Positions 1 to 64,000 of a stretch of 64,000 bases of DNA are shown piece by piece. Source of the DNA: a virus. Taxonomy: Duplodnaviria; Caudoviricetes. Every line of letters starts with the position of its first letter. The first letter of the stretch is position 1. The stretch lies in the IMG/VR virus record IMGVR_UViG_2706795344_000001, positions 40,907-104,906 of that record. One strand, written 5' to 3'. The translations under genes were made by a program, and so were the position numbers. A model generated the notes under the pieces. It had not been told where the DNA came from and searched no databases. It was given only the letters and a program-made list of their open reading frames with translations.

Positions 1-2
1 AT

Positions 3-1046
3 GCCACTTTCTCTTTAGATAGTGCATGTGGTGTTGTTCTACAAATCCCAGATACCGTGGCTGACAAGACATATTCTTTAGGATATACAGGTAGTTATGG
101 TCAAAACAAATACCCAACAATCTCAACAAGAAGTGTTGCTGGTGATACAAAGAATATGATTGCTAGACGTTTCGCTGAAACTGTCAATAGTTCATCTACC
201 CTATTGTACGCCACTGTTGATAATGATGACAACGTAATTGTTCGATTTATTAACCTTAACACTGTTGGCTACTTTAGTTTGACTGGAAGTAATTTTAAGG
301 CGATTAAGTCCTTCATTCCTATTTCAACAATTTCTGTAACCGCTGCTGCTGGTGTACAAGCTGCTGACACATTGACAGTAATGCAAACCCCTGTAATTGG
401 TTGGGTGAGTGTTACAAACCCATTTGACTCTATCGCAAGTGAGCCAAAGGAAGATGATGCCACTTTCCGTACAAGAGGTCGTATTTCTAAATCAATTAAG
501 TCTACAGCAAATAGAGCTGCACTGTACTCTGAATTATATTCATTGAATGGTGTTCGTTACGTGAATATTCAAGAAAACATCTATGACAACGTAATTAATA
601 ATATCCCACCAAAGGGTATTGCTGTAGTTGTTCTAGGTGGTAGTGACACTGAGATTGCACAAGTGATCAAAGATAATATCGCTATCGGTTGTGGCACTGT
701 AGGTAACTTAGTAGTCCCAATGGTAGATGCTGCTGGTACAGTGGACATTAAATTTAGTAGACCTGAGTATGTGCCTATTGCTATGAAACTTGGCTTAGAG
801 ACAGACTCATCATTCCCACAAAACGGTAAGGTACTTATCCAAGAAGCAATTGTTAGATACTTCGAGACTCTTGAAGTTGGTGACGATGTTGTTTGGTCTA
901 AGTTATTCAATCCGATTAACGAGGTACGAGGCCAGAGTGTTAATTCACTTCTTATCGGTAAGAAAGGTGAAGAACTTAGCTTATCAAATGTCGTACTTAC
1001 ATACAACCAATTGCCAATCATTTCATTTGAAGATATCGAAATCTAA
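3..1046 (+). CDS. Baseplate J-like wedge protein (5' truncated by window edge)
   Basis: Frame open from base 3; motifs 'GWVSVTNP..E.DA.FR.R', 'LNGVRYVNIQEN', 'IKFSRP' typical of baseplate J; baseplate context. Confidence 0.85.
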   Translation, partial: ATFSLDSACGVVLQIPDTVADKTYSLGYTGSYGQNKYPTISTRSVAGDTKNMIARRFAETVNSSSTLLYATVDNDDNVIVRFINLNTVGYFSLTGSNFKAIKSFIPISTISVTAAAGVQAADTLTVMQTPVIGWVSVTNPFDSIASEPKEDDATFRTRGRISKSIKSTANRAALYSELYSLNGVRYVNIQENIYDNVINNIPPKGIAVVVLGGSDTEIAQVIKDNIAIGCGTVGNLVVPMVDAAGTVDIKFSRPEYVPIAMKLGLETDSSFPQNGKVLIQEAIVRYFETLEVGDDVVWSKLFNPINEVRGQSVNSLLIGKKGEELSLSNVVLTYNQLPIISFEDIEI

Positions 1047-1055
1047 GGAGGGTTC

Positions 1056-2537
1056 ATGGACAAGATTGATTATGCAGCTCTTGCAAGATCAAGATACACA
1101 AGCCAATTCGAGAATGACAAGGTTTATGATGCCATCATTCAAACAATAATCGAATACAAACTTAAGACTCAGGATTTGTATATCAATTTTGCTGAAACTC
1201 TTCTCGACATTGACAAATCTACAGGACGTAACTTGGACCTGATTGGCAGCATTGTTGGTCAGCCAAGAGTCCTTGTGGACTTCAGTATTGACAAGTATTT
1301 TGGTTTCTTAGGGAATCCAAGAGCTGAGCCATACGATAAGGGTCTGTGGTACTCGACCTTTAGTGCTAAGGGTGCAGACTCAAGAGTACTTTCAGACGAG
1401 GAATACAGACGTATTATTAAGGCGAGAATCATTCGAAATAAGACAAACTGTAGTCGTAGCGACTTCATGAAAATTTTGGAACTTATTTTGAATATCGATA
1501 CAACCAAGAAATATACAAACATCCTTGGTAACAGCAACTTTACAACACCATTAGTCCTTGGCAATTCAACAGCTACTGTAACTAGAGGTGTGACAATGAG
1601 TGACACAGCTACTGCTCAGATTACGAGTACATGGGTTGCACCTAATTTGATTACAGGTGGTGAAACTGAAGTTGATGGTAGTTTAAAACCTTCTCAAACA
1701 GAATACATCTTATGGCGTAGGTCAGCTGATTTGAATGCTGCATATGCTAAAGGTCAGGTTGTAATTTCCTTTGATATCAAAGTTGGTGTTGCTGGTAATG
1801 TTACGGTCTATTCTACGAATGGTACACCTGACTATTCTTTTACTACCAATGTAAACGTTCCTGTTGCCAATGAGTATGTAAGGATGTCTGTTACTGTCAC
1901 TCCTGCAAGAGTTACAGCAAACAATACTGGTATGTCATGCCTTGAGTTCTTTGGTACATACAGTACTGGAAGATGGGTGGCAGTGAAGAATGTGGTTGTT
2001 CAACAAGCATCTCAAATAAACACAACTATGTCTATGAATACAAATGGTAAATCTACCAAAATTGTTTCAGGGAAAGCATATACATTGTTTATGAAGGTTG
2101 CTACACAGACAGCTTCAAATGCTATCAGTGTGACTTTAAAAGGCCCATCAACAGCTACACAGAACATCGTAACATCGTCGGCTGTTGCTAGTAGAGACAT
2201 TAATAACCCAACATTAATTAGGGTTACTTTTAATGCCACTATTTCAAGTGATCAAGCTGACATTGCCATTCTTTCAACAGGAAAACTTGGTGATAAGTTC
2301 TGGGTTAAGGAGTTGCAGATTACTGAAGGTACATTAGCTACCTCTCCGACAACATGGTCAGCATCTTACTATGACTCGCCTAGATATACATTGACATCTC
2401 CTAGTCATGGAAACATTGACTTATCAGTGTTCAATTATACAGGTGATCTTGGTATTCATTTCTTGTCTAACTTTGAGAAGACTGGTGATTTAATCCCTGT
2501 CCCAATGGGATACAAGTTAAGCGTATATATTAATTGA
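1056..2537 (+). CDS. DUF2612-like baseplate wedge protein with inserted carbohydrate-binding-like domains
   Basis: N-term 'G.NLDLIGSIVGQPR..LSDEEYRRIIKARIIRN' and C-term 'LIPVPMG' of DUF2612-type proteins, separated by ~290 aa Thr/Val-rich beta-sandwich sequence; follows baseplate J. Confidence 0.75.
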   Translation: MDKIDYAALARSRYTSQFENDKVYDAIIQTIIEYKLKTQDLYINFAETLLDIDKSTGRNLDLIGSIVGQPRVLVDFSIDKYFGFLGNPRAEPYDKGLWYSTFSAKGADSRVLSDEEYRRIIKARIIRNKTNCSRSDFMKILELILNIDTTKKYTNILGNSNFTTPLVLGNSTATVTRGVTMSDTATAQITSTWVAPNLITGGETEVDGSLKPSQTEYILWRRSADLNAAYAKGQVVISFDIKVGVAGNVTVYSTNGTPDYSFTTNVNVPVANEYVRMSVTVTPARVTANNTGMSCLEFFGTYSTGRWVAVKNVVVQQASQINTTMSMNTNGKSTKIVSGKAYTLFMKVATQTASNAISVTLKGPSTATQNIVTSSAVASRDINNPTLIRVTFNATISSDQADIAILSTGKLGDKFWVKELQITEGTLATSPTTWSASYYDSPRYTLTSPSHGNIDLSVFNYTGDLGIHFLSNFEKTGDLIPVPMGYKLSVYIN

Positions 2538-2544
2538 GGATAAT

Positions 2545-3405
2545 ATGAGACTTTTGATTTCTGCCTTCTTTAACGTTGGCACATGGGACCGTAAATTCTT
2601 ATTGAATGGTGAATTTACAGGTTGGTTTAAGGGACACCTTACCAACCAAGGTCTTGACAGATGTGGTGATAGCTACTGGTATTCTGGTACTCACATTGGT
2701 TCAGGAACGGCAGATATCAGCGACGGTTCGACCACTCTTGCAAATCCATTCATGTTCTTAAGCGAGGCTGTGAGTGATAACTCTACCTCATACCTTAAGG
2801 ATGACTACATTGTTTGGGAAAGGGAAATTGAATACCGTGTTGATGGTAAACAAGCCCCTTCTGTCTCTGAGATTTCAGCATCTTGGGATAACGATGTTAA
2901 AACTGCTGTAGCTGTGGCAAATCTCCCACTCAATATCAGCTTAGGCGATAATGATGATCTAGTAGTTAAGGTTAAATTGGTTGTAAGACAATCTGCTACT
3001 GAGGTTATGACAGGGACTGTTGATTTTGGTGCATCGATTCATCAATACACAATCAAACCTTGTTTCTATAAGAAATTCGATAACTACTTTATTGGCAACC
3101 CTTTATCACAAAAAGATGGTCGTGTCTATAGTGGTGATATTCCTGCTGATATCGCACTAGAGCCAGAAGGTTCAATTGATTCTAACTTAGCTATTTATGA
3201 GAGCTACACATTCAATTCCAGAAGTAGAAAGTTCTCTAACTTCTTCACATTGAGTAGCCCAAATGCTTACACACGTACAGCAACATCACACACAATTGGA
3301 ATTCCTAGCGCATATGGTGTCGAGTTTGAACCGCCTATCGATAAGAGTTTCAACAGAGAACTTACACTGAATTATTTATTGAAATGGGAGAGAGATAATG
3401 GCTAA
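2545..3405 (+). CDS. Putative baseplate/tail structural protein
   Basis: RBS GAGGA, position within baseplate module; no recognised motif. Confidence 0.55.
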   Translation: MRLLISAFFNVGTWDRKFLLNGEFTGWFKGHLTNQGLDRCGDSYWYSGTHIGSGTADISDGSTTLANPFMFLSEAVSDNSTSYLKDDYIVWEREIEYRVDGKQAPSVSEISASWDNDVKTAVAVANLPLNISLGDNDDLVVKVKLVVRQSATEVMTGTVDFGASIHQYTIKPCFYKKFDNYFIGNPLSQKDGRVYSGDIPADIALEPEGSIDSNLAIYESYTFNSRSRKFSNFFTLSSPNAYTRTATSHTIGIPSAYGVEFEPPIDKSFNRELTLNYLLKWERDNG

Positions 3406-4480
3406 GTCACCAAAACCAGATTTTACAAATGTATGGGCTACACAAGGTAACTTGGTTGCTCCATCACTTAACCAATTGCTTAGTGGCTGGCAACAAAACC
3501 AGTTCCCACCATCTGGTGTAACTAACTATCAGATGAATAAAGTTGAATCTGCCATCTCTTATATCTTCCAAATGGGTATTGCAGAATGGACTCCTGAAGT
3601 TGAATATCAGGTCAACAGCTTAGCTCTCCACCCAACTAATGGTTTGGTATATCGATCTAAGACAATCAACAAATCTAAGGACCCAATGACGTCTGGCACA
3701 GATTGGGCTGTGGCATTCGACCAATTTGGAGCTTCTAACGATCTTAGAACCGAACTGACAAAGATTATGACACAAGATGGGTACATCCCATACTACGTTA
3801 AGAAGTCTGACCCTGTAATGACTGGTGTTGCCAAAGCTCCAGCATTTAGAGCTGGTGTTGGTGCTCCAGCTGGTAATACTGGATTCCAATTTGAAAACTA
3901 CAATACCACTGGTATGTACAGTCAAGGAGGTGATCTACTATTTTCTGCAAATGGAATTATTAATGGTCGAATCAAGTCTATCGCTCCTACCTTGGAGATG
4001 AATGATAACACCTTAGTAACAACTGCTTTACTTAAGAAGGTTATAGATGAAATCAAGGTTGCTACACAGCTTCCTATTGGTATGTCTATTATCTCCTCTA
4101 ACAAAGCAAACCCTTCAACTTATTTAGGATATGGTACATGGATTCAAGACTTGCAAGGTAAGGCCCTTGTAGGTGTCGTGGCAAACGCTGGTACTGATAT
4201 GCCTGATTGGGTTAAGTATGTAGATAGTACATCTGGTGACAGTTACACAACTAAACTTGATATTAAAAACTTGCCATCATTCAGAGCCAACATCTTACTT
4301 AACACATGGGTTGGTGGTGACGATGCTAGTGGTGAGGGTGCTATCCTTACAGCTAACCGAGAATGGAGAACAGGTACACAAATGCCTGATAAATCTTACG
4401 CTGACTTTAAGGGTGAAAACCTTCCATTCAGCAACGTACAGCCTTCTCAAACTAAATATATTTGGACTAGGACTGCTTAA
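3398..4480 (+). CDS. Tail fibre/baseplate protein with T4 gp10-like C-terminal domain
   Basis: N-term 'VWA..G...GW....PP....NY..N' fibre anchor; C-term 'PIG.....NP.TYLGYGTW...GKALVG...NVQPSQTKYIWTRTA'. Confidence 0.75.
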   Translation: MAKSPKPDFTNVWATQGNLVAPSLNQLLSGWQQNQFPPSGVTNYQMNKVESAISYIFQMGIAEWTPEVEYQVNSLALHPTNGLVYRSKTINKSKDPMTSGTDWAVAFDQFGASNDLRTELTKIMTQDGYIPYYVKKSDPVMTGVAKAPAFRAGVGAPAGNTGFQFENYNTTGMYSQGGDLLFSANGIINGRIKSIAPTLEMNDNTLVTTALLKKVIDEIKVATQLPIGMSIISSNKANPSTYLGYGTWIQDLQGKALVGVVANAGTDMPDWVKYVDSTSGDSYTTKLDIKNLPSFRANILLNTWVGGDDASGEGAILTANREWRTGTQMPDKSYADFKGENLPFSNVQPSQTKYIWTRTA

Positions 4481-4482
4481 TT

Positions 4483-4884
4483 ATGGAATTTATTACGAGC
4501 TTCATAGCTTTTGCCAAAGGCGTTTTCCCAGCTGCTGTTGGCTCGGTAATCGCTGTTTGGAGAAAGAGAAATGAAGTGAACTTTAGAGAGATGGATGCTT
4601 ACCAAAAAGCATCTATTATTCTTGTGGCACTCTTTGCCGTTTTGGTGGGTGTATGTATTGGTAAGTGGATTGGAGGCGCAGTAGCAGTGTATTACACCAC
4701 TTCACCTTTCGTAACAACCTTAATTGAATTCGCAACAGCCCTCAATGGCCTTAAACTTGTAGACAGTTTGATAAAGAGTGTAGAAGCAGCCTTGGATGTT
4801 GTTACAAAAAACGTTCCTGTTTTAATAGGGAATATTGTTGAACTCATTTCCGATAAAATCGAAAAGATTTTCGGTAAGAAGTAA
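4483..4884 (+). CDS. Putative holin
   Basis: 2-3 hydrophobic segments, basic C-terminus, upstream of endolysin. Confidence 0.6.
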   Translation: MEFITSFIAFAKGVFPAAVGSVIAVWRKRNEVNFREMDAYQKASIILVALFAVLVGVCIGKWIGGAVAVYYTTSPFVTTLIEFATALNGLKLVDSLIKSVEAALDVVTKNVPVLIGNIVELISDKIEKIFGKK

Positions 4885-4895
4885 AAGGTGATTAT

Positions 4896-5228
4896 ATGGT
4901 TATTACCCTTATAAAGATTATTTTTATCGTATTCTACTTTATCAATGTGGCTTGTGAGGTTTCAAACAGGTACAGGGATTGTAAGATGCACGTAGCTGTA
5001 CGATATACATTCATGGTAGCTTCCGCTATTGCCTACACTAAAATCGGGGTACTTGCTACAGCCCCTTTAGTAGTTCAGATTTCGGCACTTATTATTGTCA
5101 TTTTTCTTGCTAAGTTTTTATACGATCATGTATTGAAACGTCAAATTAGAATCAAGAATTTCAGACTTAAAAAACTCTACCTTTCAGAGTCTGCACGAAA
5201 ACCTTCCCATAAACTAAACAGGAGATAA
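4896..5228 (+). CDS. Membrane protein, putative holin/antiholin
   Basis: Three hydrophobic segments and very basic C-tail; lysis cassette context. Confidence 0.5.
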   Translation: MVITLIKIIFIVFYFINVACEVSNRYRDCKMHVAVRYTFMVASAIAYTKIGVLATAPLVVQISALIIVIFLAKFLYDHVLKRQIRIKNFRLKKLYLSESARKPSHKLNRR

Positions 5229-5229
5229 T

Positions 5230-5601
5230 ATGGCTGCTTTAAAAGGCTATGAACGAGTTTCAATCATCGGTGACTCAGCTAAGAGCTTTGCTACACTGGA
5301 CGAGGTGAAGGAATACATGTCTGGTGGTTCTGTAGAAGGAGTCACAAAGGAGTATGTAGATACTCAGCTTGCTACTAAAGCAAGCACAACACAGTTAGCT
5401 GCTAAGGCTGATAAAACATACGTTGACACACAGTTGGCTACTAAGGCCACAACAGCATCTGTTTCAGCTAAGGCTGATAAGACGTATGTAGATGCAGAAT
5501 TGGCTAAGAAAATTGGATTGCCAGCGACAGCAAATGAAGGTGATATTCTAACTTTCACAGGAGGGAAGTGGACTGCTGTAGCTGCATCTCAACCACTATA
5601 A
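5230..5601 (+). CDS. Small fibre-like protein with KADKTYVD repeats
   Basis: Three 21-aa repeats (KEYVDTQLATKA / KADKTYVDTQLATKA / KADKTYVDAELAKK). Confidence 0.6.
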   Translation: MAALKGYERVSIIGDSAKSFATLDEVKEYMSGGSVEGVTKEYVDTQLATKASTTQLAAKADKTYVDTQLATKATTASVSAKADKTYVDAELAKKIGLPATANEGDILTFTGGKWTAVAASQPL

Positions 5602-5611
5602 GGAGTATTAG

Positions 5612-6226
5612 ATGAAGTTGACAAAGGGTGGTTTTGACATCCTTAGAAGTGAGTTATTTAAGTCATTTACTGAAAGTCAAGTCAATGCACTTAATTTCTT
5701 GGTCATGAAATGTAAGGAAGCTGGCATGACCTACCCTGAGACAGCTTATGCTTTGGCTACAGTATACCACGAAACTGGTGTAGTGAAAGGTGGTAAGCTT
5801 GTAAGGACTATGCTTCCTGTAGAGGAGCAAGGTAGTGACAAATATCTATCTAAATACGATACAGGTAAATTGGCGACATCTCTAGGCAACACTCAAGCTC
5901 TTGATGGTGACGGTCAAAAGTATAAAGGTCGTGGTTATGTTCAGCTTACTGGCACACGTAACTATGCACTCTTTTCCAAACTTTTGGGTGTGGACCTGTT
6001 AGGGGAACCAGAGCTTGCCATGGACCCAGAGATTGCTGCTAAGATCATGACATATGGAATGTTAAATGGTTCCTTTACAGGTGTTGGGTTCAGACGTAAA
6101 CGTCCTGTATCTAAATACAATAAGGCCCAATACATTGCTGCTAGGAATATTATCAACGGTTCAGATCGTGCCAATGATATTGCTGGATATGCTATGATCT
6201 TTGAGAGAGCTTTAAGAAGTTATTAA
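5612..6226 (+). CDS. Endolysin, glycoside hydrolase family 19 (chitinase/lysozyme-like)
   Basis: 'AYALATVYHET', 'DGDGQKYKGRGYVQLTG..NY', 'ARNIING' motifs. Confidence 0.9.
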   Translation: MKLTKGGFDILRSELFKSFTESQVNALNFLVMKCKEAGMTYPETAYALATVYHETGVVKGGKLVRTMLPVEEQGSDKYLSKYDTGKLATSLGNTQALDGDGQKYKGRGYVQLTGTRNYALFSKLLGVDLLGEPELAMDPEIAAKIMTYGMLNGSFTGVGFRRKRPVSKYNKAQYIAARNIINGSDRANDIAGYAMIFERALRSY

Positions 6227-6227
6227 C

Positions 6228-6261
6228 AAAAAGAAAGGGAGCCTAGTGCTCCCTATTTTTA
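6228..6261. terminator. Bidirectional rho-independent terminator between convergent blocks
   Basis: AGGGAGC-ctagt-GCTCCCT stem flanked by A-tract and T-tract. Confidence 0.8.
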
Positions 6262-6582
6262 TTTCTGGTATTCAACAAACTCTTTTAAAGCATCCACAAA
6301 GAATGGTTGCATAATAAGTTGCACACACAAAGCTTCATCGAAGATTTTTCCGACATTGACATCTGTTTCAAATCCGATTTCTTCGAAATGTTGATTGATA
6401 CGTTTAGCAAAGACGTCACCATCTATATCTGGACAACACTTTTCCATGAACTCCTCAAGCTTTTCAGCGTAGACTGGGTTCTCAAATATATCCAGCAATG
6501 CCGATGGGTCACACCCCTTGAATTCATTAACACGGTCATCAATATATTGCTCAACCCGTTTATTGATCGTATCAAAGTCCAC
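6259..6582 (-). CDS. Hypothetical protein
   Basis: ORF with RBS AAGGAGGTG, overlaps upstream gene. Confidence 0.6.
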   Translation of the reverse strand: MDFDTINKRVEQYIDDRVNEFKGCDPSALLDIFENPVYAEKLEEFMEKCCPDIDGDVFAKRINQHFEEIGFETDVNVGKIFDEALCVQLIMQPFFVDALKEFVEYQK

Positions 6583-7207
6583 TGATCACCTCCTTCATAT
6601 GGTTATTAATGCTCACAGAATCGCGCAGGAGCGCTTTTAACACATTTAATGGTGAATCATAGCCAAAGCCGAGAAAGTCCCTTAAATAAGCCTCTGAGAA
6701 CTCTTTATGATTATGTCGCAACAATCCTCCCCAAGCATACTGCATGGTTAAGCTCTCATCTCTACTCTGTTCTCGACCAAAGCTTTGGTATTTAACTTCA
6801 GGGTCATGTTTGAGTACGATGTTCAATGTGTTACCTTCGCCCACCATTTCTTCATGATTTTTGTAGAAGCGATCACAATGATCATCCCAATGAGTCCAAG
6901 GCATGTCAGGTTTTACACTCTTATTGGATAGGCCATAGAACTTTCCTGTCAGTACAGGAGAATCTGTGATAACTACATCACAACCAGAATTCAAATATAG
7001 ACCAAGTAGACGTGCTTGCTCACCTGTTATTGTCCATTGGTTTACGCTATTTGTACTTAAACCATTTAGGATAGGTTCCTTAATCCACTCACGACAGTAT
7101 TCAGCATTAATACCTTTTAATTTAAGTGCGTTGGCAAGTGTAGTAGCTAATATAGTTTTTCCTGTACCTGCTGCACCAAAAATGTTTATCAATAATGGCT
7201 TCTTCAT
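6572..7207 (-). CDS. NadR/AAA_28-like P-loop kinase/ATPase
   Basis: Walker A 'GAAGTGKT', 'E..REW', 'VVITDSP' motifs. Confidence 0.75.
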   Translation of the reverse strand: MKKPLLINIFGAAGTGKTILATTLANALKLKGINAEYCREWIKEPILNGLSTNSVNQWTITGEQARLLGLYLNSGCDVVITDSPVLTGKFYGLSNKSVKPDMPWTHWDDHCDRFYKNHEEMVGEGNTLNIVLKHDPEVKYQSFGREQSRDESLTMQYAWGGLLRHNHKEFSEAYLRDFLGFGYDSPLNVLKALLRDSVSINNHMKEVISGL

Positions 7208-7350
7208 TTAACCTCCTCAATAGTTGTTCGACGGCTGTCAAAATGCTCTTTCTCAGCAACTTGTTTCCAAGCGTCTGTCTCATCAACAGCTGTGATATTA
7301 TAAATGATATTGTAGTTTAAAAATGCAACGGTAAATCTGAACTTTCGCAT
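7204..7350 (-). CDS. Small hypothetical protein (48 aa, not in ORF track)
   Basis: ATG with RBS GGAGGT; ATGA overlap with next gene. Confidence 0.6.
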   Translation of the reverse strand: MRKFRFTVAFLNYNIIYNITAVDETDAWKQVAEKEHFDSRRTTIEEVK

Positions 7351-7361
7351 AATACCTCCAA

Positions 7362-7385
7362 TAAAAAGGAGGGATAAACCCTCCC
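7362..7385 (-). terminator. Rho-independent terminator
   Basis: GGAGGG/CCCTCC stem with T-tract on minus strand. Confidence 0.6.
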
Positions 7386-7391
7386 AATTAA

Positions 7392-7526
7392 TTAAGCTTT
7401 AAACAAACCTTGATTAACACTTTTAGCAAACGCTAAGAACATACGTTTTTCATTCTCATTTACACCAACAGGAATTTGGATTTGACGAGTGAATTGTCCA
7501 CGTTTAACGATTGATGTATTCTTCAT
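7392..7526 (-). CDS. Small hypothetical protein (44 aa, not in ORF track)
   Basis: ATG with RBS GAGGAG. Confidence 0.55.
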   Translation of the reverse strand: MKNTSIVKRGQFTRQIQIPVGVNENEKRMFLAFAKSVNQGLFKA

Positions 7527-7527
7527 A

Positions 7528-8010
7528 TTACAGCTCCTCTAATGAAATACTTTTAACTCTATTAGTTGCAGTTTCAAACTCAACTGTTGCATGGTATCCA
7601 ACAGCGTTAAGTATGTCAACAACTTTTTTCATTCCGATTGAATCTTCAATTAAGACTCTCACAGTTTGCCCATTTGCCTTAACAATATCATGTAAACCAA
7701 AATATTGGACATTATCACGATACCGCCAAGTATTACCATCTTTCTTGATATATTCAACACTACTTCCTTTCCCAGCCAGTTTTAAAAGTTTATCTCTCAT
7801 GAAATGGTTTACCCATCGAGATAATAATGTGCTAGGCACATAGGTATTAATTTTATCAAATGTAATGTCCGTTCGACGTGACGTCTTATCATCTGATATA
7901 GAAATTGTGTAGCGCCCCCTTAAATTTTTAAATGTTCTGAATGTAAGATTAATCTTCTCTTTTTTAGGTCGAACCTCAATAATGAAATCGCTCAACTTGT
8001 CTATCTCCAA
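7528..8010 (-). CDS. Hypothetical protein
   Basis: ORF in tightly packed minus-strand operon. Confidence 0.55.
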   Translation of the reverse strand: MEIDKLSDFIIEVRPKKEKINLTFRTFKNLRGRYTISISDDKTSRRTDITFDKINTYVPSTLLSRWVNHFMRDKLLKLAGKGSSVEYIKKDGNTWRYRDNVQYFGLHDIVKANGQTVRVLIEDSIGMKKVVDILNAVGYHATVEFETATNRVKSISLEEL

Positions 8011-8037
8011 AACTAAAACACAAATAATACATTAAAA

Positions 8038-8439
8038 CTAATCAAACGTAAAGGTTGATTTATCATGTATTGTAACTTTTAAATTAAGCTCTCTGGCATA
8101 ATTAATCATATGGGTTGTCCCTTTACTCAAGTCAGTCCTAAAAGCTATGACTTCAGATACCATATAATTATGAGATTTCTTTTCAAGGAACTTAGCCATG
8201 CATTCATTTCTGAGTATCCCAGCCTTCTTACCTTGGTTATCCCAATCAGCTTCAAATAGATAACTGTATATCTCATGCTTGAGGCAGAACTCTTTAGCGA
8301 ATGTATCAATACCTCTTGCACAACCAAAGATCATAATCCCTATGTCTCTTGGTTGATATGTCTCAAGAATTATCTCTTCAAATTCCTCATAGGTCCACCC
8401 TTCTCGTGAACCTGTAATCAATAAAGCTACATGCTTCAT
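8038..8439 (-). CDS. SLOG-superfamily protein (YspA/DUF2493-like)
   Basis: 'LITGSR', 'GCARGID', 'ADW...GKKAGILRN..M', 'SKGT.HMI' motifs. Confidence 0.85.
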   Translation of the reverse strand: MKHVALLITGSREGWTYEEFEEIILETYQPRDIGIMIFGCARGIDTFAKEFCLKHEIYSYLFEADWDNQGKKAGILRNECMAKFLEKKSHNYMVSEVIAFRTDLSKGTTHMINYARELNLKVTIHDKSTFTFD

Positions 8440-8654
8440 TTTGACCTCTCTTTTAATGTGTTGTTTAATTTAAGGGCCTCCATGTATAAAGGGTCATATA
8501 TAGCTCTTGCATTAACAACAGAGCAAAGTGCTCTTGCCATAGGTGCTGTCAATCTTTTAAAACCACCTTTTTCATTGAACTCATAGAATTCCCTCTCAAC
8601 AGTGTGCTGGATATCCAGTGCCTGATGATATCTCTTGTAGGCATCAAAACTCAT
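8436..8654 (-). CDS. Hypothetical protein
   Basis: Overlapping stop/start with neighbours, RBS GAGGAG. Confidence 0.55.
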   Translation of the reverse strand: MSFDAYKRYHQALDIQHTVEREFYEFNEKGGFKRLTAPMARALCSVVNARAIYDPLYMEALKLNNTLKERSK

Positions 8655-9319
8655 TAATACTCCTCTTTAAAATATTTGGCATCCTCTTTCATCTTACGAT
8701 TACGTTCTAAAATATCAATATTAGGAATACGTTTATAGATATCAGAGAAAGAGCCTTTAGGTTGATAGTCAATATGAGGTGCATTACATTCAGCCATAGC
8801 TGCATCGATAGCTGCAAAATATTCGTCAGCATCTACATCATCTTCCTCTTCTATAGTTTCACAAGGTAAATCTTCTTTCTTACCAACTAAGTGCTTCAAA
8901 GCATCTGGTATACCTTTGATGACATTAGAACGAGGTTTTCCTTGTTTCTGAAATGAGTCTTCCATAGTTGTCTTTGGTTTAATAACCTTAGAAACTTTCT
9001 TAGTCACTTCTTTAACAACTTTCTTTACGACATTAAGAAGCTTACAAGCTTTCTCAGTAATTGAATAGTGAGTAGTTCTAGTATGACCCATGTCATGAGA
9101 AATAAGGATAAGTCCAAAATCAACTAACTTTTTCTTAGCTCTTTGAATTTGACTTTCAGATAATGAACCTTCGAAGTCTTCAGACAGTTGTTTATTAGTT
9201 CGATAGACCTTAGTCACATTCTTAGTCTCAGACCAGAATTTAATGTGATTAAGTAAGAGAGCAGCTTGGATACCAACTAAGTTAGCTACTTCTGGATTGT
9301 AAGATTTAATATACGACAT
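8654..9319 (-). CDS. Winged-helix replication-initiator-like DNA-binding protein
   Basis: 'A..VGIQAALLL.HI.FW...VYRT..QL......S.SQIQRAKKKL...GLI...TTHY' resembles phage initiator N-terminal wHTH; ATG at 9319 has RBS AGAGGTG. Confidence 0.65.
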   Translation of the reverse strand: MSYIKSYNPEVANLVGIQAALLLNHIKFWSETKNVTKVYRTNKQLSEDFEGSLSESQIQRAKKKLVDFGLILISHDMGHTRTTHYSITEKACKLLNVVKKVVKEVTKKVSKVIKPKTTMEDSFQKQGKPRSNVIKGIPDALKHLVGKKEDLPCETIEEEDDVDADEYFAAIDAAMAECNAPHIDYQPKGSFSDIYKRIPNIDILERNRKMKEDAKYFKEEY

Positions 9320-9370
9320 GATAACACCTCTTCGATGTAGGCAATCATACACATCTTAAAAACCCATATC

Positions 9371-9513
9371 AATATTTAATTTTATTTTAAATTTAATTTT
9401 ATTCTATTAATAACATTTGGCAGATACGAAGAATGCATTTTTCATAAACGATAAATGGAGATTTTGATAACGAAATATGCATATTGCATTATCGAAATAT
9501 GGGAGGGAAATAA
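9371..9513. repeat. Putative replication origin: AT-rich tract plus four degenerate 22-bp iteron-like repeats
   Basis: CGA-N3-ATG core at 9427, 9449, 9471, 9493 (exact 22-bp period); almost pure A/T tract 9371-9413. Confidence 0.6.
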
Positions 9514-9612
9514 AAAAGATTGAAAAACTACTGGACAATACATATATAGTAGTATAGTATGAATATATAAATAGACTGGAATTAATTTGATTATAAATAA
9601 TTGTACATAGTT

Positions 9613-9640
9613 ATAGTACCATAAAAATCCATTTTGTCAA
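9613..9640 (-). promoter_or_regulatory. Sigma70 promoter for leftward operon
   Basis: TTGACA-16-TACTAT with TG extension. Confidence 0.6.
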
Positions 9641-9676
9641 GTTCTTTGTTGTTACAGAAATGTAAACAATGAGGTC

Positions 9677-9704
9677 TTGACTATTGTCGTTTTTACTGTA
9701 TAAT
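9677..9704 (+). promoter_or_regulatory. Sigma70 promoter for replication operon
   Basis: TTGACT-16-TATAAT upstream of RBS AGGAGG. Confidence 0.65.
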
Positions 9705-9734
9705 AGTGCGTGAAGATCAATATAGGAGGATAAG

Positions 9735-10205
9735 ATGTCGTGGAATAATCTATCTGATAGATGGAAGGATTACTTTATTAAGGAGCTACATTTAATTGCA
9801 TCAATGTCAAGAGATGTGGATACAAAGGTTGGGGCGATTATTATTGATACAGAGAATAAAGTTGTCATAGCTAAAGGCTACAACGATTTACCAAGAGGTG
9901 TCTATCATCACATTGCTAGAAACTCTAGGCCACTTAAATATAAATACACAACACATGCTGAAATGAATGCACTCTTCAATGCCTTATATCAAGGTGCTAG
10001 TGTTAAGGGTGCAACAATGTTGTGTACGTTATTCTCATGTTCTACATGTTGTGGTGGTGTGATTCAGAGTGGTATCAAAGAGTTTGTTTGCCCTGAACCT
10101 GATTGGGAGTACCCATCTTTAAAAGAAGATTTCCCTGTAACAAGTCAGATGTATGATGAAGCACTTGTACATGTAATATTTGAGGAGAAGTTATCGAATG
10201 TCTAA
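9735..10205 (+). CDS. dCMP deaminase
   Basis: 'S.D..TKVGA', 'GYN', 'HAE.NA', 'C..C' zinc deaminase motifs. Confidence 0.9.
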   Translation: MSWNNLSDRWKDYFIKELHLIASMSRDVDTKVGAIIIDTENKVVIAKGYNDLPRGVYHHIARNSRPLKYKYTTHAEMNALFNALYQGASVKGATMLCTLFSCSTCCGGVIQSGIKEFVCPEPDWEYPSLKEDFPVTSQMYDEALVHVIFEEKLSNV

Positions 10206-12279
10206 CATCCCAACAAATATGATCTGGAAGAAGGTTAAGGGTGAATGGACAATTGGTAAGTTCATGGGTGTAGATTGGAGTGGTATAGTTTGGGAGGATG
10301 AAGGTAAACAACCATGCCCACATTGCCAAGCTAATGGAGAGGATAGGTCAGGAAACAACTTCCATGTTTATGGTTTAGACGAGCTTGGACGTCCATTAGG
10401 TGGGAAATGTTTTAGGGAAGAGCTAGTCATTGTTTCTGTAGAGAAAGCAATTGATGATGCAAATGAAGAAAGTGGTAATGCTGCCAAGGATTATGTAAAG
10501 AAGTATGACGGAGGTAAGTCGGTAAATATGTCAGCATTTGATGAGAAGAAGTTAAGTAAAGAAAAAGCCAAACTCAAACGTGAGCGTCTGAGTGGTGAAG
10601 AGTTAAGACAAATCCTAGAAGATACTGGTGACGACCCTAGAATGTTACGTGGTATGGATTTGGAAACCTCTAGGAAATATGATATTCGATATCAGTATGA
10701 TACGAGTACAGGTAAAGCAAAAGTAATGATGATTCCAGCATTCATTGAAGAGGATGGTGAGTTTGTTATTACAGGTTATAAATGTCGTAACTTCCGTAAG
10801 AAGAAAGATCAGGAAGGTCACTTCTACTCTATTGGTTACGTAGGTAAACTGAACTGTTTCATGGGCCAGAATATTGCTAAGTCAGCTAACCATGCACTTA
10901 TTGTTGGTGGTGAGATTGATGTTATTGCAGCCGATACTCTACTTAAGAAACATTCAAAGCTTAAGCAATACAACAAGAACTATGTTGTATTAAGCTCATT
11001 GGTTGGTGAGCCAGCTACATTTGAAGTGTGTAAACAAAACTACGAATTCATGTCTGGTTTCAGCAAAGTGGTAGTTGCACTAGACAATGATAATGCTGGT
11101 AAAGAAGCTACTGAGCGTGTTAAAGAAGTTCTTCCAAATGAAACACTATTTGTTGCGAAACTCTCTTATAAGGACCCATGGGTTTATTGGGAGGAATTCA
11201 AAAAGAATGGTAATAAAGAAGCACCTAAAGAATTTGAGAATGATGTTCATTGGAACAGTAAAGTTGTCAAGTCGTTTGGTTTAGTTGGTTCACGATCTTT
11301 ACTATCACGAGCAATTGAGCATGTGGTACGTCCTAAGATTCCTTTACCAGCCTTCTTACGTGATTTGGATGATTATTTTACCGATGGTATTGGTCTCGGT
11401 GAAATCTTTAACATCATCTCTAACACTTCTACAGGTAAATCTGTTTATGTGAATGAGATGATCTCTGATTGGGTTGTAAATGCACCATACAAGATGTGTA
11501 TTTTCTCGTTAGAGGATAACTGTGGTTCATATGGTACTAAGATTGCTTCTCGCTTAATTGGTCGCTCCATTCACCGTGTTAAGGGTGCAGAGAATCGTCG
11601 TAAGATTCTTGAGGACAATGAAGAGAAGATCATGGAGTTCTTAACTGACAAAGAAACTGGTGAAGATGCATTCTACTTAATTGAAGAGGCATTCAGTGAC
11701 TTAGAGCAAGTTAAGCAAGCTATTCTTCAGGCTATTAAAGTTCTTGGCTGTAAGATCATTGTAATTGACCCATTAGTCAACTTGATCTCGCATAAGACAA
11801 ATGAAGAGCAGATTGCATTCATGGTGTTCGAAGAAGAGTGTCGTCGTATCTATGATGTGACATTCATTAACGTGTGTCATACACGTAAAATTGGTGGTGG
11901 TGGTTCGAAAGCAGCTTCTCAAGGTGGAGACATCACAGAGGAAGATGTGAAGGGTTCAAGCCAGATTACAGGTTCAGCGACTATCAATATGATTATTCGT
12001 CGTGACAAAGGTAATCCAGACCCAATCATCCGTAACACTACTGAGATCGACTTGATGAAGAATCGTACAGATGGTACTACAGGTAAGAGCGTTGCAAAAA
12101 TCTTCTATCATGGAGAATCACATACACTCATTCCTTATAGTATTGCTGAGGAGAATGACTTCTTCCAAGATGGTCAAAAGGTTGACTTCAATCGTAAGGG
12201 TGTCACACCTGTAACTACACAGGAGGATGCAGAAGATGATAATGAAGTTGTAGACCCTAAAGAAATGGATTTTGCTTAA
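10198..12279 (+). CDS. T7 gp4-like DNA primase/helicase
   Basis: N-term Zn finger CPHC; TOPRIM 'GGEID', 'DND.AG'; SF4 helicase 'STGKS', 'SLED', 'IVIDP', 'KGS', 'KNR..G.TG'. Confidence 0.9.
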   Translation: MSNIPTNMIWKKVKGEWTIGKFMGVDWSGIVWEDEGKQPCPHCQANGEDRSGNNFHVYGLDELGRPLGGKCFREELVIVSVEKAIDDANEESGNAAKDYVKKYDGGKSVNMSAFDEKKLSKEKAKLKRERLSGEELRQILEDTGDDPRMLRGMDLETSRKYDIRYQYDTSTGKAKVMMIPAFIEEDGEFVITGYKCRNFRKKKDQEGHFYSIGYVGKLNCFMGQNIAKSANHALIVGGEIDVIAADTLLKKHSKLKQYNKNYVVLSSLVGEPATFEVCKQNYEFMSGFSKVVVALDNDNAGKEATERVKEVLPNETLFVAKLSYKDPWVYWEEFKKNGNKEAPKEFENDVHWNSKVVKSFGLVGSRSLLSRAIEHVVRPKIPLPAFLRDLDDYFTDGIGLGEIFNIISNTSTGKSVYVNEMISDWVVNAPYKMCIFSLEDNCGSYGTKIASRLIGRSIHRVKGAENRRKILEDNEEKIMEFLTDKETGEDAFYLIEEAFSDLEQVKQAILQAIKVLGCKIIVIDPLVNLISHKTNEEQIAFMVFEEECRRIYDVTFINVCHTRKIGGGGSKAASQGGDITEEDVKGSSQITGSATINMIIRRDKGNPDPIIRNTTEIDLMKNRTDGTTGKSVAKIFYHGESHTLIPYSIAEENDFFQDGQKVDFNRKGVTPVTTQEDAEDDNEVVDPKEMDFA

Positions 12280-12283
12280 TAAC

Positions 12284-12322
12284 TTGTGAAATCAAGCAGA
12301 TGCTGGTATAATGCTGGCATCT
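12284..12322 (+). promoter_or_regulatory. Sigma70 promoter with -10 in hairpin loop
   Basis: TTGTGA-17-TATAAT; AGATGCTGG/CTGGCATCT stem. Confidence 0.6.
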
Positions 12323-12339
12323 AAATTTTAGGAGGTAAT

Positions 12340-12705
12340 ATGGAAAAGAATTTTGGTAATTTAATTTTAGATTTATTTAAATTAAACACAGGAGATGAGG
12401 TAATTCGTTTAGCAGATTTTAGAATGCTGTCTGCTGAAGGTGTTGAATATAATTTTTTCTTTGGCAATGTTTATAACTTTGAGATTAATCTTGCACACTA
12501 CAGTAAAGAGTTTGTGAAAGGTCAAGGGGATGTACATAACTTTGTGTTATCTGTAACACAGGGTGCTATTAAAAAGTCTTCAATAATTTCTCATGAAGCT
12601 TTAAATATCGTTGGTGAACAAGGTCTCATTAAAACTATTAAACGTATTTGTAATGAAATTATTTCTGAGCGTTTGAATGAAGTGTTAGGGGGTGATAGTG
12701 TCTAA
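12340..12705 (+). CDS. Hypothetical protein
   Basis: RBS AGGAGGT. Confidence 0.6.
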   Translation: MEKNFGNLILDLFKLNTGDEVIRLADFRMLSAEGVEYNFFFGNVYNFEINLAHYSKEFVKGQGDVHNFVLSVTQGAIKKSSIISHEALNIVGEQGLIKTIKRICNEIISERLNEVLGGDSV

Positions 12706-14761
12706 GGATTTAAAACTACGTTTTTTCGCAAGTGACTTGGAGGCAACTGGTTTAATCTGGCAGATGATACAACAAGGTGATGATAAGAAGCTTCATAACT
12801 TTTGTGGTATTGAAATCAAGGATAGTAAGTTTCAAGATATCCAGATGCATCATCCACATACAAAGAAAGCAATTCAACGATTGCAAGATTGGATTGATGA
12901 CCCTGAAAATGTTTTCATTATTCATAATGCCTATACATATGATTTACATGCATTAGAATTATTTGGGTTAGATACATCTAAGATGAAGATTATTGATACT
13001 CTACCGTTATCTTGGTACTTGCATCACGATCGTGAACGTCATGGTCTTGAGTGGTGGGGTGAAGAGTTTGGTGTACCTAAACCGAAGATCGACAATTGGG
13101 AAGACTTAACACAAGAAGAGTATGATCATCGTGTTATAGAGGACTGTAAGATTCAACGATTGTTATGGATGAAGTTGTGTACTGAATTTGGAGAGATGTA
13201 TGGAGTTAAGACTCAAACAGAAGTATATAACCATCCAGCATTTAAGTACATTCAATTTAAGTCTAAGCAATTGGCTGAGCAGATGCGTAATAAGTGGAAA
13301 TTTAATGTAGAGGGTGGTAAGAAACTCTATGAGGAATTAGAAGCTGAAATTGCGACACGTACAGAAACATTGAAGTCTGTAATGCCAAAAGTACCTAAGT
13401 ATGCTAAACGTAAGCCACCAGCTAAACCTTATAAAGCTAATGGTGAACTTTCGGCTACAGGTGAGAAATGGAAAAAACTTTGTGAAGATAATGGGTATGA
13501 TTTTAATACTTATCGAGGTGAGATTCAGGAACTTACTAAGTATGAGGAACCAAACCCTGCATCATCACAACAGAAGAAAGCTTGGTTGACCAGCTTAGGT
13601 TGGGAGCCAATGACCTTTGAATACAAGCGTCAGCCAGATGGTACTACACGTGCTATCCCTCAGATTAATAAGAAAAACTCTGGTGGATTGGTATGTGAGT
13701 CTGTATCTTTACTTGCTGAAGAAGTTCCAGAGGTTAAAGCTTTAGAAGGTCTGGGAATTGTTAACCATCGATTTAGTATGGTTAAAGGTTGGTTAGAGAA
13801 CCATGAAGACGGGTATTTGATTGCACAAGCTGGTGGATTCACAAACACATTACGTTTGAAACACCGTATTCTTGTGAACATGCCTTCTGGTCGTGTACCT
13901 TATGGTTTGGCTATCCGTGGATTGCTTGAGGCACGTGAAGGATGTACATTAACTGGTGCAGACTTAAGTTCCTTGGAGAACCGTTGGAAGTTCCACCATC
14001 AGTACCCTTTAGACCCTGATTATGTAGAGGCACAGATGTCAGATGACTTTGACCCTCACTTAGCACTAGCTGAGATGGCAGGGTTATTAGATGCTGACGA
14101 TGTAAACTTCTATAAATTATTTGAAAGTGGTTACACCATCCCAGAAGAGTGTTATACTGATGAGCTTAAGCGACGTATTGCTAAAGCTGAGAAGGATGAA
14201 GACTGGAAGCACTCAGAGATTAAGCGTATTGCTAAAATCCGTGGTGTTGGTAAAAATGGTAACTATGCTTTACAATATGGTTCTGGTGTTGAGACTTTGG
14301 CCCGTACTGCTAAGATTACAAGAAAAGAAGCTACAAAGCTTAAGGCTGGTTATGATAAACTTAACTGGACTATTCCTGTTATCGCTAAAGCACAGCGTGT
14401 TAAGGATTTCAAACATGGACGATTCTTGTACAATCGTGAGAATAAGTTCTGGTATCCATTAAAGGCTGAGAAAGATAGATTCTCTACTCTTATTCAAGGT
14501 AGTGGTTCTTACACTCTCGACTTGTGGATTATGAAGTTCTTCCAGATTCGCAAGAAAGCTATTGAATCAGGCCGTATTAAGTTTGCTAGATTGTTGGGTA
14601 CATTCCACGATGAATTGATCTTAGAGCACCGTACAGAGGATTCTGAGGCTATTCGTGAGATGTTAAAGGAAGCTATTGACTTAGTTAATAAATCATTAAA
14701 GCTTTCTGTAGACTTGACATGTGATATCAAACAAGGTAATACTTACTCGGAGATACATTAA
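12698..14761 (+). CDS. DNA polymerase family A with 3'-5' exonuclease (T7-like)
   Basis: Exo 'SDLEAT', 'HNAYTYD'; motif A 'ADLSSLENR', motif B 'R...KNGNYALQYG' (Tyr at 762-equivalent), motif C 'FHDE'. Confidence 0.95.
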   Translation: MSKDLKLRFFASDLEATGLIWQMIQQGDDKKLHNFCGIEIKDSKFQDIQMHHPHTKKAIQRLQDWIDDPENVFIIHNAYTYDLHALELFGLDTSKMKIIDTLPLSWYLHHDRERHGLEWWGEEFGVPKPKIDNWEDLTQEEYDHRVIEDCKIQRLLWMKLCTEFGEMYGVKTQTEVYNHPAFKYIQFKSKQLAEQMRNKWKFNVEGGKKLYEELEAEIATRTETLKSVMPKVPKYAKRKPPAKPYKANGELSATGEKWKKLCEDNGYDFNTYRGEIQELTKYEEPNPASSQQKKAWLTSLGWEPMTFEYKRQPDGTTRAIPQINKKNSGGLVCESVSLLAEEVPEVKALEGLGIVNHRFSMVKGWLENHEDGYLIAQAGGFTNTLRLKHRILVNMPSGRVPYGLAIRGLLEAREGCTLTGADLSSLENRWKFHHQYPLDPDYVEAQMSDDFDPHLALAEMAGLLDADDVNFYKLFESGYTIPEECYTDELKRRIAKAEKDEDWKHSEIKRIAKIRGVGKNGNYALQYGSGVETLARTAKITRKEATKLKAGYDKLNWTIPVIAKAQRVKDFKHGRFLYNRENKFWYPLKAEKDRFSTLIQGSGSYTLDLWIMKFFQIRKKAIESGRIKFARLLGTFHDELILEHRTEDSEAIREMLKEAIDLVNKSLKLSVDLTCDIKQGNTYSEIH

Positions 14762-14990
14762 TGAGAAAAATTTTATGAAAAAGTTGCAATTACTTGTTGA
14801 CATTGCTGAAAGTTCTGATAATATGGTTGCCATGAAGGGGAATGTGGATACAGCGACAAAGCTTCCTAGTTCCCACATAACCCTTCAAGAAGCTCATCAA
14901 ATTATGGAAAGGTTTGAGGCGAGTTGGGAAAATTACTTCCCGAAGCCTTCAAATGCAATTTTCAGAGTTGTTTAACAGAAAGGTGGTTCT

Positions 14991-15200
14991 ATGTTATACT
15001 CGTTAGTTTTGGTTGTGTTCTTGAGCAACGGTTCAGAGGATAGAACCACTTTAGTTAAAAATTATCAAGATGATACTTGCATTGAGTCAAGAGATATGTT
15101 AAGATCACAACTTGATTATTATAACAACTTACCAAAAGGTTCTGGTAAGGATGTTGAATTTGTGGATGCTGAGTGTATAGCTCAGAAAGATTTTGTTTAG
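14991..15200 (+). CDS. Small hydrophobic-N-terminus two-Cys protein
   Basis: 'YSLVLVVFL' start, Cys pair; similar ORFs at 52097, 58260, 61475. Confidence 0.55.
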   Translation: MLYSLVLVVFLSNGSEDRTTLVKNYQDDTCIESRDMLRSQLDYYNNLPKGSGKDVEFVDAECIAQKDFV

Positions 15201-15221
15201 TTAGTTAGAGGATGTAAATTT

Positions 15222-16430
15222 ATGGGTCTTAAAGCTCGTGGTATCAAACGTAATAATTCAGGCAAACCTAAGATCGACTACGAAGCAATTGCAGCTCAGG
15301 TTGATGAAGGTTCTCACGGTGCTCGAATTAGTCAGATTATTGACTTAGGTATGCACCAAGACTCAACCAAATTAAGTAACAAAGGTTACACTGCCTTTGA
15401 AACGGAAGAAGAAGCTGAGCAGTTTATCGAAGATATGATTGCTAAATACGGTGAACGCCACTCAGCTTTTGAGAATGAAGTTGAAGTAGAAGATGCTGAT
15501 GAAGCTAATTTCGATGACAAGAAAACAAAACTTGTTAAGTTGAAAGGTAAAGGTGACAAAGCCGAGTGGGTTGAAGCTAAAGGTGAGAAAAACTTTGTAG
15601 TTAAGATCAATGAGTATGGTGGTTATGATAAAAAAGGTGAGCCTTTAGAATATCAAGAACTCGCTATCATGGCTGACTTAACTGAGTTGGAAGTTGATTA
15701 TGGTGGTGACATTGGTATTAAACCTTACCGTGTACTTTTAAACAAGTTCTTCAAAGGTAATATCAATGGATTCCAGTTGAAGAAATCACCTCCAGAGAAA
15801 GATGGTGGTGTTTGGACAGTTAAAAGCAACACTAAGTTGGCCGAGATTGCAACCGCTACTGGTCTTAAGAGTTTACTTCAGGTTGATCTTGAAGATGCTG
15901 ATTGGGCAGAAATGCTTGGACAAGCAATGAATGTGTCATTAACTAAGAGTGGTGACAAAGAGCAATACGTTAACGTTGGGAAGTGTGTTGCACTTAAGAA
16001 GAAAAAGAATCGTAAAACTGGTGAGATGGAAGTTGAAGAAGTTGAAGAACTTGCAGAAGAACCTCTATTGATCACGTTTGACGATGTAACAGTAGATATC
16101 TTGAAGAAGGCGCATCTACGTTACGACATCATTCAGAAAATTAAGAGTGCATCGGACTATGAAGGTTCACAAATGCAAGAAGCTCTTGAAGAGTATGAAG
16201 AGTGGTTGGAAGCTCAAAATAAATCTAAGCCTAAGTCAGAAGATGAGGACGTAGATCAAGATGATGATGAAGACGACAATGATGACGATGAAGTTGTTGA
16301 AAAACGTAAAGTTACGAAAGTAACCAAAAAGTCGCCAGCTAAGTCAAAAGGTAAGAAAGAGGTTGAGCCTGATGATGAAGATGAAGACGAACCAGTCGAT
16401 GATGAAGACGACGAAACTTGGACTGATTAA
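15222..16430 (+). CDS. Putative single-stranded DNA-binding protein
   Basis: 'ARISQIIDLG.H' OB-like start, very acidic C-tail ending in W-T-D; position after polymerase. Confidence 0.6.
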   Translation: MGLKARGIKRNNSGKPKIDYEAIAAQVDEGSHGARISQIIDLGMHQDSTKLSNKGYTAFETEEEAEQFIEDMIAKYGERHSAFENEVEVEDADEANFDDKKTKLVKLKGKGDKAEWVEAKGEKNFVVKINEYGGYDKKGEPLEYQELAIMADLTELEVDYGGDIGIKPYRVLLNKFFKGNINGFQLKKSPPEKDGGVWTVKSNTKLAEIATATGLKSLLQVDLEDADWAEMLGQAMNVSLTKSGDKEQYVNVGKCVALKKKKNRKTGEMEVEEVEELAEEPLLITFDDVTVDILKKAHLRYDIIQKIKSASDYEGSQMQEALEEYEEWLEAQNKSKPKSEDEDVDQDDDEDDNDDDEVVEKRKVTKVTKKSPAKSKGKKEVEPDDEDEDEPVDDEDDETWTD

Positions 16431-16685
16431 TGTATGAAAGCAAGCGTTTCGATTTCCTCAAATGAGTTGAAGCGCTTATTTCACAAGTCAGTTAAAGAGG
16501 GTGGTTTCTCTGAGAGGATTATCTCGGAGACCATCCAAAAATTATTGGTGAGGGTGGAAAAGGATTATCCAAATCTTTTAAAAGGAATTTACCAATCATC
16601 ATATCGTAAGTATCAGAAGCATCTGGCTGATGAAATTAAGCGTCAACGTGACGAAAATATGAAGACAATTTATGGAGGGTAATGA

Positions 16686-17081
16686 ATGAGTAGACTTACT
16701 GACTCAGAAGAAAAACACATCAATGAACTAGCAACAGAAGCTGCAAGCAAACGTGGTGCTGGACGTCCTGAAATTGATAGCGAAGCTATCTTCAATGAAC
16801 TTATCTCAAAACCTGAGACGCGAAAGAAAATTCGAGATCAAATTAAATATCTCGTAGCAGAACGTCGAAAGGCTAATGTAGTAAATGAGCGATATAAAGA
16901 TGATGTAAAAGCTACCAAAGAAGTGTTTGGATTGGCAACGTCATTTATCAATAGCACTGTAGATGCAATCGTAAAAGATAAAGTTGATAAGAAAAAATCA
17001 GAAGCATCACAATTCGCTGATTTCTTGCAAATCCTTATGGAAGATGAAGGAATGGAAGACGAATTCGATGAAGAAGATTGA
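16686..17081 (+). CDS. T4 DsbA/GapR-like dsDNA-binding protein
   Basis: Helical 'KIRDQIK....R.....NE.YKD.V...KE.FG' pattern. Confidence 0.45.
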   Translation: MSRLTDSEEKHINELATEAASKRGAGRPEIDSEAIFNELISKPETRKKIRDQIKYLVAERRKANVVNERYKDDVKATKEVFGLATSFINSTVDAIVKDKVDKKKSEASQFADFLQILMEDEGMEDEFDEED

Positions 17082-17293
17082 GGTCAAGTACGGACCTTAT
17101 CGATTATTTGACGATGGCGAAGGCCATCGTTTTCTTATTCCAGTAGATGAATATGAAGAGTTTGAAAAGAAACTTAAATTAGTCGAAGAGGTCGATGGAG
17201 ATGAGTGGTATACAGCTTGGAGTGACTTACTAGACGGTTATGATCGTTTAGAAGGGGAATCCTACTTAGTAATTCTGGAGAATGAGGTGATTA

Positions 17294-18556
17294 GTGGGAT
17301 TTAAGATGAGAAAGCAGGGAGTCAAGGAACATTACGTTCATGAAATTGATTTTCCTAAGTATGAAAAGAAAAGTAAAGTTGTTTTATTCGATGCCGACAT
17401 TTTAGCATTTAAAGTTTCTTCAGTTTGTGAATCACGTTTTGAGTTCACACATAAAGATGATGAGGATGAAGTCTACTTAGCAAAATCAATTACAGAGTTC
17501 AAAGGTTTTCTGGAAGACGAACAATCCCGCTTTGCACAAAAAATTGACAAAGCTGCACGTAAACTTATGGAAGTTAGAAAGTCTGGAGATGAGAAAGCAA
17601 TTGCTAAAGCTCAGGCTACTCTGAATAAATGGCGTGAAGCGTTTGAAAATGTTCCGAAGTTTGAAGATTTTATTCGAAAGGACGTACAGATTCCTGACCC
17701 ATTCGAGTATTGTGCAAAGACTCTTAATGAAGCTTATGATCGTGTTATGAAGTTACTAAAAGCCAAACATAGTGAAATATATGTGGGTGGTAGTGAAAAT
17801 TTCCGATCTAAACTCCCATTACCTTTAGAGTATAAGGTTTCTGTCCGTAGTGATGGTATTCGACCTATACACTTAACTGCTGCCAAAGAACATCTTATTA
17901 AGAAGTTTAATGGCATCAAGGTTAAAGGTATTGAAGCTGATGATGTATTACAGATGCGACAATTTCAGTTGGCTAGTCAAGGTATTGATGTCTACATGTA
18001 TTCAAATGATAAAGATAGAATGCAAGGTTGGTACGGTAAATACTACAATCCAGACAATAATGAGATTAAGGCATTAGATTGCTATTTAGGTACTATCAAT
18101 GAGAAGGGTAAAGGTTGTGGACTAAAATGGTTGTTATTCCAAATGTCACAAGGCGACCCAATTGATGGTTATAGCCCTAAAGAGTGGTACGATAAAACTT
18201 ATTATAAGCGTGGATATGGGCCAAAAAGTTTTTATGATGACTTTGCCCACATCGACAATGTAAAAGAGCTTCTGGAGCATTACATCGTCGTACATCGTGA
18301 TAGATTGATGTCTAAAGAGTTTTATACATGGGAAACTTGGGATGGACGTCATGTTAAAGCAAATTGGTTAGGTATCCTTGAGCTGATGTTCTCTTGTGCT
18401 TATATGAAATTGGAAGTTGATGATAAACGTACATTCCGATCTTTATGTCAAGAGCATGGTGTTGATGCTGGTGAAATGATCTTTGAAGTTAAAAACATTG
18501 AAGACTTCCCAACAGAGGAACTTGGCTGTGTTGCTGAGGAGTATAAGAATGTATAA
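17294..18556 (+). CDS. 5'-3' exonuclease (T7 gp6/FEN-like)
   Basis: 'DADILAF', 'NFR', 'YK..R', 'EADD', 'DKD', 'GD..DGY'. Confidence 0.9.
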   Translation: MGFKMRKQGVKEHYVHEIDFPKYEKKSKVVLFDADILAFKVSSVCESRFEFTHKDDEDEVYLAKSITEFKGFLEDEQSRFAQKIDKAARKLMEVRKSGDEKAIAKAQATLNKWREAFENVPKFEDFIRKDVQIPDPFEYCAKTLNEAYDRVMKLLKAKHSEIYVGGSENFRSKLPLPLEYKVSVRSDGIRPIHLTAAKEHLIKKFNGIKVKGIEADDVLQMRQFQLASQGIDVYMYSNDKDRMQGWYGKYYNPDNNEIKALDCYLGTINEKGKGCGLKWLLFQMSQGDPIDGYSPKEWYDKTYYKRGYGPKSFYDDFAHIDNVKELLEHYIVVHRDRLMSKEFYTWETWDGRHVKANWLGILELMFSCAYMKLEVDDKRTFRSLCQEHGVDAGEMIFEVKNIEDFPTEELGCVAEEYKNV

Positions 18557-19151
18557 ACGTGGGTTAATATCTGTACAGGAAGCTGCTCGTGATCTTGTGA
18601 GTAATAAGTTTACTGTAGGGCAGTCAGCATACGTTGCTGATGGTATCTATATGTTGGATTATAACGACTTCGCCAGAGTAGAAAACGGTGTAGTGGTAGA
18701 AAGATGTAGAAATGGAGGAATAGAAATGAATTTAGGTGGACATACACACGAATTTGTTGATTTATCTTTGGATAGAGAAAGAATTAGATCACTTTCAAAT
18801 AATTTAACGACCATTAGTGGTAAAATTAGTGGTAGTGGTTTAAAGAGTTTTAGTTTTGATTTGGCACGACGTGAATGCCCTCCAAATAAGGTCGTTATTT
18901 ATAATCAACGGGTTTGGAATATTGACAGTTCAGCACGTGATAATCTGGCAATTATGACAGTTAACGATTATTACAAACTGTCAGGTAAGACAGTCTCTCA
19001 AATTTTGGAGAATTCAGTTACAGATCGATTTGATATCGAAGTGTGGTTTGAAGATGACCGTCAATTCCACGTATATAAAAACGACAAACGAATCTTTGAG
19101 AGTAAATCAGCCAAAGCTACAGCTGCATTCATTGAGGGTGGATTGAAGTGA
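18549..19151 (+). CDS. Hypothetical protein
   Basis: ATG with RBS GAGGAG. Confidence 0.55.
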   Translation: MYKRGLISVQEAARDLVSNKFTVGQSAYVADGIYMLDYNDFARVENGVVVERCRNGGIEMNLGGHTHEFVDLSLDRERIRSLSNNLTTISGKISGSGLKSFSFDLARRECPPNKVVIYNQRVWNIDSSARDNLAIMTVNDYYKLSGKTVSQILENSVTDRFDIEVWFEDDRQFHVYKNDKRIFESKSAKATAAFIEGGLK

Positions 19152-19771
19152 TGGATTTTGGGATTGAAGAAGCTGAGCAAGATATCCCTAAAGATTTTTC
19201 GAAGATGTCTGATGTAGAGTTGAAGCAATTCCTAACATGTACACGACACGTATTCAAGAATGAAGCATCTTTCTTCACTTGGGTACGTAGTGGATTAAGA
19301 CAAGGTTTGTGGATGAAACACCCTATTAAAATGGAGATGTTAAAGTCACAGCGTCGTAAGATTCCTAACCCTAGACCAAACCCACGTAAAGGTGCTGAGT
19401 TAGTTTGGGGTTTCGATTGTGCATGTTGTGGTGGACAGTTCACTGCATCCAATGTCGAGGTAGACCATAAGGTTGGCGAACATAGCTTAAAGACCATTGA
19501 AGATTTAGTAACTTTCTTTAAGAAAATCATGTTAGTAACGCCATCTGACCTACAGATACTTTGCAAAGGATGTCATGGTATCAAGACATATGCTGAACGT
19601 TATGGAGTAACAGAGACGAGAGCAAAAGCTATTAAGAAAGCAATTGCAACCATCAAAGAAGGCAATCATCAAGAGGAGCTGAAAAGGTTGGGTGTTCTTA
19701 AACTCGTAACTAAAGCCAAGGCTAGGCCACTACTTGAAGATTTATACGAAAGAGAAATCTTGGAGGAATAG
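19148..19771 (+). CDS. HNH endonuclease
   Basis: 'CACC...VEVDH...LQILCKGCH..KT'. Confidence 0.85.
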   Translation: MMDFGIEEAEQDIPKDFSKMSDVELKQFLTCTRHVFKNEASFFTWVRSGLRQGLWMKHPIKMEMLKSQRRKIPNPRPNPRKGAELVWGFDCACCGGQFTASNVEVDHKVGEHSLKTIEDLVTFFKKIMLVTPSDLQILCKGCHGIKTYAERYGVTETRAKAIKKAIATIKEGNHQEELKRLGVLKLVTKAKARPLLEDLYEREILEE

Positions 19772-20737
19772 TTGAAAGATTTTAAAGACTTGCGATACTG
19801 GAAACAGAAAGCATTATACATGAATATGTACGAGGGCAAGTCTGGTGCATCTATTAGTAGGGAATTGAATATTCCTGAACGTACAGTACAAGACAACCTT
19901 AAAAAACTCAAAGTGAAGATAGATATTAATTCTATTTATGACCCTGACAATATTGGTAAGAGTATTGTGGATGGAGCTAAAATCCTATTCCATGATATTG
20001 AAACATCACTAGCAGTTTCATATCACTTTGGTCAATGGCAACAAAATTTAGGTATTAAGCAACAAGTTTATGAGAGTCACCTATTATCACACTCATGGGC
20101 ATGGAATGATGGTGAGGTTGAAGGTACAATTCTAACTCCTGAAGAGGTTTTAGCTCGTGATGATAGTCGTTTAGTATTTGAAGTATGGGCCTTACTAGAT
20201 AAGTGTGATATCTATGTTGCACATAATGGTAAGAAGTTCGATGTCAAGAAACTAAATGGTTTCTTCCTTAAACATGGCTTACCGCCACCATCACCATACA
20301 AGGTAGTTGATACCTTACAAATATCTCGAAACAAGTTTGGTTTACCTTTCCACAATCTTGCATACTTGGCTAAATTCTTGGATGTGACTCGTAAGATTGA
20401 GAACTCAGGTATTGAGCTATGGATTGATTGTGCCCATGGCATTCAATCAGCTTTAGATGAGATGTTGGACTACAACAAAGGTGATATCATTACCCTACGT
20501 GAGATTTACTATAAACTCATTGGTTGGGATAATAACGCTGTCAATATGTCGTTATATGTTCCTGTGGATGGTTTAGTGTGTCCACATTGTGCAAGCAATA
20601 AGATTACTAAGCTTCACAACAAGAGAGCGAGAACGGCACAAAGGACCTACCATGTCTATAGGTGTACTTCATGTACTGCTGTATTACGTGGTGGTACAGT
20701 GACAGGAAATGATACTAAGTTGTATCGTGTGATTTAA
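19772..20737 (+). CDS. DnaQ/RNase H-like 3'-5' exonuclease with N-terminal HTH and C-terminal Zn ribbon
   Basis: 'DIET', 'HNGKKFD', 'YNKGD'; 'ISRELNIPERTV'; CPHC..CTSC. Confidence 0.85.
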   Translation: MKDFKDLRYWKQKALYMNMYEGKSGASISRELNIPERTVQDNLKKLKVKIDINSIYDPDNIGKSIVDGAKILFHDIETSLAVSYHFGQWQQNLGIKQQVYESHLLSHSWAWNDGEVEGTILTPEEVLARDDSRLVFEVWALLDKCDIYVAHNGKKFDVKKLNGFFLKHGLPPPSPYKVVDTLQISRNKFGLPFHNLAYLAKFLDVTRKIENSGIELWIDCAHGIQSALDEMLDYNKGDIITLREIYYKLIGWDNNAVNMSLYVPVDGLVCPHCASNKITKLHNKRARTAQRTYHVYRCTSCTAVLRGGTVTGNDTKLYRVI

Positions 20738-20762
20738 ATGGTTGTTTAATAGCCGTTTATGT

Positions 20763-20800
20763 TTGAAAATGGTAGGTTTCATTGTTATAATGGCCTACCA
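20763..20800 (+). promoter_or_regulatory. Sigma70 promoter inside inverted repeat
   Basis: TTGAAA-17-TATAAT; TGGTAGG/CCTACCA stem encloses -10. Confidence 0.65.
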
Positions 20801-20819
20801 ATTAATTGAGGGATAGTTA

Positions 20820-21464
20820 ATGAGTCAGTATATAGAATTTGGTGTAGAGCAATTTAACAAATTTTTAAATGAGGAATTGCAACCAGCCGTTTATGAATTT
20901 AATGGTGCATGTGGTAAAGACCCACACGTTGTAGATGATATCGATGAAGCAGCATTAATGGTTATTAATGAGTGTAAACGTGTTATTGAAGAATGTGATG
21001 AAACTATTGCAGCATTTAAGGCTAAAGATTTAAAAGAGCGTTTAGATGGTGTGGTTGATGTTTACTGGACGTTTAGTCAGTTAGACAAATTAATGGTTGT
21101 GTTTAATGAGAAGTTTGGAGACAAGCTTATTCAACACATGAAAGAAAATTACGAATATGATGAAGTATTGTTATTAACTTATGCAGTTAAGCTTGCACCA
21201 TTAGCTATTCAGTTGGGTCAAGGTACAATCATTTCAGGTCATCGTATTTCTATTGCAGCTCGACGTATTATCGAGAACAACAAGCAAAAGTATACAACAG
21301 ATTTAGATACTGCATTGGATTGGGAAAAACATCGACCAGAAGGTGTTGTATTACGTAAGTATGAGTATTTAGGTAAAGAGTATTACTGCTTGAAACGTGT
21401 GTCAGATGACTACATTGTTAAACCTTATACATTCAAGGATGTAAAGTTAGAGGACTTAGTATGA
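20820..21464 (+). CDS. MazG-like/PRA-PH nucleotide pyrophosphohydrolase
   Basis: 'IEEC.E.......E.LDGVVDVY', 'NN.QK', 'KP..F' motifs. Confidence 0.7.
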   Translation: MSQYIEFGVEQFNKFLNEELQPAVYEFNGACGKDPHVVDDIDEAALMVINECKRVIEECDETIAAFKAKDLKERLDGVVDVYWTFSQLDKLMVVFNEKFGDKLIQHMKENYEYDEVLLLTYAVKLAPLAIQLGQGTIISGHRISIAARRIIENNKQKYTTDLDTALDWEKHRPEGVVLRKYEYLGKEYYCLKRVSDDYIVKPYTFKDVKLEDLV

Positions 21465-21844
21465 CAAGAAAAGTGGTGCGTGGTCCAGATCGAATTCCAC
21501 CTCCAGAGCGTTCAGTAAGTTTTAGCGACCTTACTCTTGGAGATAAGGATATTCAAGCAGTTCTGGATAAATGTGGTTTGGAATATGTATTAGTAAATCT
21601 ATGGGGTTTCGATAAGAAATTCAATGCTGGTACACCAGAGAAGTTTTATGAAGTTAAAGAATGCCAACATGTCAATCGTGAAGGAAAAAGAGTAACTGGA
21701 AAATTATATATTGGAGTCGAGAGACTTGATGATGAGTGGATTTTGCATGGTGCTCCGTCTGAACGGGCTAAGTTGGTTGCAAAGCGAGATGTGTCACTTT
21801 TACGAGAACTTTCTAGTATGAGTAGATCAGTAAATTCTTGCTAA
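21461..21844 (+). CDS. Hypothetical protein
   Basis: Overlapping start, RBS GAGGA. Confidence 0.55.
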   Translation: MTRKVVRGPDRIPPPERSVSFSDLTLGDKDIQAVLDKCGLEYVLVNLWGFDKKFNAGTPEKFYEVKECQHVNREGKRVTGKLYIGVERLDDEWILHGAPSERAKLVAKRDVSLLRELSSMSRSVNSC

Positions 21845-21848
21845 GTGT

Positions 21849-21874
21849 AATCCAGCCTTAGTGCTGGATTTTTT
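21849..21874 (+). terminator. Rho-independent terminator
   Basis: AATCCAGC/GCTGGATT stem plus T-tract. Confidence 0.7.
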
Positions 21875-21893
21875 GTTATATAGGAGTAGTAAA

Positions 21894-24800
21894 TTGTCAG
21901 GAAAATATACATCAATCTTAATGCAAGAATCGAACTCATATGTGGATAGATTCCCTCAGTTCGTGGATGCAATTACATTTCAAAAGGAGGATTTGTTCTG
22001 GACAGAGAAAGAGATCAAAGTTGAAAAAGATGAACAGGACTTAAAACATAATATCCTACATTCGCAAGTTCACGCTTTGATGTTCAACCAACGACTCTTT
22101 ACTAAATATGAAGATGTCATTGGTAATGATTACTGGATTGGTGTTGTACATAAGAAGTATAAGTGTCATGAAATTCGAAGACTGGCTATTTGTTTTGCTG
22201 ATGTCGAGAATAACATTCACTTCCCATTCTATCGTCGTGTGAACGAAGTTTTAGGGACCCATAACGATGAATTCTATGATGCATTTGAGACAGACCCTAT
22301 TTTAGTGGAACGTGTTAAATTCATGCAGGAATTGGTGGCATCGAAAGATACACTGGCATCTATGGGTGGATTTGCTTTCATGGAAGGTGCAGTATTATTT
22401 ACAGCATTTGCTATGATCAAGTCTCTCGGTGTTAAAGGTCAGTCATTTATGCCTAATTTGATTTCAGGTATTAACATGTCTATCCTTGACGAGAACTTTC
22501 ACATGCAGACGGCTTGTGAGATTTTCCGTACACAGTTAGAACTTGAGAATCGTACAGAGGAGGATGTTCGTAAGCTTAAAGAGGCCATCTATAAGCATGC
22601 TGAGAATGTCTTGGAACATGAATACATTATCATTAATGCTATGTTAGCTGAAGGTGATATTCCTTTTGCTTCTAAGAAGGAGTTGCAAGCATTTGCTCGT
22701 CACCGTGTTAACGTTGTATTAACAACTTTAGGTTTCCCTGAGTTAGCCACATTTGATGAGACAGATGATACTATCTCTGAGTGGTTCTATGAATTCATGG
22801 GTGGGTATACAAGTAACGATAACTTCTATTCTCGTGGTCGTAACTACAAGAAAGAGTTCTCTGCTGTTGACTATGACATTATCTCAAATGGTGCTGTAGA
22901 GGAAGTACTTGCACAAATCCCTGATGAGTATTTAGACCAAATGGGTATTGACTTGAATCGTAAGTTCGAAAAGACTTTAGAGGAAGAGTTAGAGGCCAAA
23001 CGTCCTAAACGTAAGAAGCACAACAATGCGGAAGATGCTTTATATGTTCCAGATTACAGTCGTGAACGTAAAGAGATGCAAGCACGTGGTGAAGCTCCTG
23101 AGTGGATGGCAACGGCTGGATGGCAGTTATTCAAGAAGAAATATCTTAACGGTGACTGTAAGACTCCAAAAGACCAGTACATGCGTATTGCTAAGTGTTT
23201 AGGGCAGTATGCACCTGAAGTTTACCCTTCTTGGTGGAATACTATTCCATATTGGGCTGGTTTGACATGGGAAGAGGCATTCTTCAAAATCATGTGGGAT
23301 GGTTTCTTAAGTCCTTCAACTCCTGTACTTTCAAACACAGGTACAGATTTTGGTATGTCGGTATCATGCTCTGGTGCTGTAACTGAAGATAGTGTTGCTG
23401 GGTTCTATGACGCTCGTAAGATCAATGCATTACTTTCGAAAGAAGGTTTTGGTACTACAATTGATTTAGATCGTATCCGTGGACGTGGCATGCCAATGAA
23501 GGGTGGTATTGCCAATGGTGCTCTTCCTGTAGCTCGTATGTTCCGTCAGGATGCTTTAGATATCAGCCAAGGCTCACAACGTCGTGGTGCTACAGCTTGG
23601 TATTACAGTGTGGAAGGTTTGGACTTTGATGAATTATTACACTTCTTAGAGTATGATACGGATGGCAATAATGGTGGTTGGAAAATTACTAATGAGCTTC
23701 TTAACCGTGTCTTAATTGGTGATACATTAGCTATTGAACGTTTGAATAAAATCTTAGCTGTTCGACACCATGTAGGTTTGGGTTACGAATTATTTATCGA
23801 TAAGGTGAATGCTCGTCGTCCTCAGATGTACAAAGATCGTGGTATGATGGTTTCTACAAGTAACCTATGTACTGAGATTACATTGTTTAGTGACCCTGAA
23901 CATACATTTACATGTGTATTGTCAAGTGAGAACTTAGTTCGATTTGATGAGCGTCCAGAGAACTTGGCCTTTGTTGGTACAGTGTTCCTTGACTGTGTGG
24001 CTGAAGACTTTATTCAGAAAGGTTCTAAGATCAAAGGTCTTGAAACTGCTGTTGAGTTTACTAAGAAAGGCCGTGCTCTTGGTTATGGTACAATGGGCTT
24101 TGCTTCATACTTAATGCGTAACGACATCGAGTATGGTTCAATGGAATCATTCTGGAAGAATAAGAAGATTTATTCTACCCTTGAAGCAGAAACAAAAGCA
24201 GCTTCTAAATGGTTGGCTAAAGTTCTTGGTGAACCAGAGTGGTGTGAAGGTTATGGTGTTCGTAATACACACTTAATGGCTATCGCTCCTACTAAGTCTA
24301 CAGGCTTATTAATGGGTGGTGACTCTGAGGGTATTAATGTTCCGTCAGCATTTGTATTTGCACAAGATACTCCAGCTGGAACTGTATTCCGTATTGACCC
24401 ATCATTCTTGATGTTGTTGAAACGTAAAGGTCTATATAAAATTGACCCTGAAACAAAACGATTAACACCTGAAACTGAGGCGTTATTAAAACGTGTGTCA
24501 GACAACCTTGGTAGTGTGCAAACATTAACAGATGTCTTGACAGACAAAGAACGTGCTGTATTTAAAACAGCTTATGAGATTAACCAGTACCGTCATATTG
24601 ATTTGTGTGCTCAACGTCAAGAACATATTGACCAAGCTCAATCAATCAACTTATTCATTGCGAATATGTCGGCTCAGGAAATCGCTAAGTTGTATATGTA
24701 TGCTGCACTTAACCCTAATATCTTGAGTTTGTATTACCATACTGGTATTCGTGACTCTCGTATTGGGGAGAATAAAAACGAATGTGAATCTTGTCAATAA
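21894..24800 (+). CDS. Class I ribonucleotide reductase, beta (NrdB) and alpha (NrdA) subunits fused in one ORF
   Basis: Beta: 'FW...EI', 'FTKYE', 'ENNIHFPFY', 'MEG..LF..F', 'DENFH'; alpha: 'SPSTP', 'SC', 'SNLCTEI', 'TCVLSS', 'APT', 'DQAQS.N', 'LYY', C-term 'CESCQ'; TTG start after RBS TAGGAG. Confidence 0.9.
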   Translation: MSGKYTSILMQESNSYVDRFPQFVDAITFQKEDLFWTEKEIKVEKDEQDLKHNILHSQVHALMFNQRLFTKYEDVIGNDYWIGVVHKKYKCHEIRRLAICFADVENNIHFPFYRRVNEVLGTHNDEFYDAFETDPILVERVKFMQELVASKDTLASMGGFAFMEGAVLFTAFAMIKSLGVKGQSFMPNLISGINMSILDENFHMQTACEIFRTQLELENRTEEDVRKLKEAIYKHAENVLEHEYIIINAMLAEGDIPFASKKELQAFARHRVNVVLTTLGFPELATFDETDDTISEWFYEFMGGYTSNDNFYSRGRNYKKEFSAVDYDIISNGAVEEVLAQIPDEYLDQMGIDLNRKFEKTLEEELEAKRPKRKKHNNAEDALYVPDYSRERKEMQARGEAPEWMATAGWQLFKKKYLNGDCKTPKDQYMRIAKCLGQYAPEVYPSWWNTIPYWAGLTWEEAFFKIMWDGFLSPSTPVLSNTGTDFGMSVSCSGAVTEDSVAGFYDARKINALLSKEGFGTTIDLDRIRGRGMPMKGGIANGALPVARMFRQDALDISQGSQRRGATAWYYSVEGLDFDELLHFLEYDTDGNNGGWKITNELLNRVLIGDTLAIERLNKILAVRHHVGLGYELFIDKVNARRPQMYKDRGMMVSTSNLCTEITLFSDPEHTFTCVLSSENLVRFDERPENLAFVGTVFLDCVAEDFIQKGSKIKGLETAVEFTKKGRALGYGTMGFASYLMRNDIEYGSMESFWKNKKIYSTLEAETKAASKWLAKVLGEPEWCEGYGVRNTHLMAIAPTKSTGLLMGGDSEGINVPSAFVFAQDTPAGTVFRIDPSFLMLLKRKGLYKIDPETKRLTPETEALLKRVSDNLGSVQTLTDVLTDKERAVFKTAYEINQYRHIDLCAQRQEHIDQAQSINLFIANMSAQEIAKLYMYAALNPNILSLYYHTGIRDSRIGENKNECESCQ

Positions 24801-24810
24801 GGAGACAGAT

Positions 24811-24921
24811 ATGAAAGATGGATGGGGTATCGGCATCCGTGATGGTCATGGACTTGGTAAAGAGGGTTGGTCGTTTAAACGCTCAGAAGGCTGGGATGAC
24901 AAAGAAGCTTGGGACTTGTAA
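24811..24921 (+). CDS. 36-aa Gly/Trp-rich microprotein (not in ORF track)
   Basis: RBS AAGGAG, ATG; MKDGWGIGIRDGHGLGKEGWSFKRSEGWDDKEAWDL. Confidence 0.45.
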   Translation: MKDGWGIGIRDGHGLGKEGWSFKRSEGWDDKEAWDL

Positions 24922-24928
24922 AAAGTTG

Positions 24929-24989
24929 TTGACAAGCTAAAACTTAACCATTAATATAAGGGCATATCTTTCGGGATGTGCCCTTTTTT
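24929..24989 (+). promoter_or_regulatory. Promoter immediately followed by terminator hairpin
   Basis: TTGACA-17-TAATAT then GGGCATATCT-ttcg-GGATGTGCCC-T6. Confidence 0.75.
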
Positions 24990-25263
24990 ATTATGAGGTA
25001 AATATGAGTGTTACTGAAGCTAAACGATCAATGGTTGTAACAATTGGGAATAACGTATATAAAGTTGTTGCCTTGAAGAAAGGTATCAATGGTGGGGATA
25101 ATAAATTATACCTTAATCGCATCGTTCATGGTGAGGTTGTGCCATTTATCCATAGAATTGCAAAGATGTCTGAAGTTTGCACAGTCGCATTGGATGGAGT
25201 TATTCATTATAAGGTTGAGAAGCCTGATGGGTCTATCGGTTTCATTAAATTCGGAGAAATTAA

Positions 25264-25857
25264 ATGATTGAGGTTGGTAAAAAATATAAAGTTGTTGTAG
25301 ATGAGAATCTAACAAAATTTGGTATATGTAGAGGTGATATACTTGAGGTATTGAAAATAGTAACTCAGTCTGATGGATTAAATCATGCGACTGTTGTTCG
25401 AGTCCATCGTGATGGTGATTCATTTGATGTTAACTTTAAAGGTTATCAATATTACTGGTGTATATTTACAGATGGTATGGTTAATACATCTCAGGAACTT
25501 TATGAGTTGGTTGAGACTGAAGGGAAAGCAGAGGTCACTAAGGCTTACCTTAATGCGTATGGTGTAGAAACGTTAGAAGATCGTTATAATAAATGGATTG
25601 TAGAAAATATCCATGTATACGAACTATTCTCTAAGTTTGCTATGCAAGCGATTGCTTCTGGCAAGAAACGTATTTCCCATTGGCTTATTGTGAATCGTTT
25701 ACGTTGGGAGGTTGAGATTGAAACTAAAGGTACAAGCTATCAAGATAAAGATTTCAAAATCTCAAATGATTACATTGCATTTCTAGCACGTGATTTTATG
25801 AAAGATCATCCTGAACATGCTGGAGTATTTAAAATTAAGCAAATGAAGAGAGCTTAA
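25264..25857 (+). CDS. Hypothetical two-domain protein
   Basis: ORF; SH3-like beta N-terminus, helical basic C-terminus. Confidence 0.55.
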   Translation: MIEVGKKYKVVVDENLTKFGICRGDILEVLKIVTQSDGLNHATVVRVHRDGDSFDVNFKGYQYYWCIFTDGMVNTSQELYELVETEGKAEVTKAYLNAYGVETLEDRYNKWIVENIHVYELFSKFAMQAIASGKKRISHWLIVNRLRWEVEIETKGTSYQDKDFKISNDYIAFLARDFMKDHPEHAGVFKIKQMKRA

Positions 25858-25858
25858 T

Positions 25859-26896
25859 ATGTTCATATTCATACTTGGTTTTATTCTTGTTGGGGCGATC
25901 TTCTACCTGTGGAAAGATCATTTAAGAGATTTTTGGTGGGTTGTATTAGCCTCCGTGGTGATCTTCTCTATGATGTCAGCAATAACCTACAATGGGGCTA
26001 AAGATTCTCAGGGTGGGGATAAAATGATCTTAAATGGTCATGTGGTAAGTAAGTACTCAAAGCGAGTATCATGTAGCCATAGTTACAGTTGTAACTGTAG
26101 GGTTGTAATAAATGGGAAATCATCATCGACCAAGTGTGATACATGTTATGAACATATGTATGATGTGGATTGGGTTGTGAAGTCGAATGTTGGTTCTGTA
26201 GAGATTGATCGTATCAATAGGCAGGGTACAAAAGAGCCACCTAGATTCACACAAGCTTATGTGGGAGAGCCATTCTCGATAGAGCTTGATTACTTTAATT
26301 ACATCAAAGCGTCACCATTGAGTGTATTTAAGGACTTCAATGCTTATAAAAATGTAAGTATACCAAGTTACCCTAAGATATTTGACTATTACAGAGTGCA
26401 TCATGTGGTTGATTTTAATAGTGAGTGGAGAGGTCAGTTCAAAGTTATTGATGACTATCTTGCACATAAACTAAAATACAGCTCAGCCAAAGTAAAGGCT
26501 AATGTGGTTGTGATCTTCTATGGTGCTGAAGATATACGTGAAGCTATGAGAGTTAAGAATTATGGTGGACGTATCAATGATTTAACAGTGATGATTCAGG
26601 CTGATAAATCTGGTGTAATTAAGAATGCTTATGTATTCTCTTGGTCAAAAAGTGATTTAGTGAATGTCGTATTAAGGGACAAAATCCTTGATATGAAAAA
26701 TATGAATGGTAGTCAGAAGATTTTAGTTGACAGCATTGATGACATTCTATTAAAATACTACACACATCGAAGCGTAGAAGATTTTAAGTATCTTGAGGCA
26801 AACATTCAAATGCCTACGTGGTATTATGTAGTAACTATTATGTACAGTTTATTAATTTTTGGTGCTAACGTTTTTCTTAGCCGTAATGTGAGGTAA
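25859..26896 (+). CDS. Membrane protein with Cys-rich extracytoplasmic region and TPM-like domain
   Basis: Two N-terminal and one C-terminal TM helices; 'CSHSYSCNC...CDTCYEH'; 'YGGRINDLTVMI'. Confidence 0.5.
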   Translation: MFIFILGFILVGAIFYLWKDHLRDFWWVVLASVVIFSMMSAITYNGAKDSQGGDKMILNGHVVSKYSKRVSCSHSYSCNCRVVINGKSSSTKCDTCYEHMYDVDWVVKSNVGSVEIDRINRQGTKEPPRFTQAYVGEPFSIELDYFNYIKASPLSVFKDFNAYKNVSIPSYPKIFDYYRVHHVVDFNSEWRGQFKVIDDYLAHKLKYSSAKVKANVVVIFYGAEDIREAMRVKNYGGRINDLTVMIQADKSGVIKNAYVFSWSKSDLVNVVLRDKILDMKNMNGSQKILVDSIDDILLKYYTHRSVEDFKYLEANIQMPTWYYVVTIMYSLLIFGANVFLSRNVR

Positions 26897-26899
26897 TTT

Positions 26900-27469
26900 A
26901 TGAAGATTAGTGGTAAGGTTATTTTTGCAATTGTTGTAGGTTTACTATCGGTTGCTCTGGTTGCATGTGGATTAACATATGTGAAATATAAAAATATTGG
27001 TGTCAACTATGAGCAGCAAGTGAAGGCTGTATATGACGACAATAAGGTGACATTGAACTCCTACACTACGAAAGTGCAAGAAGTGGCTCAAGTACCTGAC
27101 ATGTACAAAAAGGACTTGCAGGATGTGATTAAAGGTACATTCGAAGGTCGATATGGTGAGAATGGTTCACAAGCTGTATTTCAAATGATTCAAGAAAGTA
27201 ATATGAATCTGGACCCTAAGATGTACCAACAGATTCAACAGGTTATGGAGTCTGGGCGTAATGAGTTTAAGACTTCTCAGAAACAGTTGATTGATGTGAC
27301 ACGAAACTATGAAGCGTCTTTAAACTATGTCTGGTCTGGCTTCTGGTTGAACCTTGCTGGATACCCTAAGATTAACTTGAATGATTACCGTATTATTGTA
27401 ACTGACGATGTTGATCAGAAGATGAAATCTGGCAAAGATTCGGTAATTAAATTAAAATCTGGAGAGTAG
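26900..27469 (+). CDS. LemA-like membrane-anchored helical protein
   Basis: N-terminal TM then helical bundle ending 'R.Y...L....SGFWL.LAGYP'. Confidence 0.5.
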   Translation: MKISGKVIFAIVVGLLSVALVACGLTYVKYKNIGVNYEQQVKAVYDDNKVTLNSYTTKVQEVAQVPDMYKKDLQDVIKGTFEGRYGENGSQAVFQMIQESNMNLDPKMYQQIQQVMESGRNEFKTSQKQLIDVTRNYEASLNYVWSGFWLNLAGYPKINLNDYRIIVTDDVDQKMKSGKDSVIKLKSGE

Positions 27470-27470
27470 T

Positions 27471-27647
27471 ATGAAAGCATTTTTTACAACCTATTGGATT
27501 GTAGTTGCCTTGGTTTTGATTGGTTGGGTGTTGAATATCGCACAGATCATTAAGATGTCGGCTGTGACTGGATTGACGATTGTTAAGGTCATTGGTGTAT
27601 TCATTGCCCCTCTTGGTGCTATATTGGGTTGGATAGGAGCATTTTAA
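27471..27647 (+). CDS. Small two-TM membrane protein (58 aa, not in ORF track)
   Basis: RBS GGAG; 'IGWVLNI...GVFIAPLGAILGW'. Confidence 0.65.
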   Translation: MKAFFTTYWIVVALVLIGWVLNIAQIIKMSAVTGLTIVKVIGVFIAPLGAILGWIGAF

Positions 27648-28863
27648 TGCCTAAATACAAAATCTGTGTCACACGCATTCATGTGGATGAGATCATCGTA
27701 GAGGCTGCTGATTTAGAGCATGCACAGGAGATTGGTAGTCATTATGAGGATGAGATGGAGTCTACACGAGATAACCATATTGAGTCTGAATGGCCTGTAA
27801 CCAAATTACCAGATGATGCTGTAGTAAATTACAAACCTAAAGCGAAATATCTTGCAATGAAGAATTGGAAGTAATATAATTGGGACTATCGAGAGATGGT
27901 CCCTTTTTATTTGGAGGAAGTTATGTGGAGAGGTAGAGCAATTTCTTTCATGATTATCGATGACTGCTTGCATGATATTGTAACTCATGATGATATGATG
28001 AAAGGTATATCTGAAAGGCTGTTGGAAGAGAATATTGTAGCTCCAGCATTTGATTCGGTTGGGAATTTTAAATTTAAACCACGTTATGCAAACATGCGTC
28101 AACAAGAGTCAAATGACTGGAGACGTAAAGGTAAACGTGGTTTTAATGGATATCATAGATATGGATAAGAAGTTTAAAGTCAAATATAATACTATCTCTT
28201 GGGGATTTAAGGGTACTATAACCAGTCATGAAACTACAGTTAAGGCTGAGGATGTAAAAGATGCAGTAAAGAAGGTCTTGATTAAAACTAAAGGCCATGC
28301 AATTAACTTGAGAGCTGAGGAACTTGAAAATGGGTCTGACTAAACATGAACGCCTTGCTATACTCTATGGTTTTATGGCTTTTATATTTTGCCTAATGTT
28401 TCTGATGGCTGGTGGGTCTTATTTAAAAACTACATGTGGAGGTTGATATGGGTAAAGCGTCACGCCTTAAACGGCAACGTAAGGCTCAGAGAGAGCAGAA
28501 ACAACAAGCAGCTACTATCGCACCAATTCCATTGGAAGATGTCTTAAATGGGCAAATGGGGCGCTCCTATTGGGTGACAGGATACTATTGGGAACACGAC
28601 GTTAAAATCGTAGAACCTTTCTGTGTTGTTTGTATGTTTAAGAAGCTTGAGATTTCTAATTTAGATTCAAGAGATATAGAATACTATGAAGCTAAAAAGC
28701 TGTTGCTTGAGCCTCAGAAGTTATTTATACTTGAGGACAGGGTGGAAGCACTGAATGTATGTCAGATGCTTAATGATGAAAAAGAATTGTTGGATGGTAT
28801 GTCTTCATTCATGTCAGAGAACGATTTTAAAGAGTTTGCAAATAGTCGTATAGAGGGTTAATT

Positions 28864-29841
28864 ATGAGTGATGAAGTCCAGTATTTAAATCTATTAAAGG
28901 ATTTATGTCGGAAGATTGAAGAGAAAGGGTTTACAACCAATGATCGAACTGGTGTTGGCACGTGTAAAATATTTGGTGCTCAGATGAGGTTTGATTTGGA
29001 AAAAGGATTCCCTTTATTTACACATAAAAAAGTATTCATGCGTGGTATTTTTGAAGAGTTGATGTGGTTCTTACGTGGCGAAACTAATATTAGAAGTTTG
29101 CTTGAAAAAGGTGTGCATATCTGGACTGAATGGCGATACAAAGCATACTTGAAAGATTTCGAAGATAAGAATGCTGGACGTGGTTTAACTCCATACACCA
29201 TGGAAGAGTTTGAGGCAATGGTCGTAAACCATACGCCTACTGCTATTAAGTGGGGTGATATTGGTAAGGGTTATGGACATCAATGGCGTAACTTTGGTGC
29301 GATTGAAGATGAAGCAGTTGATGTTGGTGCATTTGGGCAGAGAAGTGTATTATACTCACGTGAGGGTATTGATCAGATCGAGTGGGTAATTAATGAGATT
29401 AAAACTAATCCAAATAGCCGTCGTATGATTGTCACGGGGTGGAACCCTCATGAGATTGAAGATGTAGACCTTCCACCATGTCATACACTATTCCAATTCT
29501 TTGTGGAAGATGGTAAGCTTTCTTGCCAGCTATATCAACGTAGTGCTGACATTTTACTTGGTGTGCCATTCAATATTGCATCATATGCCTTACTTACACA
29601 TCTTATTGCTGCTGAGTGTGGGTTAGGTGTTGGTGAGTTTGTTTGGACTGGTGGTGATATCCATGTGTACTCGAATCAATATGAAGGGTTGAAAGAGATT
29701 GTGAACAATCGCTTTGCTTTGAAAGCACCTACATTAAAGTTACGGAGAGTACGTGAAGATATTTCACAATATCAATGGCAAGATATTATTATAGAAGGGT
29801 ATAATTCATTACCTAAAGTGGAAATGCCTGTGGCTGTATAA
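28864..29841 (+). CDS. thyA: Thymidylate synthase
   Basis: 'DRTGVGT', 'ELMWFLRG', 'YG.QWR', 'LPPCH', 'YQRSAD..LGVPFNIASY'. Confidence 0.97.
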   Translation: MSDEVQYLNLLKDLCRKIEEKGFTTNDRTGVGTCKIFGAQMRFDLEKGFPLFTHKKVFMRGIFEELMWFLRGETNIRSLLEKGVHIWTEWRYKAYLKDFEDKNAGRGLTPYTMEEFEAMVVNHTPTAIKWGDIGKGYGHQWRNFGAIEDEAVDVGAFGQRSVLYSREGIDQIEWVINEIKTNPNSRRMIVTGWNPHEIEDVDLPPCHTLFQFFVEDGKLSCQLYQRSADILLGVPFNIASYALLTHLIAAECGLGVGEFVWTGGDIHVYSNQYEGLKEIVNNRFALKAPTLKLRRVREDISQYQWQDIIIEGYNSLPKVEMPVAV

Positions 29842-30032
29842 GGAGATTAATGTGAGTCAGTGTAGAGATGTTTGTAATTTTAGTTTTACTAACAACAAGA
29901 ATATGGTAGTTGTTGTTCAAATTCGTACTGACGAAGAGGTGTATTGGGTAATGGAAGGACCACGGTATATCGGGGAGTTTGATAGTTTGGAAGGAATTGA
30001 AAATTATTTCTTCTCAAATCATACTGTTGAAG

Positions 30033-30088
30033 TTGACTTGTCTGCATTTAAGTAGTAACCTATGGGCTGTCGAAAGATGGCCCTTTTT
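30033..30088 (+). promoter_or_regulatory. Promoter immediately followed by terminator hairpin
   Basis: TTGACT-17-TAACCT then GGGCTGTC-gaaa-GATGGCCC-T5. Confidence 0.65.
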
Positions 30089-30104
30089 AGTTTGAGGTAT
30101 AATT

Positions 30105-30671
30105 ATGTATAATGGACGTAATAAAGTTAAAATTTGCCATATTGTGGCTGCTGGTTTAAATGGTGAGATTGGGAAAGATAATAAATTACTTTGCCATATT
30201 CCAGAGGATTTAGCTTACTTTAAGAAGATGACGTTAGGTCATGCTGTAGTAATGGGTCGCAAGACTTTAGAATCACTACCAAACAAACTATCTCGTCGTG
30301 CTGTATGGGAAGTCACCAATCGAAAACATGATGGAAGTCGATGGTATAATGGTTTACACTCAGCTTTATATGCTGCATCTGGTTCATGCTATTTCTTGAA
30401 CACGAATAAAATTTGGATTGCTGGTGGTGCATCTATCTATGAGCAGACAAATGATATTGTTGATGAGGTTTACCTTACACGTATTCATCATGAATTCCCT
30501 GACGCTGACAGCTTCTATAAGATTCCTGAAGGATTTGTGTTTGAGGGATATACAGAGCGTACATTGGAGCATTTCCCTGAAGAACGATTTCTTGAGGATA
30601 AATTAAGTTTAGATACATGGAAAGTTACATTTGAGAAGTGGGTTCGTGTTGACAGTTGGAAAAATAAGTAG
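30105..30671 (+). CDS. folA: Dihydrofolate reductase
   Basis: 'IG..N.L..HIPEDL.YFK..T.G..VVMGRKT.ES', 'GGA.IY', 'D.VYLT.I'. Confidence 0.93.
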   Translation: MYNGRNKVKICHIVAAGLNGEIGKDNKLLCHIPEDLAYFKKMTLGHAVVMGRKTLESLPNKLSRRAVWEVTNRKHDGSRWYNGLHSALYAASGSCYFLNTNKIWIAGGASIYEQTNDIVDEVYLTRIHHEFPDADSFYKIPEGFVFEGYTERTLEHFPEERFLEDKLSLDTWKVTFEKWVRVDSWKNK

Positions 30672-31435
30672 TAAACTTCAGGAGTAAATTAGGAGATACA
30701 TCATGGCTTTTAAAATTTATGATTTAGATGACAATACATTTTTAGTTGATGCTGCTGACGGTGGTGTGGTATTGTTCGGGTATGTTTGTGATGTCAAGTT
30801 TGGGACTGATGAGATTGATGTAAATGATTTGAAATTGGAAATGATCAGTACTGATAGTCCAATAGAAGAAAATGAACTATCAATCTTACAGAAGGAAGTT
30901 TTAGATAGAAAATCTGAAATTGAAGGTATGATTATCGACTACTGGATTAAGGAGCGTAATAAAGAATCAAATGAAATCTAATGTAGGTAAGTTTTTCTGT
31001 GTTAAAACAGGTAGTTATTTATCGGGTGAGGTTGGAGAGTGTATTGAACACCTTACTAAGAAACAACATAAAGTTCAGGAAGATTACGTTAAACTTGTTT
31101 TAGATGAAACAGTTATGTGGTTTAAACTGTCCGAAGTACGTGAGGTATAAAATGAAAGTTGGAATTATTGGTGGTGGTAGACAAGCTTGTGCTGCTATCG
31201 TGGCCCATGCATTAGCAAATGATTTGGTGGCAGCTATTGGTGGACCACAGCCTGTAAGATATACTTATCGAGATGATGATGGTGATTTTACAAGAGCTTA
31301 TGCACAAGATAACGTATCAAATCGACATACGTTTGTTAAGCTGTTACAGGGTACAGAGTTTTGTTATCAAGAATCTGATATACAGAAGTTTTTAACATTT
31401 GCACATCAACGAGCAATTACAGTGGAGAATATTTA

Positions 31436-32500
31436 ATGTCAAAAGAGCCTAAACCATTTCGTCCGATGAAGACAGTAAACGAAGCTTTAGACTTTGGCGA
31501 CGTTAAGTATCCTAAACTTGGTTCAATCAAGTTTGATGGTGTGTATGGCCTAGTTAAAGATAATAAACTATTAGGTCGTTCATTGAAGCCGTTAAAGAAT
31601 AAATGGTTGACAGAGCAACTTAGCCAACCAGAGTTTAATGGTATGGTGTTTGAAATTTTGAACGCTCGTATTGATGGGAAAGAAGGTCTCCACCTTAATC
31701 GTCAGGATTTATACAACAACAGTAACTCATGTACTGGAACGATTGAAAAAGAAGATTGGGATGTCGTGTTGGTATTATTCGATTACATCGACAATTGTGA
31801 CCCTGACTACTTGAGTAATAAATTCATTCATCGTATGGAGCGTTTAAATGAATTACTCTCATTGTTGAGTGATCGAAACTACATCACTGCACACAATATT
31901 TGTGGTATCCAATATCATGAGTACATGATTCGTGGTATTACTTTACTTATTCCAATGCCACATGACTTGGAAGGGCCAGAGGAAGCACGAGAGTTGTATG
32001 AGAGTATTGTTTCTGAAGGTCATGAAGGATTGATTCTACGATGCCCTGAAGGTATTTTTAAATGTGGTCGAGCTACTAAGAAGTCTCAAGAGATGGTTCG
32101 TTTTAAACCATCTGGTGATAGCGAGATCATCGTCACTCGTATGGAAGAGATGATGGAAAACCAGAATGAGGCTAAAAAGAATGAGCTTGGCTATACAGAG
32201 CGATCTTCTCATCAAGAAAACAAAGTCCCTTTGGGTATGGTTGGTGCTTTAATTGGTATTGATATCAATTCTGGTGTTGAGGTTAAGATTGGTGCTGGCA
32301 AATTAACTCATGAACAACGTAAAGAAGTTTGGGAAAATCGAGGTGATTATATTGGCCGATTAGCTAAGTATAAGTTTATGGATACAGGTCAGAAAGATTT
32401 GCCAAGACATCCACGTTGGGTTGGTTGGCGAGAGTTGACAGATGTGGACTCAGAAGTTGTATCCTTTGCGAAAGAACATGATGTATACATCAAAGAATAA
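31436..32500 (+). CDS. ATP-dependent DNA ligase
   Basis: Motif I 'KFDG', 'LFD', 'EGLILR', OB-fold 'IGAG', 'PRHP'. Confidence 0.92.
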   Translation: MSKEPKPFRPMKTVNEALDFGDVKYPKLGSIKFDGVYGLVKDNKLLGRSLKPLKNKWLTEQLSQPEFNGMVFEILNARIDGKEGLHLNRQDLYNNSNSCTGTIEKEDWDVVLVLFDYIDNCDPDYLSNKFIHRMERLNELLSLLSDRNYITAHNICGIQYHEYMIRGITLLIPMPHDLEGPEEARELYESIVSEGHEGLILRCPEGIFKCGRATKKSQEMVRFKPSGDSEIIVTRMEEMMENQNEAKKNELGYTERSSHQENKVPLGMVGALIGIDINSGVEVKIGAGKLTHEQRKEVWENRGDYIGRLAKYKFMDTGQKDLPRHPRWVGWRELTDVDSEVVSFAKEHDVYIKE

Positions 32501-32513
32501 TCTGAAATAGTTG

Positions 32514-32547
32514 TTGACCCGTTATAGATTAATCTCTATAATGGGTT
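32514..32547 (+). promoter_or_regulatory. Sigma70 promoter folded into 13-bp hairpin
   Basis: TTGACC-17-TATAAT; GACCCGTTATAGA/TCTATAATGGGTT. Confidence 0.7.
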
Positions 32548-32568
32548 CATTATTTAGGAGGTAACATC

Positions 32569-34437
32569 ATGAGTTTTAAACCAACAGATGAACAACAAGC
32601 AATTATCGATCTGGCATTGGATGGCGAAGACTTACGCATCAATGCATTTGCTGGTGCATCTAAAACAACAACATTAACAATGATTGCTGAGGCTAAGCAT
32701 GAAGAGGGTGGTGAAGTTGGAATGTATTTAGCATTCAACAAAGCTATTGCTACTGAGGCAGAGGAACGTTTCCCTAACTCTGTTGAGTGTCGTACAGTTC
32801 ACTCCCTTGCATATCGTCATACACCTAAAGCGTTGAAAGCTAAGATTGGTGGGAAGATTTTCCCTAAAGAGTGTGCAGCTTTATTAGGTTTTTCGGGTGA
32901 GTTTATTGTGAGTAAGCATAACTCAGATGTACGTCGGATGATTTCTGTAAATGCTAAGACAAGTATGATTCGTTCTACGCTAGCACGTTTCTGCAACTCT
33001 GCTGATGATGAAATCTCAGCAAAGCATCTTGTAATGATTGATTGGATGTACAAGATTAAAGATGGTGAATTCGATTTCAAACCTTTAATGGCAGAGATTC
33101 TAAGACTTACACGTGAATACTGGAAAGAGTGCCAAGACCCGTCATCACCTGTACCGTTAGGTCACGATGGATACTTGAAGTTATACTCAATGCAGCGTAG
33201 ACAAATTCCTGTTTCTTATATTATGATTGACGAGAATCAAGATTCATCACCTGTAATTCTAAACATTATTGAAGCTCAGAAGAAAGCTCAAAAAATTTAT
33301 GTGGGTGATAAATTCCAAGCTATCTATGGATGGCGTGGGGCGATCAATGCTATGGACTTTGTGACTGGTAAAGAGATGTTCCTAACTAAGTCTTTCCGAT
33401 TTGGTAAGAATGTTGAAACTATTGCTAACTTAGTTTTAGAGGCGTCTGGTTGTGGTGTGACTCTTGAAGGTAATGGTAGTGAGGATGGTGGAATCTTCCT
33501 TAAGGAGAATTCTATTGTACCTAATGCAGTAATCTGTCGTACAAACTCTGGTGTTATCAAAAATATTTTTGAATACAGTAATAAGTACCCTAACTTAGTT
33601 ATTGGAGCAAGTTGTGACCTGACAGCTATCCAAAACTTTGTACGTGCTTATGAAGATTTATGTGCTGGGAAGAGTGTTGAACATCCTTTATTATTTACTT
33701 TCAACAGTAAAGCAGAGCTTTTAGAGTATTGTGACGAAAGTCCAGACGACTTAGAAGTGTCAGGTTTGGTTAAGTTGATTGAGCGCTTTGGAGCTAAAGC
33801 TTTGATGGCTGCTATGAGTAAATGTTCTCAGCAACAAAACTGTGACATTATGATTACCACTGCACATAAATCAAAAGGTCTTGAGTGGGACAACGTAATT
33901 CTTTATAACGATTACGGATATGATATTAATGAAGATGGCGAAATCGATGCTTCAGATGAGGAATTGAACGTCGTCTATGTGGCTTGTACTCGTGCCAAGA
34001 AGCATCTTTGTATTGCTGGTGTGCATGACTTGCTAAATCTTCTAACGAAGCGTAAAGGTATTAAATTAGACCTAAAAGATGCATCACCAGATCATTTAGA
34101 TTACTTGAATCGAGTTATCGCTGCTGCTAAAGCTAATCAGGTTAAGTTCTCTTATAAAGGCTCAACCATGGGAGAGTTGGAGAAATTTGTAGAACGTCAC
34201 AGACACTTGGTTGAGTTTGACCCAACACAAGCTGATGGTGGTCTCTATGGCTATGACGAAGTAGCAGCTGCTACAGGTGGAGTTTTAACGGGTGCTAAGA
34301 TGATGACTATATCTCCTAACACTGGCATTTCTAATGAAGTAATGATGGAGAAAGTCGGAGAGTTTATTGATGGAAACAGTAATCATTATTTTGATGCTGT
34401 TATTAGTGAACAGGAGCACGATCACATAGATAATTAG
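32569..34437 (+). CDS. UvrD/Rep-like SF1 helicase
   Basis: 'AFAGASKT', 'LAFNK', 'T.HSLA', 'DENQD', 'VGD..Q.IYGWRG', 'SFRFG', 'T.HKSKGLEW', 'YVACTRA'. Confidence 0.92.
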   Translation: MSFKPTDEQQAIIDLALDGEDLRINAFAGASKTTTLTMIAEAKHEEGGEVGMYLAFNKAIATEAEERFPNSVECRTVHSLAYRHTPKALKAKIGGKIFPKECAALLGFSGEFIVSKHNSDVRRMISVNAKTSMIRSTLARFCNSADDEISAKHLVMIDWMYKIKDGEFDFKPLMAEILRLTREYWKECQDPSSPVPLGHDGYLKLYSMQRRQIPVSYIMIDENQDSSPVILNIIEAQKKAQKIYVGDKFQAIYGWRGAINAMDFVTGKEMFLTKSFRFGKNVETIANLVLEASGCGVTLEGNGSEDGGIFLKENSIVPNAVICRTNSGVIKNIFEYSNKYPNLVIGASCDLTAIQNFVRAYEDLCAGKSVEHPLLFTFNSKAELLEYCDESPDDLEVSGLVKLIERFGAKALMAAMSKCSQQQNCDIMITTAHKSKGLEWDNVILYNDYGYDINEDGEIDASDEELNVVYVACTRAKKHLCIAGVHDLLNLLTKRKGIKLDLKDASPDHLDYLNRVIAAAKANQVKFSYKGSTMGELEKFVERHRHLVEFDPTQADGGLYGYDEVAAATGGVLTGAKMMTISPNTGISNEVMMEKVGEFIDGNSNHYFDAVISEQEHDHIDN

Positions 34438-35119
34438 GAGGTTTGATGGTTTTACTAGGGTGGTCGCAACGGGAAGTGTATAATGATAGATTATTCGATC
34501 ATGTACGCTTCTCTGGTGAAACCAAGTTGATTCATGTACTGGAAAATGACATCCAGTACATTGGTGTAGAGGTACGATATAAAGGACAGGTTAAAGAAGC
34601 TGACATTGACAGGGCAAGAAAATTCTTGGAAAAGAATGTGTTCGGTTTATTGGAAGGTAGAGAACCAAAATTGTTTATTTTAAGTGAGGTGTCATGAAGC
34701 GAATATTATTTATTACAGGAGACTTTGACGAGGGTGAGTTAAGAACTGAATACTATGACGATGTAGATCATATGGTTCGTGACCGATCTGGTTGGAACTC
34801 TTTTAAAGAGATGAAAGACTATGTAGAAGAACATGGACTTGATGATGACGAGTGTGAAGGTTGCGAGAAAATGCTTCTTGAGCTTGTTGAAGATGGTTAT
34901 CATATTGATGAATGGCACAGCTATCACGTATACTATGGTGACATGGCTATGGGGGTGGGTAATGTTTAGTTCATTTGATGATTGGTTTGAGGAGCTTAAG
35001 GAAGCTGCAAGCTTTCAAGGTTTCTATGTAGATAATGCTGCTGATTGGGAAGATTACTATAAGATGGGTATGTTGCCAGAAGTAGCTTGGAAGAAATACG
35101 GTAATAAATAGGAGGGTCT

Positions 35120-35836
35120 ATGACAGACAAAACTTTAGTTGAGAGTGAAAACATTTCACAAATTAATAAAGATGGCAGCACAACGCCATTGAAAACAAAG
35201 AAGACTGTGTTCTTGATTAATGGAGCACCTAATAGTGGTAAAGATGCTTCAGCTACATTGCTTAAGAAAGTGTTTGGGGGTGGTTCACATCGAGCTTTTA
35301 AAGATGCTCTTTATGAAGAAACAGCAAAACATTTTAATGTGGACCTTGATTGGTTTATCAAACAGGCAACAGATCGTACAACAAAAGAAACTCCTACACG
35401 AATTCTTTTTGATCGTAGTATGAATCCATTAGTACGTATTGCTTTATTCTTGTTTAGTCTGATTCGTCCTGTAGGTTTTAGCCCACGTCAAGCTTTAATC
35501 CATGTGTCTGAAAATATTATCAAACCTAAGTTTGGTGATACATTCTTTGGTATTAAGTTGCTGGATGCCATTTTGGATGATGACCAAGCAATCACTTTTG
35601 TTTCTGACTCAGGTTTTGAAAGTGAGATTGTCCCTCTGGTAGAAGCTGGCTTGAAAGTATATGTAATCCGTTTACATCGTGAAGGTTGCACATTTGAAGG
35701 TGACAGTCGCACTATGTTATCTGATGAAGTACTTAACAAGTTAGGTGTGACATTCCGAGATGTGTATAATGATGGTACATTAGAAGATTTAGAAAAGAAA
35801 TTGACAAGCGCTGCTTGTGATTTATTGGTGGGCTAA
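35120..35836 (+). CDS. Deoxynucleoside monophosphate kinase
   Basis: 'GAPNSGKD', 'FKD.L', 'PRQ.L', 'VSDSGF..E'. Confidence 0.8.
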   Translation: MTDKTLVESENISQINKDGSTTPLKTKKTVFLINGAPNSGKDASATLLKKVFGGGSHRAFKDALYEETAKHFNVDLDWFIKQATDRTTKETPTRILFDRSMNPLVRIALFLFSLIRPVGFSPRQALIHVSENIIKPKFGDTFFGIKLLDAILDDDQAITFVSDSGFESEIVPLVEAGLKVYVIRLHREGCTFEGDSRTMLSDEVLNKLGVTFRDVYNDGTLEDLEKKLTSAACDLLVG

Positions 35837-36383
35837 TACCCACCTTGTTGGAGGTAATATGTTTAAAGATAAATTTTTAATTTGGATTTTGGTGGTAGTG
35901 TTTATCATCTTATTGGTTAGTAACATGTATGAAGCTAAAGCAGCAACATTATTAGCCAAGAAACCTTCTGTAGCTGTTACGCCACCCTTAGTCATCCCTC
36001 AGCATTTAGATATGATTAAGAAAGAGTGCAAGTATCGGATTAAGACAGGGAAGAAAGTGCCTAAACACTGCTATAAGTTTGTATAGGAGTTATCATGAAG
36101 TTAAACAGGCACTACACAATTACAAATCAGAAATATGTACACAGGAAATTATTTCTATGTAGAAGTTGTGGCAAGCCTTGTAAGCCTTCCAAGTATGTCG
36201 TATTCCCAAAAGATAAGAGATACATGATAGCTCAATCATACGGTTGCCTACCTTGTGACACAAATTACAAGGTAAGTTAAGGAGTTATCATGAAATTGAG
36301 ATACATTGCTGTAGGTCTAATCTTATTAAGCTTGGTGTACTATAAATCTTTAAAAGATTTTGATTATATTTTGGTTGGAGATG

Positions 36384-36421
36384 TTGACAACAAAAATGAT
36401 GTGAGTTAATATTCTCACATC
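36384..36421 (+). promoter_or_regulatory. Sigma70 promoter with -10 in hairpin loop
   Basis: TTGACA-17-TAATAT; perfect GATGTGAG/CTCACATC stem. Confidence 0.75.
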
Positions 36422-36445
36422 AACAACGAAGTAAGGAAGTCTAGT

Positions 36446-37186
36446 ATGACACAATTCACTAAAGGTGCATTCACTGCTGAACAATTAAACACTAAAACTT
36501 GTATTGCTACAGTTTTTCATGAAGCTGAACCAATGCGTATTGCTCGTAAACAAGCATTTAAATTGATGATTCCTTACCTTGGAAGTCATAAAGCGCGTTT
36601 AATGGCAACAGTCTTAGAAGATTCAGTTGTTTTACGTATGAGTAAAGCTATTGGTGGTGCTATGAATGCTGAAGGTTTTAATGCATGTTGGTTCTTTGAC
36701 ATGTGTAATGCACAGAATATGAATTTGTTTGAAGGTGTGCCTGAAGCTGTATTGTTCAGTCTTGGTCAAGTCTTTAAAAATGCAAACATCAATTCAGTTA
36801 AATGGGCAATGAATCCAGATACACTAAAAGTTGTTGAAATGCATGCAAAAGAGTCTGGATTACGTTTAGGTCGTTTGGTTACAAAAACTTTAGGATACAA
36901 AGATAAATTGTATATTAAAGATGAGCTATTAGCTGACTTAGCGAATACTGCAATTGGTTTACAGGTACAGCAATTGTCTCGTATAGATGTCACCAAATCT
37001 ATTTTACAGATGTTAGTACATAATATTTTGTGTGGTAATGAAAAGGATGTGGTAATTGATACACTAATCTTGTTATATGGATTCCGTATAACATTAGCTT
37101 ATTCTACCTATGACGTGGTAGAGAAGATGGTTAAATTGGTAAAACAAAATGAGATGGTGATTAAAGATGCAACTCGATTACAGTAA
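36446..37186 (+). CDS. Hypothetical protein
   Basis: 246-aa ORF behind its own promoter. Confidence 0.6.
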   Translation: MTQFTKGAFTAEQLNTKTCIATVFHEAEPMRIARKQAFKLMIPYLGSHKARLMATVLEDSVVLRMSKAIGGAMNAEGFNACWFFDMCNAQNMNLFEGVPEAVLFSLGQVFKNANINSVKWAMNPDTLKVVEMHAKESGLRLGRLVTKTLGYKDKLYIKDELLADLANTAIGLQVQQLSRIDVTKSILQMLVHNILCGNEKDVVIDTLILLYGFRITLAYSTYDVVEKMVKLVKQNEMVIKDATRLQ

Positions 37187-37727
37187 GTGGAATGTTGGTC
37201 AAGCTAAGGAAGCTATTGAAAATTTGGCTAATGCTCTTAAAACTGTGGAAGTTAAAGTTCAGGAAACATTGGAGCGTAACCGATCACAGTTTTGTAAAAA
37301 TGACCCTGAACTAATTCAATTAGTGAATACAATCCATCCTGAGTTGAATTTCAAGATTGTCATGGATGTGCTTGGACCTAAACAAGATGGTGCAATGTGG
37401 GTAGCATTGGCTAAGATTGAAACTAAGACTGGTATCGAAGGTATAGCTAAAAAACTTGTGGAGTCTGGACTCTTACGTGAAGAGTATTGGTATATGGACC
37501 CATCGGGGATTCATGGAGACACCAAGATCGGTGATGAAGATGACCTTGATAGTTTTAAGGAAATCGAGGGTGGTATCGAAACTTGGGCTTGTCCAATACG
37601 TGGAATAATCATCTCAAAAGATGAATTTGATGAAGGTTTATATAGTATTCTATATACAACAGATGTATATCACCAGATTTATCAGCGTATGATGGAAGGT
37701 GTTGACGAGTTAAAACTTGTACCTTAA
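37167..37727 (+). CDS. Hypothetical protein
   Basis: Overlapping ORF. Confidence 0.55.
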   Translation: MQLDYSKWNVGQAKEAIENLANALKTVEVKVQETLERNRSQFCKNDPELIQLVNTIHPELNFKIVMDVLGPKQDGAMWVALAKIETKTGIEGIAKKLVESGLLREEYWYMDPSGIHGDTKIGDEDDLDSFKEIEGGIETWACPIRGIIISKDEFDEGLYSILYTTDVYHQIYQRMMEGVDELKLVP

Positions 37728-37761
37728 AATGAGGGAGGTGGCTTAGGCTGCTTCCCTTTTT
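37702..37761 (+). promoter_or_regulatory. Promoter immediately followed by terminator hairpin
   Basis: TTGACG-17-TAAAAT then GGGAGGTGGC-ttag-GCTGCTTCCC-T5. Confidence 0.7.
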
Positions 37762-38277
37762 ATTTATCTGGAGAAAATTATGTCTAAAACATTAAGGCCA
37801 ACTTTTATTTGTAAGTGTGGTGGAACCATATCAGCTGGCTGTTGGGTGATGGGTAATAAAAGTGTACGCATCGGAGAGAGTGGTAGATTCATGAGGTTGG
37901 AAGACAAAGGATATTGGGAAATGTCGTGTAACAAATGTGATTACAGAGGGAGTTATACACCATGAGTATTAAAGATTATATTGACAAAGTTCTTGCATAT
38001 AATGATGATTGTGATGTCAAATCGGACCTGTTGTACTACAAAGAGTTTGAGGACTTTATGTTTGAATTGTTCTACTCAGAGCATTTCCAGTGTCTAGTTA
38101 AGTTTATTGGTAACAGGGCTTTCTTGGAACAAGAGGGTGGGTGGACATTTTACTCATCTAGCCATTCTGCCATTGATACTCTTAAGAATAAGGCTGGGTT
38201 AAAAAATATTAAAAAGTATTTGACTGGATAACTAATAAACTATACAATCACTGCATAACTTAAAGAGGTAGAGAAAG

Positions 38278-39231
38278 ATGGGTTTAAAAGAAGGTAAGCG
38301 TCCAATTGTGATAAAACAAACTAAGCCACAAATTACCATGGCTGGTACTGAGACGGTTCTAACAGTTAAGAAATATGCTCGTGAGATATTTTACAATAAT
38401 CTGTGGAATGAGTATCCTGAAGCGATTAAAAATCGTGGTGCTGTGTTTATTGGAGATACACCAGTAGTTTCTCCTATGGACAAATGCTTTAACTACAAAG
38501 AGAATGGTGTTGGATTAGATGTTAGTGATGAAACCCATGTATATGTTTACCGTAAGGTGAATGGTTACATGGCTAATTTAACATACATCAATGGTATTGG
38601 TTGGATTATCTCAACTACTGGTGATGCAATGATTGTTGGGAATAAGACTGACAATAAGTATCTAAATATGGCCCAAGAATATTTTGAGCGTTTTGATGCT
38701 TATGCATATTATTTGGAACTGTCACAAGCTGTTGATTCTCGTATTGTTGAGTTGAAAGATCAGCCACCTTTGACAATCACCTTTGAGATTACACACCCAG
38801 ATGACCCTCATATTGTGGAAGAGTTGTATGGTGTTTACGCTTTGTGTTATCAGATCGGTGATAATCAGCGACCATGTTTTAACATTTATACAGTGAAACA
38901 TTGTGTTGTTCCTGTACGTGGAAAGCTTATGACATTTGGTCAAGCTAAAGCAGAGCTTCAAGAATGTAAACATGAAGGGTTTATGGTGTATAACATTAAT
39001 CATAAATTATTATTCAAATTGAAGTCTCCTTATTACTTGGCAAAGAAATGGGTTCAGCGTCGTAGTGCAGACCATTTGTGGAGTCCTCTGTATAAGAGTC
39101 GTATGGAAGAGGAATACTACCCTATTGTTGTACGTATTCGTGAGAAGTTGACTAAGGAAGAGTGGGATGCTTTGGATGAGAAAGGTAAGTCAGCTTTATT
39201 CTTAGAAGTGTATAAGGAGTTGTTAGGTTAA
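38278..39231 (+). CDS. RNA ligase, Rnl1-like
   Basis: 'K.FNY.E', motif I 'KVNG', 'TFEI.HP.DPHIV.E', 'HEGF', 'KLKSPYYL.KK'; promoter TTGACT-17-TACAAT at 38220. Confidence 0.8.
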   Translation: MGLKEGKRPIVIKQTKPQITMAGTETVLTVKKYAREIFYNNLWNEYPEAIKNRGAVFIGDTPVVSPMDKCFNYKENGVGLDVSDETHVYVYRKVNGYMANLTYINGIGWIISTTGDAMIVGNKTDNKYLNMAQEYFERFDAYAYYLELSQAVDSRIVELKDQPPLTITFEITHPDDPHIVEELYGVYALCYQIGDNQRPCFNIYTVKHCVVPVRGKLMTFGQAKAELQECKHEGFMVYNINHKLLFKLKSPYYLAKKWVQRRSADHLWSPLYKSRMEEEYYPIVVRIREKLTKEEWDALDEKGKSALFLEVYKELLG

Positions 39232-39644
39232 TGAATAATAAGATACTATGGTTTGTACGTGGTGTCTCAGGAGCTGGAAAGAGTACCGTAGCAAAAGTGT
39301 TACGGGAACAGCTACCATTTGGTTGTGGAACTGAGGCTGATGACTTTCGTTATATCGATGGTCGGTATGCATGGGAGGAGGTCCCAAATTATATTGCACA
39401 CCGTAAATGTTTTGATACTACAAAAGAATACTTGATAGATGGTCGTCAAAATGTGGTAGTATCCAATACATCGACAAGAAGTAAAGATGTTCGCAAGTAT
39501 AAGAAGCTTGCAGAAGAATTTGGATATATGTTTATCTCTATTGTGGTTGAGAATTACCATGAGACAGGTAATACACACAATGTACCATATGCTACACTTG
39601 TTGATATGGAAAATAAACTACGTGGTAGTATTAAATTAAAGTGA
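39231..39644 (+). CDS. Polynucleotide kinase (AAA_33-like)
   Basis: 'RGVSGAGKST', 'EADDF', 'VVSNT', 'HNVP'. Confidence 0.85.
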   Translation: MNNKILWFVRGVSGAGKSTVAKVLREQLPFGCGTEADDFRYIDGRYAWEEVPNYIAHRKCFDTTKEYLIDGRQNVVVSNTSTRSKDVRKYKKLAEEFGYMFISIVVENYHETGNTHNVPYATLVDMENKLRGSIKLK

Positions 39645-40192
39645 GATTATTATGAAGCTTTTACGAGGTGGCGTACTTTGGGACTCAGAAGTACACAAGA
39701 AATTGATTGAAAAACTTGGTGGTGTTAAGGCTATTGAAGAAAAACTCAAACAAGGGTTGATGTTTGGTGAGCTTCACTATTATAAGAAAGCTATTGAGAT
39801 CAAAGATGCTTTTGAAGCACATAATGTAGAATTTAAACAGTGAGGTAAAATATGAATCGTAAGCAACGTAAAATTAAAAAGATGATCGCTCGTTTTCACA
39901 CAGGACATACAGCAATCACTCCAACTCACAAACTCTTAGGTAAAGAGTGTTTCTTAAGAGCTGAGTATTGCAAAGATGCAACTACAGAAAAACTTGCTAA
40001 GGTTTTGGGCATAGATCGAGAGATGACCAGTGTATTGGTTTACTGCCCTTACTTAGAATCTATAAATTTTGGTCATGATGGTGGGGAACTTCACAGATTC
40101 GCAAATGATCTACTATACAGAAACATTGACAAGTTTAAACCAAAGAAACATGGTTGTTGGTGGGTTGACATTAAAGATGTGAGATTCAAATA

Positions 40193-40819
40193 ATGGCTAA
40201 ATTATCTACAAGTGATTTACATTTTGGACATGTGAATATTTTAAATTTTACAACCAGACATCATTTTATGGAGGCTGCGAGTATATGTGGAAAAGATTTT
40301 GGATTGACTATGGGTGTATTATCGCGTCTGGAGTCTCGCACATTAACCCCTGAAGATAAGGAGTTAATTAAGTCTAAGCATGATGCATGGTTAATCTATT
40401 TCCTAAATTTGCAAATTGAAAGTGGTGATGTGATCTATCACGTTGGTGATTTTGCATTCTACAAGGATGTGAATAAGATTCGTGAAATCATTTTACAGTT
40501 ATCTGGTGACTGGATTTTCATTCTTGGTAATCATGACAATGAATCTGCACTACGTGAAGCTTGTAAAGGTACTCGACACAAAGTCGTAGGCCACTATCAT
40601 GAGGCCCATGTAAATCGTAAACGTGTGATTTTCTGCCACTACCCTATCGAGGAATGGAATCAATGTCACAACGGTTCATGGCATGTCTACGGGCATCTTC
40701 ATGGGAGTGAGGGTCATGGCGAGTTTAAGATTCGTAAAGACTTACCACGTCGTTTTGATACAGGAATTGATGCACACCCTAATTGCTTAATGTTTAACTT
40801 AGACGAGGTGATTCAATGA
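40193..40819 (+). CDS. Calcineurin-like metallophosphoesterase
   Basis: 'SDLHFGH', 'GDF', 'GNHD', 'HYP', 'GHLH'. Confidence 0.88.
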   Translation: MAKLSTSDLHFGHVNILNFTTRHHFMEAASICGKDFGLTMGVLSRLESRTLTPEDKELIKSKHDAWLIYFLNLQIESGDVIYHVGDFAFYKDVNKIREIILQLSGDWIFILGNHDNESALREACKGTRHKVVGHYHEAHVNRKRVIFCHYPIEEWNQCHNGSWHVYGHLHGSEGHGEFKIRKDLPRRFDTGIDAHPNCLMFNLDEVIQ

Positions 40820-41647
40820 GTTTATTCACAGTGGGTAATGACGTTGGATTAGCTGCCGATCATCTGAATTTTGCAATCGAGGCTTTAGAAGATTGTGACA
40901 TTGATGGTGAGGCTATGGATTCATTACGTGAGGCCCAGCAACGATTAGATCAAGCTATGGCTGAGATTGCAGATTTGAGAGGTAAGTATGGCGAAGCATA
41001 GTCAAGCTACGAAAGACTTTAAGCAGAAACACTACCAAGACATTCGTGTCAAATATGGTTGTGGTGTATGTTTACAGCAAGGTGGGGAGGCAGTTGTTCT
41101 TGATAAGGTTGGAGCTAAGAAATTGATTAAAGAACTTAGTTCTTGGATTGATAGTAAATGATGATACATGGCAGAAAGACTACATATAAGGATTCGGTTC
41201 AACGTCTCCTTAATTGTGGTGCTGACCTTGAATCAATGATGATTGATATGCTTGAGTTTGAAAAGAATCTTACTGCTGGTCTAAAGGAACGTCACTGGAC
41301 AGCCTCATTTCACGTAGGAGGAGAGTTAAAGTCTTTGACTATAGTACCAGAGGGAACAGAGCTTTCATTCCGTGTGCAGGATTTGGCGAAGTATAGGGTG
41401 TTATTGACACCAGAGGAGTTGAGATAATGCCTATATGTGTTGGTGGGCCTTTACATTATCAACATGCATTATGTGGGGATTATATATATACACATGATCG
41501 TGGAAGAGTTGTTAAGTCTTATGTGTTGAGAGAGTATTGGTACAACGATGGGTCGGTTAAAAAGATTCAACTATACCAACACTGCTCATACTCTGATGAA
41601 TGCATCATAAAATTCCTAAATGAGAAATTTAATTTGAACCCTGTTGA

Positions 41648-41686
41648 GAAAAAGTCTTGACAGGGCTTTTTTATACCTGTAATATT
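41648..41686 (+). promoter_or_regulatory. Terminator hairpin carrying the -35 box of a promoter
   Basis: AAGTCTT-gac-AGGGCTT plus T-tract; TTGACA-17-TAATAT. Confidence 0.6.
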
Positions 41687-41717
41687 CACCACATAGACAA
41701 ACATCGGAGCTATAAAA

Positions 41718-42259
41718 TGGGAATGCAAAGAACTTTAGAATTTGCAATTTGGAATTTACCATATGAAGATATCGTAAATAAAACATTGTTTGAATTATTG
41801 GGCAAGAAGGAGACCATAGAAAGTTTTCTTGATGCTTTTAAAAAATTAAAATCTTTACAAAGATTTGATGAGTTCTATCTTTACAAGATTGGTAATCGTA
41901 AAGTGGTGGACTACATCTCAACTCTACGGGAGTTAAATGGTCAAGTGGGTACAAAATTGTACAAAGTTGAGCACAATGCATTGATGACAGGATTACTACG
42001 TAGTGCTGGTATCTTAAATGGCGAGTTGTTCATAACTCTGTATCCTAACTTTATGAGAAAGATGAATGTAGCAGCTCAAGCTCATATGGGAAACCTTAAA
42101 TCAGAAGCAGAAATTAACGATGGAAAGCGCCATAACATCTATGTTATTTATGATGAGTCTGGATTGATTAGCCATGAGAATTCTAAAGCTCTTGGTGTAC
42201 CTATGGGGCATTGGTTAAATCCACGAGACAATTCTAAAAAATCGTTGACAGATATTTAA
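41718..42259 (+). CDS. Hypothetical protein
   Basis: ATG at 41718 with RBS GGAG; ORF-track TTG start lies in the -35 box. Confidence 0.6.
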
Positions 42260-42306
42260 TTTTTAATTATATTTAATTCACAAACAAACAAACTGGAGTA
42301 AAGAAA

Positions 42307-42447
42307 ATGTCGAAGTTCACTAAGCCATCACAAGATAAAGATCAGTTCGAATCTTATCATGATGAACGTAAACAACGTGGACGTAAACGTCATGATGGTG
42401 GTAAAAAAGTGAAATCATCAACTAAATGGTATGATCGGATGAATTGA
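42307..42447 (+). CDS. 46-aa basic microprotein (not in ORF track)
   Basis: RBS GGAG; K/R-rich sequence. Confidence 0.5.
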   Translation: MSKFTKPSQDKDQFESYHDERKQRGRKRHDGGKKVKSSTKWYDRMN

Positions 42448-42448
42448 T

Positions 42449-43021
42449 ATGAGGAAAGTCCTTAAAAATGATGCTTTGGAAAACGGCAACTTTATTTTAA
42501 TGTGTTACCAAGATGTACTAAGAGTGTTGAAGGCTATTCAGAAAGGTGAGGGGCCTCCAGAATGGTTTGGATGCCATTTTGGTACATGTAAGAATACTGA
42601 ACGTGCTGCAAAACGATATGGTTTTGGTGATTGGCATCTTCTTAAATTGAAACGAGATGTGGTAGATAAAGAAATTGCTATCAGACATGGAGTTTCAGAT
42701 GTAGATACTTTACTTAGCCTTTTCTGGATATGTGAGCAGCTTGGGAATGGTGGTGACAAAGATCAGAAAGTATTTGTAGACAGAAATTCAAGGCCATGTT
42801 ATCCTGTCATTGCAGAGTATGAAGGCATTGATGTAGCAAAATCCTACCTTAAAAGTTGTGCTTATGGTACACTATATCAAGGATTGCAACTAGAAGCTCG
42901 TATAAGTTTGCTAGAATACAAATGTAAAGTTTTACACAACGAATTATCGGAAATGTTCCAGAATGCTAAGAAGCCTGTAACACATGAAGATGTGAAGAAA
43001 AGATTAGAGGATTTTAAATGA
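42449..43021 (+). CDS. Hypothetical protein, similar to 61726-62193
   Basis: Shared 'G.C.N', 'YP', 'R..LL.Y' motifs. Confidence 0.55.
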   Translation: MRKVLKNDALENGNFILMCYQDVLRVLKAIQKGEGPPEWFGCHFGTCKNTERAAKRYGFGDWHLLKLKRDVVDKEIAIRHGVSDVDTLLSLFWICEQLGNGGDKDQKVFVDRNSRPCYPVIAEYEGIDVAKSYLKSCAYGTLYQGLQLEARISLLEYKCKVLHNELSEMFQNAKKPVTHEDVKKRLEDFK

Positions 43022-44121
43022 TGAAATTTATTAAGTACCCAAGCATTAAACGTTTGACAGAACGTGCTATCCATGAGTTGGATAAACTGCCATTTGATTT
43101 GCCTGTATTTGTCGTGACTGAGAAGTTGCATGGGGCTAATATGGGGATTTACTGTGATGGTGAAACAATCCGTATTGCCAAACGTGAGGGATTCCAAGAC
43201 GAATGTGAAACGAAAAACTTCTTTGATTCAGCTCGTGTTGCAGAAAAATATAGTGAAAGCATTCTTGGTCTGGTTAGAAGTTGGAATCTTGTGAAGAAGT
43301 CTCATGGGCTTGAGGGATATGCTTATTATATCTTCTTAGGTGAATTGTTTGGTGGTGGTATTCACAAAGGTACACCGTACAGTATGGAGCAAGATTTTGC
43401 TTTGTTCAACATCTTTACTGTTATTGATGATACTGAAGCTAACCGTGAGTATGTTAAGAAATTGTGTGCAGCTTATTTTGAAGATGAAGTCAATGGTAAG
43501 TTGGTGTTGATGCCTCAGTCTCGTGAACGTATTGTTAATATCGCAAAGTATATCAATTGTAAGGTTCTGGATATCCTGTTTAAAGGTACATTAGAAGAGT
43601 GTGCTCAATTCGCAAATGATTTCGAATCACACTTTGTATGTCCTAATAGAGTTCGTGAATCTGGTGTTGAGAAACACGGTGATGATGCTGTGAAGAATTT
43701 ATGCATTACAGAGGGTGTAATTATAGAGCCATTCTATTACACAAATTACAAAGGTAATAACTTCACTTACAAGAGTAAGAATGCTAAGTTTGAAGAGAAG
43801 TATGCTACAGGATATAAACCTAAAGTGTCTTTAGTACAAAAAGCAATTGATAACCTTACAGAAGATCAGGCAGAGATGTTGTATACTTTGAATGAGTATC
43901 TGGTGATGCCACGTTACCAATCTGTTGTCAGTAAGATGGGTGAAGTGACAATCAAAGACTTCTCAAAAGTTTTGAAAGCTTTTGTTGAGGATGTCCTTAA
44001 GGATGCTAAAGAAGACTTTGCCGAAGATGGTAAAGAGTTTGTTAAACCAACTAAAGACATGATGATGTTATTCACAAATGAAGTGAAATCATATATCCGT
44101 CCAATCTTATTAGGAGAGTAA
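43018..44121 (+). CDS. RNA ligase, Rnl2-like
   Basis: 'YPSI', motif I 'EKLHGAN', 'GELFG', 'F.LF.I', 'EGVII', 'K.KN.KFEE'. Confidence 0.9.
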   Translation: MMKFIKYPSIKRLTERAIHELDKLPFDLPVFVVTEKLHGANMGIYCDGETIRIAKREGFQDECETKNFFDSARVAEKYSESILGLVRSWNLVKKSHGLEGYAYYIFLGELFGGGIHKGTPYSMEQDFALFNIFTVIDDTEANREYVKKLCAAYFEDEVNGKLVLMPQSRERIVNIAKYINCKVLDILFKGTLEECAQFANDFESHFVCPNRVRESGVEKHGDDAVKNLCITEGVIIEPFYYTNYKGNNFTYKSKNAKFEEKYATGYKPKVSLVQKAIDNLTEDQAEMLYTLNEYLVMPRYQSVVSKMGEVTIKDFSKVLKAFVEDVLKDAKEDFAEDGKEFVKPTKDMMMLFTNEVKSYIRPILLGE

Positions 44122-44123
44122 AA

Positions 44124-45062
44124 ATGGGTGTAGCCATTCATAAATATATCAGCTTACGTACACCTAAAGAGCAGATTGAGTTGGATATATCTTCATTTGC
44201 TGATGGGACTAAACGTGTGATCATTCCAGATATTGATCAGTTTGATATGCAGAAAGAATTTCGAATAGATGTGTACCATCGTAGTTTGGACGACATCATG
44301 ATTGTTGCACAGATTGTAGATATTATACGTCGTAATACACGTATAATTCCAGACATTACATTGACACTAAACTCTCCAGCATATATGCGATATGATCGTG
44401 TAATGTTGAAGACTCGTCGAGATGCTTTTGTTCTCAACCAGTTTGCTGATATGCTTAAGTGTACAGGTGTAAACAAAATCCTTGTCTTAGACCCACATAG
44501 CGAAGTCTTTCGTGAGTTGATGAATCTTAAGGGTGTAATGACTATTGAGTTGCGTCAATCTGGTTGTCTTGATGATGTGGTTCGTGAGTATATGGACCTT
44601 GGTATGTATCCTATCACAAGTAATATGCAAACCAAATATGATATCTTAGTTCCAGATGCTGGAGCAGCTAAGAAATGGTCTGCCTCACGAGGTCGTAAGA
44701 TTTACAACTCTACAAAGAGTCGTAATCCAAAGACAGGTCATCTATCTGACTTTGCTATTGATGATGCTGACTTTGAAAAATTGATGCAGAGTAAGCAAGA
44801 GCGTTTGTTGATTGTAGATGATATCTGTGAAAATGGTGGGACCTTCATAGGATGCGTTGAGATGCTACGTAAGCGAGGCTTTACTAAACCTGTGGATTTA
44901 TATGTAACACATGGAATCTTTCCTAAACACGAGCCTATGTTGCTTATGGGAGAGACATTTGAGAACATTTATATCCATAGTTGTAAGTTGGACACATACA
45001 ATGCCTTAAATACTTTCTGCAACTCTAAAATATTTGCATTAAATACTTATACTGGTTATTGA
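44124..45062 (+). CDS. Prs-like pyrophosphokinase; probable ADPR-PP synthetase (Adps) of NARP1
   Basis: 'F.DG', 'Y.RYDR', 'DPHS', 'PDAGA', 'IVDDICENGGTF', 'VTHGIF'; adjacent to Nampt-like gene. Confidence 0.85.
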   Translation: MGVAIHKYISLRTPKEQIELDISSFADGTKRVIIPDIDQFDMQKEFRIDVYHRSLDDIMIVAQIVDIIRRNTRIIPDITLTLNSPAYMRYDRVMLKTRRDAFVLNQFADMLKCTGVNKILVLDPHSEVFRELMNLKGVMTIELRQSGCLDDVVREYMDLGMYPITSNMQTKYDILVPDAGAAKKWSASRGRKIYNSTKSRNPKTGHLSDFAIDDADFEKLMQSKQERLLIVDDICENGGTFIGCVEMLRKRGFTKPVDLYVTHGIFPKHEPMLLMGETFENIYIHSCKLDTYNALNTFCNSKIFALNTYTGY

Positions 45063-45095
45063 CAGGTACGTGGGGGCATAGTAATATGCTCTCAC
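45059..45095 (+). promoter_or_regulatory. Sigma70 promoter with -10 at hairpin apex
   Basis: TTGACA-17-TAATAT; GTGGGGGCATA-gtaa-TATGCTCTCAC. Confidence 0.7.
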
Positions 45096-45114
45096 AATTT
45101 TTATGAGGTGCTTT

Positions 45115-45336
45115 ATGAAAGCAAAGATTATAGCAAGTCAGGAAAGCCTTATTGGTATGTGTCTTGGCGGTGTTACGGTACAAGGGAAACCACTGGAAGC
45201 TGGGCTAATTATTGAAGTAGAGCTTGCTGATCACGATGTTAGTGGTAATGTATACTCATTCATTGGTGAGCTGGGTGATGATGAAGGTGTCCTATGGTTC
45301 ATCTATGGTGATTTATTAGAGATTATTGAGGAGTAA
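45115..45336 (+). CDS. Hypothetical protein between Adps and Namat
   Basis: RBS GAGGTG. Confidence 0.55.
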   Translation: MKAKIIASQESLIGMCLGGVTVQGKPLEAGLIIEVELADHDVSGNVYSFIGELGDDEGVLWFIYGDLLEIIEE

Positions 45337-45340
45337 TTTA

Positions 45341-47158
45341 ATGACATTTTTGGAAAAGAAAGCTTTACTAGAAGAACAAATGTTTGATGCTGTACCAAAA
45401 GTAAATCCATTCTTATATTGGACAGACTCATATAAAGATTCTCACATTCGTTTCGAAGTTGAAGGTGTTAAGTACATCTATTCAAATGCTACGGCTCGTT
45501 TTGGAACTTACATGCGTGAATTGCTAGGTGATTATTACACTGATGAATTTGTTGTATTTGGTATTCAGTGGATGCTTGCACGTTTCCACGCTATGGCTAA
45601 GATTGGGTTCTTTGATCGACCTAAACAAGAAGTCTTGGATGAGATGTTAGATGTTCTTGGACCTTATATCGGTGAAACTGATGTTAGTCGTTTTGGTGAT
45701 CTGCATGATCTTGGCTATGTACCATTAATCTTTAAGGCATTACCTGAAGGTACAGTTGCACCTATTGGTACTCCATTCTATACATGTGAGAATACATTGC
45801 CAGAGTTCGAGTGGCTATCTAATTTCTTAGAATCTGGTATGTCTACCGATACTTGGAAACAGTTGACAGTTGCTACAGTAGCATATGCTTTCCGTAAGAT
45901 CAGTAACCAGTTTGCTTTGGAGACTCAGGGTACTCTTGAAGGGACAGAGTGGCAGAATCATGACTTCTCAACACGTGGTCAGTCTGGTTTTGAGTCTGGT
46001 GCAATTAATGGTGTAGCATTCTTGCTTAGCTCTTGTGGTACTGACAATAAGCCATCGTTGTGGGCTGCTAAAACATTCTATATGAGTGAGAACTCAAGTG
46101 ATGTAGTGTTATGTGGTTCTGTTCCTGCTGGTGAGCATAGTGTTTCGACGTTAGGTATTCAGTCTTATATTAAAAAGGCTCAGATGGATGGTGAAGAGTT
46201 ATCTTTACTTGATGCGGAAATTAAGTACGCTAAGTTTATCGCTACTGAACGTTTCCCTAAAGGTATTGTCTCTTATGTCGCAGATTCATATGATTATTGG
46301 TCATTCATTACTAAAGTTCTTCCAGCTATTAAAGAAGATATTTTGGCTCGTGATGGTAAATTTGTTGTTCGGGGTGACTCTGGCAATCCTATTAATATTA
46401 TTGCTGGCTATCGTATTTTCGATGCTGATACAGATACTCGTGTTAAAGGTAAATTTAATACCATTACTCAGTTGATGTTGAACACACATTTATGGTGGGA
46501 CTCTAAATGGGAAGTGGTTAAATTTAAAGACCAGTATTACCGTATTACCGAAGAGGGTATCGGCATTGAGGAAATCTCAGGTGAAGAGGCTCACGGAACT
46601 ATTCAATGTCTGTGGAATGAGTTTGGTGGCACTGTAAATGATCTTGGATTTAAACATTTAGATTCTCATATTGGTATGATTTATGGTGATGGGATTACCA
46701 TCCAACGCTCTGTGGAAATCTTATCTCGATTAAAAGAGAAAGGTTTTGCATCTACTAACATTGTGTTTGGTGTAGGTAGCTACTCGTTGAACATGTTGTC
46801 TCGTGACCATCTTGGTATTGCTATTAAGGCAACCAATGCAATCATTGACATTAATGGTGAAGACGTAGAGATGCCAATCTACAAGGACCCTAAGACAGAT
46901 ACAAGCAAGAAATCTGCTAAAGGTTATTTGGTGGTATCTGCTGATAAAGAGGGTAACATCATTACTTTGGATGAACAGAGTCGTGAAGCAGCTTTACGTA
47001 CAGGACTATTAGAAACTGTGTATATGAATGGGCAATTCCAAGTATTAACTACAGTACCAGAGATTCGTGAACGTTTGTGGAATCCTAAGTCCTTAGCTCC
47101 TCCTGTAGTTGAAGAGCCAGAAGCTGAGCAAACTCAACCAGAGGAGTCTGTAGAGTAA
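45341..47158 (+). CDS. Nampt-like protein; probable nicotinamide ADPR-transferase (Namat) of NARP1
   Basis: 'TDSYK.SH', 'LPEG', 'HDFS.RG', 'GTD', 'SVPA.EHS', 'DSYD', 'R.DSG.P', 'IYGDGIT', 'FGVGS', 'KKSAKG'. Confidence 0.88.
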   Translation: MTFLEKKALLEEQMFDAVPKVNPFLYWTDSYKDSHIRFEVEGVKYIYSNATARFGTYMRELLGDYYTDEFVVFGIQWMLARFHAMAKIGFFDRPKQEVLDEMLDVLGPYIGETDVSRFGDLHDLGYVPLIFKALPEGTVAPIGTPFYTCENTLPEFEWLSNFLESGMSTDTWKQLTVATVAYAFRKISNQFALETQGTLEGTEWQNHDFSTRGQSGFESGAINGVAFLLSSCGTDNKPSLWAAKTFYMSENSSDVVLCGSVPAGEHSVSTLGIQSYIKKAQMDGEELSLLDAEIKYAKFIATERFPKGIVSYVADSYDYWSFITKVLPAIKEDILARDGKFVVRGDSGNPINIIAGYRIFDADTDTRVKGKFNTITQLMLNTHLWWDSKWEVVKFKDQYYRITEEGIGIEEISGEEAHGTIQCLWNEFGGTVNDLGFKHLDSHIGMIYGDGITIQRSVEILSRLKEKGFASTNIVFGVGSYSLNMLSRDHLGIAIKATNAIIDINGEDVEMPIYKDPKTDTSKKSAKGYLVVSADKEGNIITLDEQSREAALRTGLLETVYMNGQFQVLTTVPEIRERLWNPKSLAPPVVEEPEAEQTQPEESVE

Positions 47159-47628
47159 TGATTGAGGAACGCATCAAAGGTGATGTGTTCCCTTATCTTA
47201 TGAGGAAAAACAATAATTTCGATGCATTCGTGCATGGTTGTAATTGTTTCTGCACTATGGGTAAGGGGATAGCTCCATTGGTAAAGAAAAACTTTCCTGT
47301 AGCTTATGAAGCTGATTTGTTGACAGAGAAAGGTGATCGAAGTAAGCTTGGTGACTATACGTGGGCTTGGGTGAATGAGTATAAACTTGAAATTATCAAT
47401 GCTTACACTCAGTATGACTATAGAAGAGCGTATGGCGATTCAGATGTGAATGTCAGTTACCATGCGATTCGAGAAGTGTTCAGGAAACTTAACAAAGATT
47501 ATCGAGGCAGTCGAGTTGCGATACCTAAGATCGGTGCTGGGTTAGCTGGTGGAGATTGGGAGTTGATAGAAAAGATTATCAATGAAGAGACACCAGACCT
47601 ACACATTACATTGTTTTATTTAGATTAA
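47158..47628 (+). CDS. Macrodomain ADP-ribose hydrolase/binding protein
   Basis: 'HGCNC...MG.GIA', 'NAYTQ', 'PKIGAGLAGGDW'; TAATG coupled to Namat. Confidence 0.9.
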   Translation: MIEERIKGDVFPYLMRKNNNFDAFVHGCNCFCTMGKGIAPLVKKNFPVAYEADLLTEKGDRSKLGDYTWAWVNEYKLEIINAYTQYDYRRAYGDSDVNVSYHAIREVFRKLNKDYRGSRVAIPKIGAGLAGGDWELIEKIINEETPDLHITLFYLD

Positions 47629-47640
47629 AATATTCAAATA

Positions 47641-47684
47641 AGGGTGAGCTAATGCTTGCCCTTTATTTTTATCTGTAGTATAGT
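47641..47684 (+). promoter_or_regulatory. Terminator whose 3' arm is a -35 box
   Basis: AGGGTGAGC-taat-GCTTGCCCT plus T-rich tail; TTGCCC-17-TATAGT. Confidence 0.6.
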
Positions 47685-47719
47685 AAGCCGTACATAAACA
47701 ACCTATAAAGGTCTATCAA

Positions 47720-48271
47720 GTGAAACTGTATAGAATTGAACATATTATGACTCAAAAAGGGTTCTTTAGAACTGATTGGACTGACGTAAAACCGTTTTAC
47801 GAAGCATTGTTATCTGAAGGTCAGATATCTCAAGAAGTTTTTGATAAGGTCTATAGAGCTGTATGGGATATCGATGATGGTACTTCATACACATCACATC
47901 CAAATCCATGGGATGAAGCCGAGAATTTTGACTACGAGACGGAACAGAAAGTACGTTGGATGTTATCTGCTACTGGAGATTGGCTCACGAACACCTACCC
48001 AGAAAGGGAAGAGGAGATTGAGACTCGGTATACCTCTACAAGTAGGGAACGTGGCGTATGTGGTTGTCCAAATCTTAAGGTTTTATCAACATGGATTGAT
48101 GAAGGTATTATAGACTCATTTAAAATAGCTGGGTATCAATTGTTTGAGTTAGAATTAAAACCCGATGCCATATATGTCCCTATGAAGTACCAAGTCGTAT
48201 ACTTCAAAAGTGATGTAGTTAAACAAACAGAATTAAGTTTTGATTTATTAAAAGGTGAAGCAAATGTTTGA
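47720..48271 (+). CDS. Hypothetical protein (weak ADP-ribosyltransferase-fold resemblance)
   Basis: 'LYRIE' N-terminal strand, 'HPNP', C-terminal 'QVVY'. Confidence 0.5.
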   Translation: MKLYRIEHIMTQKGFFRTDWTDVKPFYEALLSEGQISQEVFDKVYRAVWDIDDGTSYTSHPNPWDEAENFDYETEQKVRWMLSATGDWLTNTYPEREEEIETRYTSTSRERGVCGCPNLKVLSTWIDEGIIDSFKIAGYQLFELELKPDAIYVPMKYQVVYFKSDVVKQTELSFDLLKGEANV

Positions 48272-48927
48272 GACATTTTTGACAATTACTTGCATATTTA
48301 TAAGTGGTGTTGTGATCTTGAGTTTTGTATCTCGTCGTGTTGACCAGACTGTAGGCGCATTCTTAGAGATGTGTGTGAATATCTTTAAAATAATTGTTGG
48401 TATAGATAAGGACTCGCATCCTGTTGAGGATGAGGTAGACCCAAAAGAGCAGTTGTTGTGTGAAAACATGCTTAGGGAGAGTTTACTGAGAGAATGTTGC
48501 CAGTTATATATGAAAGCTTGCAACCGTTTTGGTGTCCAATATTACTACAAACATATCGAGGATTACTATAGGGAAGGTAACTTGATTGGTATGGAGAACT
48601 TCTTGCACCTAGTGTTTAAGGATTTTAATTCTGGATTACCGTTCTGTTTCAGTGAGTCACCATTTAATTTTGAGATAAAAGATATTGAAGGTAGGTTCGA
48701 TCTTGGTAATCAACTTGTATGGCATCATACGAATATGAAAGAGGCTTGTGAAATCTTTATCAGAATGTGTAAAGGCTATCTTGAGGGTGATAAGGATGAT
48801 TTACTTTACACTATGGCTATTAAGTATGATGTGGAGGTGAATAATATGAAGTCTCAGGGTGTTAAAACTGCTAACGAACGTTTTGACAGACATTATATAA
48901 TGAGTAGTTCAAAAATTGGAGAGGTAA

Positions 48928-49719
48928 ATGAGGGTAGAAAAGGTAGAAGATTCCTTTAATATAGGTTTTCCAAGAAGACACCCTGCTTTGGAGTCTATGT
49001 CGGAGTCTGTTATGAGGTGTGAAGAGTATATGAAGGCTACTTCTGTGGGTTTAGAAAGCTTAAGAGAGGATGCAATCTTCTCTGGAGAGTATGTGCCTAG
49101 AGATACTAGAGGTATCCTTAAGTTTATTCGTGAAAGGGGTTACAATCTCAAGGAAGCCTCTTACGATGTAAGAACGGGGATGATAACCATTAGGACTAAG
49201 GATTCTAAAGAGGTGTTGTGTAGTCCTGAAACTTTCAAGGGTGAGGATGAGGCAACAAAGCTGGACATCCTTTACAGACTCACTACTGGACACAGAGGGC
49301 CTATATTGGGTTACAAAGCCTTTTTGGCTTCAGGGCACTTTGACTTGGCAAGGTCTGACTCAAGTTCAAACTATGTAGAGTTACGGCAAAGACTTAGTGG
49401 AAATTGGATATCATTAGACAATAGTGTCATCAGAAATATAGGTATTAGGGCGGTGATTGACAATGTTAAATTCAACGAGTCCCCTAGTCAGGTTAGGAGA
49501 AATATTGAAGATCAGGCATTAGAGGCTGAGATGCGTAGGACTAGTAGTGTAAAAGCTTCAGCTCAAGCTCTTACATCATTACATACCACTGTGAGTAAGT
49601 TTAATCGTAACACTGGTTTATGGGAAGAAAGAGATAGTTCTTTGGAGGAGCCTGAATCTGAGGCTATTAGTAGTCGTAATGCATTGTTAGAAGAGATGCG
49701 TAAGAAATATTTGAAATAG
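48928..49719 (+). CDS. Hypothetical protein
   Basis: RBS GAGGT. Confidence 0.55.
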   Translation: MRVEKVEDSFNIGFPRRHPALESMSESVMRCEEYMKATSVGLESLREDAIFSGEYVPRDTRGILKFIRERGYNLKEASYDVRTGMITIRTKDSKEVLCSPETFKGEDEATKLDILYRLTTGHRGPILGYKAFLASGHFDLARSDSSSNYVELRQRLSGNWISLDNSVIRNIGIRAVIDNVKFNESPSQVRRNIEDQALEAEMRRTSSVKASAQALTSLHTTVSKFNRNTGLWEERDSSLEEPESEAISSRNALLEEMRKKYLK

Positions 49720-49722
49720 TTG

Positions 49723-49751
49723 TTGACATTAAAATTGTATGTCAGTATTAT
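49723..49751 (+). promoter_or_regulatory. Sigma70 promoter with TGACAT/ATGTCA inverted repeat
   Basis: TTGACA-17-TATTAT. Confidence 0.65.
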
Positions 49752-49779
49752 AGGTTCATAACTTAAGAGGAGTAGTAAA

Positions 49780-50478
49780 ATGAGTTGGTTCAAAAAATTA
49801 TTTACAATTGGTGTAAACACAGTTAACGAAAAAGGTGAGCAAGCTGTTGTAAATTTTGTTGACATCTCTCGTGAAGGTAAAGCAATTGTTGCTAAGCGTA
49901 AAAAAGATATTGAAGATTCAAAAAAGTCTATCTTGGAGTCTAACACGACTGTAAAGAAGCATGAGAATCGTATCAAACGGAATGAAGAATCATTACGTGA
50001 TTGGAACTTGATTGCAGAGCAAGCTGTTAAAGCTGGCAATGACGGTGATGCACTAAAAGCGGTAACTCAAATTGAGATTATCGAAAGTGAAAATGAGACT
50101 CTTAAGTCTGTGGTCGAAGATTTAAAACCTTTAATTGCTAAGCGTAAGGCTCAGTTAGATCAGATGGAAATCGATGTGTTCAAGATTGAGCATGAGATTG
50201 AACGTTTAAGCATCCTTCATGAATCTCTTAAAGATCGTGAGAAAGCAACAGGTAAAGCGGAGGGCAGTTTGACTAATGCATTTAACGTAGAAGACCTACG
50301 AAACATTGTTGACAATGCCAAAGCTCGTGTTGAAGCTAAAGAGGAGTTAGGTTCCAACGATTTACAGGACTTGACTAAGAAGTATAGCTCTACACAAATC
50401 TCTGCTGAGGAGCGATTAGCTAAGCTGAAAGAGAAGATTAATGGCCCACAAGAAGGTGAGAAAAAGCGTAGTAAATAA
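49780..50478 (+). CDS. PspA/IM30 family protein
   Basis: Amphipathic 'MSWFKKLF' helix, long coiled coil, 'W...AEQAV.AGND..A..A', C-term 'EERLAKLK.K'. Confidence 0.8.
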   Translation: MSWFKKLFTIGVNTVNEKGEQAVVNFVDISREGKAIVAKRKKDIEDSKKSILESNTTVKKHENRIKRNEESLRDWNLIAEQAVKAGNDGDALKAVTQIEIIESENETLKSVVEDLKPLIAKRKAQLDQMEIDVFKIEHEIERLSILHESLKDREKATGKAEGSLTNAFNVEDLRNIVDNAKARVEAKEELGSNDLQDLTKKYSSTQISAEERLAKLKEKINGPQEGEKKRSK

Positions 50479-50484
50479 TTTATA

Positions 50485-50513
50485 AGGCAGCATCGAAAGG
50501 TGTTGCCTTTTTT
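50485..50513 (+). terminator. Rho-independent terminator
   Basis: AGGCAGCATC-gaaa-GGTGTTGCCT plus T-tract. Confidence 0.8.
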
Positions 50514-50561
50514 ATTGTCTTGTGAAATAATATCTACATATTAAATCTGAGGTAAGTTTAA

Positions 50562-51011
50562 ATGTTTCTAGAAAAATTTCGATCTGGAGTGAGATTCATT
50601 ACAGTAATTGTTGTGGTTATGGCTCTATCAATAGCTTATGTAGTTGGTGCATATAACTTCTATATGGACATGACTAGTGACCCTGTTTATGAAAACCAAA
50701 TCATTGCAAGTGGTGTAGTATCTGATAAATACGATGAGGCTTATAGCTGTGGCAGTAAAGGGCGTTACACATGTTTTAATAGATACTTAGTTGTGAATGG
50801 TAAAGCTGTTATTGTGAGTGATAACCTATATACAGAAAAGCGTCTAGGTGAGCATATTAGCTTAAGTCAAAACACTCTGGTTGATGTTGGATATGTGGTG
50901 AAACCTCTTGGTGGGGTCTGCATAGTTGTATTCTGGGTACTAAGCTTATGTGGGGTTATAATGTTCTTTATTTGGGTATTTTCTGAAGAGAAGAAGGAAG
51001 GTGATAAATGA
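50562..51011 (+). CDS. Membrane protein
   Basis: N- and C-terminal TM helices flanking a 'C.SKG..TC' beta domain. Confidence 0.6.
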   Translation: MFLEKFRSGVRFITVIVVVMALSIAYVVGAYNFYMDMTSDPVYENQIIASGVVSDKYDEAYSCGSKGRYTCFNRYLVVNGKAVIVSDNLYTEKRLGEHISLSQNTLVDVGYVVKPLGGVCIVVFWVLSLCGVIMFFIWVFSEEKKEGDK

Positions 51012-52629
51012 TCACAGTTGTACTACCTGAAGTAGAAGAGATATTGAAAGCTCTTAAAGAAGAGTATCGATTTGAACGTCTGGAAGGTTGTTGGATTAAG
51101 TCTGTAGATATTAAACCAAAAAATATTCATATAACTGGATTTATTATATGGCACTGGACTCAAAAAGATTTTGGAAACCATGAAGCTAAAGTATCTATGG
51201 TTGAGTTTGATGTATATGATACAGGCTCTTGTTTTGATGGAACTGTTGTTGACATTGGTTGTGCTTTTGATATGATATCGGTTGAAGATGCTAAGCAACG
51301 TATGGGTGAATTCGTGGAGAGACTTGATGATTGATTTCGACAAGATGGTTCAGGATATGTTGACTATTCCTGATGAAGATTTGAAGGAGTGGGTAGATAA
51401 AATCGAAGGTAGTATGGCTTTACATATTGCCACATACCCTGATGAGGTTGTATGGGAGACTATGAATCCAACAAATCGAGGGGCAGCGTATAGTAATGTA
51501 TTGCTTAAAGACTTACATGATAAGTATGTTGTAAAAGAGAAGACTCAGTTAAAGTTTTCGATTGAGCAAGCTATTAAACACAATGAGAGTCAGTTCTTTA
51601 TTAAAGCTGTATATGAGAGAAAAAGTGATGTCCCAAACTAAACTTAAATTAGACCTTACACGTAAATTTGGTGGATTAGCAAAAGCTTTTGATTTCCTGA
51701 TGGACATGGATGTCTGGGGCAGAAGTCGTAAGTATGAAGTGGTTGATGGTGAATTAACTGTTAGCGACAAAGGGTACACGTATTACGAGCTGAGAGACGC
51801 TATACGGGAGCTTTTGGAGAAAGAGGTACGAATGTACCAAGCGCCAGATAGAATTCAATATCGAAGCGCTGATGAGTATCCAGAGGTATATTCAGAGAAC
51901 GTTAGGCTAGATGGCATCACAACATTCTCAAAGTCTCCAAAACTTCTATTGAAGTATCGCCATCGTGGTGAAGTAAACTATGTTACAGGTTATATGATTA
52001 ATTATCATGATGAACGACCTAATGTATATCACCTTGACGGACATAATGGAGACTGGCATAATACTGTGGAAGGTTGGATTTATTGTTGAGGTATTCATGT
52101 ATACATTAGTTTTAACAATTACGATGTTTGGTTGGATTTGGGATGATGTCCGAACTGTTAGTGTTGATGGCTTTAAGAGTTTATCAAACTGTCAGAATGC
52201 TGGAGAGCAGCTTAAGAAAGAGCACACCAAAAACTTTATAGGTAAAGCTACATATACTTGTGTTAAGAGATAGATATTGGAGGTATAAATGGTCATTTAT
52301 TCATTCAGTACAGAAGAGGCAAAGCGTTGCCCTGAGTGTCTTGGCTATACTCATATGCATAAACCTTGGTGTAATAATTGGTAGGAGTTTAATATGAAAT
52401 TATATTTAGTGGTAAATGAACAATCTGGTGAATGTGTTGGTTTTAATGACTTAGCTGATGCACAACATGCAGCTACAGGGAAGAACTTTAGTAGTGATCA
52501 GCGACAAGGTTGGTACAGTACTTTGGGTTCAGAGTTCCGTGAAAGTGTTCTTGAAAGTGGTGATGAGCAGTTACGTATCGCTGAGGTGGAAATTGATTTG
52601 GCTACATTAAAAAATGCAGAGGACTTTAA

Positions 52630-52980
52630 ATGAAAAAGTTAGTTAAAGAATTCCATGAACATAGCTTAAAGCAGCGTAATACCAAGCGTACAAGTAAGAT
52701 GCTCTGCGATGCTGCATTCTACATCATGAATAGCAAAAGCAGTAGAGAAGCTATTATTGTGGGAGCTACTGAGCATCATTTAGCTGAGATGAAGGCTACA
52801 GCAAATCGACTTTTCAATTCTCACATAGCATGTTCTATGGTATTCGTGACAAGAAGTGCCTTAGATGACAAAGTTAAAGGTAGAAATGAGAAAACTTACA
52901 AGGTGTTCTATGACCACTTTGCTTTAGAGTCAGAGATTGCTAAACTGTTAGTAGAGTACACCAAGTACGAGGAGAACTAA
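52630..52980 (+). CDS. Small degenerate P-loop-like protein (paralog 1)
   Basis: 'RNTKRT.KML..A', 'IIVGAT', 'VKG....VFYDH'. Confidence 0.55.
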   Translation: MKKLVKEFHEHSLKQRNTKRTSKMLCDAAFYIMNSKSSREAIIVGATEHHLAEMKATANRLFNSHIACSMVFVTRSALDDKVKGRNEKTYKVFYDHFALESEIAKLLVEYTKYEEN

Positions 52981-53361
52981 GTGGAAAGAATACCTAAAGA
53001 TATGAAAGAGGCATCGGAACATTTTAGGGCTATTAGTTCTTTTAAACATAGAATTAATCGAAGTGTTCGAATGCTTTGTCAGGCATTGTTCCATGTGTCA
53101 AATGGCTATTCTGGAAATCATTCTATAGTTGTTGCTTTGGATGAAGATCATAAGAAACAGCTAGAAGATAAAGCTAAGGAGATGTTCTCTACTGAGGTAC
53201 TTAAACATATTGGATTCATTAGTTACGAAAAGTATAAGAAGTTTAATAGGGAAGGTGAGGTGGTAGGTTTAAAATATTTTATCGACCCTGCTTGCCTTGA
53301 AGATGATATCGCTGTACTATTAAAGAAGTGGGAACAGTACGATGACCCAAGAGATTATTAA
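52981..53361 (+). CDS. Small degenerate P-loop-like protein (paralog 2)
   Basis: Colinear with paralog 1: 'HRINRS.RMLC.A', 'IVVA', 'YFIDP..LE..IA.LL....Y'. Confidence 0.55.
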   Translation: MERIPKDMKEASEHFRAISSFKHRINRSVRMLCQALFHVSNGYSGNHSIVVALDEDHKKQLEDKAKEMFSTEVLKHIGFISYEKYKKFNREGEVVGLKYFIDPACLEDDIAVLLKKWEQYDDPRDY

Positions 53362-53372
53362 CGGAGACTGAT

Positions 53373-53879
53373 ATGTCACACTTTGGTATAGACCCAAGAG
53401 CAGCTAAAGAATTTTGGAATGAGAAAACCAAAGAGCCATTCGATTTTGACTGGAAAGAAATCAATGCAGATATGGCTGCTGCTGTAGTACACAACCTAAG
53501 AGTATGTGAGGCGTTCCTATTTGGACGTTTCCCTAGCGCTGAGGAAGCTAAGGAACATATCGATGTGTGGGCAGAGTGGCAAGAGATACGTCGTAATAAC
53601 CCTGTAAGCTTCTTCAAGCCACGAAAGATGCCAAACGTTGGAACTATAGGGTATCCAGAAGAACCTTGCTTAAACGAGCTTACACGCTTAATTAGAGGTA
53701 GTATTGCTAAGGACGAACTGTGTATGGTGGTTGGTAAACCTACAAATGCATCTACTGTACGTCCTGAAGTGTTGGAGTTTTATAAGAGTCGTCGTAGTAG
53801 TAATCCTATATTGCATGTAGCTCTTGAAGACACTAAGCCTTATCTAATTGATAGGTACTTAGGAACCTCAATAAAATAA
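53373..53879 (+). CDS. Hypothetical protein
   Basis: RBS GGAG; C-half loosely resembles DnaB pre-Walker A segment. Confidence 0.55.
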   Translation: MSHFGIDPRAAKEFWNEKTKEPFDFDWKEINADMAAAVVHNLRVCEAFLFGRFPSAEEAKEHIDVWAEWQEIRRNNPVSFFKPRKMPNVGTIGYPEEPCLNELTRLIRGSIAKDELCMVVGKPTNASTVRPEVLEFYKSRRSSNPILHVALEDTKPYLIDRYLGTSIK

Positions 53880-53895
53880 TCTTGGAGATTTTGAT

Positions 53896-54096
53896 ATGAG
53901 TCATGACTTACACACAAGAACAGCTATGTGGATGTTTGATGTTGGGGCTAGTGAAGTGACGGAAACTCAGAGACGTGGAGCTAAAGCATATAACTATGCT
54001 AAACAGTATGGAGCTAGTAATACAACAGCTACTGTTGAAGCCATCAAAGCTATGCGAGAGGGTAAGTGTGAAGTGTACAGGAATGAGGGAGCTTAG
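53896..54096 (+). CDS. Stand-alone family A polymerase fingers/O-helix mini-protein
   Basis: 'DLHTRTA...F.....EVT..QRR.AKA.NY...YG.S' matches PolA motif B region; RBS GGAG. Confidence 0.7.
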   Translation: MSHDLHTRTAMWMFDVGASEVTETQRRGAKAYNYAKQYGASNTTATVEAIKAMREGKCEVYRNEGA

Positions 54097-54108
54097 GCTC
54101 TCTTTTTT
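54086..54108 (+). terminator. Rho-independent terminator
   Basis: AGGGAGC-ttag-GCTCTCT plus T-tract. Confidence 0.75.
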
Positions 54109-54113
54109 ATTGT

Positions 54114-54193
54114 CCAGATATTCCCTAGATATTTCCAGATATTCCAGCAAATTGCAAAAAGTTTTGAAAAGTTTTTGAAAAATTTTGAATTTT
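54114..54193. repeat. Three AGATATT repeats and phased A/T tracts
   Basis: AGATATT at 54116, 54127, 54137; AAAA(G)TTTTG units about every 10-11 bp. Confidence 0.7.
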
Positions 54194-54195
54194 CC

Positions 54196-54224
54196 TTGAC
54201 ACCTATGTATGTTATAAATATAAT
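54196..54224 (+). promoter_or_regulatory. Perfect-consensus sigma70 promoter
   Basis: TTGACA-17-TATAAT. Confidence 0.85.
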
Positions 54225-54230
54225 GAAATC

Positions 54231-54448
54231 TCTTTAATGTAGTAAGTTAATAAGTTGATTTAAGATTGGTGGCATTGCAGTGCCAAGTATATAGGAGTGT
54301 TGGGTATGTGAACTTATGTGGTAGATAGGTGTGACACTATGGAAGATTGGTAGACGAAGTGCTATACATTTCCAGCATCTTGATGGAGGTTCATGAAAGT
54401 GTCTAATGAGCTGTGAGAAATTGCCCATGCTTTGTCGTGGGCTTTTTT
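54231..54448 (+). ncRNA. Candidate ~215-nt small RNA
   Basis: Between consensus promoter and terminator GCCCATG/CGTGGGC-T6; no sizeable sense ORF. Confidence 0.5.
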
Positions 54449-54864
54449 GTGCCTGTCTGTCTGGCCTGAAAAAATTTTTAGAGGGCATGATGACTTTTGA
54501 AAATTAGAGTGAGATTACAGGAATATCCATTTTTACAACTTGGGTTAAATTTAAACACCTTGGATTTTGAAGAAACTGAAAAGTTAGAGTTTGTCAATAG
54601 GTATTAACAAAAAATATTGAATTATTTTTATTGACTTTAATTATCATCTATTGTATTCACATGCGCCCGCTCTTTATAAACGTGACCTTGTTTTGTTGTG
54701 GTGATAGTATGAAAGGTATAAAGAGACATTCCAAATGATTATTTAGAACTATAAATTTATTTAATTCATGCACTTATAAAATTTATATAAAATTTTCTTG
54801 CATTTATTTTTAGATTGTTTACTATGTGCTTATCGAAACGAAACAAGCCTAGAAAGGTGATGAG

Positions 54865-55470
54865 ATGGAACAAATTACATTAGATTTATTTAGCTTTGAA
54901 GAACTCTCTAATGAAGCTCAACAAGTGGCAATTGAAGCAGTCCGTAACAGTGAATATTATTTATCTCATGATTGGTATGATTCTACAAAAGAAGATTTTC
55001 ACCAAATCTTAAACATTATCGGCTTTTATGATGTTAAGAGTCAATTTTCTGGTTTTAATTCTCAAGGTGATGGGGCGAGTTTTTCAGCTAACTACCGTTA
55101 TCAAACAGAGTGTTTAACTAATGTTAAAATCCATGCACCAAATGATAATGAGTTGCATGATATTGTAAGCGGTATCGTTAAGATCATGAGACGTTATTTC
55201 TATCGTCTTGAGTGTGAAATTTACACACAAGGTTATTACTGCCATTCTAACACGATGAGTTTTAATTGGTCGTATAATGATAGATATGATTGCAATATCA
55301 GTGATGAAGACGAAAGTATCTTGAATCAATTGTTCCGAGACTTGGCAGATTGGTATTATGAAAAGCTTAATAAAGAATATGACTACCTTATGAGTGATGA
55401 AGGTATCACGGGGCATATTGCAGCAAATAAGTGTAAATATACAGTTGACGGAAAGGAATTTTTGTTATGA
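54865..55470 (+). CDS. Conserved phage/plasmid hypothetical protein (early region)
   Basis: 'F.F.ELS.EAQ..A', 'FSGF.SQGDGASF', 'L..EYDY..SDE'; promoter TTGCAT-16-TACTAT at 54798. Confidence 0.65.
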   Translation: MEQITLDLFSFEELSNEAQQVAIEAVRNSEYYLSHDWYDSTKEDFHQILNIIGFYDVKSQFSGFNSQGDGASFSANYRYQTECLTNVKIHAPNDNELHDIVSGIVKIMRRYFYRLECEIYTQGYYCHSNTMSFNWSYNDRYDCNISDEDESILNQLFRDLADWYYEKLNKEYDYLMSDEGITGHIAANKCKYTVDGKEFLL

Positions 55471-56872
55471 AAAATCAGTTGACCGACCTTGACCCACACC
55501 CATTTAAACAAAATGGTAAAGTTTGGTTTAATGTAAATGGTAAACAGCACTGTGTTAAGATTTACCATAAAAGTTTCTCAAACTTTCCTATAGAGTACAT
55601 AAACTTTAAAGGGAAACAATATCAAGTCAACAATGTGAAGGAAAATGTAGAATGAAAACTTACTTAATAACATTCGATGGTGGTTATGCATTTATGAATG
55701 CTAAAAGCAAAAAGACTGCTAAAGAAAATTTTATTGAAAAGTGTGTTCGTGAAAGTAATTTCACTCCTGAAAATGTTGTGGTGGTTTATTAAAGGTGAAT
55801 AAAATGAGTCATGTTAGAGTTGGTAGTGTTGTAAAAGTTTCTTATATCGACAGTGACCAAAGTTATGAAGCTGTAATATTAGACATAAATTTAGATGTTG
55901 AGGATAGAGACTATCCAATTTGGGTAAAACTTAGTGTTGCAAATGAACATGGAAATGATGATTTTTGGTTAAACTCCGAGATGATAGATGTGGATTTTAT
56001 AATACAATTATCTGTAAGTGAATAAGGGAAATAAACATGGAATTGCACGAAATCTTAGAAGCATTGACACAAGGTAAGGTAGTAAACTGGTGTAACTCTG
56101 GTTATAGAGTTATAGAACAAGGTGGACGATTGTATACAGTGTTTAGCCGTAATGATTCAATGTGTGGTTTACAAGAATCAGAATATGAAAATTGTTTTAT
56201 CAAAGGTGAATGAAAGATGAAAATGTCAACTCAAGAAATTATTAACTATTTATCTGTCAATCAAGATGCATGGAAAAAGACAGTCTTAAAAAATATTGAG
56301 GATGTTAGCGCGGTTAATGAGTTATTAACTGAAAACGATTTGAATACAATCATGCATAATTCAGAATTTTATGATGATTTATTTGATAGTTATAAACCGT
56401 TTGATGAAATACTAGATGATTACTTTATGTTGCATTTAGACATTGAGCAGAATAGTAATGATGTAATGATCTGGTTACAGCGTATTTACTCATGATTATA
56501 GTCTGTACATTTAAATCAACAAACGAGATTGTTACTCATTCGGTAGCAATCTTTAAGGGTGGCAAGATTGTTAAACAAATCCTGAATATTAAAGAGGATG
56601 GATTAAGAACAGTCTTAGCAGCATACAACACACATAAAGATATTTATTATCGAGATGTAAAATCAAAGGCGAGTTTAAAATGGCATTAGATGTAGAGATT
56701 TACAGTAAATACGAACATGACACGGGCCTTATATTATACTCCGACTTCAAGCAAGGGCAGTTTATACAAGGTTACATGGGCGATATTACTTATATCATCG
56801 TATTATGGGATGTGAACGGCATACCTAAAGCCCATTATTCAAAAGAATTTAATATTTAATTTGAATTAATTA

Positions 56873-56929
56873 TTGACAAGGGTTTTAAATAGGGCCATAA
56901 TACCCACATAGACAAACAAACAGCTTAAA
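56873..56929 (+). promoter_or_regulatory. Early promoter repeat (copy 1)
   Basis: TTGACAAGG..17..CATAATACC.ACATA..CAA.CAAACAGCTTAAA. Confidence 0.75.
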
Positions 56930-56945
56930 CAAAAGGTAAAGCGAA

Positions 56946-57428
56946 ATGGCTATGCAACGTATCAGTAAAAAGAAAGAACTAAACGAACAAGAAATCGAAA
57001 TGAAGGAATTTTTTCGTTTAGGTAGATTTGAAATGACTGCAACATATATTGCAGAAGTTAAGATGAATGCAGAAGACCGTTATCCAATGGATAAATTTGC
57101 CATTGTATTTAAAAATGGGTATGGTGATGTAGAAGCATTTGATTTCTATCAAGGTATAGGTCATAGAAATTTGAATGCAAAAGGTTTGATTGGTCAACCA
57201 TATAAAACTATTTTTGCACCTAGTGAAGCCGATGTATTATATTGCTTGGTTCTTGATGCTTCATTAGCAAATCTATCTTATGAAGATTACTGTAATGAAT
57301 TTGGCTATGACAGTGATAACTTAAAGCACAAGAAGCTTCATATGCTAATGAAAGAAAACACCAAAAAACTTGAAAAGATTTTTAAAATCAATCTAGTTAA
57401 GATTGAACAAATATTGCAAGATTATTGA
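56946..57428 (+). CDS. Conserved hypothetical protein (early region)
   Basis: 'F..G.GH', 'P...DVL.CL..DA', 'C.EFGYD.D'. Confidence 0.6.
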   Translation: MAMQRISKKKELNEQEIEMKEFFRLGRFEMTATYIAEVKMNAEDRYPMDKFAIVFKNGYGDVEAFDFYQGIGHRNLNAKGLIGQPYKTIFAPSEADVLYCLVLDASLANLSYEDYCNEFGYDSDNLKHKKLHMLMKENTKKLEKIFKINLVKIEQILQDY

Positions 57429-57436
57429 TAAATAGG

Positions 57437-57485
57437 TTTACTTTTAGCATGAATCGATTATAATGGGTTCATGCAATAAAGCAAA
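57437..57485 (+). promoter_or_regulatory. Promoter within long bulged hairpin (copy 1)
   Basis: TTTACT-16-TATAAT; GCATGAATC/GGTTCATGC plus outer stem. Confidence 0.7.
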
Positions 57486-57511
57486 CAACCATACACAAAA
57501 GGATTCATTTA

Positions 57512-58255
57512 ATGAATACATTTAACATCGAACTAGTAAAGAAAATTGAAAGTGACCTTGCAACGTCAAAGGTTGTTGTAATGGATGCATTGACAGCTAT
57601 GCAAAAAGTGCCGTCATACTTGTCGGAACATGTAGCAGAAGCAGACTACACAATGAGACAAGCTTTTCTAGGAAATAATAGCAGTATTGCTAGTGTGTTA
57701 AGTGGTTTAACTCATGCAGCGTGGTCAGAATTTTTTGCTCACCACTTAGTACATCATTTAATAATTGACCGTGAAAGTGTTGCTACACATAAGTATGTGT
57801 TTGCAGACAGCTACAAGCGTTTGTTATATAGTGGTGTAAAAGAGTTGGTAGAATTCAACCAATCAAATGCAGAGGAATTTTTTAATGAGTTCTTAAATAT
57901 TGACCGTGCGAAATGTTCTAAGTGGTTGAAATATTTGCTAGAACGTACTGGAAAAGATTGGAAAAATTCTAGTAAAGAATTTAAATCTAAAATGACTTTA
58001 AGAGGATTGGATTCATACGGAACTGTAAGCCGTGAACTGGGGCGCACATTATTTGCAGTGTGTAAACATTTGGGCCTTGATTTTACTTTCGACAAGTATT
58101 ACACTGAATTACGTAACCACAGTAAAATTAATGGTGACAAGTTTAAGGTTAACGATGATTTGGATATTACATTTGAGTATCATCAAAATGGCAATACAAC
58201 TCTACGTATTGATAAAGATTTGGTAAAATTGTTAAACGATTTGCTTGAGGGTTAA
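57512..58255 (+). CDS. DUF4942-like protein
   Basis: 'W..F', 'EF...N', C-term 'Y..NGN..L....DLV..LN.LL'. Confidence 0.5.
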   Translation: MNTFNIELVKKIESDLATSKVVVMDALTAMQKVPSYLSEHVAEADYTMRQAFLGNNSSIASVLSGLTHAAWSEFFAHHLVHHLIIDRESVATHKYVFADSYKRLLYSGVKELVEFNQSNAEEFFNEFLNIDRAKCSKWLKYLLERTGKDWKNSSKEFKSKMTLRGLDSYGTVSRELGRTLFAVCKHLGLDFTFDKYYTELRNHSKINGDKFKVNDDLDITFEYHQNGNTTLRIDKDLVKLLNDLLEG

Positions 58256-58676
58256 CATCATGATGTATGCATTAGTTTTGATAGTATTTGGTAATAATGT
58301 TTATACACCTATCGACAAGGTGGAGATTAAACATAGTCTTACTTATTCGCAATGTCAGAAACAAATGAAAGATTTAAATAAAAACATTCAAGGCGCACAA
58401 GTTCAATTCACTTGTGAATCATATCGATTACGTTAATAGGTGCAATATGAAATTTGATTTGGATGACTTGGCTAAAAAGACGGATGATACAAGTAACGGT
58501 AACACGTATCGAATTGTAGAAATCAATTTAGCTTATCAATGTTATCTAGTTGAATGTGAAAACTACTATGGGCCTGAAGATTTAGGTGACGGCATCATGT
58601 TATATGGTAGTGGTCAACAAGTGTGGGTAGCTGCTTATACATTTGATTGGATGACTCAAAAACTTTAAATAAAAGC

Positions 58677-58725
58677 TTGCTTTTAGCATAACTATCTGTA
58701 TAATGGTGGTTATGCAATAAAGCAA
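58677..58725 (+). promoter_or_regulatory. Promoter within long bulged hairpin (copy 2)
   Basis: TTGCTT-16-TATAAT; GCATAACTATC/GGTGGTTATGC plus TTGCTTT/AAAGCAA. Confidence 0.7.
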
Positions 58726-60504
58726 TCGTTATTATATCGGTGACGTGATGAACATTATCAAAGTAACTAAAAACTATATTATATCTTTCAATGCTGATAA
58801 TAACGTACAATACGTTAAGTCAAAATTAAATGGTAAATTTGCTAAACATGCAGAAGCTTTAGAAGAACTTAAGCAATTGATTTTAGAAGATAAAAAGCAA
58901 GTTGTAGACGCTTTTATCGGGTTATCTATCTGTGTTTTATCTGTAATAATGGCATTATCTTATATTAAATTTGGTATTTCTTTAGATTTAGGCTTGATTT
59001 TAATGACAAGTGTTGTTAGTATATCGGGTATAGGTTTTGCATTATCAAATTTCGATGAGGGCATTAATAATGCTTAAGAATATTGTATTATCAGTGTTTT
59101 ATATTGTATTATATAGCTTGATTGTGGCAGCCTTATTAAGTGTTAGATCAAGCATGTTAACGGTTTATTTTGGTGTATTTATATCGTTAATTATGGTAAC
59201 TTTCGTATTTATTGCAACGTCAAGAGAGCAGATAGAGTTGACAGTATCACAATTATGTGATTGGGTAGGTTCAAAATGGAACTAATAAGAAACGTAACGG
59301 TAGCTAAACTCTCTTTAGGTACGGTGGAGAGCGAATATCAAGCTAGTGATTTGTTAGGGCAATTGGTTTATTCTAAGTTTGAAGAATTTAGAGATAACTT
59401 TATTTCTTGTGAAATTACTGATTGTTATTTAGGTAATGACTTTGTTTTAGTGGGTCAAGAGGATGTGATAAAATCCAATCTTGAGGAGGTACATTTTCAA
59501 TGTAATGTTTTATATGATTATGTATTTGATGTTGTATGTCATGCTGGGAGTTTATCCGATGAAGATGATGAACAAGGTGATTACCTTTATGAATCTTTAA
59601 AAAAGGGTACATTTGCACAAGATTTGCATAACCTAGATTATTCTGATTTAGATGGAATCAAGATGGGTCTAAAGCAATCAAAAATTTGGATGGACAATCT
59701 AATTAAACTTATTGAAGAATTAAAGAAATGAATCAATTAAACGTGAATGACATATCTTATCTATGTGGTAGGTTAAACACACACTTGCACAGTCATATAC
59801 AACAATTAACGGATTGTTTGAAAGATGACAAGTTTAGTCAATGGTATTGGTACAAGTTTTGCAAGTATGTACAAAAAGTTGACATGCAAGACTTAAGATG
59901 CTTGGTTGAATCTATTAATAATTTCTTGACAGAGCAAGAAGCTAAGAATGCAGAAACTGTAAGGAAATTTGAGCTAAACAAAAGCATTGATGAATTAAAG
60001 CAATGTTGTAAGGACAATGGCGGTGATTTATCGGAGGTGCTTGTATTGGCTAATGGTAGACACTTTATTATCGGTGTTGATTCATTTGATGATTGTATGA
60101 ATGATATACAATACTTTATTGATAGCCGTTACGGTATACGTTTTAAAGATATTGAAGGTTGGTTTTTGTTGAGAGCTTAAGCATGTATAACATAGTGAAT
60201 GACAAAGGTGTTGTTGTTAAACAAATTAGTGGCTATTGGGATGCTAAGAGACAGCTAGAAGAACTTAACATTCAAAAAGGCGGTAAGGTTGAACATAAGC
60301 TTGTGAAGGTGGAGAAATGATTAAACGTGATCTATATCAAGATAAGTACAATCCTCGTAAAACGTGGCAAGTCAACCACATGAAAGGCGCTAAGTACCTT
60401 AAACAGTTTATTGACGGTGTACAGTGTGGAAAGGGCATCCGTTGTAATATGAAATTTATTAAACAGATTGGAATAGATAATTTTAAATTAATCTGAATTA
60501 GGTG

Positions 60505-60560
60505 TTGACAAGGATGTCATAAAGGCCCATAATACCTACATACCAAGCAAACAGCTTAAA
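60505..60560 (+). promoter_or_regulatory. Early promoter repeat (copy 2)
   Basis: TTGACA-17-CATAAT with same downstream CAAACAGCTTAAA as 56873. Confidence 0.75.
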
Positions 60561-60821
60561 GGATATGTGAAGTGATTAAGTCAATTGGTGCTCAAGTTAA
60601 AGAGGTTAATGTACAATTCTTCAAGGGTAGAAGAACTAACAAGTTTTACCTGAACGTATTTTTCTGGTGTTATGCTGAAAATGTTATAAGACTTAGGTCG
60701 GTTTTGTGTTCGATTGAAGCAAATAAAAGACCAGATTGGGTATAATTAGTGTCTGTTTATCCGTAGCATTCTATAGGGGTGCTATCAATAAACTCTCAAC
60801 AAGCCTAAAAAGGTGATTAAA

Positions 60822-61160
60822 ATGTTAAACATGTCTAATATCAAAAATGTTTCTAATGCTAACATTGGCACTATTGAAAGTATTGACATAGAAAACTTGT
60901 ATACAAATAGTGGTAGCAAGGCCCCTAACCAATTCAATGTATTCATATATGGTCAAGAGGGTAATATCAAAGTATTTAAATCTTATAACTCAATTATTGC
61001 AGTCCGTTGTAATGGTGAAACATATTTAGATCAAGGTAAATGGGATTATTCGCCTACAACATTACGCTATCTTAAACAGTGGTTAGGCACTCAAGACAGT
61101 AAAGCGGAGATTGTAAAAAAGATTGATGACGGGATTTATAAATTAGTTGAATTAAACTAA
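60822..61160 (+). CDS. Conserved hypothetical protein (early region)
   Basis: 'NQF', 'F.SY.S.IA', 'WDYS.TT.RY...WLG'. Confidence 0.6.
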   Translation: MLNMSNIKNVSNANIGTIESIDIENLYTNSGSKAPNQFNVFIYGQEGNIKVFKSYNSIIAVRCNGETYLDQGKWDYSPTTLRYLKQWLGTQDSKAEIVKKIDDGIYKLVELN

Positions 61161-61168
61161 AATAGTGC

Positions 61169-61197
61169 TTGACAAGGATGTCAAACAAAACCATAAT
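61169..61197 (+). promoter_or_regulatory. Early promoter with palindromic -35 (TTGACA-N4-TGTCAA)
   Basis: TTGACA-17-CATAAT. Confidence 0.75.
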
Positions 61198-61725
61198 ATC
61201 GACGTAAACAAATGTAGGGTAATCGAAATGATTAGTAAGTTGGTAGAAGTTTTAAAAGAAGTAGATTTATTGTTATGTGGTGGCGAAACGGTAAGTTGGT
61301 TCGAACAAGATGACTGTATTTGGCTAAATATCCCATCTATCGATGAATATGTAGTAATTGCTAGTAATGATGAATTCTTGTTAGATACAAACAAGCTTGA
61401 AGTAAAACATGACGGTGATTTGCTCCAGATTGAAGCATTCAAAATCGAAAAATTCAACTTAGGGACTGTTTAACATGAATACATTATACTCTTTAATTTT
61501 GGTTATCTATGCTCAAGTAAATGGCCCAATGCCTGAAAACTACCATCCTCCAGTCATTGACCAAGTGGAAATGAAAACAGAGCTTGACGAGGATACGTGC
61601 GTTTATATGATGTTAGAAATTCAAGACAAGATTAGTCCAGAGGCTAACATTGAATATGTATGTCGTTCCGAGACAGTGGATAGTAACGGCTTTATCAAAA
61701 CAATTTACCCGAACTAGGTGATGCT

Positions 61726-62193
61726 ATGTTAAACATATATGAATTATCAATGAATAAAATTGCATTTGTTCAAATGACGGATGATCATAGAGAGTCGGCT
61801 TTAGCTATCTTAAAAACGTTTCGAGAGTGGGTAGCTAGTCCAGATAGTCAAACATTGGCAATTGTCACAAGCTTAGGTGCAAAAAGTTATTTTTCATTAA
61901 CTAGTGGCTTATGTGGGAATATAGCGTATTTACAGAGAGCAAAAGCAACAAGCTATCGTATAGAGTTGAATGCTATTTTTCAATCGTGGCCTAAATTCTC
62001 AGGTGATCTACGTTATCCTATACCGTCACCTTACAAAAGCCTTTGTGAAAGAAGTGTGTATTACGACCTATCAACCAATCCGTATAGCATGTATGACCAG
62101 AGTCATGAATATAGTAAATCAAGGCTTGAGCTTTTGGACTATTTAATAGAGCAAATAGAGAAAGATTTCAACCGATATGTGCATGTGATCTAA
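61726..62193 (+). CDS. Conserved hypothetical protein
   Basis: 'GLCGN', 'WPKFSG...YPIP', 'RLELL..LIE'. Confidence 0.6.
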   Translation: MLNIYELSMNKIAFVQMTDDHRESALAILKTFREWVASPDSQTLAIVTSLGAKSYFSLTSGLCGNIAYLQRAKATSYRIELNAIFQSWPKFSGDLRYPIPSPYKSLCERSVYYDLSTNPYSMYDQSHEYSKSRLELLDYLIEQIEKDFNRYVHVI

Positions 62194-62602
62194 TGTTACA
62201 TTGTGTAATTATGGTGATTTTGGTCGGTAATGATGCCGACCTATTACATAGGAGTACATTATACTAATTAAATCATGTGTTTGCATGTAGCAAACATGTA
62301 TACAGATTTAGACAAGTTTTTCGACGACGACAAAGGAGAAAAACAAGGAAAGACATTAAAATAATAGCGTTCGCTAACGCTCAATTGCTATTATAGCTCG
62401 ATTAAGAATAATTCCATATCATTGTACCATAATGCCACATCGTGGCTTATACGCGCTTACAGCGCATTCTATGACGTAAGTCATTTCTTGCACCTAAATT
62501 TTATCCTCCTTATCAGTCGTCATCCTCTTGAAACTCTTGAATAGCAATGCTTTGCAAAGCAAATTGTATACTCTTAAATTATATACATATGAATAGTAAT
62601 TT

Positions 62603-62684
62603 CTTGACATGTAGTTATTTGACATACTTAAACTTGACATGTACATACATTAAATTATTACTCTTGACATGTATAAAATGACAT
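62603..62684. repeat. CTTGACATGTA array with 30-bp period
   Basis: Exact copies at 62603, 62633, 62663; partial TGACAT at 62620 and 62679. Confidence 0.75.
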
Positions 62685-63097
62685 ATCATATAAAGCATAG
62701 CACATAGAGTTCAATCATAAGAACATGTAAATTATCAAACAAAAGTATGTCTCTTTTACAAGTAGAAATTTGTAAATAATTTTCTGGTTATTTGATACAC
62801 AAAAGTTAGGAATTGTCAAGCACTATTTTCAGGAGATTTTGAGAATCATAGATGTGCAAGAATGTCAAGGAATATTTGAAATATCGATAGAATAATTAAA
62901 TTAATTAAATAAAATAATAATTATTGACAAGAGGAGAGGGACATGAGATGATATACACTGTGATATGTATAATATTAGATATACAAACCAGCGAATTAAT
63001 TAGGGCTACCACCCTAGTGTACTACATTTTTCTGAAAAGTCAAGTGTTTTATTGTAATTTAATGTAATTGTGCAAGGAAATTAATTTAAATTAATAG

Positions 63098-63133
63098 TTG
63101 ACATTCTTTTGTGAATCGTCCATAATTGACGGT
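63098..63133 (+). promoter_or_regulatory. Sigma70 promoter with -10 in hairpin loop
   Basis: TTGACA-17-CATAAT; ATCGTC/GACGGT stem. Confidence 0.65.
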
Positions 63134-63255
63134 ATGAAGAGGAGAAAGACAATGTTAGACAAAGTTATTATTGCATATGAAGTCATTGTACTAGTGCTTT
63201 GCCTAGCGTTGGTCTTACACTTACTTGGTTTTAGTATCTATTAATTGGTGGCAAT

Positions 63256-63600
63256 ATGCTATTAGGTCAGGCAACTTGGGATAAAGAGATGATTACATTA
63301 GATGAAGCAATTCAAGGTACAACTACTAAGAAGACGATTACAATTGAGGAATTACAGCGCAATGTAGATTTCTTCAAGGATGGGATAGGTAATCGCTATC
63401 AACTACAATTAACAGGTGATACAGACGAGTGTGGGCATGATGAATATGCATTAGTTAATATCCATGCAGCGCATACAGTCTACTATGTGTATGCTCATGA
63501 TGACATCACAGTGTATACAGACAATGAAAAGAATATATGTAGTGTATTCCTACAACGTGTACAGTACTTCCCATACATAGAGAAGGCTATCATGCTATAA
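63256..63600 (+). CDS. Hypothetical protein
   Basis: ORF followed by hairpin AGGGGCC-taatat-GGCCTCT at 63627-63646. Confidence 0.5.
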   Translation: MLLGQATWDKEMITLDEAIQGTTTKKTITIEELQRNVDFFKDGIGNRYQLQLTGDTDECGHDEYALVNIHAAHTVYYVYAHDDITVYTDNEKNICSVFLQRVQYFPYIEKAIML

Positions 63601-64000
63601 CACACAACATCATACAGTGACAAGACAGGGGCCTAATATGGCCTCTTCTTTGTGTGCAATATAAAAACAAATCTTTTAATTAAATCAATAATCATATCCA
63701 TTCATTACCATATCACACCATTGTATACACCACACATATAATACATTCATAGAGTGTACATCACATATCTATAAATTTAATGTGTACATCATCAACAGTA
63801 TATCACACATTTTCAAATCTATACAGCCAAATATTTTGTAATTTTTCTCAGATATTCCAATTTTTAAGTTGACTTATTTCTAAGGGGGTGGTAGGATGGG
63901 TTAAGCCAACACAGTGATTGTACTCGCCCAGATATTTTCTATATGAGAAAAGACCCCGATTTATATAAATGCAAGGTCTAAAAATTTTAAAAATCGAAAT

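Follow-up and report, generated by a model that had tools for sequence, protein, structure and literature searches.

Class I ribonucleotide reductases (RNRs), which make the precursors of DNA, are two-component enzymes. Their subunits associate only weakly and briefly in the active alpha2beta2 complex, which has long hampered both structural and radical-transfer work. In the 64,000-nucleotide (nt) stretch of tailed-phage DNA analysed here (hereafter, the window), both components of the aerobic RNR lie in one open reading frame (ORF), beta (NrdB) before alpha (NrdA), which raises the question of whether the phage makes and uses its RNR as a single polypeptide. Our favoured explanation, held with good though not complete confidence, is that beta and an alpha lacking the ATP cone are translated as one class I RNR chain with a predicted mass of approximately 110 kDa, that this chain is a tethered, working enzyme, and that the fusion had a single origin.

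The nrdB::nrdA frame is stop-free on the + strand from GTG 21861 or TTG 21894 to position 24800. We place the coding sequence at 21894–24800 (968 amino acids plus stop), in keeping with the uninterrupted frame and its domain and profile matches; a Shine–Dalgarno sequence, AGGAG (21882–21886, + strand), lies 7 nt 5′ of the TTG. The GTG is disfavoured as a start because it falls inside a terminator-like hairpin with a T-run just upstream of the gene (21849–21870, + strand); residue numbers are nevertheless counted from it throughout. Database relatives are annotated from the equivalent of the TTG (968 amino acids) or of ATG 21921 (959 amino acids). A second terminator-like hairpin (24958–24985, + strand) closes the transcription unit, and terminators are annotated in phage Acibel004 at both equivalent places. 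None of the ORFs flanking the gene has a Pfam match, and a 36-residue ORF at 24812–24922 is absent as a conserved ORF from Aci02-2 and Acibel004.

Pfam locates Ribonuc_red_sm at residues 40–295 and Ribonuc_red_lgN and lgC at residues 419–979, with scores of 108.8 bits for PF00268, 218.9 bits for PF02867 and 37 bits for PF00317, and finds no match to the ATP cone (PF03477) in the fused protein. The profile phrog_30939, named ‘ribonucleotide reductase’, aligns end-to-end (2207 bits; residues 13–979 against profile positions 3–977 of 977). These matches bear out the preliminary description of the locus, made from the letters alone, which read it as a complete beta joined without interruption to a complete, cone-less alpha.

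The chain is organized as five consecutive segments, all on the + strand. A ferritin-like, radical-generating beta core (residues 12–313; 21894–22799) is defined by PF00268, PDB alignments, invariant columns and pLDDT values mostly of 80–96. It leads into a flexible beta tail (residues 314–332; 22800–22856; pLDDT below 50) that carries the invariant radical-transfer Tyr, Y329 (codon 22845–22847). An ordered tail or docking segment follows (residues 333–380; 22857–23000), delimited by alignment to split betas and by a pLDDT of 72–88 in the full model, and then a disordered basic linker (residues 381–398; 23001–23054; pLDDT below 50 in both AlphaFold2 models). The alpha catalytic domain occupies residues 399–979 (23055–24797), matching PF00317 and PF02867, and PDB entries 6dqx and 6dqw (E values of 1e-81 and 1e-70), on which Foldseek superposes it at TM scores of 0.91–0.94, with 30–33% identity; Pfam and Foldseek assign it the NrdA fold, a ten-stranded alpha/beta barrel with an N-terminal all-alpha domain.

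The ordered segment opens with an acidic-hydrophobic motif, D-[YF]-D-[IV]-[IF], whose counterpart in the alignment is the motif with which stand-alone betas bind alpha at their C terminus. When the protein was folded a second time without the beta core, residues 333–380 kept a pLDDT of 73–82 (pTM 0.81); because confidence stays high once the core is removed, this segment probably docks on alpha, although the same values could also come from a helical element that folds on its own. The ‘~65-aa charged linker’ of the preliminary description shrinks: a basic linker exists, but the beta tail, compared with its nearest split homologues, runs to about residue 350, the fused chain has approximately 33–45 extra residues, and disorder is predicted only for residues 381–398 (approximately 17 residues). 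Stand-alone betas of the clade stop 0–35 residues past the acidic-hydrophobic motif, from which we infer that a free C terminus was dispensable already before the fusion.

All of the catalytic, metal-binding and tail residues named in the preliminary description are present, and they are invariant in eight of eight fused representatives. In beta the invariant residues comprise W47, E84, E116, H120, Y124, E175, E211, H214 and tail Y329, including the path Trp (W47) and radical-site Tyr (Y124) expected of an NrdB; in alpha they are C503, N668, C670, E672, C685, Y958, Y959, C975 and C978, which supply the N-L-C-x-E motif, redox Cys pair, Tyr dyad and C-terminal Cys pair of an NrdA. The six candidate carboxylate and His ligands of beta are all present, but the second motif reads E-x-x-x-H where the canonical pattern (D/E...ExxH...E...ExxH) has E-x-x-H, so that it exceeds by one residue the spacing of all the solved betas in the alignments. 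This spacing gives no sign of decay, as it recurs in every stand-alone beta of the clade (66 of 66). The first ligand is Glu84, as first proposed, when the sequence is aligned without gaps to 9dws, the best PDB beta, whose residue at this position is Asp; an alignment to the Leeuwenhoekiella blandensis protein would instead put D85 there. To call Y124 ‘the radical Tyr’, as the preliminary description did, is an overstatement, because class Id enzymes retain a Tyr at this site that does not serve as a stable radical (PMC6754362).

Class Id (NrdAi/NrdBi) enzymes from Flavobacterium johnsoniae, Actinobacillus ureae, L. blandensis and Facklamia ignava (PDB 6DQX, 6DQW, 6CWO and 5OLK; PMC6754362, PMC5794259) include the best solved matches to the alpha domain, and they share with the fused chain a minimal alpha, a Glu as first beta ligand and the retained Tyr. 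Alphas of this class never carry an ATP cone (PMC5794259), and the fused alpha has none. The differences lie in their separate subunits and in beta. NrdBi proteins are marked by the Glu ligand, by a Trp that is strictly conserved at ligand+7 and, within one subgroup, by a Lys three residues before that Trp (PMC6754362), together with E-x-x-H spacing. The fused beta has the Glu (E84) but Tyr91 at ligand+7, with Trp at +8, and Gly88 at ligand+4; Tyr and Gly at these positions are the NrdBk pattern. The subclass appears to lie near class Id/NrdBk, although two NrdBi signatures are lacking. Class Id is further characterized by an Mn2(IV,III) cofactor and no stable tyrosyl radical; the cofactor of the fused enzyme is probably dimanganese or diiron.

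Could the joined frame have arisen from faulty assembly or sequencing, or belong to a pseudogene in decay? The preliminary description had proposed looking for the fusion in related genomes, and it is there: 16 phage records carry the same ORF at 95–97% amino-acid identity (approximately 83% nt identity), Acibel004 carries it at 76%, and the fused proteins fall into seven 90%-identity clusters (55 member sequences) at 74–96% identity. Nor does any fused relative examined carry the stop in the linker that the description had said would speak against a single chain. In the comparison with Aci02-2, the beta core has a dN/dS of 0.017 and the tail one of 0, while the linker reaches 0.023 (pS 0.34) and alpha 0.052. 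Values amount to 0.02–0.05 in beta, linker and alpha alike, and to 0.02–0.13 over all segments of the fused ORF. We found no point in favour of an artefact or pseudogene beyond inconsistent annotation of the relatives, and independent genomes, invariant functional residues and low dN/dS refute it, leaving it a negligible probability. Domain searches, residue conservation, purifying selection, clade-wide fusion and the lack of an internal start signal support the reading of the ORF as a true class I RNR in which NrdB is fused in frame to NrdA on a single chain that lacks the ATP cone. The canonical arrangement of separately encoded alpha2 and beta2 is not found here; there is one ORF, kept so across the clade, and the genome has only one beta domain.

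The nearest homologues are split. Phab24-like Acinetobacter phages and Edwardsiella phage ET-ABTNL-9 encode separate nrdB–nrdA(–grx) genes, with a beta 68% and an alpha 59% identical to the fused domains; they share the gene order, the E-x-x-x-H motif, the tail Tyr and the acidic-hydrophobic docking motif, and their alpha likewise has a C-terminal CxxC and no ATP cone. In Phab24 the two genes lie in different frames and share 8 nt, and a glutaredoxin gene lies directly downstream, whereas the fused protein has its extra joining residues and no adjoining redoxin gene; a downstream glutaredoxin as in Phab24 was considered and rejected, given the lack of Pfam matches in the flanking ORFs. In the alpha tree, the fused domains fall into a single clade (100/100 support) whose sister is the split Phab24-like clade. 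Outside the seven fused clusters, all relatives closer than 60% are stand-alone alphas or betas. When the fused protein or its alignment was used to search for related loci, IMG/VR yielded only two genomes, both already known, and metagenomes gave no fused form, only split relatives at 57–67% identity. The fusion was probably a single event at the root of the Saclayvirus-like Acinetobacter phages, derived from overlapping nrdB and nrdA genes.

Such an event could also have been a neutral accident that became fixed, in which a stop or frame was lost between overlapping or adjacent genes and the chain acts like the split enzyme, with no selective benefit from the tether. Fusion is indeed easy: in 71 of 97 NrdBi–NrdAi operon loci, and likewise in cyanophage BUCT-ZZ01, beta and alpha share a frame with a single stop between them, and sporadic fused forms occur elsewhere (P0283 and L079, below). 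Yet members of the clade have kept the fused state while diverging to 74% amino-acid identity, with synonymous sites saturated, and no reversion to split genes is seen. Furthermore, the conserved extra segment after the docking motif is missing from split relatives, which suggests adaptation following fusion. We therefore regard a neutral origin without benefit as unlikely, if the more serious of the competing accounts.

A different possibility is that one chain is translated but the active enzyme consists of separate beta and alpha, either set free by proteolysis of the linker or partly translated from an internal start, so that fusion serves co-expression only. The Lys- and Arg-rich, disordered linker is what such processing might use, and its drift in length and sequence among fused relatives (indels of 8–12 residues, low identity) is as expected of a merely cleavable or flexible stretch. 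Between close relatives, though, purifying selection acts on it just as on the domains. A Pfam search of the fused protein found neither an intein nor a protease domain, and both were rejected; an internal start was rejected as well, as no Shine–Dalgarno-preceded in-frame start lies near the alpha N terminus and Met395 is not conserved. Co-expression, moreover, does not need a fusion: overlapping genes such as those of Phab24 already achieve it through translational coupling. Separate working subunits thus seem improbable, and we lean towards the uncleaved chain as the working enzyme: a permanently assembled (beta–alpha)2 with its radical-transfer tail held on alpha by the internal docking segment.

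In the mechanism that we propose, the chain would run from the beta core through a 19-residue tail with Y329, an ordered segment of approximately 48 residues and the basic linker to alpha. Chains would dimerize through the usual alpha–alpha and beta–beta interfaces into (beta–alpha)2, equivalent to alpha2beta2, and the internal tail motif would occupy the alpha cleft of its own or the partner chain. The radical would pass from the metal site to Y329, then to Y958/Y959 and on to C670. The C-terminal CxxC would be re-reduced by the phage’s own thioredoxin. The preliminary description saw no thioredoxin or glutaredoxin in the window, which is true of the window, but the same genome encodes one thioredoxin (84 amino acids, WCAPC) approximately 51 kb upstream, outside the window. 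The tether would set a 1:1 stoichiometry and keep a partner that normally binds weakly and transiently at a higher local concentration, and the missing ATP cone would mean no shut-off by dATP. The benefits first suggested for the fusion, namely cognate pairing, avoidance of mixing with host subunits and resistance to nucleotide-depleting defences, are speculation.

Because alpha2beta2 is transient, laboratories have built artificial tail fusions of the Escherichia coli class Ia enzyme (PDB 8VHU; PhotoRNR chimera, PMC11067019), in which the covalently tethered beta tail still reaches its site. These join only the last 35 beta residues to the alpha C terminus; the phage chain places the whole of beta before alpha. 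Natural precedents for RNR parts in one ORF are NrdD–NrdG in eukaryotes (PMC3019208) and Grx::NrdB and ATP-cone::NrdB (PMC6187632, PMC5794259), none of which joins a class I beta to alpha. We found no published description of a natural NrdB::NrdA fusion in a literature search that covered few subscription journals and is weak evidence of absence.

Two further fusions have the same beta-then-alpha order: P0283, a 1019-residue protein with ATP cone, beta and alpha, and a 933-residue ORF from a Candidatus Kapaibacterium MAG (L079:461-3259), each known from one or two contigs only, so that the missing stop codon may be a sequencing error. Both are of the NrdBi/NrdAi type with canonical E-x-x-H, 27% identical to the phage chain, distant in the alpha tree and with unrelated linkers. 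Other long homologues were rejected as fusions: the extra sequence of beta homologues P0200 and P0202 consists of intein/LAGLIDADG domains, and alpha-like proteins of approximately 900 residues are mostly alpha plus inteins, some with a C-terminal glutaredoxin. The long beta homologue P0203 has a C-terminal part of approximately 600 residues without a Pfam match.

Judged from its sequence, this conserved natural beta::alpha class I fusion is a tethered form of the normally transient two-subunit complex, and it exemplifies the ease with which adjacent in-frame subunit genes merge. For cryo-EM, EPR and kinetics it offers a holoenzyme already tethered 1:1, and it permits a direct test of radical transfer in cis versus in trans. 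If the uncleaved chain is indeed the enzyme, it would lend itself directly to capturing the normally transient active alpha2beta2 state, and class I RNRs would be able to function as a single chain, an arrangement that would have evolved at least twice. Relatives are currently labelled ‘large subunit’, ‘class Ia alpha’, ‘hypothetical protein’ or ‘deoxynucleoside kinase’, and such labels conceal the beta half of the protein. The fused RNR occurs in Saclayvirus, a therapeutic-phage genus known for its nucleotide-biosynthesis toolkit (PMC12893723), to whose phages it may provide a self-contained dNTP factory that dATP would not switch off.

The fused ribonucleotide reductase (RNR) gene is a single stop-free ORF on the plus strand (window 21861/21894–24800). 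Its product, P0001, is numbered here from GTG 21861 (979 aa), a codon enclosed by a terminator-like hairpin (21849–21870, plus strand). TTG 21894 follows a Shine–Dalgarno-like AGGAG (21882–21886, plus strand) and agrees with the 968-aa proteins annotated in relatives, some of which are instead annotated from ATG 21921, giving 959 aa. The transcription unit ends at a second terminator-like hairpin (24958–24985, plus strand). Between this and the RNR stop lies a 36-aa Trp/Gly-rich ORF (24812–24922) that has a strong AAGGAG site. This ORF is cut down to a remnant in phage Aci02-2 and missing from phage Acibel004, so that a conserved gene is unlikely.

Pfam places the class I small-subunit family (NrdB, β) at residues 40–295 of P0001 and the large-subunit N-terminal and barrel domains (NrdA, α) at residues 419–979, with no ATP cone. 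The functional β residues W47, E84, E116, H120, Y124, E175, E211, H214 and Y329 and the α residues C503, N668, C670, E672, C685, Y958, Y959, C975 and C978 are invariant in 8/8 fused representatives, in agreement with the preliminary description of one in-frame ORF joining a complete β to a complete α. P0001 also matches the 977-position PHROGs profile phrog_30939 end to end, so that the fused protein already stands as a sequence family there, under no fuller label than ‘ribonucleotide reductase’. Public labels for the fused protein include ‘large subunit’, ‘class Ia alpha subunit’, ‘subunit beta’, ‘hypothetical protein’ and ‘deoxynucleoside kinase’; none of the relatives’ annotations mentions both halves.

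The virus record, 104,906 bp in total, is approximately 83% identical in nucleotide sequence to Saclayvirus Acinetobacter phages (B09_Aci01-1, Aci02-2, Aci05, TAC1, D22, P1 and others). The fusion, sought in related genomes, was found in an identical single-ORF arrangement in 16 phage records (95–97% amino-acid identity) and in Acibel004 (76%), whose linker is 46% identical, with 8 residues gained and the frame kept. Synonymous divergence from Aci02-2 is substantial (pS 0.23–0.51), and dN/dS is 0.017 in the β core, 0 in the tail, 0.023 in the linker and 0.052 in α. These comparisons indicate a genuine fusion on which selection acts. In a collection of 5.8 billion proteins, related β+α proteins form only seven 90%-identity clusters (55 member sequences, 74–96% identity), and relatives at or below 60% identity are all stand-alone α (~580 aa) or β (~340–360 aa).

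In a maximum-likelihood tree of α domains, the eight fused sequences form one clade (100/100); split lineages surround it, and the split Phab24-like clade is its sister, which indicates that a single fusion event gave rise to the fused proteins. Acinetobacter phage Phab24 has two separate genes, nrdB (343 aa) and nrdA (581 aa), which lie in different frames with an 8-nt overlap and have a glutaredoxin gene after them. Alignment of P0001 stops 9 residues short of the Phab24 β end and resumes at α residue 4, so that about 45 residues stand in place of 12. An acidic–hydrophobic motif (D-F-D-I-F type) after the tail tyrosine is common to stand-alone βs of the clade. As these end 0–35 residues beyond it, even the closest split relatives carry the putative α-binding motif at an internal position, and this probably made fusion tolerable.

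When 1.84 billion representatives were searched in full with phmmer, one other protein with both halves emerged, P0283 (1019 aa; ATP-cone, β, α), from an 85-kb contig of a Logan assembly; it is 27% identical to P0001, has a canonical ExxH and lies far off in the α tree. A GTDB genome scan with P0283 gave a 933-aa β+α ORF in a Candidatus Kapaibacterium MAG (L079:461-3259), with a Ser codon where relatives have the β stop. We read these, each represented by one or two contigs, as two further β::α fusions in distant class Id-type lineages. Among 97 NrdBi–NrdAi operon loci (L017–L096, from Flavobacteriia and other genomes; for example L084:3989-6688 and L017:3977-7057), the genes share a frame with only the nrdB stop between them in 71, a count owing much to shared ancestry. 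The same holds for cyanophage BUCT-ZZ01, and one substitution would therefore be enough to fuse such a pair. In the in-frame operons α starts 0–2 codons after the stop, and its hydrophilic N-terminal extension (~40 aa) could serve as a ready-made linker. Separately, the related stand-alone αs P0317, P0326 and P0328 combine an intein, of the LAGLIDADG or the HNH type, with a glutaredoxin domain at the C terminus. P0203 (829 aa, 4-kb contig) has a β domain 71–78% identical to that of the window over its first ~230 residues; the following ~600 residues, without a Pfam match, may represent either an insertion resembling an intein or a further fusion.

For the α half, the nearest matches are two class Id catalytic subunits, those of A. 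ureae (E 1e-81) and F. johnsoniae (E 1e-70; TM 0.91–0.94 and 30–33% identity to the two); for the β half, the nearest is the PDB structure 9dws, followed by class Id βs. NrdBi proteins are marked by Glu as first metal ligand, Trp at +7 and Lys at +4 (PMC6754362). P0001 has the Glu, as first described (E84), but Tyr at +7 and Gly at +4, which fit the NrdBk pattern; with two of the three signatures lacking, we assigned it to neither NrdBi nor class Id. The cofactor is probably dimanganese or diiron. The second β metal motif, E-x-x-x-H-x-x-x-Y (window 22206–22232, residues 116–124; also P0122–P0199 and L002:1977-2981), is one residue longer in its E-x-x-x-H part than the E-x-x-H of every solved β aligned. 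The longer spacing occurs in 66/66 stand-alone βs of the phage clade and in BUCT-ZZ01, whereas NrdBi-type βs such as that of P0283 have ExxH. It thus marks the lineage and does not result from the fusion.

A whole-chain AlphaFold2 model from a 28-row alignment (mean pLDDT 79.7, pTM 0.62) has low confidence at the termini, at residues 571–576 and in two junction segments, 314–332 and 381–398, between which residues 333–380 reach pLDDT 72–88. Modelled without the β core (residues 318–979, pTM 0.81), residues 338–377 keep pLDDT 73–82 and 381–397 are disordered. This pattern suggests that the stretch following Y329 is packed against α, in which case the ~65-aa charged linker first proposed would shrink to a truly flexible part of only ~17 basic residues. 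Post-translational cleavage in the linker is the main alternative to a single working chain. No in-frame start with a Shine–Dalgarno sequence lies near the α N-terminus, and the one nearby Met (M395 from the TTG start, M406 in P0001) is Leu in Acibel004.

The window holds no thioredoxin or glutaredoxin, as originally noted: flanking ORFs have no Pfam match, and the sole genome-wide match is a thioredoxin of 84 aa whose active site reads WCAPC (G000:C1:11635-11889, equivalent to L005:1495-1749; PF00085, 46.6 bits), encoded ~51 kb upstream of the fused gene. This thioredoxin probably serves as reductant for the fused enzyme, in contrast to Phab24-like relatives, where the glutaredoxin gene directly follows nrdA. 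The virus genome encodes one β domain only. A full-text literature search that covered few subscription journals brought up no natural NrdB::NrdA fusion among reports on Grx::NrdB, ATP-cone::NrdB, NrdD–NrdG, phage RNR surveys, engineered α-tail chimeras and a Saclayvirus genome survey. On the most likely reading, the protein is a single-chain class I RNR that functions as a (β–α)2 dimer.

Follow-up and report, generated by a model that had tools for sequence, protein, structure and literature searches.

Why should a phage that encodes a full-length DNA polymerase I (PolA) also carry, far from it, a separate gene for a protein of 66 residues resembling a small piece of the polymerase fingers? 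The locus belongs to the 104,906-bp genome of an Acinetobacter phage of the genus Saclayvirus, of which the right-hand 64 kb (64,000 nucleotides, hereafter called the window) was analysed, and for this gene the nearest named relative is KissB, with 95% protein identity. The ORF is intact, and the preliminary description, made from the letters only, had credited it with a ribosome-binding site, a start and a stop of its own; GGAG, ATG and TAG are all present (Table 1). The gene (here called the mini-gene, and its product the mini-protein) is the final member of a run of small genes on the same strand. Sigma-70-like sites in its vicinity do not exceed the number found in shuffled sequences, so that the site lying upstream of it can be listed as a possible promoter only, and transcription may alternatively occur by read-through from the upstream operon. 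The terminator stem at its end is retained in five of six genomes compared by DNA alignment and is missing in CP14, where the ORF reads on. Scans for Rfam families and tRNAs near the gene gave nothing significant, and neither a group I intron nor an endonuclease gene was found beside it in the window.

Table 1. Features of the mini-gene, its surroundings and the phage polymerase, in window coordinates
Feature	Position	Strand	Basis
Mini-protein gene, 66 aa plus stop	53896..54096	+	ORF list; Pfam, NCBIfam, PDB and BLASTP matches
Ribosome-binding site GGAG, 8 nt 5′ of ATG	53884..53887	+	Sequence reading
Possible sigma-70-like promoter, weak match (10/12)	53848..53877	+	Consensus scan
Terminator-like hairpin followed by T run; TAG stop inside loop	54085..54104	+	Scan
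168-aa upstream gene	53373..53879	+	Annotated regions; context of mini-gene
Predicted helix 1, residues 5-14, corresponding to PolA helix N; D4-x-H6 at its start	53908..53937	+	AlphaFold2
Predicted helix 2, residues 23-37, corresponding to O-helix (motif B); carries Q25, R26, K30, N33	53962..54006	+	AlphaFold2
Predicted helix 3, residues 42-62, corresponding to helix O1 plus allele-specific tail	54019..54081	+	AlphaFold2
Full-length PolA	12692-14761		Pfam

The likeness to Pol I fingers turned out to be just as it had been described. BLASTP aligned residues 4–41 of the mini-protein to residues 732–769 of E. coli K-12 Pol I without a gap and with 17 of 38 positions identical (E 2e-7), and in this alignment the triphosphate-binding His, Arg and Lys are retained together with the Tyr that follows them, H6, R26, K30 and Y38 being equivalent to H734, R754, K758 and Y766; Y34 stands in the place of F762. 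The search with the DNA_pol_A HMM that had been proposed as a check gave a match (PF00476, E 1e-8, 35.0 bits) above the curated cut-off of 34.3, covering profile positions 184–225 of 381, while in the NCBIfam Pol I models the mini-protein covers positions 692–732 of 889, and across Pfam and PHROG polymerase families were the only ones matched. The best relatives of solved structure, at the same place, are Bst, Taq and Klenow: phmmer against the PDB matched residues 383–421 of Bst Pol I, 21 of 39 being identical by our own count, as well as Klenow 408–446. Motif B, that is the O-helix (R-x3-K-x7-Y with an upstream D-x-H), is present, and the catalytic Asp of motif A (E. coli D705), motif C (D882/E883) and the palm are absent from the 66 residues. 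An AlphaFold2 model based on an alignment of 26 family members has a pLDDT of 86 and consists of three helices only, with neither a thumb nor a 3′–5′ exonuclease (or an inactive scaffold of one); Y38 sits just past the end of the second helix, residues 58–66 are of low confidence, and this C-terminal tail is missing in the 55-aa alleles. In Foldseek the best PDB matches were all Pol I fingers, with query TM-scores of up to 0.63, and the fold matches included 1KFD, a Klenow–dNTP/PPi binary complex. From the homology and the structure matches together it follows that the mini-protein corresponds to PolA helices N, O and O1. Compared with the fingers of Klenow (732–769), Bst (383–421) and Taq, it has the same three-helix layout in the model and retains the equivalents of H734, R754, K758, N761 and Y766, but it is free and lacks the rest of the enzyme, the equivalents of F762 and G767 are not conserved in its subfamily, and the position of I760 is aromatic in nearly all members. 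Since the palm carboxylates, the thumb and the exonuclease have all been lost, polymerisation by the mini-protein is excluded, and there is in our opinion little doubt that it is a domesticated, catalytically dead fingertip of a family A polymerase.

The phage's own PolA looks different in precisely this region. A long insert had been noticed there, and by our own count 63 residues lie between D-P-H and the motif B Arg, against 22 in E. coli, which makes about 41 extra residues. Pfam recognises this PolA from motif B onward only (profile positions 205–380), and because of this and of the extra residues it can be regarded as a divergent polymerase with an unusual insertion in the fingers. The preliminary description had called the mini-protein unlike it, and BLASTP between the two indeed gave an E-value of 0.085 over 19 residues; in the motif B codons 34 of 57 bases are identical between the mini-gene and the phage polA. 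On these protein and DNA values the possibility that the mini-gene is a recent copy of the phage polA was rejected. Another candidate was a subunit of a split polymerase, as in some T7-like phages where the exonuclease and polymerase domains of a family A enzyme are encoded by separate genes (PMC10201439). The mini-gene resembles these systems in that a piece of PolA is encoded separately, but their pieces jointly rebuild one enzyme, whereas the mini-protein duplicates PolA rather than completing it: the phage PolA keeps a D-P-H and a motif B of its own, so that there is no gap for the mini-protein to fill. The partner that a split enzyme would need is therefore without a missing segment, and exactly one full PolA and one mini-protein were found in each of the five genomes checked. 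As to remnants, a six-frame search of the whole 104.9-kb genome with PF00476 at E≤10 matched only the real PolA and the mini-gene, 41 kb apart, and hence there are no polA remnants around the mini-gene; the flanks, from which none had been recognised before, gave no further match, and decayed polA sequence on either side was accordingly rejected.

Conservation within the genus is complete. Intact syntenic homologues of 55–69 aa are present in 16 of 16 Saclayvirus records, and in all nine relatives whose annotation was read the homologue directly follows the same 168-aa gene, which is the immediate neighbour in nine of nine relatives fetched and abuts the mini-gene in D22 and P1. In pairwise NG86 comparisons of Saclayvirus alleles the dN/dS of the mini-gene is 0.07–0.27 wherever dS is unsaturated (for example, dN 0.089 and dS 0.83 for phi1_092033 versus Aci01-1), the comparisons involving the window's own allele being saturated. 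The neighbouring 168-aa gene has values of 0.07–0.72, mostly 0.2–0.6, and given the lower range of the mini-gene the constraint on it is no weaker than that on its neighbour. Judged by these comparisons of sequence, the mini-gene is kept by purifying selection. The term domesticated domain, which had been applied to it at the outset, is thus well chosen: no relative has a broken copy, purifying selection acts on the ORF, no decayed polA surrounds it, and a wider family of mini-proteins includes it. At the same time the window's allele is only 37–49% identical in protein to the other Saclayvirus alleles, with flanking DNA that is about 90% identical, and the mini-gene therefore behaves like an exchangeable cassette with conserved borders, the 3′ one being formed by the terminator stem, where the last residues are encoded. 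The other Saclayvirus mini-proteins (55–69 aa, for example Liucustia_138 and Aci05 gp036) share its core and invariant residues; the window's allele differs from them as a divergent cassette with an 11-residue tail.

These data bear directly on the possibility that the mini-gene is a functionless relic, either left over from a polymerase swap or carried as a flank by a homing endonuclease. Polymerase swapping has been documented in the clade that contains Saclayvirus (PMC11348598), which would provide for such leftovers, and an HNH endonuclease gene lies 27 bp 3′ of the mini-gene in Aci05, as another does about 900 bp upstream of the 60-aa version in Pectobacterium phage PPWS2. However, a relic would hardly combine an ORF intact in every record and under the selection described above with its own ribosome-binding site and terminator, 41 kb away from the replication module in a genome without other polA-like sequence; its nearest relatives are, moreover, other mini-proteins and not full polymerases, and among the nine relatives with the locus annotation read only Aci05 has an endonuclease as neighbour. 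Taken together, the sequence comparisons make a functionless relic very unlikely. The more specific idea of an exon or flank remnant left by a homing endonuclease was dropped, as there is no endonuclease or intron here and the ORF is under purifying selection. The HNH genes near the mini-genes of Aci05 (at 2695–3261 of the Aci05 locus fetched) and PPWS2 are probably a matter of coincidental intergenic homing.

The family to which the mini-protein belongs extends well beyond Saclayvirus. When 1.84 billion representative proteins were searched exhaustively with phmmer, nine matched at E≤1e-3, seven of them of 58–105 aa, including one on a 234-bp assembly scrap, and a profile search added 23 further members of 55–105 aa, several from contigs of 31–94 kb; stand-alone homologues of the kind that a survey had been suggested to look for thus exist. 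The members are free ORFs with a start and a stop of their own, on contigs of 31–102 kb. Down to 32% identity, D4, H6, V21, Q25, R26, K30, N33 and Y38 are invariant in 26 of 26 members, and the resulting core, D-x-H ... Q-R-x3-K-x2-N-x4-Y, is present in the window's mini-protein. Type 1, the form found in the window, begins directly at D-x-H, and its position equivalent to F762 is occupied by Y, V, T, I, L or F. Type 2, which is metagenomic and 70–77 aa long, has an extra N-terminal helix that corresponds to the motif A region without its catalytic Asp. A third form is a 60-aa ORF of Pectobacterium phages CX5 and PPWS2 (Autographiviridae, T7-like), which in PPWS2 is ORF5, the fifth gene from the left end, in the early region; it appears to be a separate derivation, since it is closer to full-length polymerases than to the other mini-proteins. 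Both the type 2 and the Pectobacterium forms are stand-alone small ORFs with the same core and invariant residues as in the window, and differ from the window's form by an extra N-terminal segment left over from motif A, in which the catalytic Asp is lacking.

A first scan of IMG/VR returned, besides the full-length polymerases that made up most of its matches, the single Saclayvirus mini-gene, two longer partial frames and, in a 288-kb contig, an open frame of 131 aa; in a second scan all open frames were of polymerase size. The 131-aa frame, at 5845–6240 of the stretch fetched from this high-GC jumbo-phage contig, covers PolA from D-I-H to motif B, and its polymerase likeness stops right after the Y-G of motif B and gives way to unrelated sequence; such an end could mark the junction of an intein or intron, or a frameshift, within a polymerase gene. 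Two JGI metagenome scans gave no match, and none of the four matches of a GTDB scan, at 36–42% identity, was closely related to the type 2 mini-proteins. Small proteins of similar appearance are present in BFVD for further phages, among them Maribacter phage Colly_1 and Acinetobacter virus fBenAci002. In public annotation the mini-proteins are called 'hypothetical protein', except in phi1_092033 and PPWS2 where they are labelled 'DNA polymerase', and this label is wrong. No paper describing PolA-fingertip mini-proteins was found in our literature search. The domain itself is very well known; the mini-protein presents it in stand-alone form, in a family that is undescribed in the literature searched. 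Surveys of family A polymerases throw such ORFs out as fragments; in a reclassification of these enzymes, all sequences of less than 350 aa were dropped (PMC10201439).

What, then, might a fingertip do on its own? Three roles had been suggested at the outset: a nucleotide or pyrophosphate sponge, a decoy for polymerase-sensing immunity, and a dominant-negative of host Pol I interactions. In the mechanism that we propose, the mini-gene, at the end of a cluster of small accessory genes, would give rise to a free three-helix protein acting as a non-catalytic binder through the retained phosphate-gripping face, that is H6, R26 and K30 with Y38. In the ternary or binary complexes of Klenow, Taq and Bst, H734, R754 and K758 contact the triphosphate of the dNTP and Y766 stacks on the template base, F762 being the residue that contacts the sugar. 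In the mini-proteins the triphosphate contacts and the Tyr are invariant and the sugar-contacting position is variable, a pattern that favours ligand binding and would be expected if the module still gripped a phosphate-rich, nucleotide-like ligand without placing it for chemistry. The putative ligand would be nucleotide-like, for instance a nucleoside triphosphate, pyrophosphate, another phosphorylated nucleotide or a nucleic-acid end, and since the F762 equivalent varies and the G767 equivalent is not kept, it would not be gripped in the way in which a polymerase grips a dNTP. The role of the protein would be an accessory one, in host interaction or regulation, rather than in replication chemistry. 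It counts against a binder that a protein of 55–66 residues by itself shows no obvious pocket. In the parent fold, too, conservation is strongest at just these invariant positions, which may in part have been kept for structural reasons. Besides, alleles of the same genus diverge by more than 50% in protein, and an arms race with a host protein would account for this no less well than the binding of a fixed small molecule. The ligand-binding mechanism, of which the binding, the ligand and the biological role are all inferred, is put forward here as a tentative and rather doubtful proposal. For the explanation as a whole, a domesticated fingertip acting as a non-catalytic nucleotide-type binder, which we consider the best, we estimate a probability of roughly 45%. 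Small phage proteins that bind nucleotides without catalysis are known in the form of the sponges Tad1, Tad2 and Acb2. These are small phage accessory proteins, too, and nucleotide binding by the mini-protein would be a possible analogy only, as they have no sequence or fold relationship to it.

Instead of a nucleotide, the fingertip scaffold could now bind DNA, RNA or the phage replisome in a role that has nothing to do with nucleotide gripping, and the mini-protein would then be a small, basic regulator or binder of nucleic acid. Helices O and O1 of Pol I make up the template pre-insertion site, and a fingertip with an affinity for nucleic acid would be in keeping with this, as it would with the co-occurrence of a full PolA in the five genomes mentioned above. 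The charge of the proteins gives a divided answer: most alleles are strongly basic with a pI of 9–10 (10.0 for the 55-aa type, 9.9 for a type 2 member and 9.1 for D22), but the window's allele is near neutral (7.9) and the Pectobacterium form is acidic (5.6). No DNA-binding family was matched in Pfam, PHROG or NCBIfam either, and altogether we hold a nucleic-acid binder to be improbable.

Yet another reading takes the mini-protein for a mimic or decoy, a fingertip that is shown to a host defence sensor, to an inhibitor of family A polymerases or to a partner of host Pol I, which would thereby be blocked or titrated. The setting is an accessory one, in a cluster beside consensus sigma-70 promoters in the window and, in PPWS2, in the early region. 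Divergent alleles between conserved flanks are often seen for counter-defence genes, and the cassette-like divergence of the window's allele would be of this kind. The independent origin of a similar form in phages without kinship can also be counted in favour of a decoy, as can the existence of at least one defence system, Borvo, that is triggered by phage family A polymerases (bioRxiv 10.1101/2022.08.27.505566). The published escape mutations from Borvo, however, map to the proofreading cleft and not to the fingers (same source). The mini-protein would also make a poor copy of the phage's own PolA, to judge from the E-value of 0.085, and thus of what the sensor is meant to see, and its invariant residues face into the active-site cleft instead of lying on an exposed surface. 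Among the Pfam and PHROG matches there was no known anti-defence family, and PADLOC, which covers defence and not anti-defence proteins, gave no match. That the mini-protein should deceive sensors of the phage PolA itself is therefore disfavoured, because of the small likeness to PolA and the position of the invariant residues inside the cleft, and a mimic or decoy in the wider sense appears somewhat unlikely. In a more general scheme, fingertip mini-proteins would be widespread and repeatedly evolved counter-defence or replication-control factors, free triphosphate-gripping modules whose rapid allele swapping in Saclayvirus would reflect an arms race with host immunity. They might act, for example, by sequestering an inhibitory or signalling nucleotide of the host or by shielding the substrate site of the phage polymerase. 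This extension is, in our view, unlikely.

Several observations concern the surroundings of the mini-gene and other genes of the window. The 168-aa protein encoded upstream has no Pfam, PHROG, PADLOC or NCBIfam match; in its family the first 15 residues are invariant and the C-terminal half is almost invariant, and residues ~16–80 are hypervariable and mosaic between phages. The mosaic does not follow the alleles of the mini-gene, as P1 combines a D22-like neighbour with an Aci-type mini-gene. An AlphaFold2 model of the 168-aa protein from a two-sequence alignment reached a pLDDT of 38, too low to be of use, and the ESM Atlas gave no usable match. Directly upstream of the 168-aa gene are two tandem paralogues of PHROG 5437 (52630–52980 and 52981–53361, E 1e-36 each), for which no terminase match was obtained in Pfam at E≤1. 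The idea that these neighbours represent fragments of terminase and DnaB, forming a 'decoy island', was not supported by the tests run: a six-frame search with DnaB_C found the true primase-helicase only, the 168-aa family and the phage helicase, compared by hhalign, gave a probability of 0.5%, and a PDB profile search yielded only E-values of about 0.6–0.9.

Downstream of the mini-gene there is a gene-free stretch of 760 bp (54100–54860) that is 92% identical across six Saclayvirus genomes, a conservation far above that of the adjacent coding genes. Right after the terminator it carries three tandem copies of a CAGATATTCC-like motif of ~10 bp, and it also contains T/A-rich GAAAA repeats. A perfect sigma-70 promoter (TTGACA-17-TATAAT, 54196–54224) starts about 100 bp downstream of the mini-gene and is followed by a nearly invariant stretch of ~200 nt that ends in a terminator (54423–54442). 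The RNA fold is no more stable than that of shuffled sequences (z 0.01), and no Rfam match was found; this could be a small RNA, a regulatory region or an origin region. Elsewhere in the window, an ORF of 979 aa (21861–24800) has a ribonucleotide reductase small-chain domain (residues 40–295) followed by large-chain domains (419–948), and from this domain order looks like a fused NrdB-NrdA polypeptide. A protein of 610 aa (45326–47158) contains a domain of the nicotinate phosphoribosyltransferase family and is a candidate for NAD salvage or reconstitution by the phage, a known type of counter-defence.

The O-helix has been studied very well and is, to our knowledge, known only as part of a polymerase. 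The existence of copies that are free and selectively maintained, in phages unrelated to each other, means that the fingertip has a use of its own. The mini-protein is small and soluble-looking and offers four obvious residues for mutation. If a nucleotide or a host factor is bound, it would represent a new type of phage accessory protein and a minimal natural module for the recognition of triphosphates by the polymerase fingertip.
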